Made by a program: the position numbers and the translations under genes. This document shows positions 1 through 32,000 of a stretch of DNA of 32,000 bases, piece after piece (position 1 is the stretch's first letter; every line of letters begins with the position of its first letter). This DNA comes from Candidatus Syntropharchaeum caldarium. Its GTDB lineage: Archaea > Halobacteriota > Syntropharchaeia > Syntropharchaeales > Syntropharchaeaceae. Location of the stretch: the NCBI GenBank assembly GCA_001766815.1, contig LYOS01000002.1:180001-212000 (forward strand). Direction: 5' to 3'. Under the pieces are notes generated by a model, which saw nothing but the letters and a program-made list of their open reading frames with translations, was not told where the DNA came from and made no database searches.

Positions 1-768
1 TTCGGCATTCGATCCATTTTTCATGGCGTGCATCAGGATCAGTGTTGGTTTACCTTCAGATATGTCATCACCAATTTTTTTGCCATATTTCTCCTCCTCC
101 CCTATTAAGTTGAGCAGATCGTCCCGTATCTGGAATGCAATACCAACATTCTCCCACATCTTGAAAAGATCTGATGCGATCGACTCATCAGCCCCCCCTG
201 CGATCGCCCCACAGTATGCCGACGCACCAAAGAGGGCACCGGTCTTTTTTCTGAGAAGCTCAATCACCCACGCTTCATCTATATCAGGCTGTGATCTGAA
301 GCTGATATCCATCGCCTGCCCCTCAACAAGTGCCACATGCATTCGGGCAAAGGAAGAAAATATCTTCCACGATCTTTCAAGACCATGTATTGCCCTGCAT
401 TCCAGAAGAATCTCGTAAGACAACCCGTAAAGTCCATCTCCTGCGTTGAGGGCGAGTGGCATACCATAGATCCTGTGCATTGTCGGCTTGCCCCGCCTGA
501 GCATGCTGTCATCCTCTATATCATCATGCAGGAGCGTGGAGTTGTGGAATAACTCAAGCGCAACGGCAACAGGAATAACATCTTCAACCCTGCCGCCAAC
601 AAGTTCTGTTGATAACATAGACAGAACAGGTCTGAGTCGTTTTCCGCCTCGCTCCATCAACTCAATCATAATCTTATAGTGAATCTCAGGAGTTCTACCA
701 GTTAGGTATCTGGGGTATGACCTCTCAAATAGTTCCCGATACTCACTCAGCTCTTCAATGATCGTCAT
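1..768 (-). CDS. idsA: Polyprenyl (geranylgeranyl) diphosphate synthase, 3' end cut by window edge
   Basis: Absent from the ORF track because it runs off the edge. My translation from ATG at 768 reads MTIIEELSEYRELF...ALELFHNSTLLHDDIEDDSMLRRGKPT...GIAFQIRDDLLNLIG...KIGDDISEGKPTL. Both aspartate-rich motifs of trans-prenyltransferases are present. The start overlaps the upstream gene's stop as ATGA (765-768). Confidence 0.85.
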   Translation of the reverse strand, partial: MTIIEELSEYRELFERSYPRYLTGRTPEIHYKIMIELMERGGKRLRPVLSMLSTELVGGRVEDVIPVAVALELFHNSTLLHDDIEDDSMLRRGKPTMHRIYGMPLALNAGDGLYGLSYEILLECRAIHGLERSWKIFSSFARMHVALVEGQAMDISFRSQPDIDEAWVIELLRKKTGALFGASAYCGAIAGGADESIASDLFKMWENVGIAFQIRDDLLNLIGEEEKYGKKIGDDISEGKPTLILMHAMKNGSNAE

Positions 769-2105
769 CTAAGTGTTATCTCCTGACCGTTTCTCAACAG
801 ATGTACATCCTCGCCAAGCACATATCCAAGCTCTTCTGCAAGCTCAGCGTAAGAACCTGTCATTGAGAGTGAACCATGTGATGGTATTATATGGGTTGGG
901 TTCACCATCTTTATCAACTCCCAGTGATCCTCCCGTGCTGCATGTCCTGAGACATGGATGTTGCTGTAAATCCTTGCACCCTTCATTTTCAGTTTTGTCT
1001 CCAGTGCATACCTGTTAGCCGCGTTGAGTGGTGTGGGAATTACCGCAGCTGAAAATATAATTTTATCTCCTTTTTCCACCTCGTATGCTGTATCTCCGTC
1101 GCCTATTCGTGATAGAATCGCCCCTGGCTCACCCTGGTGTCCAGTTACGATCGGCAGGAACTTTTCCTTCCCTTCGATCATGATCTGCTTTAAGGTTTTG
1201 TCAATCTGTCTGCGATCTGATATTACGCTCAATTCATCTGTGAATTTGAGATATCCCATTTTTTTTGCAACCTCTGTGTATCTACCCATCGAACGTCCAA
1301 GAAGTACAGGTTTACGCCCCGCCTTTTTACTTGCCTCTATCACTGATGATATCCGCGCAATATGAGAGGAGAAGGTTGTAACAATCATACCTGCTTCAGC
1401 ATCACCTATTCCTGTCACAACATCCAGTACAAGATCCTTTGCAACTGTCTCCGAAGGAGTTTTACCATTAACATCCACGCGGGTGGACTCAACGATCATC
1501 GCGAGTACACCCTCTTTCCCAAGTCTTCGCAATCTGTTCTCATCAAGAGGATCATCGAGGATTGGGTATCTATCGATCTTAAAATCGTTTGCGTACAGTA
1601 TCGTTCCTTCTGGTGTGTGTAGAGCCGCAAATACGCAGTCGGGGATCGAGTGCTGGACACGGATGAACTCAAGTTCCACCTTATCAGAGATCCTGTAGGT
1701 CTCACCAGCATTTAACCTGATAAGTGTGTTATCAATCCTGAACTTTCGCTCTGATTTGAGTTGCTGGGAGATTAGCTCTGTCGTGAATGGTGTTGCGATT
1801 ATGGGTGCTTTGTAGCGGTGTGCAAGCTTTGAGATCGCCCCAATATGATCTAAATGCCCGTGTGTGCAGATGATCGCAATCACGTTCCCATCGATCTGGT
1901 TCATGATCGTATCATCCGGTATTGCACCCATCTGGATCAGGTCGAGCGAGTGCATCCGTTCTATCTCAACATCTTCGTGGATCTGCACCCGATCGAGCCT
2001 GATGCCCATATCCATTATAATAATTTCTTTACCGACGCGGATGGCAGTCATATTTCTCCCTACCCCGTTATACCCGCCAACCGCTATTATTCCAATATCC
2101 ACCAT
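765..2105 (-). CDS. rnj: Archaeal RNase J (metallo-beta-lactamase / beta-CASP ribonuclease)
   Basis: 446 aa. It carries the HxHxDH motif (CTHGHLDHIGA), has an N-terminus typical of aRNase J (IIAVGGYNGVGRNMTAIRVG) and a late HVSGHA motif. The length matches archaeal RNase J. Confidence 0.85.
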   Translation of the reverse strand: MVDIGIIAVGGYNGVGRNMTAIRVGKEIIIMDMGIRLDRVQIHEDVEIERMHSLDLIQMGAIPDDTIMNQIDGNVIAIICTHGHLDHIGAISKLAHRYKAPIIATPFTTELISQQLKSERKFRIDNTLIRLNAGETYRISDKVELEFIRVQHSIPDCVFAALHTPEGTILYANDFKIDRYPILDDPLDENRLRRLGKEGVLAMIVESTRVDVNGKTPSETVAKDLVLDVVTGIGDAEAGMIVTTFSSHIARISSVIEASKKAGRKPVLLGRSMGRYTEVAKKMGYLKFTDELSVISDRRQIDKTLKQIMIEGKEKFLPIVTGHQGEPGAILSRIGDGDTAYEVEKGDKIIFSAAVIPTPLNAANRYALETKLKMKGARIYSNIHVSGHAAREDHWELIKMVNPTHIIPSHGSLSMTGSYAELAEELGYVLGEDVHLLRNGQEITLR

Positions 2106-2140
2106 TTGAAACTTCCTCTATCTCAGATTATAAAAGTCTT

Positions 2141-3394
2141 TCAGAGATCTTCTGGGTCTGTGATTTTGCCTGCGATCGCACTTGCAGCTACCACAGCAGG
2201 AGAAGCTAAATAGACAAGAGAATCTTTGTGACCCATACGACCCACGAAATTTCTGTTTGTCGAACTGACACAGACCTCGCCTGCATCAAGAACTCCCATG
2301 TACCCTCCAAGACATGCACCACAGGTCGGGCCTGATACAAACGCACCAGCAGATGCAAATATCTCAAGAAGTCCTTCTCTGATTGCCTGAAGATACACCT
2401 GCTGAGTTGCAGGAACGACGATCATCCGAACATTGCGTTTCACCTTTCTTCCCTTCACAATCGCTGCTGCAATTCTCAGATCCTCGATCCGCCCGTTGGT
2501 GCATGATCCGAGATATGCCTGATCGATCACAACATCCAGATCCCGCGCAGGTGATGTGTTATCTGGGAGAAATGGTGCTGCCACTGTTGATGGGATTTTC
2601 TCGGCTTCATACCTGAATGTATCCTCATACTCTGCGTCCTTATCGGCATACACGGGAGTATAATCTCCCCTGACCCTTCCTTTGAGATATTCAAAGACTT
2701 TATCATCTGGTGGAATGATTCCAGCCTTGGCACCGGCCTCGATCGCCATATTACATATCGTGATTCGATCAGCAAGCGGCAGCGACTCAATCGCAGATCC
2801 ATAAAATTCCTGTGCCCTGTAGAGTGATCCAGATACACCTATATCACCCAGAATGTGCAGTATAATATCTTTTCCAGATACATACCGTCTGAGTTTACCA
2901 TCCACGATGAACCGCTGGGTTTCGGGAACCTTGAACCAGAGTTCGCCTGTTGCCATCACTGCAGCAGCCTCTGTTGACCCGATGCCAGTTGAGAATGCGC
3001 CAAGTGCACCGTATGAGCATGTGTGTGAGTCAGCACCAACAATAAGCCTGCCTGGCGCTGCAAATCCCTCCTCGATCATGACCTGGTGGCAAACCCCGCC
3101 ATCCCCTGGCCAGTAGTAGTTCTCGATCCCGTACTTTATACAGTAATCCTGCAGGGCTTTCGCCTGTTTTGCTGATGCGAGGTCTTTGTTTGGGACGTAG
3201 TGATCTGCGATGGCAACCACGCGTTCTCGTTGCATCGAATGGTTAAGTTCCTCAAATACCTCAAACGCAGGTACGCCTGTGACGTCGTTAACCATTACAT
3301 AATCGATCTTGCACGCAACGATCTCGCCCGCGGCCACCTCCTTCTTACCGTCGATTGCTTTACTACCAAGTATCTTTTCTGCGATTGTCGCCAT
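2141..3394 (-). CDS. Aconitase-family dehydratase large subunit (3-isopropylmalate dehydratase LeuC or homoaconitase HacA)
   Basis: MATIAEKILG..., GADSHT, and an Fe-S cysteine region (LGSCTNGR, GPTCGACLG). The ORF-track start at 3421 is probably too long: ATG at 3394 is preceded by GGAGG about 10 nt upstream. No small subunit lies in the window. I cannot separate LeuC from HacA by eye. Confidence 0.85.
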   Translation of the reverse strand: MATIAEKILGSKAIDGKKEVAAGEIVACKIDYVMVNDVTGVPAFEVFEELNHSMQRERVVAIADHYVPNKDLASAKQAKALQDYCIKYGIENYYWPGDGGVCHQVMIEEGFAAPGRLIVGADSHTCSYGALGAFSTGIGSTEAAAVMATGELWFKVPETQRFIVDGKLRRYVSGKDIILHILGDIGVSGSLYRAQEFYGSAIESLPLADRITICNMAIEAGAKAGIIPPDDKVFEYLKGRVRGDYTPVYADKDAEYEDTFRYEAEKIPSTVAAPFLPDNTSPARDLDVVIDQAYLGSCTNGRIEDLRIAAAIVKGRKVKRNVRMIVVPATQQVYLQAIREGLLEIFASAGAFVSGPTCGACLGGYMGVLDAGEVCVSSTNRNFVGRMGHKDSLVYLASPAVVAASAIAGKITDPEDL

Positions 3395-3417
3395 AAAATC
3401 AGAGCCTCCAACACCAA

Positions 3418-3783
3418 TCAATCACTCAAGTGCTTGTTGAAGATCTTCTCCAGTCGTTTTGCAGAAAAAGGCTTGACGAGGTAGTCCACGGCCCCTGCTT
3501 CCATCGCCTCATTGATGATGTTTGGCATATCAATCGCGGTTATAACAACGATCTTTGCTTCAGGATCGATCGCACGGATGGCTTTTATCGCCTCAACCCC
3601 GTTCATTGATGGCATCACAATATCCATCGTTACAAGGTCTGGTTTGAGTTCTTCATATGCCCTGATGCCCCGCTCTCCCGTGGTCTCGATGAAAACATCA
3701 TAGCGTGTTTCATCTATCATCTCCTTCATCATCGCTGTTATCGGAGCTGCATCATCAACGATCAGAATCTTCTTTTTTTCCAT
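3418..3783 (-). CDS. Single-domain CheY-like response regulator receiver
   Basis: ILIVDD, the phospho-acceptor context LVTMDIVMP, VVITA and LVKPF are all present, so the full receiver residue set is intact. The ORF-track start at 3810 is a GTG overlapping the upstream stop. ATG at 3783 (MEKKKILIVDD) has AGGAGTG 5 nt upstream and is preferred. Confidence 0.9.
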   Translation of the reverse strand: MEKKKILIVDDAAPITAMMKEMIDETRYDVFIETTGERGIRAYEELKPDLVTMDIVMPSMNGVEAIKAIRAIDPEAKIVVITAIDMPNIINEAMEAGAVDYLVKPFSAKRLEKIFNKHLSD

Positions 3784-3806
3784 CCAGACACTCCTGCTGA
3801 CCACCC

Positions 3807-5243
3807 TCACACGATCGGATTGAGTTTCACCTTTGGATAACCAGCCGATACGTCGAGACTCATGTAGTAAAGCTCTGTTCTCGGTTTTATTCCATAGATG
3901 ACGATCGATCCAGAGAGGGCTTCAAGCTTCAGATGCATATCTGAGATATCTGCCAGATACCTGTTGATCTCCTCTGTGCTATCTCTTCCAATAGCGATTG
4001 TGAGCGAACTTGCATCATCAGTACACCTTGCAAGGATACTCATGAGTTTCAGTAACTCATCTTTGTTGGTGTATATGTAATCAAAGACATCAAATCCCAC
4101 TGTGTTGAGAACAGGGTTTCCAGTTTCCTCCTGTAGCCTGTTCCAGAGCTTCCGCCATTTTGCAACATCATCCATCAGATTTCCTGGTTCAATCGAACAT
4201 ATGTATTTCTCTGACTCAAATCCGTCACCATCAGGAAGATATGTAAACTCCACGAACTTCATAAGTTCATTCAATCGATCCTCGAAACCATAGAGGTATG
4301 CGTTTGCCTTCATTCCCTTTGGACTCACTTCACCTGGGGGAAACATTATAACCGGGTTTTCCTGATGTATAAAATTTGCAACCGTCTGCATCAGAACATT
4401 CATGAAGGCATCCTGTGCAACATCAGCCCCAATATCAAGAAATACAAAGCTTCCAAGGGGATAACCACCACCAAGCATATCATCAAGATCCTCTGAACCT
4501 GATGAAAAGTAAGATGGTGTATCCTTTATAGGTTCAAACCGCTTATGCTCTGACGGATATTTAAACTCGAATGGCTTAAGGCTGCTGAAGACTCCTCCTT
4601 CAAGCGAGAAGAGATATGCAGGATGCTCTCGCCTCACGCCTCTGAGTTTATTGATGTTGAGGGTCCTGACCGCCCTACCACCGATTTCCTCTGCCTTCAT
4701 CGTGATCACACTATCAACCAGATAATCAAGTTTATCCTGATATGTGTACTCACTCACGAGGATAAAATCGATACTCGCTTTGCTTGAAATATCGGTGATC
4801 AGCGATTCAAGATCTTCTCTGTTCTCAACCTCCCCGGTCTGTGTCAGTACCGCATCCCAGCTATCAATGACGACCACTGCAACCTCAAACTCGTCGCACA
4901 TGCGATAGATATTGCCAAGGAAGGTTGGACGATCAGAATACTTAAGCGTATTTATGAAATAGTCCATATCCATATTTTCCCGAGTTGAAACTGGTTCAAA
5001 TTCTGATTGCGTGGCATCTATGATATGTTTTGGCGGTATAACCTTGGAGATCCATGGAAAATCAGCGTAGAGTTTGGTATTGTCGACTCTTGTTGAGAGA
5101 TAAATCCCATTATTTGTCCCGTAAAGTTCTTTCAGGAGGGTTAATGCGAAGATTGTCTTGCCTGTCCCTGGCTCCCCTTTAACAAGCATTGTATGTCCCA
5201 TTTCGCCTTTGAAGAACTCTATGATCTCATCAGGTATTGCCAT
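3807..5243 (-). CDS. Two-domain KaiC/GvpD-like RecA-superfamily ATPase (N-domain intact, C-domain P-loop degenerate)
   Basis: 478 aa. The N-terminal half has Walker A (GEPGTGKT) and a Walker B-like motif (VAVVVIDSWD). The C-terminal half repeats the KaiC-type entry motif (LDDMLGGGYPLGSFVFLDIG) but has ADVAQDAF where the P-loop should be. Confidence 0.7.
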   Translation of the reverse strand: MAIPDEIIEFFKGEMGHTMLVKGEPGTGKTIFALTLLKELYGTNNGIYLSTRVDNTKLYADFPWISKVIPPKHIIDATQSEFEPVSTRENMDMDYFINTLKYSDRPTFLGNIYRMCDEFEVAVVVIDSWDAVLTQTGEVENREDLESLITDISSKASIDFILVSEYTYQDKLDYLVDSVITMKAEEIGGRAVRTLNINKLRGVRREHPAYLFSLEGGVFSSLKPFEFKYPSEHKRFEPIKDTPSYFSSGSEDLDDMLGGGYPLGSFVFLDIGADVAQDAFMNVLMQTVANFIHQENPVIMFPPGEVSPKGMKANAYLYGFEDRLNELMKFVEFTYLPDGDGFESEKYICSIEPGNLMDDVAKWRKLWNRLQEETGNPVLNTVGFDVFDYIYTNKDELLKLMSILARCTDDASSLTIAIGRDSTEEINRYLADISDMHLKLEALSGSIVIYGIKPRTELYYMSLDVSAGYPKVKLNPIV

Positions 5244-5348
5244 AATTAAACCTCAAGATTGTTGTGATGTGTATTTTACTTTATTTCCCCATCATAAATC
5301 TGATAGCGATCTTATTTAAGTATTTCTAAGTCAATATTATTTCAGGAT

Positions 5349-5364
5349 CGATAAAATTTTATCG
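5349..5364. repeat. Perfect 16-bp palindrome CGATAAAATTTTATCG
   Basis: Read directly; it is self-complementary over all 16 nt. It lies 17 nt downstream of the GNAT stop and about 105 nt upstream of the KaiC-like gene start. Confidence 0.9.
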
Positions 5365-5380
5365 TCGTGCGCTATATTTT

Positions 5381-5842
5381 TTACACATCTATCACAAATG
5401 CCACCTCATCACAGTCAGGAAACTTCGGACACCTGAGACACCAGCCCCAGACCTTATGCGGGAGTGTATCCTTGGGAACCTCCCTGAACCCATGATTTTT
5501 GAAGAAATCACGGCTGAGCGTGAGTGTGAAGACCTTCTCAAGTCCAAGATCCTTTGCCTCAAGAAGTGCTGCCTCAAGAAGTGCTGATCCCACACCTTCT
5601 CCCGTCAGATGCTCGTCCACCGCAAGCGAGCGTATCTCGCCAAGATCTTTCCATATTATGTGTAGCGCACAGCAGCCTCTAATCTCACCCCCTGGAGTTG
5701 TATAGACAAAAAAGCTCCTCAAATTCTCGTAGATATCATTCAAAGATCGTTGGAGGATAATATTCTTTCTTGCATAGTGATCGATCAGTTTTTTTATCGC
5801 TGGAACATCACTTACTTTCGCCTTCCTGACCCGGTTCGCCAT
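5381..5842 (-). CDS. GNAT family N-acetyltransferase (short ArgA-like type with C-terminal Cys cluster)
   Basis: 153 aa. It has the acetyl-CoA binding segment (LAVDEHLTGEGVGSALLEAAL) and the C-terminal HKVWGWCLRCPKFPDCDE typical of short N-acetylglutamate-synthase-like GNATs. Confidence 0.85.
   Translation of the reverse strand: MANRVRKAKVSDVPAIKKLIDHYARKNIILQRSLNDIYENLRSFFVYTTPGGEIRGCCALHIIWKDLGEIRSLAVDEHLTGEGVGSALLEAALLEAKDLGLEKVFTLTLSRDFFKNHGFREVPKDTLPHKVWGWCLRCPKFPDCDEVAFVIDV
5555..5586. repeat. Perfect 15-bp tandem duplication (TGCCTCAAGAAGTGC x2.1) inside the GNAT gene
   Basis: Read directly. It encodes ALLEA-ALLEA on the minus strand. Confidence 0.9.
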
Positions 5843-5864
5843 CTGAAATCTTTTAAAATAAGAG

Positions 5865-5878
5865 AGTATTTAAAGATT
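5865..5878. promoter_or_regulatory. Shared TATA-like element between divergent GNAT and GTPase genes
   Basis: gagtatttaaagat is centred about 29 nt from ATG 5842 (minus) and about 32 nt from ATG 5903 (plus). This spacing fits archaeal TATA boxes driving leaderless mRNAs in both directions. Confidence 0.35.
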
Positions 5879-5902
5879 CTCAGTATAACTTACAGAGTAC
5901 AT

Positions 5903-7084
5903 ATGTTATCCATTGCAATTGCTGGAAAGCCAAACGCTGGTAAGTCAACATTCTTCAAGGCGGCAACCCTTGCAGATGTTCAAATCGCAAACTACCCGTT
6001 TACAACCGTGGATGCGAACAGAGGTGTGGGTTATGTCAGGGTTACATGTCCCTGTATTGCGCTTGAAGTACGGTGCGGGAGGTGTGTTGAGGGCGTTCGA
6101 TACATACCTGTTGAGCTTATCGATGTTGCAGGACTTGTACCAGATGCCCACAAAGGAAGGGGGCTTGGAAATGAGTTTCTGGATAATCTGAGGCAGGCGC
6201 AGGCGATAATTCATGTGGTGGATGCCTCTGGCGGTACAGATATTGAGGGAAACCCGGTCAGTGTGGGTGATCACGATCCGCTTGAGGATGTTGAGTTTCT
6301 GGAACATGAGATCACGATGTGGATCTCCGGCATTCTTAAACGAAACTGGAGCAGACTATCGAAGAAAGCATCTGCAGAGGGTGTGAAGATCGAGGATCTA
6401 ATCTTAAACCAGCTTCGGGGGGTTGGCGTTGATGAGTTCGAGGTTAAACGAGCGCTGCATAACGCAAAGGTCGATCTCGATACCCCCGCGCAATGGAGCG
6501 ATGACGAACTTGTAACTGTCGCAGACTGGATACGCAGGGAGAGTAAGCCACTTCTGATCGTTGCAAACAAGATGGATATCGCACCTTCTGAAAATATCAA
6601 ACGCCTCTTAGCGCTTGATCGTGATGTTGTACCAGCATCAGCCGAGGCAGAGCTTGCACTGCGATTGGCATCAAAAAACAATCTTGTATCATATCTCTCT
6701 GGAGATTCAGACTTTTCAATCGTGTCAGACGAGCTTAAACCACCTCAAAGAAAAGCGCTTGAAAAGATACAGGTCTTGCTTAAAAATCATGGATCAACGG
6801 GAGTGCAGGAAGCAATCAATCGTGTTGTATTTGAGCTTCTGGATTATATCACGGTCTTTCCAGTCGAAGATGAGCACAAGCTCACAGACTCAAACGGTAG
6901 GGTTCTTCCTGATGCTTTCCTCATGAAGAAGGGGAGCACGCCGCACGATCTTGCATATATGGTGCACACCGATATTGGAAAGGGTTTTCTCTATGCCGTG
7001 GATGCAAAATCCGGGATGCGACTTGCTGAGAAGCATGAACTTGAGGATGGAGACATTGTAAAGATCGTTGCTGTTAAGAGGTGA
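5903..7084 (+). CDS. Obg-family P-loop GTPase (YchF/OLA1-DRG type) with C-terminal TGS domain
   Basis: MLSIAIAGKPNAGKSTFFKAAT (G1), NYPFTT (G2), DVAGLV (G3), ANKMD (G4) and a TGS-like C-terminus (GSTPHDLAYMVHTDIGKGF...GDIVKIV). The ORF-track start at 5750 overlaps the divergent GNAT gene. ATG at 5903 begins directly at the P-loop. Confidence 0.85.
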   Translation: MLSIAIAGKPNAGKSTFFKAATLADVQIANYPFTTVDANRGVGYVRVTCPCIALEVRCGRCVEGVRYIPVELIDVAGLVPDAHKGRGLGNEFLDNLRQAQAIIHVVDASGGTDIEGNPVSVGDHDPLEDVEFLEHEITMWISGILKRNWSRLSKKASAEGVKIEDLILNQLRGVGVDEFEVKRALHNAKVDLDTPAQWSDDELVTVADWIRRESKPLLIVANKMDIAPSENIKRLLALDRDVVPASAEAELALRLASKNNLVSYLSGDSDFSIVSDELKPPQRKALEKIQVLLKNHGSTGVQEAINRVVFELLDYITVFPVEDEHKLTDSNGRVLPDAFLMKKGSTPHDLAYMVHTDIGKGFLYAVDAKSGMRLAEKHELEDGDIVKIVAVKR

Positions 7085-7808
7085 TGGTGATCAATTGGTT
7101 ACGATCAGGGTTATTCTTCTTGAACCGCTCTATGGAGGTAATATAGGGTCTGTGGCACGGGTTATGATGAACTTTGGTTGCAGGGATCTTGTGCTTGTAA
7201 ATCCACCCCCTATAAATGACGAGACGCGGGCTTTTGCATCCAGCGCAATTGAATTGCTCGAATCCGCCACTATATGCGAGACTTTTGAGGAAGCAATCGT
7301 GGATGCAGACGTTATTGTTGGAACCACATCAAAGATGGGTGAGACCGAGAACAGACATGTGAGGATGCCTGCTTATTCACCAAAAGCGCTTAAAGCAAAA
7401 TTTGACGGAAAAAAAGGAAATGTATCACTCGTATTCGGTAGAGAAGACAGAGGTCTATCATCAGATGAGCTTTCAAGATGTGATATCATCGCTGTGATAC
7501 CGACAAGTGCCAGTTATCCTGTTATGAACATATCACACGCTGTTGCGATCTTTCTCTATGAGTTACAGGATCTGAGCCCGGGGGAATATCCGCTTGCAGA
7601 CCGGTATAACAAAGATCTACTCTATGAACATATCCATGAGTTTCTCCATAAGATCCCATATCCACCACACAAACTGGAGAAGACGGCATTGATGATAAAA
7701 AGAATTCTTGGAAGAGCAGAGCTTACAGGGAGAGAGGTTCAGACGCTGAGAGGGGTTCTAAAAAGGACTGAAAGAGCGATAAAGGAGGGAAGAGAATCGG
7801 AAAGATAA
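7068..7808 (+). CDS. SpoU/TrmH-family RNA 2'-O-methyltransferase (aTrmJ-like)
   Basis: IRVILLEPLYGGNIGSVARVMMNFG...LVLVNP, VFGREDRGLS and MNISHAVAIFLYEL are the three SPOUT motifs. The start is uncertain: the track uses TTG at 7068, which overlaps the upstream gene. In-frame TTG at 7095, lying 10 nt after GAGGTGAT, is an alternative. Confidence 0.8.
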   Translation: MLLRGDGDQLVTIRVILLEPLYGGNIGSVARVMMNFGCRDLVLVNPPPINDETRAFASSAIELLESATICETFEEAIVDADVIVGTTSKMGETENRHVRMPAYSPKALKAKFDGKKGNVSLVFGREDRGLSSDELSRCDIIAVIPTSASYPVMNISHAVAIFLYELQDLSPGEYPLADRYNKDLLYEHIHEFLHKIPYPPHKLEKTALMIKRILGRAELTGREVQTLRGVLKRTERAIKEGRESER

Positions 7809-7810
7809 AG

Positions 7811-8446
7811 ATGGTTGCATACGACCTCGAGGGCGTACTGGTCGATGAGGAGAGTATCTGGGTCAAGCTTAGTCGTGCTTTTGGGACCGATGGGCTCGAT
7901 CCAGCATTGAAAGACGATTATCTCGCAGGTAAAATTTCGTATAAAGAATGGTCTGATCACGTTGTATCCCGCTGGAAGGGGAAAGAGGTCAGCGTGATCG
8001 ATGAGTTTGTGAGGAGGAGCCAACTCATGCCCGGGGCAAAAGAGACAACCTCAATCCTGAGAGAAGCAGGTATAAAGCAGGTTATTATCACAAATTCAAT
8101 CTCACACCTTGCTTATGATGTTGGAGAAAGACTTGGGATAGAACCTCATTTTATAAGATCAAACATACTTGCCACAGAGAATGGTAAGCTCACGGGCGAG
8201 ATTGAGTTTTATCTTGCATGGGAGGATAAACTCAGATTACTCAATTACTTTGCATCGATGATGGGGCTATCGCTGGATGAAGTTGCTGCGGTGGGGGACG
8301 GGATAAACGATATCCAGATTCTTGAGGCAGCAGGGCTTGGTATCGCCTTCAATCCAGTGGAATCAAGAGTAATAGAGGCTTCTGATCTTGTCATCCGTGA
8401 GAAAAACCTGCGGGAGATTGTTGGATGGATTATTGGCAGGACGTGA
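7811..8446 (+). CDS. HAD-superfamily hydrolase, subfamily IB (phosphoserine phosphatase-like)
   Basis: 211 aa. Motif I is AYDLEGVLVD, motif II is ITNS, and motif IV is GDGINDIQILEAAGLGIAFNP, typical of SerB-like enzymes. Confidence 0.75.
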   Translation: MVAYDLEGVLVDEESIWVKLSRAFGTDGLDPALKDDYLAGKISYKEWSDHVVSRWKGKEVSVIDEFVRRSQLMPGAKETTSILREAGIKQVIITNSISHLAYDVGERLGIEPHFIRSNILATENGKLTGEIEFYLAWEDKLRLLNYFASMMGLSLDEVAAVGDGINDIQILEAAGLGIAFNPVESRVIEASDLVIREKNLREIVGWIIGRT

Positions 8447-8448
8447 AC

Positions 8449-9264
8449 TTATATCCGCATGAGTTTATCTCTGACACGCGTGAAGAAACTCTCACCAGAT
8501 TTTACAAAGAGCGCCGATCGATCGGATTTCACGATCTCGATCTCATCGCCCTTGCTTACAGATCGATTTATCTCGCCATCTACAACAAGCATCGCATCCT
8601 TTTCAGGTTCGAGAAGCTCAATTCTGATCCTGCTTGAGCCTGCAACAACCGCGGGGCGAGCCGAGAGTTTGAACGGCGCGAGTGGGACAATTAACGTGCA
8701 ATCCATCCCTGGATCTACTATCGGACCTCCTGCACTCATCGAGTATGCAGTTGAACCAGTTGGTGTGGAGAAGACAACACCATCTGCACGCAGACGCTCA
8801 AAACCCTCTCCATCTATCAGAATTTCAAAATGTAGCATCTTGGCAGGTCTCAACGTGAGAACAACGATCTCGTTCATTGCAGTAGCTTCTTTCTTCTTGT
8901 TCACGATCACATCAAGTCTGGAGCGTTCTTCAACCTCAAAATTATCGATGATCTCACAGATATTTGCAAGTGCCTCATCCGGAGTCAGTGCTGCAAGAAA
9001 GCCGAGTGCACCCATCCCAATGCCAAGAACTGGTATCGGATCGTCCATTGCGGCAATCGTTCGTAGTATGGTTCCATCCCCACCGATACAGAGTATTACA
9101 TCCACATCCATATCACTGATCGGTGCCCCATCTATACCAAGTTTTAATGCAGTCCCAGGATCTGCGATAACATCGAGATGATCTCTGATCCGCTCAAAGA
9201 TATTTTCTGCCATCTGTGAGAGATCGTCTCTCGCAACAATACCAACACGACGTGCCCTGATCAC
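8449..9264 (-). CDS. nadK: NAD kinase
   Basis: 271 aa with the GGDGTILR motif, NEIVV, and the TPTGSTAYSMSAGGPIV signature. Confidence 0.9.
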   Translation of the reverse strand: MIRARRVGIVARDDLSQMAENIFERIRDHLDVIADPGTALKLGIDGAPISDMDVDVILCIGGDGTILRTIAAMDDPIPVLGIGMGALGFLAALTPDEALANICEIIDNFEVEERSRLDVIVNKKKEATAMNEIVVLTLRPAKMLHFEILIDGEGFERLRADGVVFSTPTGSTAYSMSAGGPIVDPGMDCTLIVPLAPFKLSARPAVVAGSSRIRIELLEPEKDAMLVVDGEINRSVSKGDEIEIVKSDRSALFVKSGESFFTRVRDKLMRI

Positions 9265-9965
9265 GCTATGTCCCTCGATGTATCGATCTCGATCCCATGA
9301 GGTCCGATCTTGAACTTGATGAACTCAGGAAGGGGTGCCATCCCACGCACCTTTGTGATCGAGAAGCGATTATTTATTCTGTGACCCACCCGCTCAAGGT
9401 CCACATTGAATATCACATCCGCAACATTCATGATATAATTCTCAATTTGCTTATCATGGCTGTCATTCAGGACATACAGGAATCCAAGTCCGCCGCATCC
9501 TTTTACAAGCTCGTATAATCGGTTAACAAGATTTCTCAATCTGAATTGATCGATCTTCAGATCCATGAAGAACGAGAAAGTATCTACGATGATATTGAAT
9601 TCATTCTCACCTTCCACCTCTTTTATGGTTTCAAGTTCGACCTCGATCCAATCCATGATCTTTTCATCACTGTCTTCGGTATATCCACCATTGAGATTAT
9701 ATTTGCTGTAGACATCTAAAAATATGACTGAATCCATATTCTGCGTGCATCCGATCGTAGCGATATTCTGCGCTATATACTCGTGCCTTCGGGTGGTTGT
9801 GATATAGTACGTCTTACGGGAGGATGTGAACTGGTACAGAAATATCTCTGCCATTGAGTCGGGATCACCTCTAAAATAGATGAGCGAGCCAGCCGGGAAT
9901 CCGCCTCGCATGATCGTATCAAGCATATATATCCCTGTTGGCTTGAGCATTCCTGCATCCCTCAT
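9261..9965 (-). CDS. KaiC/RecA-superfamily domain protein with degenerate Walker A (predicted non-catalytic)
   Basis: 234 aa. It has the KaiC-type entry (GIYMLDTIMRGGFPAGSLIYFRG) followed by DPDSMAEI where GxxGxGK[ST] is expected, and a Walker-B-like IIVDTFS. Its stop overlaps the nadK start by 4 bp. Confidence 0.6.
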   Translation of the reverse strand: MRDAGMLKPTGIYMLDTIMRGGFPAGSLIYFRGDPDSMAEIFLYQFTSSRKTYYITTTRRHEYIAQNIATIGCTQNMDSVIFLDVYSKYNLNGGYTEDSDEKIMDWIEVELETIKEVEGENEFNIIVDTFSFFMDLKIDQFRLRNLVNRLYELVKGCGGLGFLYVLNDSHDKQIENYIMNVADVIFNVDLERVGHRINNRFSITKVRGMAPLPEFIKFKIGPHGIEIDTSRDIA

Positions 9966-10002
9966 TTAAATTATTTAGCTATGAGCATAGATATAAGCTA
10001 AA

Positions 10003-10800
10003 CTACCTGATGATGATCCCTGCGTATCCAACAACAGAGGTATAGTCTCCACTTACATCACCGCTTGTTGCATACATCACAAGTTCCCCTTCTTCTGCAC
10101 CCAGCGCTCGAGTTGCGGTCAACATCGCACCGATTGGGTCAACCCCGCAGGCGGTAATACGACGTTCATAGATCCGCCTGTAGAACGTTGATACGTCAAG
10201 CTTCAGGATAGGTTCGATGGCATAGTGGTCATTGATCCGTGCCACTTTATCCGGTGCATAGTGCGTGAAATCACTTGATGCAAGAATCACAGCGTCCCTC
10301 CCGGTTGCATCAATCGCGTATTTTATCTCCATTCCCACCTCCATCGCGGTCTCTTCATCCCTGATCCCAATCGAGATGGGCAGGATCATGAAATCCTCAA
10401 ATAAATACTGTAAGAATGGTATCTGAACCTCGGCAGAATGTTCGTACCTGTGAGCAGTCTCATCGATATCGATGATCCGCCGTGGAAGTGCATCAACTAT
10501 CTCACGATCGACCCTGACTTTACCAAAGGGTGTGCTCCAGGTATCCCTGGATGCTGCCACAAGCGACCCAGCACCATGATGGTTTGGGCATGTGATGATG
10601 TAGGTACTGACAGCAGGGAGTTTTGCAAAAACCGATGCTGCAACTTTACCCGAGTATATGTAGCCAGCATGTGGTACAACAGCACCAAGTATCCGCTCAT
10701 CGGGCTTTATCTCAATACCACGAAAGCATGATTCAAGTATGGCCTCAAGTTCGGAAGGATCGTTTGGATAAAACTGTCCACTAACGGCAGGATACCTCAC
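10003..10800 (-). CDS. MEMO1-family protein (AmmeMemoRadiSam system protein B type)
   Basis: 265 aa. MRYPAVSGQFYP..., VVPHAGYIYSG and SSDFTHY are hallmark Memo-family motifs. Confidence 0.85.
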   Translation of the reverse strand: MRYPAVSGQFYPNDPSELEAILESCFRGIEIKPDERILGAVVPHAGYIYSGKVAASVFAKLPAVSTYIITCPNHHGAGSLVAASRDTWSTPFGKVRVDREIVDALPRRIIDIDETAHRYEHSAEVQIPFLQYLFEDFMILPISIGIRDEETAMEVGMEIKYAIDATGRDAVILASSDFTHYAPDKVARINDHYAIEPILKLDVSTFYRRIYERRITACGVDPIGAMLTATRALGAEEGELVMYATSGDVSGDYTSVVGYAGIIIR

Positions 10801-10807
10801 TCCTATC

Positions 10808-11680
10808 TCACCTCACTATCTTTGATATGTTAATCTCAAGAATATCCTCTGCACCGAGACGCTTCAGCTCAGGGATCAGGATATTGACTCCATTCTTGTC
10901 GACCACGGTCTCAACTGCATAGTAATTCGTGTGGTAGAGCTTTGATATCGTCGGGGTTTTCAGAGAAGGAAGTGCTGCTATCAGATCGTCGAGCTTATCC
11001 TCTGCAACGTTCATCGTGAGAAGTACCTTTCCTCTCGCCTCGATGACACCAAGAAGCAGTGTTCTGATCTCTTCTATCTCCCTGCGCTTAACTGGATCCG
11101 CCCAGCTATTTTTATTTGCAATGATAACCGTGTGCGACTCAAGCAGCGTGTCGATGATCTTGAGCCCATTTTTTTTAAGTGTTGAACCTGTCTCTGTCAG
11201 ATCAACGATCACATCCATCAGATCTGGTACCTTTGCCTCGGTTGCACCATAGGAGAAGAAGATCTCAACAGGTATTCCAAGCTTCTTGAAGAAAGCCTCT
11301 GTGATTCGAGGGTACTCGGTGCTCACCCTGCTTCCAGGTAATATATCCCTGGGGGATTCGATATCGCGGTCTTCAGGGACTGCAAGAACAATTTTGACTC
11401 CACCGCTGCTCTGCTTGCTGTAATTAAGAGTTGCAACCTCCACAACATCGGCACCCGTCTCATTTACCCAATCCTGTCCTGATATACCAAGATCAAAGTA
11501 TCCGTGCTCAACATAACCTGGTATCTCCTGCGGACGAAGTATTTTGACCTTTCCGATTCTTGGATCTGCTATCTGCGGGTTGTAGTCCCTATCTGTCTTC
11601 TTGACCTCAAGATCCGCTTCTCTGAAGAGCGTGAGAGTTGCATCTTCGAGACTACCCTTAGGAAGTGCTATATCTATCAT
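10808..11680 (-). CDS. hisG: ATP phosphoribosyltransferase, long form
   Basis: 290 aa. It has IALPKGSLEDATLTLF, the DLTETGSTLKKNGL signature, and a C-terminal regulatory domain. Confidence 0.9.
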   Translation of the reverse strand: MIDIALPKGSLEDATLTLFREADLEVKKTDRDYNPQIADPRIGKVKILRPQEIPGYVEHGYFDLGISGQDWVNETGADVVEVATLNYSKQSSGGVKIVLAVPEDRDIESPRDILPGSRVSTEYPRITEAFFKKLGIPVEIFFSYGATEAKVPDLMDVIVDLTETGSTLKKNGLKIIDTLLESHTVIIANKNSWADPVKRREIEEIRTLLLGVIEARGKVLLTMNVAEDKLDDLIAALPSLKTPTISKLYHTNYYAVETVVDKNGVNILIPELKRLGAEDILEINISKIVR

Positions 11681-11702
11681 TCTTACTTATTTCGTTGAGA
11701 TT

Positions 11703-11715
11703 CTATAAAAAATAG
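11703..11715 (-). promoter_or_regulatory. Oligo-T / TATA element (ctattttttatag on minus strand): candidate terminator of the PqqD-like unit and hisG promoter
   Basis: A T6 run lies about 30 nt after the PqqD-like stop and about 29 nt before the hisG ATG. Confidence 0.35.
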
Positions 11716-11743
11716 ATAGATTACGTATTCACACCAGGTGGCT

Positions 11744-12034
11744 TCACATCTCAATAATCTTCATTTCAGACATTTTTTTGAGTATCTGGTTGACATCCTT
11801 CTCTATGACAGAACGCTGGGCATCATAGTTGGCATAGATCTCATCCACGATCTCATCCACTGTGTGTTTACCATCACAGAGCCTGACGATGATACTTGCG
11901 GTTTCATTTGCCTCAAATACCTCGTTTGTTTTGTAATCAACAAGCATCATTCCTGCTTCACTCGTCCGGGTGATATATGCTGATTTTTCCTCAAGTTCAA
12001 TAGAATCTTTTAGTTTTGGGTTACCCACTGCCAC
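11744..12034 (-). CDS. Stand-alone PqqD-family protein (RiPP recognition element-like)
   Basis: About 95 aa. ...EVFEANETASIIVRLCDGKHTVDEIVDEIYANYDAQRSVIEKDVNQILKKMSEMKIIE matches the PqqD pattern (Ln.t...iw.l.dG..tv.eI...l...Y.v......DV..fl..L...gli). The start is GTG at 12034 or 12028, directly after GGAGGTG. Confidence 0.8.
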   Translation of the reverse strand: MAVGNPKLKDSIELEEKSAYITRTSEAGMMLVDYKTNEVFEANETASIIVRLCDGKHTVDEIVDEIYANYDAQRSVIEKDVNQILKKMSEMKIIEM

Positions 12035-12040
12035 ACCTCC

Positions 12041-12151
12041 TCACATCAGGCTTGTTCCGTCAATGCCTGCTCCATCCATGATCGAACCTAAACTTTTCCA
12101 CTCTTCAATCTTCGGTGGAACATAAGGTTTCTTTTTAACTTCCTCGGACAT
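12041..12151 (-). CDS. Unannotated 36-codon ORF, candidate precursor or partner peptide of the PqqD-like protein
   Basis: My translation of the reverse strand gives MSEEVKKKPYVPPKIEEWKSLGSIMDGAGIDGTSLM*. ATG at 12151 has AGGAGTG 6 nt upstream. Its TGA stop lies inside the GGAGGTG RBS of the PqqD-like gene. It is below the 60-aa cut-off of the ORF track. Confidence 0.45.
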   Translation of the reverse strand: MSEEVKKKPYVPPKIEEWKSLGSIMDGAGIDGTSLM

Positions 12152-12200
12152 GTCAGTCACTCCTACATCTCATTAGTTCAGCATTACATGATTCGATCTC

Positions 12201-12215
12201 CTTAAATAATTTTGG
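12201..12215. promoter_or_regulatory. TATA-like element in the divergent spacer between dinB and the small-ORF/PqqD unit
   Basis: cttaaataattttgg is centred about 29 nt upstream of the dinB ATG. Read on the other strand, it would place a TSS about 30 nt upstream of the small-ORF ATG, leaving a 5' UTR that contains AGGAGTG. Confidence 0.35.
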
Positions 12216-12236
12216 CTATGTATGTTCCTCAGGTGA

Positions 12237-13355
12237 ATGCAGCGCAAAGAGCGGGATAGGATCATACTCCACATCGATATGGACAGTTTCTATGCCGCAG
12301 TGGAGATGCAGGATACCCCTTCTCTTAAAGGTCTTCCTGTTGTTGTTGGTGCAGATCCCAGAATGGGGAAGGGAAGGGGAGTTGTCAGCACGTGCTCATA
12401 CGAAGCGAGGAGTTATGGCGTACGCTCTGGTATGCCGATTTCGCAGGCATTCAAACTGCTCTCAGGCACAGACGCGGTATTCTTACCGGTGAACATGCAG
12501 CGCTACAGAGAGGTTTCTGAAAAGATCATGGGAATTCTCAGGAGTTATGCCGGGAGATTTCAACAGGTGAGTATCGACGAGGCGTTTCTTGATATTACAG
12601 ACCATGTTAACGACTGGAATGATGTGGAAAACTTTGCACTTGAGATTAAAAAAGATGTGCTTGCGCAAACTGGACTCACCTGCTCCATCGGGATTGCAGC
12701 GAACAAAGCTGTTTCAAAGATTGCCTCCAGCATCGGAAAACCAGATGGGCTTACGATTATCACGCCAGGTGATGTTAAAAAGTTCCTATCACCGCTACCT
12801 ATCTCAGAGATATCTGGTATCGGAAGAAAGACCGAAGAACGACTGAAAAAGATCGGGATCCACACAATCGCAGAACTCGCAGATGCCGATATTGTCCAGA
12901 TCATATCCGAGTTTGGCAGGATCGGCCAGAGGATACATCTTCTTGCAGAGGGAATCGATGATGAAGAGGTACGTGAGCGGGGTGAGCCAAAATCCATCGG
13001 GCATGAAGATACATTTGAGATTGATACAGATGATCCCGATCTGATCAAGAGCGTGATAGGTGATATCGCCGAGCGAATCCATAAAAGGCTTCTTGTGGAG
13101 AACTGTAACTTCAGGACGATTACGTTGAAGGTGCGGTTTGAAGACTTTGTGACACACACTCGATCACGAACTCTTCGTAGACACACCCAGGACCAGAGGG
13201 TGATCGAGGCGATCTCCAGGGAGATGATGGATGAATTTCTATCCAATGAGAAGAGGCTGAGGTTGGTCGGAGTGCGAGTATCACACCTTGAGAAGGTCGA
13301 TCTGGGGCAGCGAAGGTTGGATGAATATTTCTCAGCGGCTGATAGATCAATCTGA
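12237..13355 (+). CDS. dinB: Y-family DNA polymerase IV (Dpo4/DinB)
   Basis: 372 aa. ILHIDMDSFYAAVE, the SIDEAFLD catalytic motif, and GIGRKTEERLKKIGI (HhH) are present. Confidence 0.9.
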   Translation: MQRKERDRIILHIDMDSFYAAVEMQDTPSLKGLPVVVGADPRMGKGRGVVSTCSYEARSYGVRSGMPISQAFKLLSGTDAVFLPVNMQRYREVSEKIMGILRSYAGRFQQVSIDEAFLDITDHVNDWNDVENFALEIKKDVLAQTGLTCSIGIAANKAVSKIASSIGKPDGLTIITPGDVKKFLSPLPISEISGIGRKTEERLKKIGIHTIAELADADIVQIISEFGRIGQRIHLLAEGIDDEEVRERGEPKSIGHEDTFEIDTDDPDLIKSVIGDIAERIHKRLLVENCNFRTITLKVRFEDFVTHTRSRTLRRHTQDQRVIEAISREMMDEFLSNEKRLRLVGVRVSHLEKVDLGQRRLDEYFSAADRSI

Positions 13356-14114
13356 TATATGCGTTGATAGGATCTTCTCACCCTCAAGCCATCGCTTTAT
13401 ATTTCCTTTCTTCATCCCATTGAAGATGTACGAATCTATCCCTGCTTCTGCAAGCTCAAGAAGTTCTCTGATCTTCCCACGCATCGCACCTGTGACATCG
13501 ATCGTTGAAGACTCGGTGAATGTAACCCCATCAAGATTGCGGGGTGTTATATGCTCAATCAACTCTCCATCTTTGCCCATAACTCCATCAACATCAACCG
13601 CAACGCCGACCCGTTTGGCACCAAGCTCTCTTGCAAGGTATGAGACGATCTGATCGCCCGAGAGAATCGCATAACCCTGTTTGCGATCAAAGACGACGTC
13701 ACCGTGAAGTACCGGGATAAAATCGCGCTTCAGCATCTCGACGATCTGTTCGGTCATCATCGAGTGAATCCTGCCTTCATCAAGGAGTGTGAAGTTCATC
13801 GGATGAAGTGCAACCGCTGGGGCTTTCGAGTCAACGAGATGAGAGACAAAGTACATATCAAGCTCCATCACGTTTGCATTTATATCAAAGACAGCAAACG
13901 CATCTGCTGCCAGATCTTTCTCGATGCTGAAGTGTTTTGCAGCCTGTGGATGTCCGTATGATCCAGCGCCGTGAACAAGGATCAAACCATCTCTCTGGAC
14001 ATCTGCGATCTCGTTTGCTACCTGATTGATCATATCAGTCCTTAAACTTCTCTCATCATGCTTATGCGTGAGGACGCTCCCCCCGATCTTAAGAATTGTC
14101 AGATCTTTCATCAA
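13347..14114 (-). CDS. ipk: Isopentenyl phosphate kinase (archaeal mevalonate pathway)
   Basis: 255 aa in the amino-acid-kinase fold. LTILKIGGSVLTHK, LVHGAGSYGH and DVTGAM are present. Confidence 0.85.
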   Translation of the reverse strand: MMKDLTILKIGGSVLTHKHDERSLRTDMINQVANEIADVQRDGLILVHGAGSYGHPQAAKHFSIEKDLAADAFAVFDINANVMELDMYFVSHLVDSKAPAVALHPMNFTLLDEGRIHSMMTEQIVEMLKRDFIPVLHGDVVFDRKQGYAILSGDQIVSYLARELGAKRVGVAVDVDGVMGKDGELIEHITPRNLDGVTFTESSTIDVTGAMRGKIRELLELAEAGIDSYIFNGMKKGNIKRWLEGEKILSTHISD

Positions 14115-14118
14115 CCAT

Positions 14119-14790
14119 TCACTCCCATCTCAACTCATAAATGCGTCCATCTGAGAGTATCTCTCCTATCAAAGACTCTGTCCTGAAATTTCTTGGCATG
14201 GCGACGGTATAAGTAAACTTTACTGCATCCGCTTCCTGCAGGAAACCCGCCATCTCAAATTCGATTCCATACTTATGTAATAGACTTTCCAACATTGACT
14301 TTGTATCTGATGGGTCTGCCATCTTTACATGGAGTACTACTTTTGTATGTGGCAGTGATAAGCGATCTTCAAACTGCGAGAATACAGATAGCGTAATCAG
14401 AATCGCAACCGTTGAGATGATCGCTATCTCGATGAGACCAACACCAACAAGAAGTCCAACCCCTGCTGTTACCCACAGTCCTGCTGCTGTTGTAAGCCCT
14501 TTTACGCTTACACCTTCTTTGAAGATTGCTCCTGCACCGAGAAATCCGATCCCTGTCACAACAGCCGCCGCGATACGGGATGTATCCATCACCAGACCCA
14601 CACCGCTAACCTGCGTCTCCCATGGGTAATAGGATATAAAGATCAGGAGTGTTGAGCCAAGACAGACGAGGATATATGTCCTGAAGCCTGCTGGGTGGCG
14701 TTTAATCTCACGTTCAAGCCCGATCACCCCTCCGAGTATCAGCGAGATCAGTATCTTGAATGTGGCATCAAGAATGATTAGAGTATCCAT
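14119..14790 (-). CDS. MgtC/SapB family membrane protein
   Basis: LGGVIGLEREIKRHPAGFRTYILVCLGS is followed by 4-5 TM segments and a soluble ACT-like C-terminus. The ORF-track start at 14814 is TTG; ATG at 14790 (MDTLIIL) is preferred. Confidence 0.85.
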   Translation of the reverse strand: MDTLIILDATFKILISLILGGVIGLEREIKRHPAGFRTYILVCLGSTLLIFISYYPWETQVSGVGLVMDTSRIAAAVVTGIGFLGAGAIFKEGVSVKGLTTAAGLWVTAGVGLLVGVGLIEIAIISTVAILITLSVFSQFEDRLSLPHTKVVLHVKMADPSDTKSMLESLLHKYGIEFEMAGFLQEADAVKFTYTVAMPRNFRTESLIGEILSDGRIYELRWE

Positions 14791-14914
14791 TGTATAAACA
14801 ACTCCAGCAAACAATCTTCACCTCTACCAGAGCGATTAAATAGATTTCGCTGGCTTCAATAACCTCTGTGGCCCTCATCAAAAGATAAATAACAGCTCAG
14901 AGAAAAAAGCTATC

Positions 14915-15481
14915 ATGGTTGCCGATAAAAGAAAATTGACGATCAGTATAGTAGCAGGACTCATACTGATAACGTCCGGGACGATCATTCTGCTCGGACC
15001 TTCCAATGGTGATCAGGATGAGAACCACACAGATACATCCAGCCTCCAAACACCACCTGCCTCATCAAACCCAGAATCGTCTGAAGAATCCGGTGTAAGT
15101 GGAAGAATCATCTCGATCGAGTTTGATAAGCCATACTACAAGGCGGGTGATGTGGTAAAAGCCAATCTCAAGTTTGAGAATACAGGAGAGGTTGCGATAA
15201 CCAGTGAAGAAGTTGTGATTAAAGCATACTGTAAGAGGCTTGATAGCCTGCTTGGAAGAGCAGCTCTGAAGACCCTGAGTGATGAAGAGCGGTCGATGGT
15301 GACCTCACTGCATTATAATGTCAACGTCCCACCGGGTGATACAGGAGAACTTGGTGCAAGCTTCCAGACAGAGGCAGAGATGGAGGGAGTGAGCCTTGCT
15401 GGCGATTACGAGGTTACGTTGACATTGAAAGGAAATGGCGTGACGCTTGGTAGCAAAACACTTGATCTGAGGCTGAACTGA
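14915..15481 (+). CDS. Hypothetical membrane-anchored extracytoplasmic protein (N-terminal TM, acidic Ser/Pro linker, beta-rich Ig-like domain)
   Basis: 188 aa. It has a TM helix (LTISIVAGLILITSGTIILLG), a low-complexity linker (DQDENHTDTSSLQTPPASSNPESSEESG), and then alternating beta-strand patterns (VVKANLKFENTGEVAITSEEVVIKAY). I recognise no family. Confidence 0.5.
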   Translation: MVADKRKLTISIVAGLILITSGTIILLGPSNGDQDENHTDTSSLQTPPASSNPESSEESGVSGRIISIEFDKPYYKAGDVVKANLKFENTGEVAITSEEVVIKAYCKRLDSLLGRAALKTLSDEERSMVTSLHYNVNVPPGDTGELGASFQTEAEMEGVSLAGDYEVTLTLKGNGVTLGSKTLDLRLN

Positions 15482-15491
15482 GAACTGAGTA

Positions 15492-16076
15492 ATGTCTGCA
15501 GTCATCGACCTTGTCAACTGGACGATCGCGATACTTGAACCGTACGGATCAGCAGGGCTGTTTCTGCTCGCATTCATCGAGTCGTCGTTTTTTCCTGTGC
15601 CACCTGACGTACTCCTGATTGGACTTTCGCTATTAAAACCTGAACATGCAATATTTTACGGTTTTGTTGCAACGATCGGGTCTGTTTCAGGTGGTGTGTT
15701 TGGATACTGGATTGGATTTAAGCTTGGTGAGCCGATACTTGAACATTTCACATCAAAAAAGCGTATCGAGACAGTTCACGATTATTTTGATCGATATGAA
15801 GCATGGGCTGTTGGTATTGCAGGTCTTACGCCGATACCTTACAAAGTCTTCACGATTGCCGCCGGGATATTTTACGTCAATCTCAGGAGATTTATCCTTG
15901 CATCCCTGATCGGGCGGGGTTTGAGGTTCATGACAGTTGGTATCGTCCTCTTTCTCTATGGGGAGAGCATCGTTGAGTTCATTGAGCTTTACTTTGGATG
16001 GATCACGATCGGTATCGCGCTCATTGCGATTCTTCTTGCGTTTGTATATTACAGGTTGAGGGATAATGATGCATGA
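15492..16076 (+). CDS. YqaA/DedA-related (SNARE-associated-domain) membrane protein
   Basis: 194 aa. GLFLLAFIESSFFPVPPDVLL and the PIPYKVFTIAAG motif are present, with 4-5 TM segments. Confidence 0.8.
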   Translation: MSAVIDLVNWTIAILEPYGSAGLFLLAFIESSFFPVPPDVLLIGLSLLKPEHAIFYGFVATIGSVSGGVFGYWIGFKLGEPILEHFTSKKRIETVHDYFDRYEAWAVGIAGLTPIPYKVFTIAAGIFYVNLRRFILASLIGRGLRFMTVGIVLFLYGESIVEFIELYFGWITIGIALIAILLAFVYYRLRDNDA

Positions 16077-16956
16077 TCAGGGCAGAATTGTTTGGGCATG
16101 GGCACCATCACATATCACGGGCTTTTTCAGCATACATCGCGACCCTAATCCACTTTTAAGCGGTTCCTGTGGTTGTGGGATTGTGCTTGAAGCAGGCTGT
16201 GAGGTTAAAGCATCCCTGAGTGATGAGTATGAGATCTTTGTAAACGGCTCCAGGGTCGATGCCAGAACCACGATGCATGTGCTCACAATGCTCGCAAACC
16301 AACCAGTCAGGTTAGAATGTTTTCATCAAACACCAGTTGGCGGTGGTTTTGGTGCATCTGCTGCATCAGCCCTTGCAACCGCGTACGCCCTTAATGAATT
16401 GCTCAATCTCGGAAAGACAGGGCTTGAACTTGCACAGATTGCCCACATCGCAGAGGTGGATGAGGTTACAGGTTTTGGGGATGTTATCGCAGCAGAGAGA
16501 GGGGGTGTTGTCATTCGAAAGAGAGCAGGTGGGCCTGGTTTTGGAATCCTTGATACGATCCCCTCGATTGAATATGAGGTCTTCTATGTAATTCTTGGTG
16601 GGATCTCAACAAAGGCAATCTTAACAGAGGAGGAAACCGTAAATGCGATAAATCATGCTGGAAAGATAGCTTTGAAGAAGATCCTGAAAAGACCCACATT
16701 TCAGAGATTTATGCAGCTATCAAAGGAGTTTGCCGATGCGACGGGGCTTTTAAGTCTCAAAGCGCGAGATGCGATAGAAGCGGTTGAATCTACGGGCGGT
16801 ATGGCTTCTATGGCAATGCTCGGAGATACTGTATTCGCCGTTGGTGGAAAAGAGGTGAGATCGGTGCTTGATGCATTTGGTGAGGTAGGAGTTAGCAAGA
16901 TAACACATTCGGGTGCGAGGTTAGATGGGTATCAGACTTTTACAATGCAACCATAG
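16066..16956 (+). CDS. Pantoate kinase (GHMP-kinase family, archaeal CoA pathway)
   Basis: 296 aa. It has the AWAPSHITGFF N-terminus and the GHMP motif PVGGGFGASAASALATA. It overlaps the upstream gene by 11 bp. Confidence 0.75.
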   Translation: MMHDQGRIVWAWAPSHITGFFSIHRDPNPLLSGSCGCGIVLEAGCEVKASLSDEYEIFVNGSRVDARTTMHVLTMLANQPVRLECFHQTPVGGGFGASAASALATAYALNELLNLGKTGLELAQIAHIAEVDEVTGFGDVIAAERGGVVIRKRAGGPGFGILDTIPSIEYEVFYVILGGISTKAILTEEETVNAINHAGKIALKKILKRPTFQRFMQLSKEFADATGLLSLKARDAIEAVESTGGMASMAMLGDTVFAVGGKEVRSVLDAFGEVGVSKITHSGARLDGYQTFTMQP

Positions 16957-16997
16957 ATCCAAAGCCCTTTTATGTTCAAACAACTTCGGGATAGTAG

Positions 16998-17711
16998 GTG
17001 GTCATGATCACAGAGGTCTCACTCGTACTTCCTGCATACAATGAGGCGGAGCGCATCGTCAGGTGTGTCGAACGCGCAGTCGAAACTCTCGAAAAAATAA
17101 CACCCTCGTTTGAGGTTATCATTGCAGAAGATGGTAGCACCGATGAAACCCCCTCTCTTGCAGCAGAGCTTGCAGATACCTATGCCCAGGTCAGGCACCT
17201 CCATAGCGATACGCGTCTTGGGAGGGCTGGTGGCATGGTGAGGGCTTTCAGGGTAGCAGAGGGAGAGATACTTGCCTTTATGGATGTCGATCTTGCAACA
17301 GATCTCAGTCATCTACAGGAACTTATTCAGGCGATACGAGATGGCTTTGATGTGGCAACAGGATCAAGATTGATGAAGGAGAGTGATGTTACGCGCTCTT
17401 TCAAGCGCACCATATTGAGCAGGGGATATAACTTCCTTGTGCGACTCCTGCTCAAATCAAAGATCAGAGATCACCAGTGCGGATTCAAGGCGTTTAGACG
17501 TGATATGCTATTTGAGATCATCGATGAACTTGAGGATGAGCACTGGTTCTGGGATACCGAGCTTCTCGTTCTTGCCCAGAAAAAAGGCTATCGTATCTAT
17601 GAGTTTCCGGTGAAATGGGTAGACGGTGAGATGACAAAGGTCAATCTATCAAGTGATACTTTCGAGATGGGGTCAAAGATCTTTGCCATGAGGCGGAGGA
17701 TTAAGAGGTGA
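16998..17711 (+). CDS. Family 2 glycosyltransferase (dolichyl-phosphate hexose synthase-like)
   Basis: 237 aa. SLVLPAYNEAERI, AEDGSTDET, FMDVDL (DxD) and GFKAFRR are present. Confidence 0.85.
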   Translation: MVMITEVSLVLPAYNEAERIVRCVERAVETLEKITPSFEVIIAEDGSTDETPSLAAELADTYAQVRHLHSDTRLGRAGGMVRAFRVAEGEILAFMDVDLATDLSHLQELIQAIRDGFDVATGSRLMKESDVTRSFKRTILSRGYNFLVRLLLKSKIRDHQCGFKAFRRDMLFEIIDELEDEHWFWDTELLVLAQKKGYRIYEFPVKWVDGEMTKVNLSSDTFEMGSKIFAMRRRIKR

Positions 17712-17713
17712 AG

Positions 17714-18571
17714 ATGAAGAAGCCGCGGCAGATTGCGATATATGGTAAAGGTGGAATAGGTAAATCCACAATCTCTTCGAACCTTGCAGCAGCCTGTGCC
17801 ATGCGTGGACTGAAGGTTATGCTGCTTGGGTGTGATCCAAAAGCAGACTGCACTCGCAATCTGAGGGGAGACCTGGAGATACCAACGGTGCTTGATGTTC
17901 TGCGAGAGCGCGAGAAGACCGGTGGAGAGATTGATGTTGATGAGATCGTTTATCGTGGGTACAACGGTGTTCTCTGTGTCGAGGCAGGAGGTCCTGAGCC
18001 TGCGGTTGGGTGTGCTGGAAGGGGGATTATTGTTGCGGTTGAACTCCTGAAGCGGCTTGGGGTCTATGATCAGGATCTTGATCTTATCATCTATGATGTA
18101 CTCGGCGATGTTGTATGCGGGGGTTTTGGGATGCCACTCAGGCAGGGACTCGCAGACCACGTCTTTGTTGTCACATCAGCAGACTATCTCGCGATATATG
18201 CCGCAAATAATATCTGTAAAGGTATTCAGCGTCATGCAGGGAGGAATGGATCGCCGCTTAGCGGCATTATATACAACGTGCGAGGTGTGATCGATGACCC
18301 TGGACTTGTCAAAGAGTTTGCAGAGCGCGTTGGATCATCTGTGGTGGGAGCGATCCCCTTTGATCCACTGATCACAGAGAGCGAACTCTATGGTAGAACT
18401 GTCATCGAGTCAGATCCAGATTCTATGATTGCAGGCCGCTTCAGAGAACTTGCAGAGACAATTCTTACAATTGAAAAAGGTATAACGCCACACGCACTAT
18501 CACAGGAAGATCTGAGTGATTTTGCACAGAAAATACGGGAGATGGCAGGTAAGCGAAAGCCTACGAGGTGA
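17714..18571 (+). CDS. cfbC: NifH/BchL-family ATPase, probable Ni-sirohydrochlorin a,c-diamide reductive cyclase component CfbC
   Basis: IAIYGKGGIGKSTISSNLAAA (P-loop), with both 4Fe-4S cysteine ligands (VGCAGRGI, DVVCGGFGMP). The ORF-track GTG at 17708 overlaps the GT2 stop. ATG at 17714 follows GAGGTGA. The assignment as CfbC rather than another Nif-like group is inferred from the methanogen context. Confidence 0.75.
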   Translation: MKKPRQIAIYGKGGIGKSTISSNLAAACAMRGLKVMLLGCDPKADCTRNLRGDLEIPTVLDVLREREKTGGEIDVDEIVYRGYNGVLCVEAGGPEPAVGCAGRGIIVAVELLKRLGVYDQDLDLIIYDVLGDVVCGGFGMPLRQGLADHVFVVTSADYLAIYAANNICKGIQRHAGRNGSPLSGIIYNVRGVIDDPGLVKEFAERVGSSVVGAIPFDPLITESELYGRTVIESDPDSMIAGRFRELAETILTIEKGITPHALSQEDLSDFAQKIREMAGKRKPTR

Positions 18572-18573
18572 AA

Positions 18574-18951
18574 CTATTTTATCAGAACTGCATTTATAAC
18601 GCCATCCTGCCCGGGTCTGGCACTTACAATCGCATCTCCTATCTCGGTCCGTATTACAGCACCTTTTGTGATGATGTTACGTCGGACATAGTGCTGGTTG
18701 GCTGCATTCTCAACGACCGTCTCAATCCTTACCTTCTGGGTTTTACCACTCGTTTTATCAGTTACATTCGCAAACAGTGATCTGAAAAGCTTGACCTTTC
18801 TGTTCCCACCACGAACTCGCTGCAGTTTTCTTCGATCTTCTCCAATATGTGTGGTGGTGCTCGGTCTGCCAATCTCATATTTCTTCTTGCCACAGCTCCG
18901 CTTGTACCTGCCACCTGTTGGTTTTCGTGATGATCTACCCTGCCATTTCAT
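18574..18951 (-). CDS. rps8e: 30S ribosomal protein S8e
   Basis: 125 aa. [29 protein letters not shown]... is the characteristic S8e N-terminus. Confidence 0.95.
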
Positions 18952-18980
18952 GATTACTCTCCGATGATAAGCACTCTGAA

Positions 18981-18996
18981 GAGGTATTTATAGTTT
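18981..18996 (-). promoter_or_regulatory. TATA-like box of rps8e
   Basis: The minus strand reads aaactataaatacctc about 38 nt upstream of the ATG. GGAGAG lies 5 nt before the ATG. Confidence 0.4.
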
Positions 18997-19070
18997 CTTG
19001 CGGAAAAGTTTGCAGATATAAAATTAAGGAGAAATTTGGCACCATAAAACAATACTGAGGGGATGGATGG

Positions 19071-19283
19071 ATGCCAAATCTCCTTACCACACTTTATGCA
19101 ACATACGTATTTAAGTATATCGAAGAGCGGAGATTTTGTTGTAACGCATTTAAAAATCTGTCGGTGTTTTTATGCTCAACCCTACGAAAATATGAGTTAA
19201 GGCGTTCACCATTAAATTTCGAAAGAAAAACACACACATCCAGATTGCTGTGGAAACAATCGTTATCATATTGCTTTAATTAA
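19071..19283 (+). other. Orphan 70-codon ORF in AT-rich spacer (coding status doubtful)
   Basis: MPNLLTTLYATYVFKYIEERRFCCNAF... is basic and matches no family I recognise. A TATA-like gatataaaattaagg lies about 45 nt upstream. The ORF overlaps the 3' end of the convergent tauE-like gene by 18 bp and lies in about 34% GC sequence. Confidence 0.2.
19221..19237 (-). terminator. Oligo-T tract downstream of the tauE-like gene
   Basis: The minus strand reads gtgtgtgtttttctttc about 30-45 nt after the stop. Archaeal termination typically occurs at T-runs. Confidence 0.35.
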
Positions 19284-20009
19284 CACAACCAATGCAAGGA
19301 TTATAACAAGTATTGAAAGTCCGATTTCTAACCACCTATGTTTTGTCCTTAGAGATATTAAACTGCCCGTCCTTGCGCCAGTTACCGACCCTATAATTAC
19401 CGCTAAGGCGGGAAGTAATATTATATCGCCCCGATACCAAAAAATCACCGCTCCAGCAATTGCTGTAAAAATGGTTGCAAACAAGGATGTCGCTATTGCC
19501 CTGCGAATATCGAGTTTCATCATTCTTAAAAATGGAGGGAACAAACTACCACCTGAACCTCCACGCATAATCGTAAGGAAATTAAGAAACAACGCTCCAA
19601 GAATGTAAGTCTTCGCGTCTGGATTAATTTTTTGAGCAATTCCCGGGAAGATTCTATCGAAATAAATCCCCAATACCGTTATGATAGAAACAATAAGAAA
19701 GATAATCGCTAAAACCAATGTTGGTATAATTCCTGTTAAAAATGCACCTGTTACCGTGCCTGACATGCCACCAATTATTACATATCGAGCAATTTCCCAA
19801 TCTATGTTCTTTCTGTGGCTTATAGCGGCTATAAGCGAAGAGAATGGTATAACCAATAGATTTATTCCAAAAGCACTCAGTAAAGGCAATCCAGCAACAT
19901 AAAGCAAAGGTATCCTGACAGAACCCCCGCCTATACCAAACATACCACTCATAAATCCGGTAAAAAGTCCTATGAAAAGATATACCAGCATTTGTGTTAT
20001 TTGTTCCAT
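19266..20009 (-). CDS. TauE/SafE (DUF81) family anion exporter-like membrane protein
   Basis: 247 aa with about 8 TM segments. It has the duplicated glycine-rich motif (GMFGIGGGSVRIPLL and RGGSGGSLFPPFL) typical of TauE/SafE. Its composition is markedly lower in GC than its neighbours. Confidence 0.85.
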   Translation of the reverse strand: MEQITQMLVYLFIGLFTGFMSGMFGIGGGSVRIPLLYVAGLPLLSAFGINLLVIPFSSLIAAISHRKNIDWEIARYVIIGGMSGTVTGAFLTGIIPTLVLAIIFLIVSIITVLGIYFDRIFPGIAQKINPDAKTYILGALFLNFLTIMRGGSGGSLFPPFLRMMKLDIRRAIATSLFATIFTAIAGAVIFWYRGDIILLPALAVIIGSVTGARTGSLISLRTKHRWLEIGLSILVIILALVVLIKAI

Positions 20010-20056
20010 TCAATTACTCTCTATATAAGAAAGGAAAGCAGAATGGGTTCGGGCTT

Positions 20057-20296
20057 TCAGGTTTCTCCCTTCAACCACTTCTTTATCGTATCGACATCCA
20101 CGATCCTTCCAGATGCTTTCACTTCTCCATCTATAACAAGTGCGGGGGTTGTCATCACACCATACTCGATTATCTTTCCAATATCACTGACTTTTTCGAT
20201 CTCCGCCTGGATATCTAATTCCTCAACTGCCTTCCTCACATTCTCTTCCATTTTATTACACTTTGCGCACCCTGTGCCAAGTACCTCGATTCTCAT
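20057..20296 (-). CDS. Small thioredoxin-fold redox-active disulfide protein (MTH895/TM0996 type)
   Basis: 79 aa. MRIEVLGTGCAKCNKMEENV carries the CxxC, followed by ...TTPALVIDGEV. The start overlaps the upstream stop as ATGA. Confidence 0.85.
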   Translation of the reverse strand: MRIEVLGTGCAKCNKMEENVRKAVEELDIQAEIEKVSDIGKIIEYGVMTTPALVIDGEVKASGRIVDVDTIKKWLKGET

Positions 20297-20964
20297 CCAA
20301 TCATCTCCTTTTCTTCAGGATCTGCTATGAACTTTCTCCATCTGCTAACCATCTTTGGTTTTTCAACCTCCCAGGGCTTCTCGATCTTCATGCTGATCTT
20401 CACGCAGATCGGATCCTCTGCATATGCACCGGGATCGTAGAGCGTGTAATTCTCAAACTGGCTTGGTTCTTCCTGATAACATGCCCTTACAGCATCTGTC
20501 ACTTTATCTGCATCAAGACAATCAATGAGATCTATAATCCTGATCTGTCTTCTGAACTGCTCGATTGCCTCTTCTGGAATGTTTGGTAGATACGGCGTTA
20601 ACGCGGTTGAACCGATTATCCACCCCCTCTCATCAACACCGTTTTCAACCAGTTTTATGAGTGTATCTCCTGGGAGATGTCCCCATGCTTCCCTTCCACA
20701 GATGATTAGGTACCTTATATTCGGATTTGCAACGATGTTACATATAAGCTTCTCAATCCCAATATTCTCGGTCTGAAGCATACCTGAAAGGGCAGCCCCA
20801 GCATCAACTGCTGCCATCACGAGGTCCTCAAGTTCCATCGGGATTGCAAAGTCAAATGTATCGAGGATTACACATACCGCAACAGGCGAGTAATCATTCC
20901 CTCTCACGTATCTTCCATCTTCTGGCGGGTATTCTGATGGTGGTTTTACCTTATAGATTTCCAT
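20293..20964 (-). CDS. Soluble MtrA-family corrinoid-binding protein (no C-terminal membrane anchor)
   Basis: 223 aa. LQTENIGIEKLICNIVANPNIRYLIICGREAWGHLPGD...NGVD...IPEEAIEQFRRQI closely parallels the MtrA core, including the His of the xxGH motif used as the cobamide ligand. It lacks the hydrophobic tail of MtrA. Confidence 0.8.
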   Translation of the reverse strand: MEIYKVKPPSEYPPEDGRYVRGNDYSPVAVCVILDTFDFAIPMELEDLVMAAVDAGAALSGMLQTENIGIEKLICNIVANPNIRYLIICGREAWGHLPGDTLIKLVENGVDERGWIIGSTALTPYLPNIPEEAIEQFRRQIRIIDLIDCLDADKVTDAVRACYQEEPSQFENYTLYDPGAYAEDPICVKISMKIEKPWEVEKPKMVSRWRKFIADPEEKEMIG

Positions 20965-22042
20965 ACAAGACCCCCGTCAAAGTTGATATTAGAATAACAA
21001 GCAGAATGTAAACACCAGCTCGCTTTCCACCCATCACTCTCGTTATCACAATCATGTTTGGAAGGCTCATCGAAGGTCCTGCAAGAAGAAGCGATAACGC
21101 AGGACCAGCTCCCATTAGACCTGATGTGTAGCCGAAGAAGTGCCCGACGATTGGAACTTCCAGGAGTGTTGGCATGTACAGAATCGCCCCGATCACCGAT
21201 GCAAGGAGGCATGCTGCAGGAGAGCTATCGCCGAGATAAGGCATGGTAAGTTCTCCAACCGCGGTTGCAGGGTCGTGGGATGGTGCAAAACCCGAAGCAA
21301 TGCCCCCGATCACACCGATGATGAATGTTCCCAGGAGTAAAACGGGAAAGATCTGCCGGGTCAGCCACCAGGTCTCATGCCCCCATTCTTTCACCTCATC
21401 CCTTGAATAGTAGAAGATGAGAAGGATTGAGACGGCTATCGTCAGTAAATAGATTGCGATGAGCTTTGTTATGGTTGGTATAAGCCCTGAAGCTCCGATT
21501 AAGAGGATCGCAACAAGAAGGATGAAGAAGAGAAGTGTGATGTACCATGGTCTCCCATCTTTTGCAATGGTTTTAATCTCGTTGACCGAGTCGCACCTAT
21601 CTCCCCGCTCAAATATCGATGCCATTATCAGCCCGATCACAATAGACATCAGGATGGCAGCAAGTGCCCTTGCAACCCCAAGCTCGAGCCCCAGAACTCG
21701 TGCTGTTAATACAATTGCAAGAAGATTGATGGCAGGACCTGAGAAGAGAAAAGCTGATGCAGGCCCTATTCCTGCCCCTCTACGATGAATTCCTGCAAAC
21801 ATCGGGAGAATCGTGCAGCTACAGACAGCAAGAATCGTTCCTGAGACAGAAGCAACAGAGTACGAGATCCATTTCCTGGTGTTAGCCCCAAAATACTTCA
21901 GGATTGTTTCCTTCGCAAGCAGAGCCGAGATGGCACCGGCGATGAAGAATGCTGGAACGAGACATGTCAGGACATGAAGTGAGAGGTACTCCATAAGGGT
22001 ATTAAACCCTGCTGTAAGGGCAGTTACCAGCAGTCCACTCAT
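20951..22042 (-). CDS. COG0701/ArsP-like permease with vicinal CxC motif
   Basis: 363 aa with about 9-10 TM segments. HVLTCLVPAFFIAGAISAL and SGTILAVCSCTILPMFAG match the permease family that includes the organoarsenical exporter ArsP. Its 3' end overlaps the MtrA-like gene start by 14 bp. Confidence 0.8.
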   Translation of the reverse strand: MSGLLVTALTAGFNTLMEYLSLHVLTCLVPAFFIAGAISALLAKETILKYFGANTRKWISYSVASVSGTILAVCSCTILPMFAGIHRRGAGIGPASAFLFSGPAINLLAIVLTARVLGLELGVARALAAILMSIVIGLIMASIFERGDRCDSVNEIKTIAKDGRPWYITLLFFILLVAILLIGASGLIPTITKLIAIYLLTIAVSILLIFYYSRDEVKEWGHETWWLTRQIFPVLLLGTFIIGVIGGIASGFAPSHDPATAVGELTMPYLGDSSPAACLLASVIGAILYMPTLLEVPIVGHFFGYTSGLMGAGPALSLLLAGPSMSLPNMIVITRVMGGKRAGVYILLVILISTLTGVLYGNL

Positions 22043-22062
22043 AATTTCAAAGATGTTTGAAT

Positions 22063-22075
22063 TACTATAAAAAAG
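22063..22075 (-). promoter_or_regulatory. TATA-like box of the permease/MtrA-like/thioredoxin-like operon
   Basis: The minus strand reads cttttttatagta, centred about 28 nt upstream of ATG 22042. This would give a leaderless or near-leaderless transcript. Confidence 0.4.
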
Positions 22076-22117
22076 TTACGATCTCTTCAGAATCCCTCCT
22101 GCACGTCAAAGATGGGA

Positions 22118-23818
22118 TTAAACTCCCTCTCCAGCACCCGACAGATCCCCGAGATCAAGCCCAAGTTCGCGTGCCTTCAGCACCCTTCGCATGATCTTAC
22201 CACTTCTTGTCTTTGGCAGTGTATCGATGAACTCGATCTCGCGCGGCGCGGCGTGGGCTGCAAGCCCTTTTTTAACAAACTCGATAAGCTCGCTCTTAAG
22301 CTCCTCACTTTCATCAACACCTTCCTTAACCACGACAAACGCCTTTATGATCTCGCCCCTTACGGGATCAGGCTTACCAATGACCGCAGCCTCAACAACA
22401 AGTGGATGCTCAACAAGCCTGCTTTCAACCTCAAATGGACCAACCCGCTCACCAGCGGTGTTTATTACATCATCGACTCTCCCGTGAAAGTGGAAGTATC
22501 CATCCTCATCGACATACGCAGCATCCCCTGACGTGAACCATGGATCATGCCTGAAGTATTCACGGTACTTCTCATCACGTTTCCATATCGATTTCATCAT
22601 CGATGGCCATCCTTTCTTCAGGGCAAGATTTCCAACCTCATTCACGCCAAGTTCAACCCCTTCATCATCGATGATCGCGGCCTCGACACCAGGAAAAGGT
22701 TTTCCCATCGAGCCCGGTTTTATCGGCATAGATGGGTAATTTGAGATCATGATCATCCCTGTCTCTGTCATCCACCATGTATCATGGATTGGCTGTTTGT
22801 ATGCCTTCAGTGCCCAGTGGATCACCTCAGGATTTAAAGGCTCGCCCACGCTCAGAATAAGCCGCAGACTTGAGAGGTCAAATTCAGATATAAGCTCCTC
22901 ACCTTTTCCCATTAGAAGCCTCAGTGCGGTAGGTGCAGTGTACCAGACTGTAACCCCAGCACGCTCAATCGTCCTGTACCAGCGCTTTGCTGTGAACCTG
23001 CCCCGTATTATGGTTGTTCCAACACCGTTTAGAAGCGGTGCAAATATCCCGTACGATGTGCCTGTAACCCACCCTGGATCTGCGGTGCACCAGTAGACGT
23101 CATCTTTCTTTAGATCGAGAATCCACTTTCCGGTCTGGTAATGCCCGATTATCGCCCTCTGTGCGTGTAAAACCCCTTTTGGTTTTCCTGTTGAGCCAGA
23201 TGTGTAGTGAATCAGGAGTGGATCATCAAGACCGAGCCATACTGGCTCAAACGTACCTTTTCTGGTCCTGTTTTCATCAAAACTTATCTCATCCCCTTCT
23301 GCACCATCTGCAACGATCAGAGTTTTGAGACTTGGAACTTCATCACGTGGAATTCGATCTTTAAGGCTATTGTGGGTTACAACCGCAACAGGATCGCAAT
23401 CTGACATACGATCGAGAAGCCCCGCACGCATGAACGCCTCGAAGAGTGGTACAGGGATTGCAGCTATCTTCAGTATCCCGAAGAATGCGACGTAAAGCTC
23501 TATTGAGCGGGGCATGAAGATGAAAACCCGATCACCCTGTTTTATACCAAGTTCCAGCAGAAGATTTGCAAACCTGTTTGATGCAACCGAGAGTTCCCTG
23601 AATGTGTATGTCACCTCTTTCTCATCATCGAGAAACCTGAGCGCAATTTTATCTCCCAGTTCCTCCACATGTCGATCCACAGCCTCATAGGCAGCGTTTA
23701 CCTTTCCAGTAACTGAGAACTCAAAGTTTTTTGCCACATCTTCCCACCTGAACGTGCTTCTGGCTTTATCGTAGTCACCCATATTTGATTCAGGGTTATG
23801 TGCAGCGAGCTTATCCAT
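22118..23818 (-). CDS. AMP-forming acyl-CoA synthetase (acetate/medium-chain acyl-CoA ligase family)
   Basis: 566 aa. YTSGSTGKPKG, WWMTETG, FHGRVDDVINTAGERVGPFEVE and LPKTRSGKIMRR are the adenylate-forming enzyme motifs. The substrate cannot be resolved by eye. Confidence 0.9.
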   Translation of the reverse strand: MDKLAAHNPESNMGDYDKARSTFRWEDVAKNFEFSVTGKVNAAYEAVDRHVEELGDKIALRFLDDEKEVTYTFRELSVASNRFANLLLELGIKQGDRVFIFMPRSIELYVAFFGILKIAAIPVPLFEAFMRAGLLDRMSDCDPVAVVTHNSLKDRIPRDEVPSLKTLIVADGAEGDEISFDENRTRKGTFEPVWLGLDDPLLIHYTSGSTGKPKGVLHAQRAIIGHYQTGKWILDLKKDDVYWCTADPGWVTGTSYGIFAPLLNGVGTTIIRGRFTAKRWYRTIERAGVTVWYTAPTALRLLMGKGEELISEFDLSSLRLILSVGEPLNPEVIHWALKAYKQPIHDTWWMTETGMIMISNYPSMPIKPGSMGKPFPGVEAAIIDDEGVELGVNEVGNLALKKGWPSMMKSIWKRDEKYREYFRHDPWFTSGDAAYVDEDGYFHFHGRVDDVINTAGERVGPFEVESRLVEHPLVVEAAVIGKPDPVRGEIIKAFVVVKEGVDESEELKSELIEFVKKGLAAHAAPREIEFIDTLPKTRSGKIMRRVLKARELGLDLGDLSGAGEGV

Positions 23819-23883
23819 AAAATTCCTCCCACGATGGGGTTTGATCTTACACTTATTTAAACCCTCTCAACAATTAGCGAATA

Positions 23884-24477
23884 ATGAACTTTGACCTTGT
23901 AGCATTCGGGATTAGAGATGGGATATGGGAGGTTGTGGCAACAACTCGTTCTGAGAATGGAGTGACAAATGCATCCCCCATTGGCCTGCGATGCACTCAG
24001 GAAAACCTTACAGTTTCGCTCTATTCCCCATCAAGGACGCTTGAGAATGTGCTTGAGACCGGGTACATCGGCGTGAATATCCTGCATGATCCGCTCATAT
24101 TTGTTCATGCTGCGATGGGTGACCTCGACAGCTCGTACTTTGGGATGCTCGATGGTTTTCCTGTAATACGCAGTGCTCAGGGCTGGATCATATTTGAAAC
24201 CAGGTTTTTAGAGCATACCGATACATACAGGTTTGAACTCACACCCATCGCCATGCATAAGAATCTTGATATGATTCACCCCGTTAACAGAGGATTTAAC
24301 GCACTGATAGAGGCATTGATTATCGCAACACGCTACCGAATTACCCCAGAATCAAAAAGGGAAGCTTTACAGAAAGATATTGATTTTTATGCGGCAATAG
24401 TTCAAAAATGTGGTGGTGAGAAGGAACGTGAAGCGATGGAACTACTGAATGCGTATCTGATGGAGATTGAAGGGTAA
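23884..24477 (+). CDS. DUF447-like protein (FMN-binding split-barrel-like, function unknown)
   Basis: 197 aa. GIWEVVATTRSENGVTNASPIGL resembles the DUF447 N-terminal pattern seen in H4MPT-using organisms. I recognise this from memory only. Confidence 0.45.
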   Translation: MNFDLVAFGIRDGIWEVVATTRSENGVTNASPIGLRCTQENLTVSLYSPSRTLENVLETGYIGVNILHDPLIFVHAAMGDLDSSYFGMLDGFPVIRSAQGWIIFETRFLEHTDTYRFELTPIAMHKNLDMIHPVNRGFNALIEALIIATRYRITPESKREALQKDIDFYAAIVQKCGGEKEREAMELLNAYLMEIEG

Positions 24478-24490
24478 AGAATGCAGAGAC

Positions 24491-25390
24491 TCAGAGTGCC
24501 TCGGCTTCGTACAGCAGCTGTTCGACCTCGTCGTAAGCCACCCTATCGACCCGCTCCAGATCCTCCACAAGGATATATCGTCCAACCTCTCGCCCGCTGG
24601 CAACGTAGTATCTCCCGATCAGCACATCCTCGACCCGCTTGAGTACATCGATGCCCTCTCTAAGTATCTGATCAAGATCTGCTCCTGCAAGTTTCTCGGT
24701 CATCTCACGGCGAATCAAAACATCCTGCACTGAATTTCCATCGTCCATTACGGATTTTATCCTGAGATCGGGATTTGTCTCAACAAATCCGTGTTCCTGA
24801 CATTCGCCATCAATAACACTGCGATTGCATTTAGCGCAACGATAAATTAGCCCACTTCCTTCGTGTATCTTGACAAATATACCTTTGTAGCTGACCTTCT
24901 CTGACATCACCTCGATATCTTCCTCAAGCTCGGTGATCTGTGTATTACGGTTCAGTTTTATATTGTATCTGCCCTGCCAGACATCGGTTATCGCATTCTC
25001 AATCATATAGACTTTATCTATCTCAAGATCGGGCAGGTTAGCACTCTTCCATTTGGTAAATTTTATAACAGCACTCTCATCCCCGATCAAACCTATCTGT
25101 GATATTGCCTCGTGGCGACTCTCCCATAGTGTCAGCACCTTTCCTTTGATCGTTACGCAGCTTCCTTCTGTATTTATCTCCTTTATTTTCAGTTTCCGGG
25201 GTTTTTCACTCCCAGTATCAGTATTCGCATCTCTTAAAAAGTAGTTTGTAACGCTTCGCTTTGCTTCATCGTCTGGAACGCCATATTCTTCGATCAATAA
25301 CCTCAATCGACTCTCGATCTCGAACGTCTCTGCTCCAACTCCCCTCTCCTCAAGCTTATGTTTTATCTCATCAACCATCTCTTCGATCAT
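24491..25390 (-). CDS. rpa: Replication protein A (OB-fold ssDNA-binding protein with zinc ribbon)
   Basis: 299 aa. It has an acidic N-terminal helix region and an OB-fold segment (VTIKGKVLTLWESRHEAISQIGLIGDESAVIKFTKW). A Cys4-type element (CAKCNRSVIDGECQEHG) is also present. Confidence 0.8.
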   Translation of the reverse strand: MIEEMVDEIKHKLEERGVGAETFEIESRLRLLIEEYGVPDDEAKRSVTNYFLRDANTDTGSEKPRKLKIKEINTEGSCVTIKGKVLTLWESRHEAISQIGLIGDESAVIKFTKWKSANLPDLEIDKVYMIENAITDVWQGRYNIKLNRNTQITELEEDIEVMSEKVSYKGIFVKIHEGSGLIYRCAKCNRSVIDGECQEHGFVETNPDLRIKSVMDDGNSVQDVLIRREMTEKLAGADLDQILREGIDVLKRVEDVLIGRYYVASGREVGRYILVEDLERVDRVAYDEVEQLLYEAEAL

Positions 25391-25404
25391 AGATTTCTCC
25401 TCGC

Positions 25405-27099
25405 TTACATCTCTTCAAGTGGTTCAATCCCAAGTGTTTCAAGTGTTTCGGATAATATGACTTTTGTTGCTTCAATCAGTGCAAGTCTCGCACCTTTGAG
25501 TCTGGATTCACTGTTCAGGACAGGACAATCCCTGTAGAATATATTGAAGCTTTCAACAAGGTTTTTTGCGTACGTTGCAACCATATTCGGCTTGAGTGAG
25601 ATTGCAGCCTCCTCGATGGTGTATGCAAACTTTGATAGCATCCTGATAAGCGCCACTTCCTGCTCGTGCTTCAGCAGTTCTATCGACTCCAATTCAAGAT
25701 CGTATCCGAGTTCAGAAGCCCGTTTCAGGATGCTGCAGCAGCGGGCATGTGCATACTGGAGATATGGTGCACCCTGCTTCTCAAAGTCAAGTGCCTGTTC
25801 CCAGTCAAAGACGGTGGGCTTCTCGGCTGCCACCCTGACAATATCAAACCTTATAGCACCCCTTGCAACAGCCCGTGCAATCTCAGCGCGTTTCTCATCT
25901 GGAAGATCCTCCCGCCGTTGATTAACCTCGATGCGCGCCCTGGCCTCAACCTCATCGATCAATTCATCCGCACTGATGAACTTCCCCTCCCTTGTGCTCA
26001 TCGAGCCTTCGGGGAGTGATACAAACTCAAAGATAACGATCTCAGGCTTTGTAATCCCAAGTTTTTCAAGTATATATGATAGCTGGCTTGATATGAGCTT
26101 ATGATCTGCGCCAAAGACATCGATCACCCGATCTCCACGTTCTGCTTTGAAACGGTGATACGCAAGATCGCGCGTGGCGTATATCGATGTTCCATCGGCA
26201 CGAGAGATGACAAACTCCTTATCAAATCCCGCATCCCGCAGATCAATCATCAGCGCCCCTTCTTTCTCAAAAACCTTGATCGAAGGACACGCAACAATCT
26301 CAGATATGATCTGTGCAACATCACCGGATCTTACAAAATCGCTTTCCCATACAAAGAGATCGTGAACAACGCCAAGGCGTGCGAGTGTTTCGCGTGCACC
26401 ATCAAGCGACAAGGTCACAGCCTGCCTGAATCTTGATACAACATCCTCATCACCCGATTCGTTTCGTTTTATAAGCTCATCAACCTTTGATTTAAGTTCT
26501 GGCTCACGTTCGAGCAGTCTGTTGGCATTAATATAAACATCTGCTATCGCATGGTCGATCTTCTTAGATCTATCAAGCTCAAAGTGATCTAGTCCAAAGA
26601 CGACCATCGCAGCCTGCCTGCCCATATCGTTCACATAGTACTCAACCTCTACCTCCCAGCCTGCACGACGGAGAATTCTCGCAAGTGTATCCCCGATCAC
26701 CGTATTCCTGATGTGCCCGATATGAAGCGGACCATCTGGATTTGCAGATGTGTGTTCAAGGATTACAAGTCCTGTTTTTTTATTGAATCCCAGATCACCC
26801 TCGATAATGGAGCGAACTGTTGCTGCAAAAAAGTAACTGGATGCATAGAAGTTTATGTAAGGACCTGAAGCCCTGACCTCTGATATAAAAAGTTCACTTT
26901 CATAGTCCATATTTTGAACGATATTTTCAGCTGCTTTATCTGGTGAAATTTTGTAAGCAGATGCAATCCTGTAGCAGATAGTTGATGCAAGATCTGCAAA
27001 AGGAGAGGGTTCAAGCTCGAGTTTATCAACAGCGTAACCTGCATCCTTAATTGCATTTTTTAGCACTGCTTTTACTATATCTCTAAATTGCAGAAACAT
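25405..27099 (-). CDS. argS: Arginyl-tRNA synthetase
   Basis: 564 aa. It has SANPDGPLHIGHIRN (HIGH), the MSTREG variant of KMSKS, and a DALR anticodon-binding C-terminus. Confidence 0.95.
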   Translation of the reverse strand: MFLQFRDIVKAVLKNAIKDAGYAVDKLELEPSPFADLASTICYRIASAYKISPDKAAENIVQNMDYESELFISEVRASGPYINFYASSYFFAATVRSIIEGDLGFNKKTGLVILEHTSANPDGPLHIGHIRNTVIGDTLARILRRAGWEVEVEYYVNDMGRQAAMVVFGLDHFELDRSKKIDHAIADVYINANRLLEREPELKSKVDELIKRNESGDEDVVSRFRQAVTLSLDGARETLARLGVVHDLFVWESDFVRSGDVAQIISEIVACPSIKVFEKEGALMIDLRDAGFDKEFVISRADGTSIYATRDLAYHRFKAERGDRVIDVFGADHKLISSQLSYILEKLGITKPEIVIFEFVSLPEGSMSTREGKFISADELIDEVEARARIEVNQRREDLPDEKRAEIARAVARGAIRFDIVRVAAEKPTVFDWEQALDFEKQGAPYLQYAHARCCSILKRASELGYDLELESIELLKHEQEVALIRMLSKFAYTIEEAAISLKPNMVATYAKNLVESFNIFYRDCPVLNSESRLKGARLALIEATKVILSETLETLGIEPLEEM

Positions 27100-27652
27100 C
27101 CTTATTCTCCAGAAGCCACCTTATTAACCCGTCAAATGCAGCTCTTCGGTGGGATATGCTATTCTTCATCTCGGTCGTTATCTCGGCGAATGTCCTTCCG
27201 TTATACATGAAGATAGGATCGAATCCGAATCCTCCTTTCCCCTTTGCTTTTTCTGCGATCGTTCCCTCAACACTTCCTGTAAATAACACAGGCTGCATGG
27301 ATGGTTCACAGAATGCGATTACAGATTTGAATGTGGCTTTTCTATCTCTGACACGTGACATGAGTTTTAATATCCCCCTATTTCCAATTTTTTTATAGAC
27401 ATAAGCAGAATATGGACCTGGAAAACCGCCGAAGCGCTCTATAAATAAACCTGAGTCCTCGACGATTAGCGGACGAGCGAAGAGACGAGATACATGAAAT
27501 GCGCCCTTTCTTGCAACCTCTTCGAGCGTGTCTGCCTGAATTTCGGGGTAATCGTACCCAACCTGCTCTATCACAATATCATAATTTGCTGCAAGTGCTT
27601 CAAGTTCACGCACCTTTCCCTCGTTCTTTGTTACAAATAAAAGCTTTATCAC
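27083..27652 (-). CDS. Non-canonical purine NTP pyrophosphatase (HAM1/RdgB family)
   Basis: IKLLFVTKNEGKVRE, the FGFDPIF motif and SHRRAAF are present. The ORF-track ATG at 27727 would overlap aRF1 by 74 bp. GTG at 27652, one nt after the aRF1 stop, gives the family-typical length of about 190 aa. The 3' end overlaps the argS start by 17 bp. Confidence 0.85.
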   Translation of the reverse strand: MIKLLFVTKNEGKVRELEALAANYDIVIEQVGYDYPEIQADTLEEVARKGAFHVSRLFARPLIVEDSGLFIERFGGFPGPYSAYVYKKIGNRGILKLMSRVRDRKATFKSVIAFCEPSMQPVLFTGSVEGTIAEKAKGKGGFGFDPIFMYNGRTFAEITTEMKNSISHRRAAFDGLIRWLLENKDVSAI

Positions 27653-27653
27653 A

Positions 27654-28904
27654 CTAAAACCCACTTTTATATCGTAGTATCGCAGCAATTCCGCCAAACG
27701 CTCGTCGAAGCTGTCCCCCTTCTTCAAAATCCGATGAGATGATCACAACCTCCGTGCCACGCTCTTCTGCAATTCTGGATAGCTCAACAACAATATCTAT
27801 CATATCTGTGAGCTTCAGATTGCTGTTGCATGCCGGACACTTGAGTTCACTCCCAATCTTATTTGTATCCATACCTGGAAGCAAGTTATAACTCTTCACA
27901 AGTGTATATCCGCAATTATCACAGACAAATGATGCTCTGATCTTATTCAACTCCTCTGAGATTATCAGTGTCTCGCATGCACCAATCTCAAGGGCTTTTC
28001 TGACCTCATCTTCCCCATACGCCACCATTTTTTCATCGTTGACAAGGAGTTTCATGAACCGATCCATCACCTTCTTCTCCTTCATCAGCTCAAGATCTTC
28101 GAGCACACCACTTGCTGCATCAACAAGTTCGTAGAGACCTGACTCATCTGTATAAGAGACATCAAAGATATCCACTATTTTCTGGCGCAATTCATGATGC
28201 AAAAATTCACCCTTGACAAACTCCTCCTTTGTTGGGCTTGGTCCGCCGATCAGGATACCAAGAAGCTCTTCCCTTGGCACCGCAAGAAAAACCTCGTTTG
28301 CATGTTCTCCGACCCGTGTGTAGAATTCATGCACAGCTATTTCTCGCAAACGACTGAAACGCTGTGCAGACTGTCCACCCCGTCTTGTCTTCCCGGGAAC
28401 GGTTGAAGATGTGTGTTTGAGTGCGTGTATCGTCTTTCCTTTGAGCAGCCCGATTGTTGCCTCGCGCTTATCGAGCACCAGAAGTCCATAGGTCTTTTTG
28501 TCATGGAGAATCTCTTCCAGTGGTTCTAAAAGAAAAGTGGAGTCACAGTGATAGCGGTAGGATCTTATTGGCTCAGGAGGTACGACCATTACCGTATCCA
28601 GATTGGTCTTATCTCCCCCGACATCGATCGCACCACAGAATATTGCGATACCTGTCTCTGGCGGTTTCTTTATGTACTTCAGGCGCGACAGAATCGAGTC
28701 GAGCGCACTCTGGACATTTGTGCGGGTTGATTTGCTTTTAATATTTGATGCCTGCCCATGCTCATCTCTCAACTGCGAGGTAACATCAGATATTTGCTTA
28801 TCGGGTGGGATATAAACAGTTACAAGCTCTGTACCCCTCCCTGATTTTTCCCTCAGTTCTTCGAGTTTTTTCTTAAACTCATACCGATCAAATTCTTCAG
28901 TCAT
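27654..28904 (-). CDS. prf1: Peptide chain release factor aRF1
   Basis: 416 aa. It has the NIKS motif (ASNIKSKSTR), the GGQ motif (RRGGQSAQRF), and a C-terminal zinc-ribbon insert (CDNCGY...CPACN). Confidence 0.95.
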   Translation of the reverse strand: MTEEFDRYEFKKKLEELREKSGRGTELVTVYIPPDKQISDVTSQLRDEHGQASNIKSKSTRTNVQSALDSILSRLKYIKKPPETGIAIFCGAIDVGGDKTNLDTVMVVPPEPIRSYRYHCDSTFLLEPLEEILHDKKTYGLLVLDKREATIGLLKGKTIHALKHTSSTVPGKTRRGGQSAQRFSRLREIAVHEFYTRVGEHANEVFLAVPREELLGILIGGPSPTKEEFVKGEFLHHELRQKIVDIFDVSYTDESGLYELVDAASGVLEDLELMKEKKVMDRFMKLLVNDEKMVAYGEDEVRKALEIGACETLIISEELNKIRASFVCDNCGYTLVKSYNLLPGMDTNKIGSELKCPACNSNLKLTDMIDIVVELSRIAEERGTEVVIISSDFEEGGQLRRAFGGIAAILRYKSGF

Positions 28905-28928
28905 TATTTACCATCGACGTCGCGTTTA

Positions 28929-29258
28929 TTATATTCTTCGGATTTTTATATCTCGTTTTTTTGGTGTAAGTTGCGCAAGAACAGCTTTGAGTTGTTCATC
29001 AGTCACAGGAGACTTTATACGCCCTGATTGCGCCAGAGTAATCAGCTGAAGTTCAACCTGTTCAACAAACTCTGGTTTAGCCATCTTTAAACTATTCAGA
29101 CGTTTTCGTGCTTCAGGGGTTAAGATTTGCCGCAATATCGCCTGTTTTTGTGCTTCAATCTCCTGTCTTGCCTCTTCTTCACGCATCCCTGCTGCCTGCT
29201 GCTGCGCAAGCTCCTGCATCCTTTTCTGTCTTAAAAGTTCTAACTCATCGTCAACCAT
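28929..29258 (-). CDS. PDCD5-family dsDNA-binding protein (MTH1615-like)
   Basis: 109 aa. [17 protein letters not shown]...[23 protein letters not shown] is present. Its position next to rps19e is a conserved archaeal arrangement. Confidence 0.85.
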
Positions 29259-29276
29259 TATAATCCCTCTCAGGAC

Positions 29277-29702
29277 TCAAAATTCAATTTCTTTTTTAAG
29301 CTCAAACGCAGTATTATCAAGCAATGATTTGCCTTTTGGTGTAATTTGCCTGCCCTTACTCGCCTTTGTGACGTATCCTGCTCTTTCAAGCTGTTGAAGT
29401 GCTTTTCTGATAACAGAACCACTTCCTTTCTTCAGATGTTCTGTCTTGACGCCACGTCGGTGTCGCCCCCCATAAAATGTGGCAAGGCGTTCTACCCCAA
29501 CAGGTCCATCGATATAAATTCGTCTCAATATCGATGAACACCTTATAAACCACCAGTCCTCGTCCACAGGTGGTATCTCGCGGCTTACACCTGTTTTTAC
29601 GTAATTTGCCCATGAAGGAATGGCTATAGCTTTGTTCTGTTTCAGCTTCTCTGCAAGCGTTTTGATTAGCGCATCGGGTGGTACATCATATACGGTCGTC
29701 AT
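29277..29702 (-). CDS. rps19e: 30S ribosomal protein S19e
   Basis: 141 aa. MTTVYDVPPDALIK...PSWANYVKTG...DWWFIRCSSILRRIY...GGRHRRG is present. Confidence 0.95.
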   Translation of the reverse strand: MTTVYDVPPDALIKTLAEKLKQNKAIAIPSWANYVKTGVSREIPPVDEDWWFIRCSSILRRIYIDGPVGVERLATFYGGRHRRGVKTEHLKKGSGSVIRKALQQLERAGYVTKASKGRQITPKGKSLLDNTAFELKKEIEF

Positions 29703-29828
29703 CTTTTACCTCCAATCACTCCCTTTACCTCCTGATTCAATATATAATTAACGATCCAGAAGAGCTGTAAATGATTACTTTTATATATCGTTGAGGGATC
29801 TAATTTGTTCAAGTTTAAGAGGTAGGAT

Positions 29829-31277
29829 ATGGCTGCTATTTTTGAACTCAGCGACAAAGATGTGATGGGAAGAATAGGTAAGCTCAGAACTGCTCATGGT
29901 GTGATCGAGACACCGACGGTCATGCCCGTTATTCGACCAGGTGTCGATGCATCGAGGATGAAAAAATTTGGTACAGAGATCATCATCACAAATGCATATA
30001 TCACCTATCGTTCAGAGGAGCTGAAGGCGCAGGCGATCGCCGACGGCATCCACGCGCTTACAAACTGGGACGGCCCGATCATGACCGATTCTGGTTCATA
30101 CCAGCTATATGAATACAGTGATATCGAGCTTGAGAATAGCGAGATCGTTACCTTTCAGCAGGAGATCGGGAGTGACATAGGTGTTCCACTCGATATACCA
30201 TCTGCGATCGATACTGGATATGAGGAGGTTAAAAGGGAACTTGAGATAACGCTTGAGCGGCTCAGAGAGGCTCGTTTGATTGTGGATGATGAAGAAGAGG
30301 GTATGATACTTGCAGGGACAATTCAGGGCTCAATCTATCCTGATCTAAGGGAATACAGTGCCAGAAAAGCATCAGAGATTGGCTTTGAGATCTATCCGAT
30401 AGGTGGTGTTGTACCACTCATGGAACGATACCGCTACAGTGATCTTGTGCGGGTCATCCTTCACTCAAAGATGAACCTTGAGCCATCTGCCCCGATCCAC
30501 CTCTTTGGAGCAGGACATCCAATGGTTTTTGCCCTCGCAGTTGCACTGGGGTGTGATCTCTTCGATTCTGCGGCCTACGCGCTCTATGCACAGGGAGGAA
30601 GGTATCTCTCACCCATGGGTACATACTTCATTGAGGAGATGGCGTACCTCCCCTGTTCATGTCCTGTCTGTTCAACAAGTTCTGCCAGTGAGCTCCAGAA
30701 AGATGTTGATCTTCTTGCAGACCATAATCTTTACATAAGTTTTGAGGAGATCAGACGAATAAAGGAAGCGATACGCGAGAAACGACTCTGGGAACTTGTT
30801 CAGATGCGTGTACAGGCACATCCAAGACTCCTTGATGGTTTAAAAACTGCTGTTGGCTTTGCAGAATTTATAGAACAATTTGATCCTGTTTCAAAGACCT
30901 CTTTCTTTTATACATCCCCTGAATCAGCAGGAAGAAGTGAAGTTGTGAGATATATCAATCGCCTCGATCGGTTTGAACTTGATGGAACGGTTCTGATAAC
31001 AACAGAGAAGAGGTCTGATCTTGACTACGATCATCTCTTTATCCTGAAGGCGCCATTTGGCCCATGTCCTATTGAGCTATCTGAGACATATCCAGTGGGG
31101 CATGCCGAGACCCCTGAGAATCCTGACGCTGAGGCGATGGTCAGGGCAGCATCTGGCACACGGCGTCTGATTGAGTTGAACCCACAGGCACACTTCGTTC
31201 TGGTGTGTGAACGTCGGTGGGAGGGCTACCTCGCGGATCTTGCAGCAGATGGGGTTGAGATTCACTGGAGGGAATGA
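29829..31277 (+). CDS. tgtA: Archaeosine tRNA-guanine(15) transglycosylase, short form without recognisable PUA domain
   Basis: 482 aa. FELSDKDVMGRIGKLRTAHGVIETPTVMPV, MTDSGSYQ, and the zinc site CSCPVCS...H are present. The C-terminal 140 aa show no PUA-like pattern. Confidence 0.9.
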   Translation: MAAIFELSDKDVMGRIGKLRTAHGVIETPTVMPVIRPGVDASRMKKFGTEIIITNAYITYRSEELKAQAIADGIHALTNWDGPIMTDSGSYQLYEYSDIELENSEIVTFQQEIGSDIGVPLDIPSAIDTGYEEVKRELEITLERLREARLIVDDEEEGMILAGTIQGSIYPDLREYSARKASEIGFEIYPIGGVVPLMERYRYSDLVRVILHSKMNLEPSAPIHLFGAGHPMVFALAVALGCDLFDSAAYALYAQGGRYLSPMGTYFIEEMAYLPCSCPVCSTSSASELQKDVDLLADHNLYISFEEIRRIKEAIREKRLWELVQMRVQAHPRLLDGLKTAVGFAEFIEQFDPVSKTSFFYTSPESAGRSEVVRYINRLDRFELDGTVLITTEKRSDLDYDHLFILKAPFGPCPIELSETYPVGHAETPENPDAEAMVRAASGTRRLIELNPQAHFVLVCERRWEGYLADLAADGVEIHWRE

Positions 31278-31916
31278 GTGCCCAAAATCTATGACATCTC
31301 GATCTCGCTTGAAGAAGGGATGCTTGCATACCCAGGCGATCCGCCATTCAGGGCAACGTCTGTTATGAAACACGAATGGGGGGATCCTGCAGAGCTTACA
31401 AGCTACACATTGGGATCGCATACAGGAACTCACCTTGATCTACCCTCACACATAATTGAATGTGGAAAAGAACTCAAAGACATCCCTCTCGATTTACTGC
31501 TTGGAGATGCGTTTGTTATCGATCTATCGGATGGCAGAGGTTTGATAAATGCCGATGAGATCAGACCACACCTCTTACCTGGAGCAAAACGCATCCTTAT
31601 CAGGAGTTCAAACTCATCCAGTGAATATATTGGGAGCAGGGAATTTAAGGATGACTATAGATCGCTCAGTATGGATGGTGCAGAGCTGCTTGTCGAGGCG
31701 GGTATATCCCTTGTTGGAATCGACTATCTCTCGATAGAGCAGTTTGAGAGCAGAGAACTTGAAGTTCACCGTTATCTACTCGGGCATGACCTCCTCATCC
31801 TCGAAGGCATTGATCTTCGTGGGGTCCCACCGGGTAAATATGAGATGATCTGTCTCCCACTGAAAATCCAGAACGCGAGTGGTGCCCCAGCAAGGGTGAT
31901 ACTCAGGCAAAAGTAA
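31278..31916 (+). CDS. Putative cyclase / kynurenine-formamidase-like metal hydrolase (COG1878 family)
   Basis: 212 aa with the signature HTGTHLDLPSH and ...GIDYLS. The GTG start directly abuts the tgtA TGA stop. Confidence 0.8.
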   Translation: MPKIYDISISLEEGMLAYPGDPPFRATSVMKHEWGDPAELTSYTLGSHTGTHLDLPSHIIECGKELKDIPLDLLLGDAFVIDLSDGRGLINADEIRPHLLPGAKRILIRSSNSSSEYIGSREFKDDYRSLSMDGAELLVEAGISLVGIDYLSIEQFESRELEVHRYLLGHDLLILEGIDLRGVPPGKYEMICLPLKIQNASGAPARVILRQK

Positions 31917-31949
31917 CGCTTAAAATACCCCAAAACAGATACATAACCA

Positions 31950-32000
31950 ATGAAGGACTTCAATAAGTTTCTTGGAACAGCAAAATACATTGCATCAGAA
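31950..32000 (+). CDS. 5' end of an unidentified CDS running off the window
   Basis: An ATG at 31950 opens MKDFNKFLGTAKYIASE..., which stays open to the window edge. It is too short to identify. Confidence 0.3.
   Translation, partial: MKDFNKFLGTAKYIASE

What the first reader, a model, noticed from the sequence alone, without database searches (positions are those of the whole stretch)
11744..12151. Hidden 36-codon ORF coupled to a stand-alone PqqD-like RRE protein: an orphan RiPP-style precursor/recognition pair with no tailoring enzyme nearby
What the sequence shows:
- The minus strand 12151->12041 encodes MSEEVKKKPYVPPKIEEWKSLGSIMDGAGIDGTSLM*.
- AGGAGTG lies 6 nt before its ATG.
- Its TGA stop sits inside the GGAGGTG that serves the GTG start (12034/12028) of a protein of about 95 aa with a clear PqqD-family pattern. 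This is tight translational coupling.

What is established: PqqD-like domains are the leader-peptide recognition elements of RiPP pathways (PQQ, lasso peptides, mycofactocin, sactipeptides, streptide). They are normally encoded beside the precursor.

What the peptide looks like:
- A Lys-rich N-terminus.
- Y10-V-P-P-K-I15, which resembles the YxxPxL leader motif bound by lasso-type RREs.
- K14-IEE-W18-K19, which echoes the KxxxW(K) Lys-Trp cross-link site of streptide.
- A Gly/Asp-rich, Cys-free C-terminus.

What is missing: the window contains no radical-SAM, YcaO, lasso cyclase/protease or exporter gene. The flanking hisG and dinB appear to have their own promoters.

My inference is that the modifying enzyme acts in trans, or that this is an undescribed peptide/RRE module in a methanogen-type archaeon.
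Basis: partly seen in the sequence, partly recalled or inferred. Interest (0 to 1): 0.72.

Follow-up and report, generated by a model that had tools for sequence, protein, structure and literature searches.

The report
Conserved archaeal peptide and RRE-chaperone pair
A 36-codon gene and the peptide-binding (PqqD/RRE) gene that follows it form a real, strongly conserved two-gene unit; every host that could be named is an archaeon from a group linked to alkane oxidation, the unit is never next to the usual peptide-modifying enzymes, and in some lineages it sits next to genes that activate methyl/alkyl-coenzyme M reductase, so it looks like a new use of a known peptide-recognition module.

Summary
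The window comes from Ca. Syntrophoarchaeum caldarius. The 36-aa ORF (12151..12041, minus strand) and the PqqD-family gene after it are real and have Shine-Dalgarno-like sites.

- **Bounded subfamily:** the PqqD protein belongs to a small subfamily of 24 clusters (E<=2e-23, next hit 7e-8). Its model best matches lasso B1 RREs solved with their leaders (TM 0.78/0.85).
- **One-to-one pairing:** all 32 loci fetched with this subfamily (19 distinct peptides, 7 clades) have the small ORF directly upstream. None of 74 generic PqqD loci do.
- **Selection:** peptide dN/dS is mostly 0.05-0.14. Its dN is lower than the RRE gene's.
- **Motif:** family-wide it is [YW]xxPx[IV]xE, a lasso-leader-like recognition motif. 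The tail usually ends ...M[DE]GAxGL.
- **Failed memberships:** lasso, PQQ, streptide and mycofactocin.
- **No local enzyme:** no rSAM, YcaO or lasso enzyme was found in any annotated flank.
- **Recurrent neighbours:** mmp6-mmp5-mmp15 beside a divergent McrBA (clade C), MCR component A2 plus Mmp3 (clade G), and a V4R regulator (Helarchaeota clade).
- **Hosts:** all named hosts are Syntropharchaeia, 'Halobacteriota' MAGs or Helarchaeota.

Best reading: an autonomous peptide/RRE-chaperone module whose partner acts in trans, possibly tied to ACR/MCR activation. The function is unproven.

The parts
12202..12210 (-). AT-rich TATA-box-like element (ATTATTTAA), about 51 nt upstream of the peptide ATG. 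It is a candidate archaeal promoter of the pair.
   Evidence: Read from the sequence. The roughly 85-nt upstream stretch, including this element, is retained in L001, where the upstream dinB gene is absent, and in L003. Promoter function is inferred, not tested. The sigma-70 scan does not apply to archaea.
12158..12164 (-). Shine-Dalgarno-like AGGAGTG, 6 nt before the peptide start codon.
   Evidence: Eleven of the 12 close-clade orthologues show an obvious purine-rich GGAG/GAGG-type element within about 5-9 nt of the start; L004 is the exception, with no obvious one.
12041..12151 (-). Small-protein gene, 36 aa: MSEEVKKKPYVPPKIEEWKSLGSIMDGAGIDGTSLM. Residues Y10-E17 form the family-wide [YW]xxPx[IV]xE recognition-type motif. 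The conserved tail is ...SIMDGAG, followed by a 6-residue extension specific to the caldarius lineage.
   Evidence: - ORF.
- Independently called as a 36-aa gene in a JGI metagenome (P0004, 94% identical).
- 19 distinct orthologues are aligned.
- dN/dS is 0.05-0.14 in six informative pairs and 0.33 in one low-divergence pair.
- An HMM of the family hits only RRE-linked loci.
- No Pfam, NCBIfam, PDB or Rfam match.
12034..12040 (-). Shine-Dalgarno-like GGAGGTG for the RRE gene. It abuts the peptide's TGA stop, giving translational coupling.
   Evidence: The gap between the peptide stop and the RRE start is 6-24 nt in the 12 close-clade loci. In the others it is 9-14 nt or an overlap by the called (probably over-extended) RRE start in L101/L102; L103 is the exception at 131 nt.
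11744..12028 (-). Stand-alone PqqD-family RiPP-recognition-element (RRE) protein, 94 aa from GTG 12028 (96 aa if from GTG 12034). It is acidic, with a beta-beta-beta-alpha-alpha-alpha winged-helix fold.
   Evidence: - Pfam PF05402, E=1.7e-16. All NCBIfam equivalogs score below their cut-offs.
- AF2 model: pLDDT 82, pTM 0.72.
- Foldseek top hits: TbiB1 with leader (5V1V, TM 0.78/0.85, rmsd 1.8), TfuB1 with leader (6JX3), PqqD (5SXY).
- Discrete subfamily: 24 clusters at E<=2e-23, next hit 7e-8.
- Subfamily median pI is 4.86.
- Start site inferred from orthologues.
11681..11743 (-). 63-nt spacer between the RRE stop and the hisG start. It contains a T-run and a TATA-like stretch (ctatctattttttataga) and probably marks the end of the two-gene unit and hisG's own promoter.
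   Evidence: Read from the sequence. hisG was identified by Pfam. hisG is the downstream neighbour only in the window, L001/L002 and L003/L019; L016, L020 and all other clades have different neighbours, and L004's is unannotated. It is therefore not part of the module. The terminator and promoter roles are inferred.

Best explanation
The locus is an autonomous, translationally coupled two-gene module. A small protein of about 30-42 aa is made together with a dedicated, discrete RRE-type (PqqD-fold, lasso-B1-like) chaperone.

The proposed steps are:
1. The acidic RRE captures the peptide. It pairs the peptide's [YW]xxPx[IV]xE segment (Y10-E17 in the window, preceded by a Lys-rich patch) as an extra beta-strand against its beta3/alpha3 groove, as TbiB1 and TfuB1 hold lasso leaders.
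2. This leaves the conserved C-terminal tail free (...EWxS[LM]xx[IV]M[DE]GAxGL; GAGIDGTSLM in S. caldarius).
3. The complex presents that tail to a partner encoded elsewhere in the genome.

The partner is not a classical neighbouring RiPP enzyme. The recurring genomic links point instead to the redox and ATP-dependent machinery that activates methyl/alkyl-coenzyme M reductase.

Shown: the genes, their coupling, purifying selection, the predicted RRE fold, the motif, the strict one-to-one co-occurrence, the host range and the neighbourhoods.

Inferred: physical binding, presentation of the tail, the partner acting in trans, and any modification.
For: **The genes are real and constrained**
- ORFs, Shine-Dalgarno sites and short gaps are present in the window and its relatives.
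- Peptide dN/dS is 0.05-0.14 in six informative pairs (0.33 in one low-divergence pair), with dS up to saturation.
- Peptide dN (0.05, 0.14, 0.16) is lower than RRE dN (0.09, 0.22, 0.24) for the same genome pairs.

**The pairing is obligate**
- The RRE-subfamily HMM scores at least 111 bits in 32 loci, then drops to 61 bits.
- The peptide HMM hits exactly those 32 loci, always directly upstream on the same strand, and nowhere else.
- 0 of 74 generic PqqD loci carry the motif.

**RRE identity**
- Pfam PqqD.
- A profile search of the PDB gives TfuB1 and TbiB1 as the best hits.
- The AF2 model's best Foldseek hits are leader-bound B1 proteins.

**The peptide motif is leader-like**
- The only family-wide invariant residues are P13 and E17, with an aromatic at position 10 and I/V at position 15.
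- This is the register of the YxxPxL motif at leader positions -17 to -12 that B1 RREs recognise (PMC10368454).

**The module is autonomous**
- The flanking genes differ completely between clades: hisG/dinB; LarC/PurP; adenine deaminase; CoA ligase/DUF460; TPR; V4R regulator; mmp genes; A2.
- No rSAM, SPASM, YcaO, Asn-synthase-like or transglutaminase-like gene was found in any annotated flank.

**The wHTH is unlikely to bind DNA**
- The subfamily is acidic, with median pI 4.86 and net charge about -6.
Against: - No binding data exist, and a complex model could not be made.
- No expression or peptide-detection data were available.
- No partner has been identified.
- The conserved part of the peptide extends through its whole length, unlike a typical conserved-leader/variable-core RiPP precursor. 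The RRE may therefore hold the peptide as a stable subunit rather than deliver it.
- In clade G the motif lies at the end of an open frame of up to 113 codons, so the 'peptide' may be a protein tail there.
- In L103 the gap to the RRE gene is 131 nt.
Confidence: 0.6

Rival explanations
1. The pair is an accessory of the alkyl/methyl-coenzyme M reductase activation or maturation system. The peptide would be a small subunit or substrate, for example the precursor of a peptide-derived redox factor, that the RRE hands to the Mmp5/Mmp6/Mmp15/A2 machinery in archaea with divergent (alkyl-CoM) reductases. This is a more specific version of the best explanation.
For: **Clade C (four distinct contigs in two sub-lineages)**
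- The gene order is mcrA<-mcrB<- | ->peptide->RRE->mmp6->mmp5->mmp15->mmp15->FeS protein, with gaps of 3-15 nt between the RRE gene and mmp6.
- The McrA and McrB there score below the NCBIfam equivalog cut-offs (537 against 768; 460 against 516). The best PDB match is only 479 bits, so they are divergent.

**Clade G**
- The RRE gene is followed by component A2 (TIGR03269, 650 bits against 517), with Mmp3 (333 against 234) on the same contig. These neighbours cluster at 90% identity or more with Syntropharchaeales and Syntrophoarchaeum proteins.

**Clade F**
- The upstream double-ABC protein has A2 as its best NCBIfam match, but it scores below the cut-off.

**Background and host range**
- Mmp5/6/15/3 and A2 form the essential 'MCR activation operon' (bioRxiv 10.64898/2026.03.18.712670).
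- All named hosts are Syntrophoarchaeum, Syntropharchaeia, 'Halobacteriota' MAGs or Helarchaeota. The literature links these groups through related ACRs (PMC9118554).
- No member is named from a cultured methanogen.

**Rough estimate (my inference)**
- With about 8 such genes in about 2,500, direct adjacency arising independently in 2 of 7 clades has a probability of about 1e-3.
Against: - In the window itself, and in clades A, B, D and E, the pair is not next to any mmp, A2 or mcr gene.
- The link rests on two clear arrangements plus one ambiguous one.
- RREs have no known role in MCR activation, and the published activation complex does not contain such a peptide (as summarised).
- Sampling is biased towards hydrocarbon-seep metagenomes.
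- ACR presence in each host genome was not checked here.
Confidence: 0.22
2. The pair belongs to a conventional RiPP natural product (lasso-like, streptide-like Lys-Trp cross-linked, or another rSAM product). Its tailoring enzymes and exporter would simply be encoded elsewhere in the genome.
For: - The RRE fold and a leader-like motif are present.
- KxxxW is conserved in clades A-D.
- Counting 17 residues on from the Tyr lands on the conserved Gly after [IV]M[DE], which is a lasso-like leader/core register.
Against: - No tailoring enzyme or exporter is adjacent in any of 19 distinct loci from 7 clades, whereas RiPP clusters are normally compact (calls listed under the best explanation).
- The 'core' in lasso register is only 5 residues (GAxGL) in most members and has no Asp/Glu acceptor at positions 7-9.
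- Position -2 is Met, not Thr, Ile or Val.
- K and W are lost in clades E-G, and K is R in L023.
- There is no conserved Cys or His.
- The whole peptide is conserved across phyla, which is unlike antimicrobial RiPPs.
- No NCBIfam precursor family matches any of the 19 peptides.
Confidence: 0.1
3. The PqqD-like winged helix is a transcription factor or some other non-chaperone protein, and the small protein modulates it. This would be a regulatory pair, perhaps responsive to redox state.
For: - RREs are winged-helix domains.
- In the Helarchaeota clade the pair is always divergently transcribed from a V4R-domain regulator. The hit to the MsvR C-terminal region is weak (24.9 bits).
Against: - The subfamily is uniformly acidic (pI 4.2-5.7).
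- The best structural matches are peptide-bound RREs, not DNA-binding wHTH proteins.
- The V4R neighbour is confined to one clade.
Confidence: 0.05
4. The pair is a decaying remnant of a lasso-peptide or PQQ gene cluster, or the small ORF is spurious and the PqqD gene serves PQQ synthesis.
For: - The depositor's annotation is 'coenzyme PQQ biosynthesis protein D'.
- The closest NCBIfam models are the lasso and PQQ PqqD families.
Against: - Both genes are under strong purifying selection across two phyla.
- Co-occurrence is strictly one-to-one.
- The TIGR03859 PqqD equivalog scores 43.8, below its cut-off of 46.
- There are no pqqB/C/E or lasso B2/C genes in the window or any locus.
- The peptide matches no PqqA model.
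Confidence: 0.02

Closest known systems
Split lasso-peptide B1 RRE with precursor A (TbiB1/TbiA, PDB 5V1V; TfuB1/TfuA, PDB 6JX3)
   Same: - It is a discrete RRE of about 90 aa encoded right next to its peptide.
- These are the best sequence-profile and structural matches.
- The peptide carries an aromatic-x-x-P-x-[IV] motif, preceded by a basic patch, in the register of the lasso YxxPxL motif at positions -17 to -12.
   Different: - No B2 protease, C cyclase or exporter is present in any locus.
- The tail after the lasso-register junction is 5 residues in most members, with no ring-forming Asp/Glu at positions 7-9.
- Position -2 is Met.
- The NCBIfam lasso PqqD models score below their cut-offs (45.7 against 70; 21.5 against 80).
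- The whole peptide, not only the leader, is conserved across phyla.
- The hosts are archaea.
PqqD/PqqA of pyrroloquinoline-quinone biosynthesis
   Same: - A stand-alone PqqD-fold chaperone is paired with a very small peptide that is conserved along its whole length, as expected for a cofactor precursor.
- The model matches the PqqD structure 5SXY (TM 0.74).
   Different: - The TIGR03859 score of 43.8 is below the cut-off of 46.
- No pqqB/C/E genes are nearby.
- No peptide matches a PqqA model.
- There is no E-x3-Y pair.
MftB/MftA of mycofactocin biosynthesis
   Same: - An RRE chaperone is paired with a short precursor whose conserved, Gly-rich extreme C-terminus is the business end. From my own knowledge, MftA ends ...IDGxCGVY; here the tail is ...[IV]M[DE]GAxGL.
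- The product in that system is an intracellular redox cofactor, not an antibiotic.
   Different: - No MftB or MftA model matches.
- No rSAM-SPASM MftC is adjacent.
- The C-terminal residue is Leu or Met, not Tyr.
- The resemblance is recalled from memory and was not tested beyond the HMM scans.
Streptide (StrA with the rSAM StrB/SuiB, which carries a fused RRE)
   Same: A K-x-x-x-W spacing (K14...W18) is conserved in clades A-D.
   Different: - The RRE here is discrete, whereas in SuiB it is fused to the rSAM enzyme. The SuiB structures 5V1S/5V1T are only weak fold matches.
- No rSAM is nearby.
- K and W are absent from clades E-G, and K is R in one clade C member.
MCR activation operon (component A2, Mmp3/5/6/7/15/17)
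   Same: The pair heads an mmp6-mmp5-mmp15-mmp15 operon beside McrBA in clade C. It directly precedes A2, with Mmp3 nearby, in clade G.
   Different: - No RRE or small peptide is described as part of that operon or of the solved activation complex.
- In the window and four other clades the pair lies elsewhere.

Membership tests
PqqD superfamily / RiPP recognition element (Pfam PF05402) | Sequence match above the Pfam gathering score | tested here: met
   60.7 bits against a cut-off of 23.4, E=1.7e-16, covering profile positions 2-67 of 67.
PqqD superfamily / RiPP recognition element (Pfam PF05402) | Three-stranded sheet plus three-helix winged-helix fold, superposable on solved RREs | tested here: met
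   AF2 model with pLDDT 82 and strand-strand-strand-helix-helix-helix order. Foldseek hits: 5V1V TM 0.78/0.85, 6JX3 0.74/0.83, 5SXY 0.74/0.75. This is a prediction, not an experimental structure.
PqqD superfamily / RiPP recognition element (Pfam PF05402) | Binds the leader or recognition sequence of a co-encoded peptide | not testable with these tools
Only indirect support is available: one-to-one co-occurrence and a conserved leader-like motif.
Lasso peptide system (A, B1, B2, C) | B1 protein reaches the curated lasso PqqD model cut-off | tested here: not met
   NF033530 scores 45.7 against 70; NF033536 scores 21.5 against 80.
Lasso peptide system (A, B1, B2, C) | YxxPxL recognition motif in the leader at positions -17 to -12 | tested here: met
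   Y10-V-P-P13-K-I15 in the window. Family-wide the pattern is [YW]xxPx[IV]. The motif definition is from PMC10368454.
Lasso peptide system (A, B1, B2, C) | Thr (rarely Ile/Val) at leader position -2, and a core of about 15-25 aa with Gly/Ala/Ser/Cys at position 1 and Asp/Glu at positions 7-9 | tested here: not met
   In lasso register, position -2 is Met. Position +1 is Gly. The tail is only 5 aa (GAxGL) in most members and 10 aa in the window, with Asp at position 5.
Lasso peptide system (A, B1, B2, C) | Adjacent B2 (transglutaminase-like protease) and C (Asn-synthetase-like cyclase) genes | tested here: not met
   Absent from the 32-kb window. Also absent from the annotated genes of all fetched family loci.
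PQQ biosynthesis (PqqA-E) | PqqD equivalog score; PqqA with E-x3-Y; neighbouring pqqB/C/E genes | tested here: not met
   TIGR03859 scores 43.8 against 46, and NF002535 scores 31.4 against 101. No NCBIfam hit for any peptide. No pqqB/C/E genes in the window.
Streptide-type Lys-Trp cross-linked RiPP | KxxxW site conserved in the precursor, and an rSAM-SPASM enzyme with a fused RRE next to it | tested here: not met
   KxxxW is present only in clades A-D, is R in L023 and is lost in clades E-G. No rSAM is found in any locus. The RRE is discrete.
Mycofactocin (MftA/B/C) | MftB and MftA model matches; C-terminal Val-Tyr; adjacent rSAM MftC | tested here: not met
   No MftB model appears among the NCBIfam hits for the RRE at E<=1. 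No hit for the peptides. The C-terminus is Leu or Met. No rSAM is adjacent.
MCR/ACR activation gene set (A2, Mmp3/5/6/7/15/17) | Conserved operonic linkage with mmp or atwA genes | tested here: inconclusive
   Met in clade C (L009, L017, L018, L022) and clade G (L014/L015). Ambiguous in clade F. Not met in the window or in clades A, B, D and E.
MCR/ACR activation gene set (A2, Mmp3/5/6/7/15/17) | Presence restricted to, and co-distributed with, MCR/ACR-encoding genomes | not testable with these tools
   Whole genomes were not available. The named hosts are Syntrophoarchaeum spp., Syntropharchaeia, Halobacteriota MAGs and Helarchaeota. The literature links these groups to ACRs. Clades D and F are unassigned.

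The most novel reading that the evidence does not exclude
The peptide/RRE pair is a lineage-specific component of the machinery that matures or reductively activates alkyl-coenzyme M reductases in multi-carbon-alkane-oxidising archaea (Syntropharchaeia, Methanoliparia-like Halobacteriota, Helarchaeota). It would have spread between phyla together with the ACR gene set. Its peptide would be either the precursor of an undiscovered peptide-derived cofactor or a small subunit loaded by an RRE chaperone onto the Mmp5/6/15-A2 system. This would be the first RRE working outside natural-product or cofactor gene clusters and inside a core energy-metabolism pathway.
Probability: 0.2. Interest if true: 0.88.

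Novelty: new variant of a known kind. Interest (0 to 1): 0.68.

Why it matters
RREs are used as class-independent handles for RiPP genome mining, on the assumption that the tailoring enzymes sit next to them. This family breaks that assumption in a consistent way. It is a deeply conserved peptide/RRE pair that travels alone through unrelated neighbourhoods in two archaeal phyla.

When it does have functionally coherent neighbours, they are the genes that activate methyl/alkyl-coenzyme M reductase. How ACRs are matured and activated, and what distinguishes alkane oxidisers from methanogens in this respect, is an open question. A small, easily synthesised peptide and a 94-aa binding protein give a directly testable entry point through binding assays, pull-downs from butane or oil enrichments, and open-mass proteomics.

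Even if the MCR link fails, the family would still be one of two things. It could be a clean example of an 'orphan' RRE module whose enzyme acts in trans, or a case of an RRE used as a stable small-protein partner.

Tried and rejected
1. **Complex prediction.** Peptide docking is therefore untested.
2. **Short query.** The 36-aa peptide is below the 40-aa minimum of the search for homologous proteins. I used the 42-codon open frame instead, which found two relatives.
3. **Alignment too diverse.** The 9-sequence RRE alignment could not be back-translated. Narrower alignments worked, but the genome scan returned only 3 loci.
4. **Read-through fusion.** A peptide-RRE fusion by TGA read-through (same frame in the window) is rejected, because L001 has a 1-nt indel and other clades use different frames and gaps.
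5. **Known RNA.** Nothing in Rfam matches, even at E<=1 on the local 700 nt, and there are no tRNAs.
6. **Promoter and terminator scan.** The sigma-70 and intrinsic-terminator scan is uninformative for an archaeon.
7. **Known peptide families.** The peptide profile hits nothing in the PDB, and none of the 19 peptides hits NCBIfam.
8. **Type of the clade C McrA.** I tested whether it is the ethyl-CoM-reductase type. It is no closer to 7B1S than to canonical MCRs and is simply divergent.
9. **Literature.** No paper combines PqqD with Syntrophoarchaeum or with methanogenesis markers.
10. **Hosts of clades D and F.** They could not be named, because their neighbour clusters carry no names.
Full report
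**1. What is in the window**

On the minus strand, an ATG at 12151 opens a 36-codon ORF, MSEEVKKKPYVPPKIEEWKSLGSIMDGAGIDGTSLM, which ends with TGA at 12043..12041. AGGAGTG lies 6 nt before the ATG. The stop abuts GGAGGTG (12040..12034). The next ORF runs to 11744 and is a PqqD-family protein (Pfam PF05402, E=1.7e-16, 60.7 bits against a cut-off of 23.4).

The listed GTG at 12034 overlaps the Shine-Dalgarno element. The GTG at 12028 is 7 nt downstream of GGAGG and gives MGNPKLK..., which matches the ATG start of the orthologue in L016. I therefore take 12028 as the start, giving 94 aa.

The window is from Ca. Syntrophoarchaeum caldarius; an identical protein is deposited as 'coenzyme PQQ biosynthesis protein D'. 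Pfam annotation of the non-overlapping ORFs of at least 110 aa shows housekeeping and C1-metabolism genes:
- RNase J, aconitase family, KaiC/GvpD-like, NAD kinase, Memo and HisG;
- DinB, an amino-acid-kinase-fold protein, MgtC and a NifH-like protein;
- an MtrA-like protein, an acyl-CoA synthetase, ArgRS, aRF1, a TGT-family protein and others.

There is no radical-SAM, YcaO, lasso B2/C or peptide-exporter gene. No Rfam family or tRNA lies at or near the locus.

**2. The small ORF is a real, constrained gene**

Relatives found with the RRE protein or the peptide all keep the ORF directly upstream of the RRE gene:
- **Other Syntrophoarchaeum lineages.** L001 ...VSDEVEKKPYIPPKIEEWKSLGSIMDGAGIDGASLM; L003, where it was called independently as a 36-aa gene; L004; L016; L020.
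- **Ca. Syntropharchaeia MAGs.** L005-L008: MADEKKCNEEGKEYVPPKIDEWKSLDSVMESASGL.
- **'Halobacteriota archaeon' MAGs and seep metagenomes.** L009-L011, L017, L018, L022-L024: for example MAAENKEKKKREYCTPKVAEWQSMSKVMEGAGGL.
- **L103.**
- **Three more distant clades.** L012/L099/L101 ...KKQWIKPDIKEKGSMGDKLSLDKLDVGL; L013/L104 MKKKYIKPEIIEMGKLDLELLSSGDLSGAALPV; L014 ...AEYIKPTIMEAKPRTIFGGAGGL.

Nei-Gojobori dN/dS for the peptide is 0.05-0.14 in six informative pairs and 0.33 in one low-divergence pair (3 synonymous and 5 non-synonymous changes). Synonymous sites approach saturation. For the same genome pairs, the peptide's dN (0.05, 0.14, 0.16) is lower than that of the RRE gene (0.09, 0.22, 0.24).

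Eleven of the 12 close-clade orthologues have an obvious purine-rich ribosome-binding element within about 5-9 nt of the start; L004 does not. All 12 have a 6-24-nt gap to the RRE start. L103 is the exception, at 131 nt.

**3. The pairing is strict and the family is sharply bounded**

An exhaustive phmmer search of 1.84 billion representative proteins gave 334 PqqD-like hits, but only 7 below 1e-10. A profile search of 5.8 billion clusters gave 24 members at E<=2e-23, and the next hit was at 7e-8.

I built HMMs of the RRE subfamily and of the peptide and ran them on all six-frame segments of the window and 105 fetched loci:
- The RRE HMM scores at least 111 bits in 32 loci, then falls to 61 bits.
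- The peptide HMM hits exactly those 32 loci, always immediately upstream on the same strand.
- It hits nothing else among 19,184 segments.

The 74 generic PqqD loci returned by the same metagenome scan serve as a negative control: none has the motif. The peptides used to build the HMM match it by construction. The informative part is the absence of hits elsewhere and the one-to-one relation.

**4. What the two proteins look like**

*The RRE.*
- The AF2 model (pLDDT 82, pTM 0.72) has three strands followed by three helices.
- Its best Foldseek matches are the lasso B1 proteins crystallised with their leader peptides (TbiB1 5V1V, TM 0.78/0.85, rmsd 1.8 A; TfuB1 6JX3). PqqD (5SXY) comes next.
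- A sequence-profile search of the PDB gives the same order.
- All NCBIfam equivalog models (lasso PqqD, PQQ PqqD, GeoRSP, Scm and others) score below their cut-offs.
- The subfamily is acidic (median pI 4.86, net charge about -6). That argues against DNA binding.

*The peptide.*
- Across all 19 distinct peptides, the only invariant residues apart from the start Met are P13 and E17. Position 10 is aromatic (Y or W) and position 15 is I or V. A Lys-rich patch precedes the motif.
- This is the register of the lasso-leader YxxPxL motif at positions -17 to -12 that B1 RREs recognise (PMC10368454).
- In clades A-D, the seventeenth residue after the Tyr is the conserved Gly of ...[IV]-M-[DE]-G-A-x-G-L.
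- The tail is conserved rather than hypervariable, and usually ends in Gly-Leu. S. caldarius and its closest relatives have a 6-residue longer tail (GAGIDGTSLM).
- There is no conserved Cys or His.
- No Pfam match for the window peptide, no NCBIfam match for any of the 19 peptides, and no PDB match for their profile.

**5. Neighbourhoods**

The pair moves as a unit through unrelated contexts.

| Clade | Loci | Neighbours |
|---|---|---|
| A | window, L003 | dinB / pair / hisG |
| A | L001 | kinase-fold gene / pair / hisG, no dinB |
| A | L016 | LarC-type nickel-insertion protein / pair / two PurP |
| A | L020 | FtsZ, TrpC, adenine deaminase / pair |
| B | L005-L008 | ADP-forming CoA ligase (divergent) / pair / DUF460 |
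| D | L103 | TPR proteins / pair / PLP enzyme |
| E | L012, L099-L102 | V4R-domain regulator (divergent) / pair / variable |
| C | L009-L011, L017, L018, L022 | mcrA<-mcrB<- then pair->mmp6->mmp5->mmp15->mmp15->Fe-S protein |
| G | L014/L015 | Mmp3 ... pair -> component A2 |
| F | L013, L104 | double-ABC ATPase / pair |

Further details on the last three rows:
- **Clade C.** The mmp genes score above their NCBIfam cut-offs where they are full length. The gaps from the RRE gene to mmp6 are 3-15 nt. McrA and McrB score below their equivalog cut-offs, and the best PDB match is 479 bits, so they are divergent.
- **Clade G.** A2 scores 650 bits against a cut-off of 517, and Mmp3 scores 333 against 234.
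- **Clade F.** The double-ABC protein's best model is A2, but it scores below the cut-off and is cut by the contig end.

In none of the annotated flanks, which reach up to 10 kb on each side in several loci, is there an rSAM, SPASM, YcaO, Asn-synthase-like or transglutaminase-like gene (calls above plus 98).

**6. Hosts**

- **Family members named by their sources.** Ca. S. caldarius, S. butanivorans, S. sp. GoM_oil, Ca. Syntrophoarchaeum sp. 12019_3, Ca. Syntropharchaeia archaeon and Halobacteriota archaeon.
- **Clade E.** Three neighbouring proteins fall in clusters of at least 90% identity with Ca. Helarchaeota proteins.
- **Clade G.** Its A2 and Mmp3 cluster with Ca. Syntropharchaeales and Syntrophoarchaeum sp. 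proteins. That order may therefore carry two divergent pairs.
- **Clades D and F.** These could not be named.
- **Cultured methanogens.** No member is attributed to one.

According to the review PMC9118554, Helarchaeota ACRs branch with the divergent MCR homologues of Methanoliparia, and these share features with the Syntrophoarchaeum enzymes. The pair's host range is therefore consistent with the set of multi-carbon ACR lineages. That is an inference, because ACR presence in each host genome was not checked.

**7. Interpretation**

The best-supported reading is an autonomous small-protein/RRE-chaperone module (confidence about 0.6).
1. The two genes are co-translated.
2. The acidic RRE binds the Lys-rich [YW]xxPx[IV]xE segment in the manner of lasso B1 proteins.
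3. The conserved tail is presented to a partner encoded elsewhere.

Steps 2 and 3 are inferred.

Memberships in the lasso, PQQ, streptide and mycofactocin systems were each tested and fail on defining features; see the membership table. The conservation of the whole peptide resembles a cofactor precursor such as PqqA or MftA more than an antimicrobial RiPP.

The more specific and more novel reading is that the module serves ACR/MCR activation or maturation. It rests on two independent operonic arrangements plus one ambiguous one, and on the host range. A rough estimate puts such adjacency arising by chance in 2 of 7 clades at about 1e-3. That figure is my inference and assumes about 8 target genes in about 2,500. 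In the window and four other clades the pair lies elsewhere, so I give this reading about 0.2.

The other rivals:
- A conventional RiPP with distant enzymes (about 0.1) is disfavoured by the 5-residue tail, the lack of any local enzyme in 19 distinct loci, and the loss of K and W in three clades.
- A regulatory winged-helix role (about 0.05) is disfavoured by the acidity and the structural matches.
- A decaying remnant or a PQQ role (about 0.02) is excluded by the selection data.

**8. Novelty and limits**

No paper in the searchable library links PqqD with Syntrophoarchaeum or with methanogenesis markers. A recent RRE survey treats discrete PF05402 proteins as mostly lasso or PQQ components (PMC12710340).

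I class this as a new variant of a known kind: a known recognition fold and leader-type motif in an unprecedented enzyme-less, cross-phylum, energy-metabolism-linked setting.

Limits:
- No expression, binding or mass-spectrometry evidence.
- No whole-genome co-occurrence analysis.
- Most contigs are short.
- Taxonomy of two clades is unknown, and that of clade E rests on neighbour-protein clusters.
- Sampling is biased to hydrocarbon seeps.

Noticed in passing
window 12237-13355 (+), compared with L001 1631-2583: The dinB (IMS-family polymerase) gene lies between the amino-acid-kinase-fold gene and the peptide/RRE pair in the window and in L003. It is absent from the 84%-identical relative L001, where the kinase-fold gene directly abuts the region upstream of the pair. 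This is a presence/absence polymorphism within the genus. The roughly 85 nt upstream of the small ORF are retained in both.
   Followed up: partly
window 12041-12060 (peptide C-terminus), compared with L016, L020, L005, L009: S. caldarius-type peptides end ...GAGIDGTSLM, and L004 ends ...EMGMNGVGGM. Nearly all other family members end ...GAxGL. The lineage therefore carries a tail about 6 residues longer that ends in Met. Whether this changes function is unknown.
   Followed up: partly
L017 6679-9751 (-); the same arrangement in L009 and L018: The divergent mcrB is followed directly by mcrA (a 16-nt gap), with no mcrG, mcrC or mcrD between or beside them; the next gene is a proteasome beta subunit. 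Both subunits score below the NCBIfam equivalog cut-offs. Where the gamma subunit is encoded was not determined.
   Followed up: partly
L014 4758-5099 (+): In clade G the peptide motif lies at the C-terminal end of an open frame of up to 113 codons with a Lys/Glu-rich, coiled-coil-like N-terminal part. Possible starts give products of 37 to 113 aa, so the 'peptide' may be the tail of a larger protein there.
   Followed up: partly
L016 8627-9853 (+): A LarC-type nickel-insertion protein (PF01969, E=3e-123) ends about 40 nt before the small ORF, on the same strand, in Ca. Syntrophoarchaeum sp. 12019_3. This could matter, given that the MCR cofactor F430 contains nickel, but it was seen in one lineage only.
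   Followed up: no
L012 1878-2537, L099 9035-9691, L101 9080-9739 (all minus strand): In the Helarchaeota clade, a protein of about 219 aa with a weak V4R-domain hit (24.9 bits to the C-terminal part of the MsvR model) is always transcribed divergently from the pair, while the downstream genes vary. It is a candidate dedicated regulator.
   Followed up: partly
window 17708-18571 (+) and 20293-20964 (-): A NifH/frxC-family protein (E=2.5e-100) and a stand-alone MtrA-like protein lie 6-9 kb from the pair, among unrelated genes. NifH homologues are said to be universal in MCR-encoding archaea. No link to the pair was tested.
   Followed up: no
window 3418-5243 (-) and 9261-9965 (-): There are two KaiC/RecA-like ATPases. 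One has GvpD P-loop and GvpD_bR2 domains and is followed by a receiver-domain protein. The other carries DUF7125. Their functions are unclear for an organism not known to make gas vesicles.
   Followed up: no
L018 1864-3216 (-); L017 13683-14522 (+): A CobB/CobQ-like amidotransferase lies about 5.6 kb from the pair on the mcr side in L018; it could be the F430-pathway enzyme CfbB, which is my guess. An RDH/QueG-like Fe-S protein closes the mmp6-mmp5-mmp15-mmp15 operon in L017 and L009.
   Followed up: no
window 11744-12151 (-): The peptide ORF and the RRE ORF are in the same reading frame, separated by TGA-GGA-GGT. TGA read-through would give a 135-residue fusion. The frame relation is not conserved in L001 or other clades, so it is probably incidental.
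   Followed up: yes

Follow-up and report, generated by a model that had tools for sequence, protein, structure and literature searches.

A candidate corrinoid-dependent arsenic module in Candidatus Syntropharchaeum caldarium: an anchorless MtrA-like protein encoded between an ArsP-family permease and an ArsE-type thioredoxin-like protein

Operons of the ArsR-ArsP-ArsE(Thioredoxin_3)-DGC type, exemplified by the organoarsenical-resistance operon DND132_2311-2314 of Pseudodesulfovibrio mercurii ND132, encode an ArsP_1 permease with a vicinal Cys pair adjoining an MTH895/ArsE thioredoxin-like protein; the ND132 operon, whose ArsE is a PF13192 protein, is induced by arsenic (10.1101/2022.10.17.512643). 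The operon described here shares this permease and its thioredoxin-like neighbor, but has a corrinoid-type protein between the two, a component absent from the described operons, and it lacks both ArsR and DGC. The intervening protein in turn resembles MtrA and the cytoplasmic MtrA homologues (PDB 5LAA, 5L8X, 8Q3V; Wagner et al. 2016, PMC4915002), with which it has in common the PF04208 domain, a Rossmann-like fold, ~40% identity and, judging by alignment, the His-Glu ligand pair of a base-off/His-on cofactor as well as the residues of the nucleotide-tail pocket; with the cytoplasmic homologues it also shares the lack of a transmembrane anchor. In contrast to MtrA, however, it is encoded outside any mtrEDCBAFGH operon and without an adjoining MtrH, its relatives are fused to Fe-S or winged-helix (wHTH) domains, and its clade is located in ars operons, mostly of bacteria. 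Full-text literature searches returned no paper linking this MtrA-like clade to arsenic.

The window, i.e. the whole stretch of 32,000 nucleotides that was analysed, carries the operon at 20057-22042, with the following features:

22065-22074 (read 22074-22065), minus strand: TATA-like box TTTTTTATAG, read from the sequence
20951-22042, minus strand: gene 1, ArsP_1-family (COG0701) permease, 363 aa, PF03773 match
20293-20964, minus strand: gene 2, anchorless MtrA-fold protein, predicted to bind corrinoid, 223 aa, PF04208 match
20057-20296, minus strand: gene 3, MTH895/ArsE-type thioredoxin-like protein, 79 aa, PF13192 and TIGR00412 matches
19266-20009, minus strand: candidate fourth gene, TauE/SafE-family membrane transporter, PF01925, E 2.2e-37

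The three reading frames are fused by overlaps behind one TATA-like box, as the original prediction had it. The ATG of the MtrA-like gene sits within the final codons of the permease gene, giving an overlap of 14 nt (ATGGAAATCTATAA, 20964-20951), and its stop codon shares ATGA with the start of the thioredoxin gene (20296-20293); SD-like GGGGG and GGAG are found upstream of these two internal starts. The center of the TATA-like box lies ~27 nt 5' of the permease ATG at 22042, a distance which, from archaeal promoter geometry, implies that the predicted operon mRNA is leaderless or near-leaderless. While the trio itself is real, its limitation to three genes is less certain: a gap of 47 nt separates the trio from the TauE-family gene that follows it on this strand. 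This gene may be part of the operon, but it also has a separate TATA-like ttatatag at ~20030-20023. TauE genes occur near MtrA-like genes in 5/80 loci of the census described below, and in L004-L006 and L063. The neighbors of the MtrA-like gene in the window are thus ArsP_1, Thioredoxin_3, TauE and an acetate-CoA ligase; an HMM scan of all window ORFs, together with Pfam assignments for the other genes, found no MtrB-H, ArsR, ArsM, Acr3 or ArsC in the 32 kb, in line with the absence of ArsR, ArsM and Mtr partners noted originally.

Gene 1 had been read as a COG0701 permease with the motif AVCSCT and gene 3 as an MTH895-type redox protein, and both assignments hold. The permease matches PF03773 (ArsP_1) with an E-value of 4.6e-66 and contains the vicinal Cys pair AVCSCT; the C-(S/T)-C pattern is kept in 34/36 full-length ArsP copies linked to MtrA-like genes, some of which read PFCSCS. 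SaoE and SO_0444 were ruled out as identities of the permease, which scores below both NCBIfam equivalog cutoffs (75.7 vs 325 and 72.5 vs 300, respectively); no ArsP equivalog model is among its NCBIfam matches. The thioredoxin-like protein matches PF13192 (Thioredoxin_3, E 1.6e-29), passes TIGR00412 'MTH895/ArsE family' (112.6 bits, cutoff 62), and carries its CxxC motif as GCAKC at residues 9-13.

The MtrA-like protein matches PF04208 with an E-value of 7.7e-47 and the structures 5LAA/5L8X with E ~1e-42. It passes the subfamily model NF002126 (189.5 bits vs a cutoff of 161), which all 48 aligned clade members match at E <= 1e-10, while it fails the true-MtrA equivalog TIGR01111 (156.9 vs 249.15). 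An AF2 model (pLDDT 87) gives Foldseek TM scores of 0.93-0.95 to MtrA (5L8X, 5LAA), and superimposes on cobalamin-bound 5LAA with a TM score of 0.94 and an rmsd of ~2 Å. In the M. fervidus MtrA homologue, cobalamin is contacted by Tyr18, Thr53, Glu54, Asn55, Gly57, Asn64 and His84 (PMC4915002); Y19, T65, E66, N67, G69, N76 and H96 of the window protein align with these residues, respectively, and all seven are invariant or near-invariant in the 48 clade members. The motif EAWGHLPG is present, and His96 and Glu66 correspond to the axial ligand and the glutamate hydrogen-bonded to it, so that alignment and model both indicate that the corrinoid-binding core and His context have been kept, as had been claimed. 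The claimed loss of the membrane anchor also agrees with the sequence: the C-terminus is charged, contains no hydrophobic or transmembrane helix, and is disordered over residues 203-223 (pLDDT < 50). A clade-specific C-terminal segment at ~172-190, LYDPGAYxxPPIC, is confidently modelled. No clade-specific invariant Cys pair for As(III) binding was found in the clade alignment; C89 and C162 also occur in canonical MtrA, and other cysteines are not invariant. Residue conservation and the structural model, together with the Fe-S fusions described next, make it highly probable in our view that the protein binds a corrinoid.

The clade is tightly conserved (55-81% identity) and occurs in 366 species-representative genomes, a set that excludes the window's own genome. 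Its closest relative to the window protein, at 81% identity for the MtrA-like protein, comes from the butane oxidizer Ca. Syntrophoarchaeum butanivorans, and most members are bacterial (Dehalococcoidia); the appeal of the original prediction to methanogen biochemistry is thus unsafe. Domain architectures were scored by motif, with the MtrA-like label given priority over the PF04060 Fe-S label; labels from an iterated HMM for stand-alone PF04060 Fe-S proteins were dropped, as the profile had taken in Fe-S-fused MtrA-like proteins. A C-terminal [4Fe-4S] domain (PF04060) is present in 44/84 clade members of the 80 loci; its best match in NCBIfam is to the cluster-bearing part of the CFeSP/ACDS gamma subunit, at residues 5-51 of the latter. 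Six of the 84 members carry an N-terminal 2×[4Fe-4S] ferredoxin domain, for which HgcB is top-ranked in 5-6 members, although below threshold (42-52 bits vs a cutoff of 99) and therefore suggestive only. The window copy and 18/84 other members have no Fe-S domain, and Methanosarcinales/ANME relatives (P0004, P0006 and P0009, 58-70% identity) have C-terminal winged-helix fusions.

Fe-S partners of the CFeSP and HgcB types are used for reducing protein-bound corrinoids, and the fusions thus argue for a redox-active corrinoid in the clade. In CFeSP (AcsC/CdhE) of the Wood-Ljungdahl pathway, with which most clade members share the PF04060 domain, the [4Fe-4S] cluster re-reduces the corrinoid; the corrinoid domain of the clade, however, is of the MtrA type and not that of the TIM-barrel/Rossmann CFeSP, and the window protein has no cluster domain. 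HgcAB may offer a working parallel, in that it combines a corrinoid protein with a low-potential [4Fe-4S] ferredoxin and a membrane part to act on a soft metal(loid). The corrinoid domain of HgcA is CFeSP-like, with a Cys 'cap-helix' ligand, and the protein also contains a transmembrane domain; HgcA is not homologous to MtrA, whereas the window protein is MtrA-fold, soluble and, by alignment, His-ligated, and has no ferredoxin beside it; the resemblance we propose would be functional only. HgcAB is itself often under an ArsR-like regulator and near ars genes (10.1101/2022.10.17.512643).

The genomic context of the clade was surveyed in 80 species-representative loci, counting ars-linked genes up to 5 kb away from the MtrA-like gene. 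An ars-type gene was found in 70/80 loci: ArsR in 45, ArsP in 38, Trx3 in 37, ArsM in 17, and Acr3 in 53, a number that may include some other SBF transporters, since the 315-aa SBF protein of L004, an 'Acr3' seed, was rejected as a true Acr3 (75 bits vs 283), the 353-357-aa neighbors being Acr3. DsbD is present in 27/80 loci, and at least one of Acr3, ArsM or an ArsC-like gene in 55/80. Sampled Acr3 and ArsM neighbors pass their NCBIfam models (360-366 bits vs a cutoff of 283, and 335-374 bits vs 263), while ArsC-like neighbors stay below the arsenate-reductase equivalog cutoffs. Almost all ars-linked genes (254/264) run in the same direction as the MtrA-like gene, their density drops with distance from 5.8 to 1.15 per 10 kb, and the linkage, though the genes change their order, is seen across phyla of both domains. 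The ArsP-Trx3 pair flanks the MtrA-like gene in 34/80 loci, and both do so in 21 of the 30 loci having full flanks; linkage to COG0701 permeases and MTH895-like proteins is thus recurrent. The commonest gene immediately downstream is Acr3 (33 loci), with ArsR in this position in 7 loci; an LMWPc ArsC-like gene directly precedes the MtrA-like gene in 6 loci, and in the ANME-1 locus L022 ArsM is translationally coupled to it by an overlap. All four closest relatives of the window protein have an ars-type neighbor, the partners of the nearest relatives being ArsR (P0003, a bare ArsR-MtrA-like pair), ArsP and Acr3 (P0004), DGC (P0002) or the trio itself; in S. butanivorans the permease and thioredoxin do not adjoin the MtrA-like gene. 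Ten of the 80 loci, several on long contigs, are without an ars link. Clustering of unlabelled ORFs within 4 kb across the 80 loci revealed no recurrent corrinoid methyltransferase partner (MtrH, MeTr, MtaA), and neither an Mtr subunit nor an adjacent MtrH was found anywhere in the census. Other recurrent neighbor families are TlpA-like thioredoxins, DsbD-like proteins, DUF169, cupin and radical-SAM/SPASM proteins and an ABC-2 transporter; FdhD/NadA synteny within 4 kb also recurs in the 80 loci but is lineage-specific.

The presence of the clade in ars operons of two domains, with ArsR, Acr3, ArsM and ArsC-like genes, supports well both the link to arsenic or metalloids and the earlier suggestion that the three proteins form one functional unit; from this conserved context, the trio very probably belongs to an ars module. 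Of the module as it was originally conceived, the arsenic-linked unit is supported by comparative genomics, whereas its chemistry, methylation or demethylation, is a matter of inference. We lean slightly towards the view that the MtrA-like protein carries out methyl transfer between cobalt and arsenic in one direction or the other, while the specific version with methylation followed by export is proposed tentatively, with somewhat less than an even chance of being right.

In this methylation-and-export version, the three genes would form one arsenic- or metalloid-handling module of the ars-operon kind. ArsP would export trivalent (organo)arsenicals as a permease lined with thiols, and the ArsE-like thioredoxin, following what the ND132 preprint cites on ArsE, would maintain As-thiol adducts and the cysteines that bind arsenic in the reduced state. 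The MtrA-like protein would serve as a soluble corrinoid carrier, holding its cofactor base-off/His-on via His96-Glu66 and exchanging methyl between Co and As at or close to the permease, to which we infer that it may be physically coupled. Thiol-bound As(III) would receive a methyl group from methyl-Co(III), the methylated product would exit via ArsP, and a housekeeping methyl-H4MPT/H4F:corrinoid methyltransferase, whose gene lies elsewhere, would methylate Co(I) again. In most relatives the fused [4Fe-4S] domain would return adventitious Co(II) to Co(I), while the window version, lacking this domain, would need a ferredoxin in trans. Methylcobalamin is able to methylate As(III) abiotically when thiols are present, and McBride and Wolfe reportedly observed in 1971 that methanogen extracts methylate arsenic with methylcobalamin.

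Several observations count against methylation and export. With no MtrH-, MeTr- or MtaA-type methyltransferase recurring nearby, both half-reactions are left with no assigned catalyst. ArsM, if the methylation reading is right, would perform the same net transformation, although its fold is unrelated and its cofactor is SAM, not cobamide; as ArsM occurs in 17/80 loci, the MtrA-like protein is not simply an ArsM substitute, and with both in the same operons, even coupled in L022, a second methylating system would look redundant. We think that their co-occurrence argues for complementary and not equivalent roles of the two. The window copy has no Fe-S domain and no ArsR or Acr3 nearby, and the wHTH-fused members hint at a sensing role. 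Finally, the commonest downstream gene encodes Acr3, an As(III) exporter, and not ArsP, a placement that demethylation would fit equally well.

An anaerobic arsenic demethylase is accordingly the first alternative to consider, and one we regard as unlikely. Its Co(I) form would take methyl from methylated arsenicals, likeliest pentavalent or thiolated MAs/DMAs, yielding methyl-Co(III) and a trivalent arsenical for export by Acr3 (As(III)) or ArsP (MAs(III)); it would be an O2-independent counterpart of the dioxygenase ArsI, which depends on O2. Besides the position of Acr3, the ArsM genes in the same loci speak for such an enzyme, which would not be a plain replacement of ArsM, and the Fe-S fusions suit its requirement for Co(I). 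Anaerobic DMAs demethylation in paddy soils has been ascribed to corrinoid methyltransferase systems, with no enzyme identified so far (PMC10579292; 10.64898/2026.08.27.747368). However, an ArsR-type operon would be poorly served, as a means of resistance, by converting pentavalent methylarsenicals into more toxic trivalent species, the leaving group in an attack of Co(I) on trivalent CH3-As would, on chemical reasoning, be unfavorable, the ORF clustering of the 80 loci found no acceptor methyltransferase for methyl-Co(III) nearby, and the window carries ArsP but no Acr3.

It is quite unlikely, we believe, that the protein is a corrinoid/Fe-S reductase instead of a methyl carrier, performing a two-electron reduction like reductive dehalogenases or QueG. 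Reduction of pentavalent to trivalent (organo)arsenicals or reductive C-As cleavage would be the candidate reactions, with a thioredoxin/DsbD relay doing the thiol chemistry. The dominant architecture, a fusion to one or two [4Fe-4S] domains, agrees with this, as do the ArsC-like gene directly upstream in 6 loci and the frequent DsbD and Trx3 neighbors, and the absent methyltransferase partner would pose no problem. On the other hand, the fold and ligands are those of the methyl-carrying His-on MtrA type and not of class III B12 reductases, which are base-off and ligand-free, an Fe-S domain is lacking in the window copy and in 18 others, and some operons already have ArsC-type reductases.

A role as sensor, regulator or chaperone, in which arsenic would undergo no turnover and the MtrA-like domain would signal or buffer arsenic or the cell's methyl-corrinoid status, seems to us very unlikely. 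A methylation-dependent His-on/His-off switch has been proposed for MtrA, and the winged-helix fusions of the Methanosarcinales/ANME relatives would add a DNA-binding domain; the 7 loci with ArsR immediately downstream and the bare pair in P0003 point the same way. However, HTH-fused copies coexist with a separate ArsR (L062, L078), so the fusion may merely reflect gene adjacency; Fe-S fusions predominate, translational coupling to permease and thioredoxin suggests a stoichiometric working part, and the cysteines offer no clade-specific invariant pair for As(III).

Least probable of all is the default reading of the literature, in which non-methanogen MtrA(H) proteins are possible methyl-funnelling enzymes of unclear role (PMC9635834; PMC11291895) and the window protein, as a leftover or cytoplasmic copy of MtrA, would funnel methyl into C1 metabolism and would be placed incidentally between a generic COG0701 permease and its thioredoxin partner: ArsR, ArsM and Acr3 are indeed absent from the window, 10/80 loci lack ars neighbors, and S. 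butanivorans, the nearest named relative, lacks the adjoining pair, but this is opposed by the co-directional, distance-dependent ars linkage in 70/80 loci across phyla of both domains despite shuffled order, by the ars-type neighbors of all four closest relatives, and by the lack of an adjacent MtrH throughout the census.

In soils and sediments free of oxygen, the toxicity and volatility of arsenic and its uptake by rice are governed by its methylation and demethylation. To our knowledge, the only characterized enzymes are the SAM-dependent ArsM and the O2-dependent ArsI and ArsH; we know of none for anaerobic demethylation or for classical methylcobalamin-dependent methylation. The clade provides a testable candidate, a conserved predicted B12-binding protein that several hundred anaerobic species, at least, encode within ars operons, and points to an undescribed B12-dependent step in anoxic arsenic handling. 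We give an even chance to the proposal that it is the corrinoid subunit of an unrecognized, O2-independent, cobalamin-dependent arsenic methyl-transfer system, a second type of 'metal(loid) methylase' that would use the MtrA fold and have arisen convergently to HgcAB; this proposed system would be widespread in ars operons of strict anaerobes, including Dehalococcoidia, Desulfobacterota, Bathyarchaeia, ANME and alkane-oxidizing archaea. If true, this would supply the enzyme still missing for methylcobalamin-dependent arsenic methylation, observed in anaerobe extracts from 1971 on, or one for anaerobic demethylation, and it would parallel the proposed arsenic link of HgcAB. The clade is automatically annotated as 'tetrahydromethanopterin S-methyltransferase subunit A', a label that feeds reconstructions of methanogenesis remnants and methyl funnelling in Bathyarchaeia, Asgard archaea and Dehalococcoidia; reassigning the clade to arsenic handling would correct these inferences.

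The three operon genes, all on the minus strand, belong unambiguously to the following families:

20951-22042, minus strand: gene 1, ArsP_1 permease (363 aa; PF03773, E 4.6e-66)
20293-20964, minus strand: gene 2, MtrA-like protein (223 aa; PF04208, E 7.7e-47)
20057-20296, minus strand: gene 3, Thioredoxin_3 protein, Trx3 (79 aa; PF13192, E 1.6e-29)

Gene 3 also scores 112.6 bits against the 'MTH895/ArsE family' model TIGR00412 (cutoff 62). The ORFs lie exactly where the original prediction had placed them, and the overlap coupling and single TATA-like box that it described are both seen: read on the reverse strand, genes 1 and 2 share 14 nt, ATGGAAATCTATAA, with the start codon of gene 2 within the last codons of gene 1, while an ATGA holds both the stop of gene 2 and the start of gene 3. 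SD-like GGGGG and GGAG stand ahead of the internal starts of genes 2 and 3. The operon's sole promoter-like element, TTTTTTATAG (22074-22065), lies ahead of gene 1 and is centred ~27 nt upstream of the first ATG; from this geometry, we infer a leaderless transcript of the archaeal type. A TauE/SafE-family transporter gene (19266-20009, minus strand) follows the thioredoxin gene after a 47-nt gap. It has its own TATA-like box, ttatatag, which lies so near the first ATG that translation may in fact begin at the second one (19991). In 5 of the 80 neighbourhood loci, and in loci L004-L006 and L063, a TauE gene likewise lies close to an MtrA-like gene. The window's TauE gene is a candidate member of the operon unit.

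The other genes of the 32-kb window are archaeal housekeeping genes (S8e, S19e, aRF1, ArgRS, archaeosine TGT, HisG, a NifH/CfbC-like protein and acetate-CoA ligase); none encodes ArsR, Acr3, ArsM, ArsC or an Mtr subunit, in agreement with the absence of ArsR, ArsM and MtrB-H partners noted originally. The NifH-family protein (17708-18571, plus strand) scores above the cutoff of the 'nitrogenase reductase-like protein' subfamily model (380.8 bits, cutoff 350) and under that of the F430 CfbC model (350 vs 402); it would be compatible with an archaeon that uses F430 and metabolises alkanes or methane, without being proof of one. Two minus-strand loci of the window, a GvpD/KaiC-like P-loop ATPase followed by a stand-alone response-regulator receiver (3418-5243) and a second KaiC-like/DUF7125 ATPase (9261-9965), are not connected with the operon.

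Solved MtrA structures match the gene 2 product at E ~1e-42 and ~40% identity, and they are the only significant PDB matches of the AlphaFold model built from the alignment (pLDDT 87, residues 1-190 mostly >90), with TM 0.93-0.95 and rmsd ~2 Å, cobalamin-bound 5LAA included. In the M. fervidus MtrA homologue, His84 is the cobalt ligand, Glu54 hydrogen-bonds His84, Tyr18 stacks on the base, and Thr53, Asn55, Gly57 and Asn64 hold the tail and side chains (PMC4915002). These residues align, in the same order, to H96, E66, Y19, T65, N67, G69 and N76 of the window protein, all invariant or nearly so among 48 clade members compared. The corrinoid core with its His ligand context, as originally predicted, is thus conserved, and the protein very probably binds a corrinoid. 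It also lacks a membrane anchor, as had been claimed, has no Mtr neighbours, and scores 156.9 bits against the true-MtrA equivalog model (cutoff 249), the subfamily model NF002126 being the only MtrA model that it passes. These features set it apart from canonical MtrA, and gene 2 is probably a corrinoid-binding protein with the MtrA fold rather than a methanogenesis subunit.

Homologues in the protein database number 3,581 at E <= 1e-10. The best 120 of these score 267-492 bits with 57-97% identity to the window protein, as against ~100-150 bits for solved canonical MtrA proteins; Ca. Syntrophoarchaeum butanivorans, at 81% identity, is the nearest that bears a name, and the others are mostly proteins of Dehalococcoidia/Chloroflexota, Deltaproteobacteria/Thermodesulfobacteriota, Bathyarchaeia, Nitrososphaeria and Hydrothermarchaeota. 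An NCBI subfamily model labels the entire clade 'tetrahydromethanopterin S-methyltransferase subunit A'. Its members share a strikingly conserved core but differ in their accessory domains:

Domain architecture of the 84 clade members in the loci
C-terminal PF04060 [4Fe-4S] domain: 44
Core alone, like the window protein: 18
Other C-terminal extension, winged-helix domain among them: 13
N-terminal 2×[4Fe-4S] ferredoxin domain: 6
Core motif not found: 3

The best match for the C-terminal cluster domain is to residues 5-51 of the ACDS/CFeSP gamma subunit; for the N-terminal ferredoxin domains HgcB ranks first, below threshold (42-52 bits, cutoff 99). Since low-potential Fe-S partners return corrinoid methyl carriers to Co(I), these fusions independently argue that the clade's corrinoid is redox-active. 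A 66-aa ORF with weak MtrA similarity lies just upstream of the 223-aa MtrA-like gene in Ca. S. butanivorans (locus L001, 5723-5923) and recurs in L002, L003 and L010; it may be a duplicated fragment or pseudogene.

In a one-genome-per-species scan, 366 genomes contained a relative; the 80 loci most similar among these, all from MAGs with mechanically called ORFs, were fetched and examined. Neighbours were labelled using HMMs whose seeds came from the window and Pfam-annotated loci, some labels being approximate.

Families within 5 kb of the MtrA-like gene (loci of 80)
Acr3: 53
ArsR: 45
ArsP: 38
Trx3: 37
DsbD: 27
ArsM: 17
DGC: 12
LMWPc: 10

At least one ars-linked family lies within 5 kb in 70/80 loci, and Acr3, ArsM or an ArsC-like gene in 55. 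The linkage to ArsP-type permeases and Trx3 named in the original prediction recurs: the pair flanks the MtrA-like gene in 34 of the 80 loci and in 21 of the 30 whose flanks reach 5 kb or more on each side (18/22 bacterial, 3/8 archaeal). As controls, ars-family genes number 5.8 per 10 kb at distances up to 2 kb from the MtrA-like gene and 1.15 at distances above 4 kb, and 254 of 264 such genes are co-directional with it. The usual bacterial order is ArsR, ArsP, Trx3, (a small Cys-rich protein), (a membrane protein, DsbD), MtrA-like and Acr3, often also with ArsM, an ArsC-like LMWPc gene, DGC-domain proteins or PKD proteins; in 33 loci Acr3 is directly downstream of the MtrA-like gene. Because Pfam families are broad, sampled neighbours were scored against NCBIfam: transporters of 353-357 aa are true Acr3 (360-366 bits, cutoff 283), methyltransferases are ArsM (335-374 bits, cutoff 263) and regulators are ArsR/SmtB. 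Sampled ArsC-like neighbours and a 315-aa SBF seed fell under the cutoffs for ArsC and Acr3.

The identical trio is found on an independent assembly. Among the closest relatives the ars neighbour differs in each: ArsR then MtrA-like in P0003; ArsP, an MtrA-like-HTH fusion and Acr3 in P0004; and in Ca. S. butanivorans a divergent DGC gene beside the MtrA-like gene (upstream in L001). Such shuffled order in constant company is the mark of a functional module. The module very probably belongs to arsenic or metalloid handling. Ten of the 80 loci have no ars link, several on long contigs (Thorarchaeota, Hydrothermarchaeota, a Methanotrichaceae MAG, one Dehalococcoides MAG), so the association is strong, not universal.

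Several features of individual loci deserve mention. In an ANME-1 'Methanospirareceae' MAG (L022), an ArsM gene (2137-2898) overlaps a bare-core MtrA-like gene (2892-3584) by 7 nt, coupling a SAM-dependent arsenite methyltransferase translationally with the corrinoid protein; in the same locus a second, 290-aa MtrA-like copy follows ArsR and ArsP. In L004 (4351-5380), and likewise in L005, L006, L021, L062 and L078, the ArsP_1 permease next to the MtrA-like gene is encoded by two successive ORFs of about half length (~159 and ~178 aa); recurrence across several unrelated lineages suggests a two-gene permease form, not an assembly error. Three Pfam-less or poorly described families recur in the ars operons (L007 3582-4064, 2646-2909, 3040-3585; L004 658-954, 5457-6026): a ~160-180-aa membrane protein just upstream of a DsbD/CcdA-like gene (24/80 loci), an 87-100-aa protein after Trx3 with an N-terminal KPCCPAAAAR motif, and a stand-alone 181-189-aa protein whose sole recognisable part is a PF04060 [4Fe-4S] motif. 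Finally, a 459-aa Planococcus protein joins an N-terminal region without assigned family, an MtrA domain retaining TENLGIE and the CGRDSRGH His, and a C-terminal PterinBD-DUF4346 domain:

L096 6440-7819: MtrA-DUF4346 gene, Planococcus sp. plasmid pA30H1, NZ_MN657150.1
L095 464-1840: MtrA-DUF4346 gene, P. kocurii ATCC 43650 plasmid

On pA30H1 the gene stands immediately after those for ArsR/SmtB, a 69-aa 'cation transporter' and a heavy-metal P-type ATPase. It represents a second lineage of the MtrA fold, a distant one, within a metal-resistance operon of the ArsR type, and its host is a cultured aerobe.

All functions proposed here are inferred from sequence, the structural model and gene context. 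ArsP-type permeases with a vicinal Cys pair reportedly export trivalent organoarsenicals, as judged from work on C. jejuni ArsP, a role that the arsenic literature sampled cites as well, and the gene for a predicted His-on-type corrinoid carrier sits, translationally coupled, between the ArsP and Trx3 genes. An ArsR-ArsP-ArsE(PF13192)-DGC operon of P. mercurii ND132 is induced by arsenic (10.1101/2022.10.17.512643). We suggest that the carrier would swap a methyl group with thiol-held arsenic: methyl-Co(III) would methylate As(III), ArsP would export the product, a housekeeping methyltransferase encoded elsewhere would recharge Co(I), and the fused Fe-S domain, or in the window a ferredoxin in trans, would rescue Co(II). 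Methyl transfer between cobalt and arsenic, in either direction, we hold to be slightly better than an even bet; methylation of As(III) with export through ArsP is a more tentative proposal. We favour this direction because methylcobalamin methylates As(III) without an enzyme, because it is sensible as detoxification, and because it mirrors HgcAB.

The tight pairing of the MtrA-like gene with Acr3, the occurrence of ArsM alongside it in these operons and the vacant niche of an anaerobic ArsI would all suit anaerobic arsenic demethylation, but its trivalent products are more toxic and it requires a methyl acceptor, none being assigned; we consider it unlikely. A corrinoid/Fe-S reductase would agree with the Fe-S fusions and with the lack of a methyltransferase partner, yet the His-on MtrA ligand set is a poorer match, which makes this role quite improbable. 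Still harder to credit is a sensor, regulator or chaperone: it is suggested by the winged-helix fusions and ArsR-MtrA-like pairs, but these fusions occur alongside separate ArsR genes, and the clade has no Cys pair specific to it. The literature's default, a 'methyl-funnelling remnant', leaves the context statistics unexplained and is the least credible.

Bacterial and non-methanogen MtrA homologues have been mentioned with no function assigned (PMC4915002), and two genomic studies call the role of non-methanogen MtrA(H) unclear (PMC9635834, PMC11291895). The full-text literature searched, subscription journals aside, links no MtrA-like protein to ars operons or arsenic, and the arsenic literature sampled lists no corrinoid component. 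We regard the trio as an ars operon with an apparently unrecognised corrinoid component.
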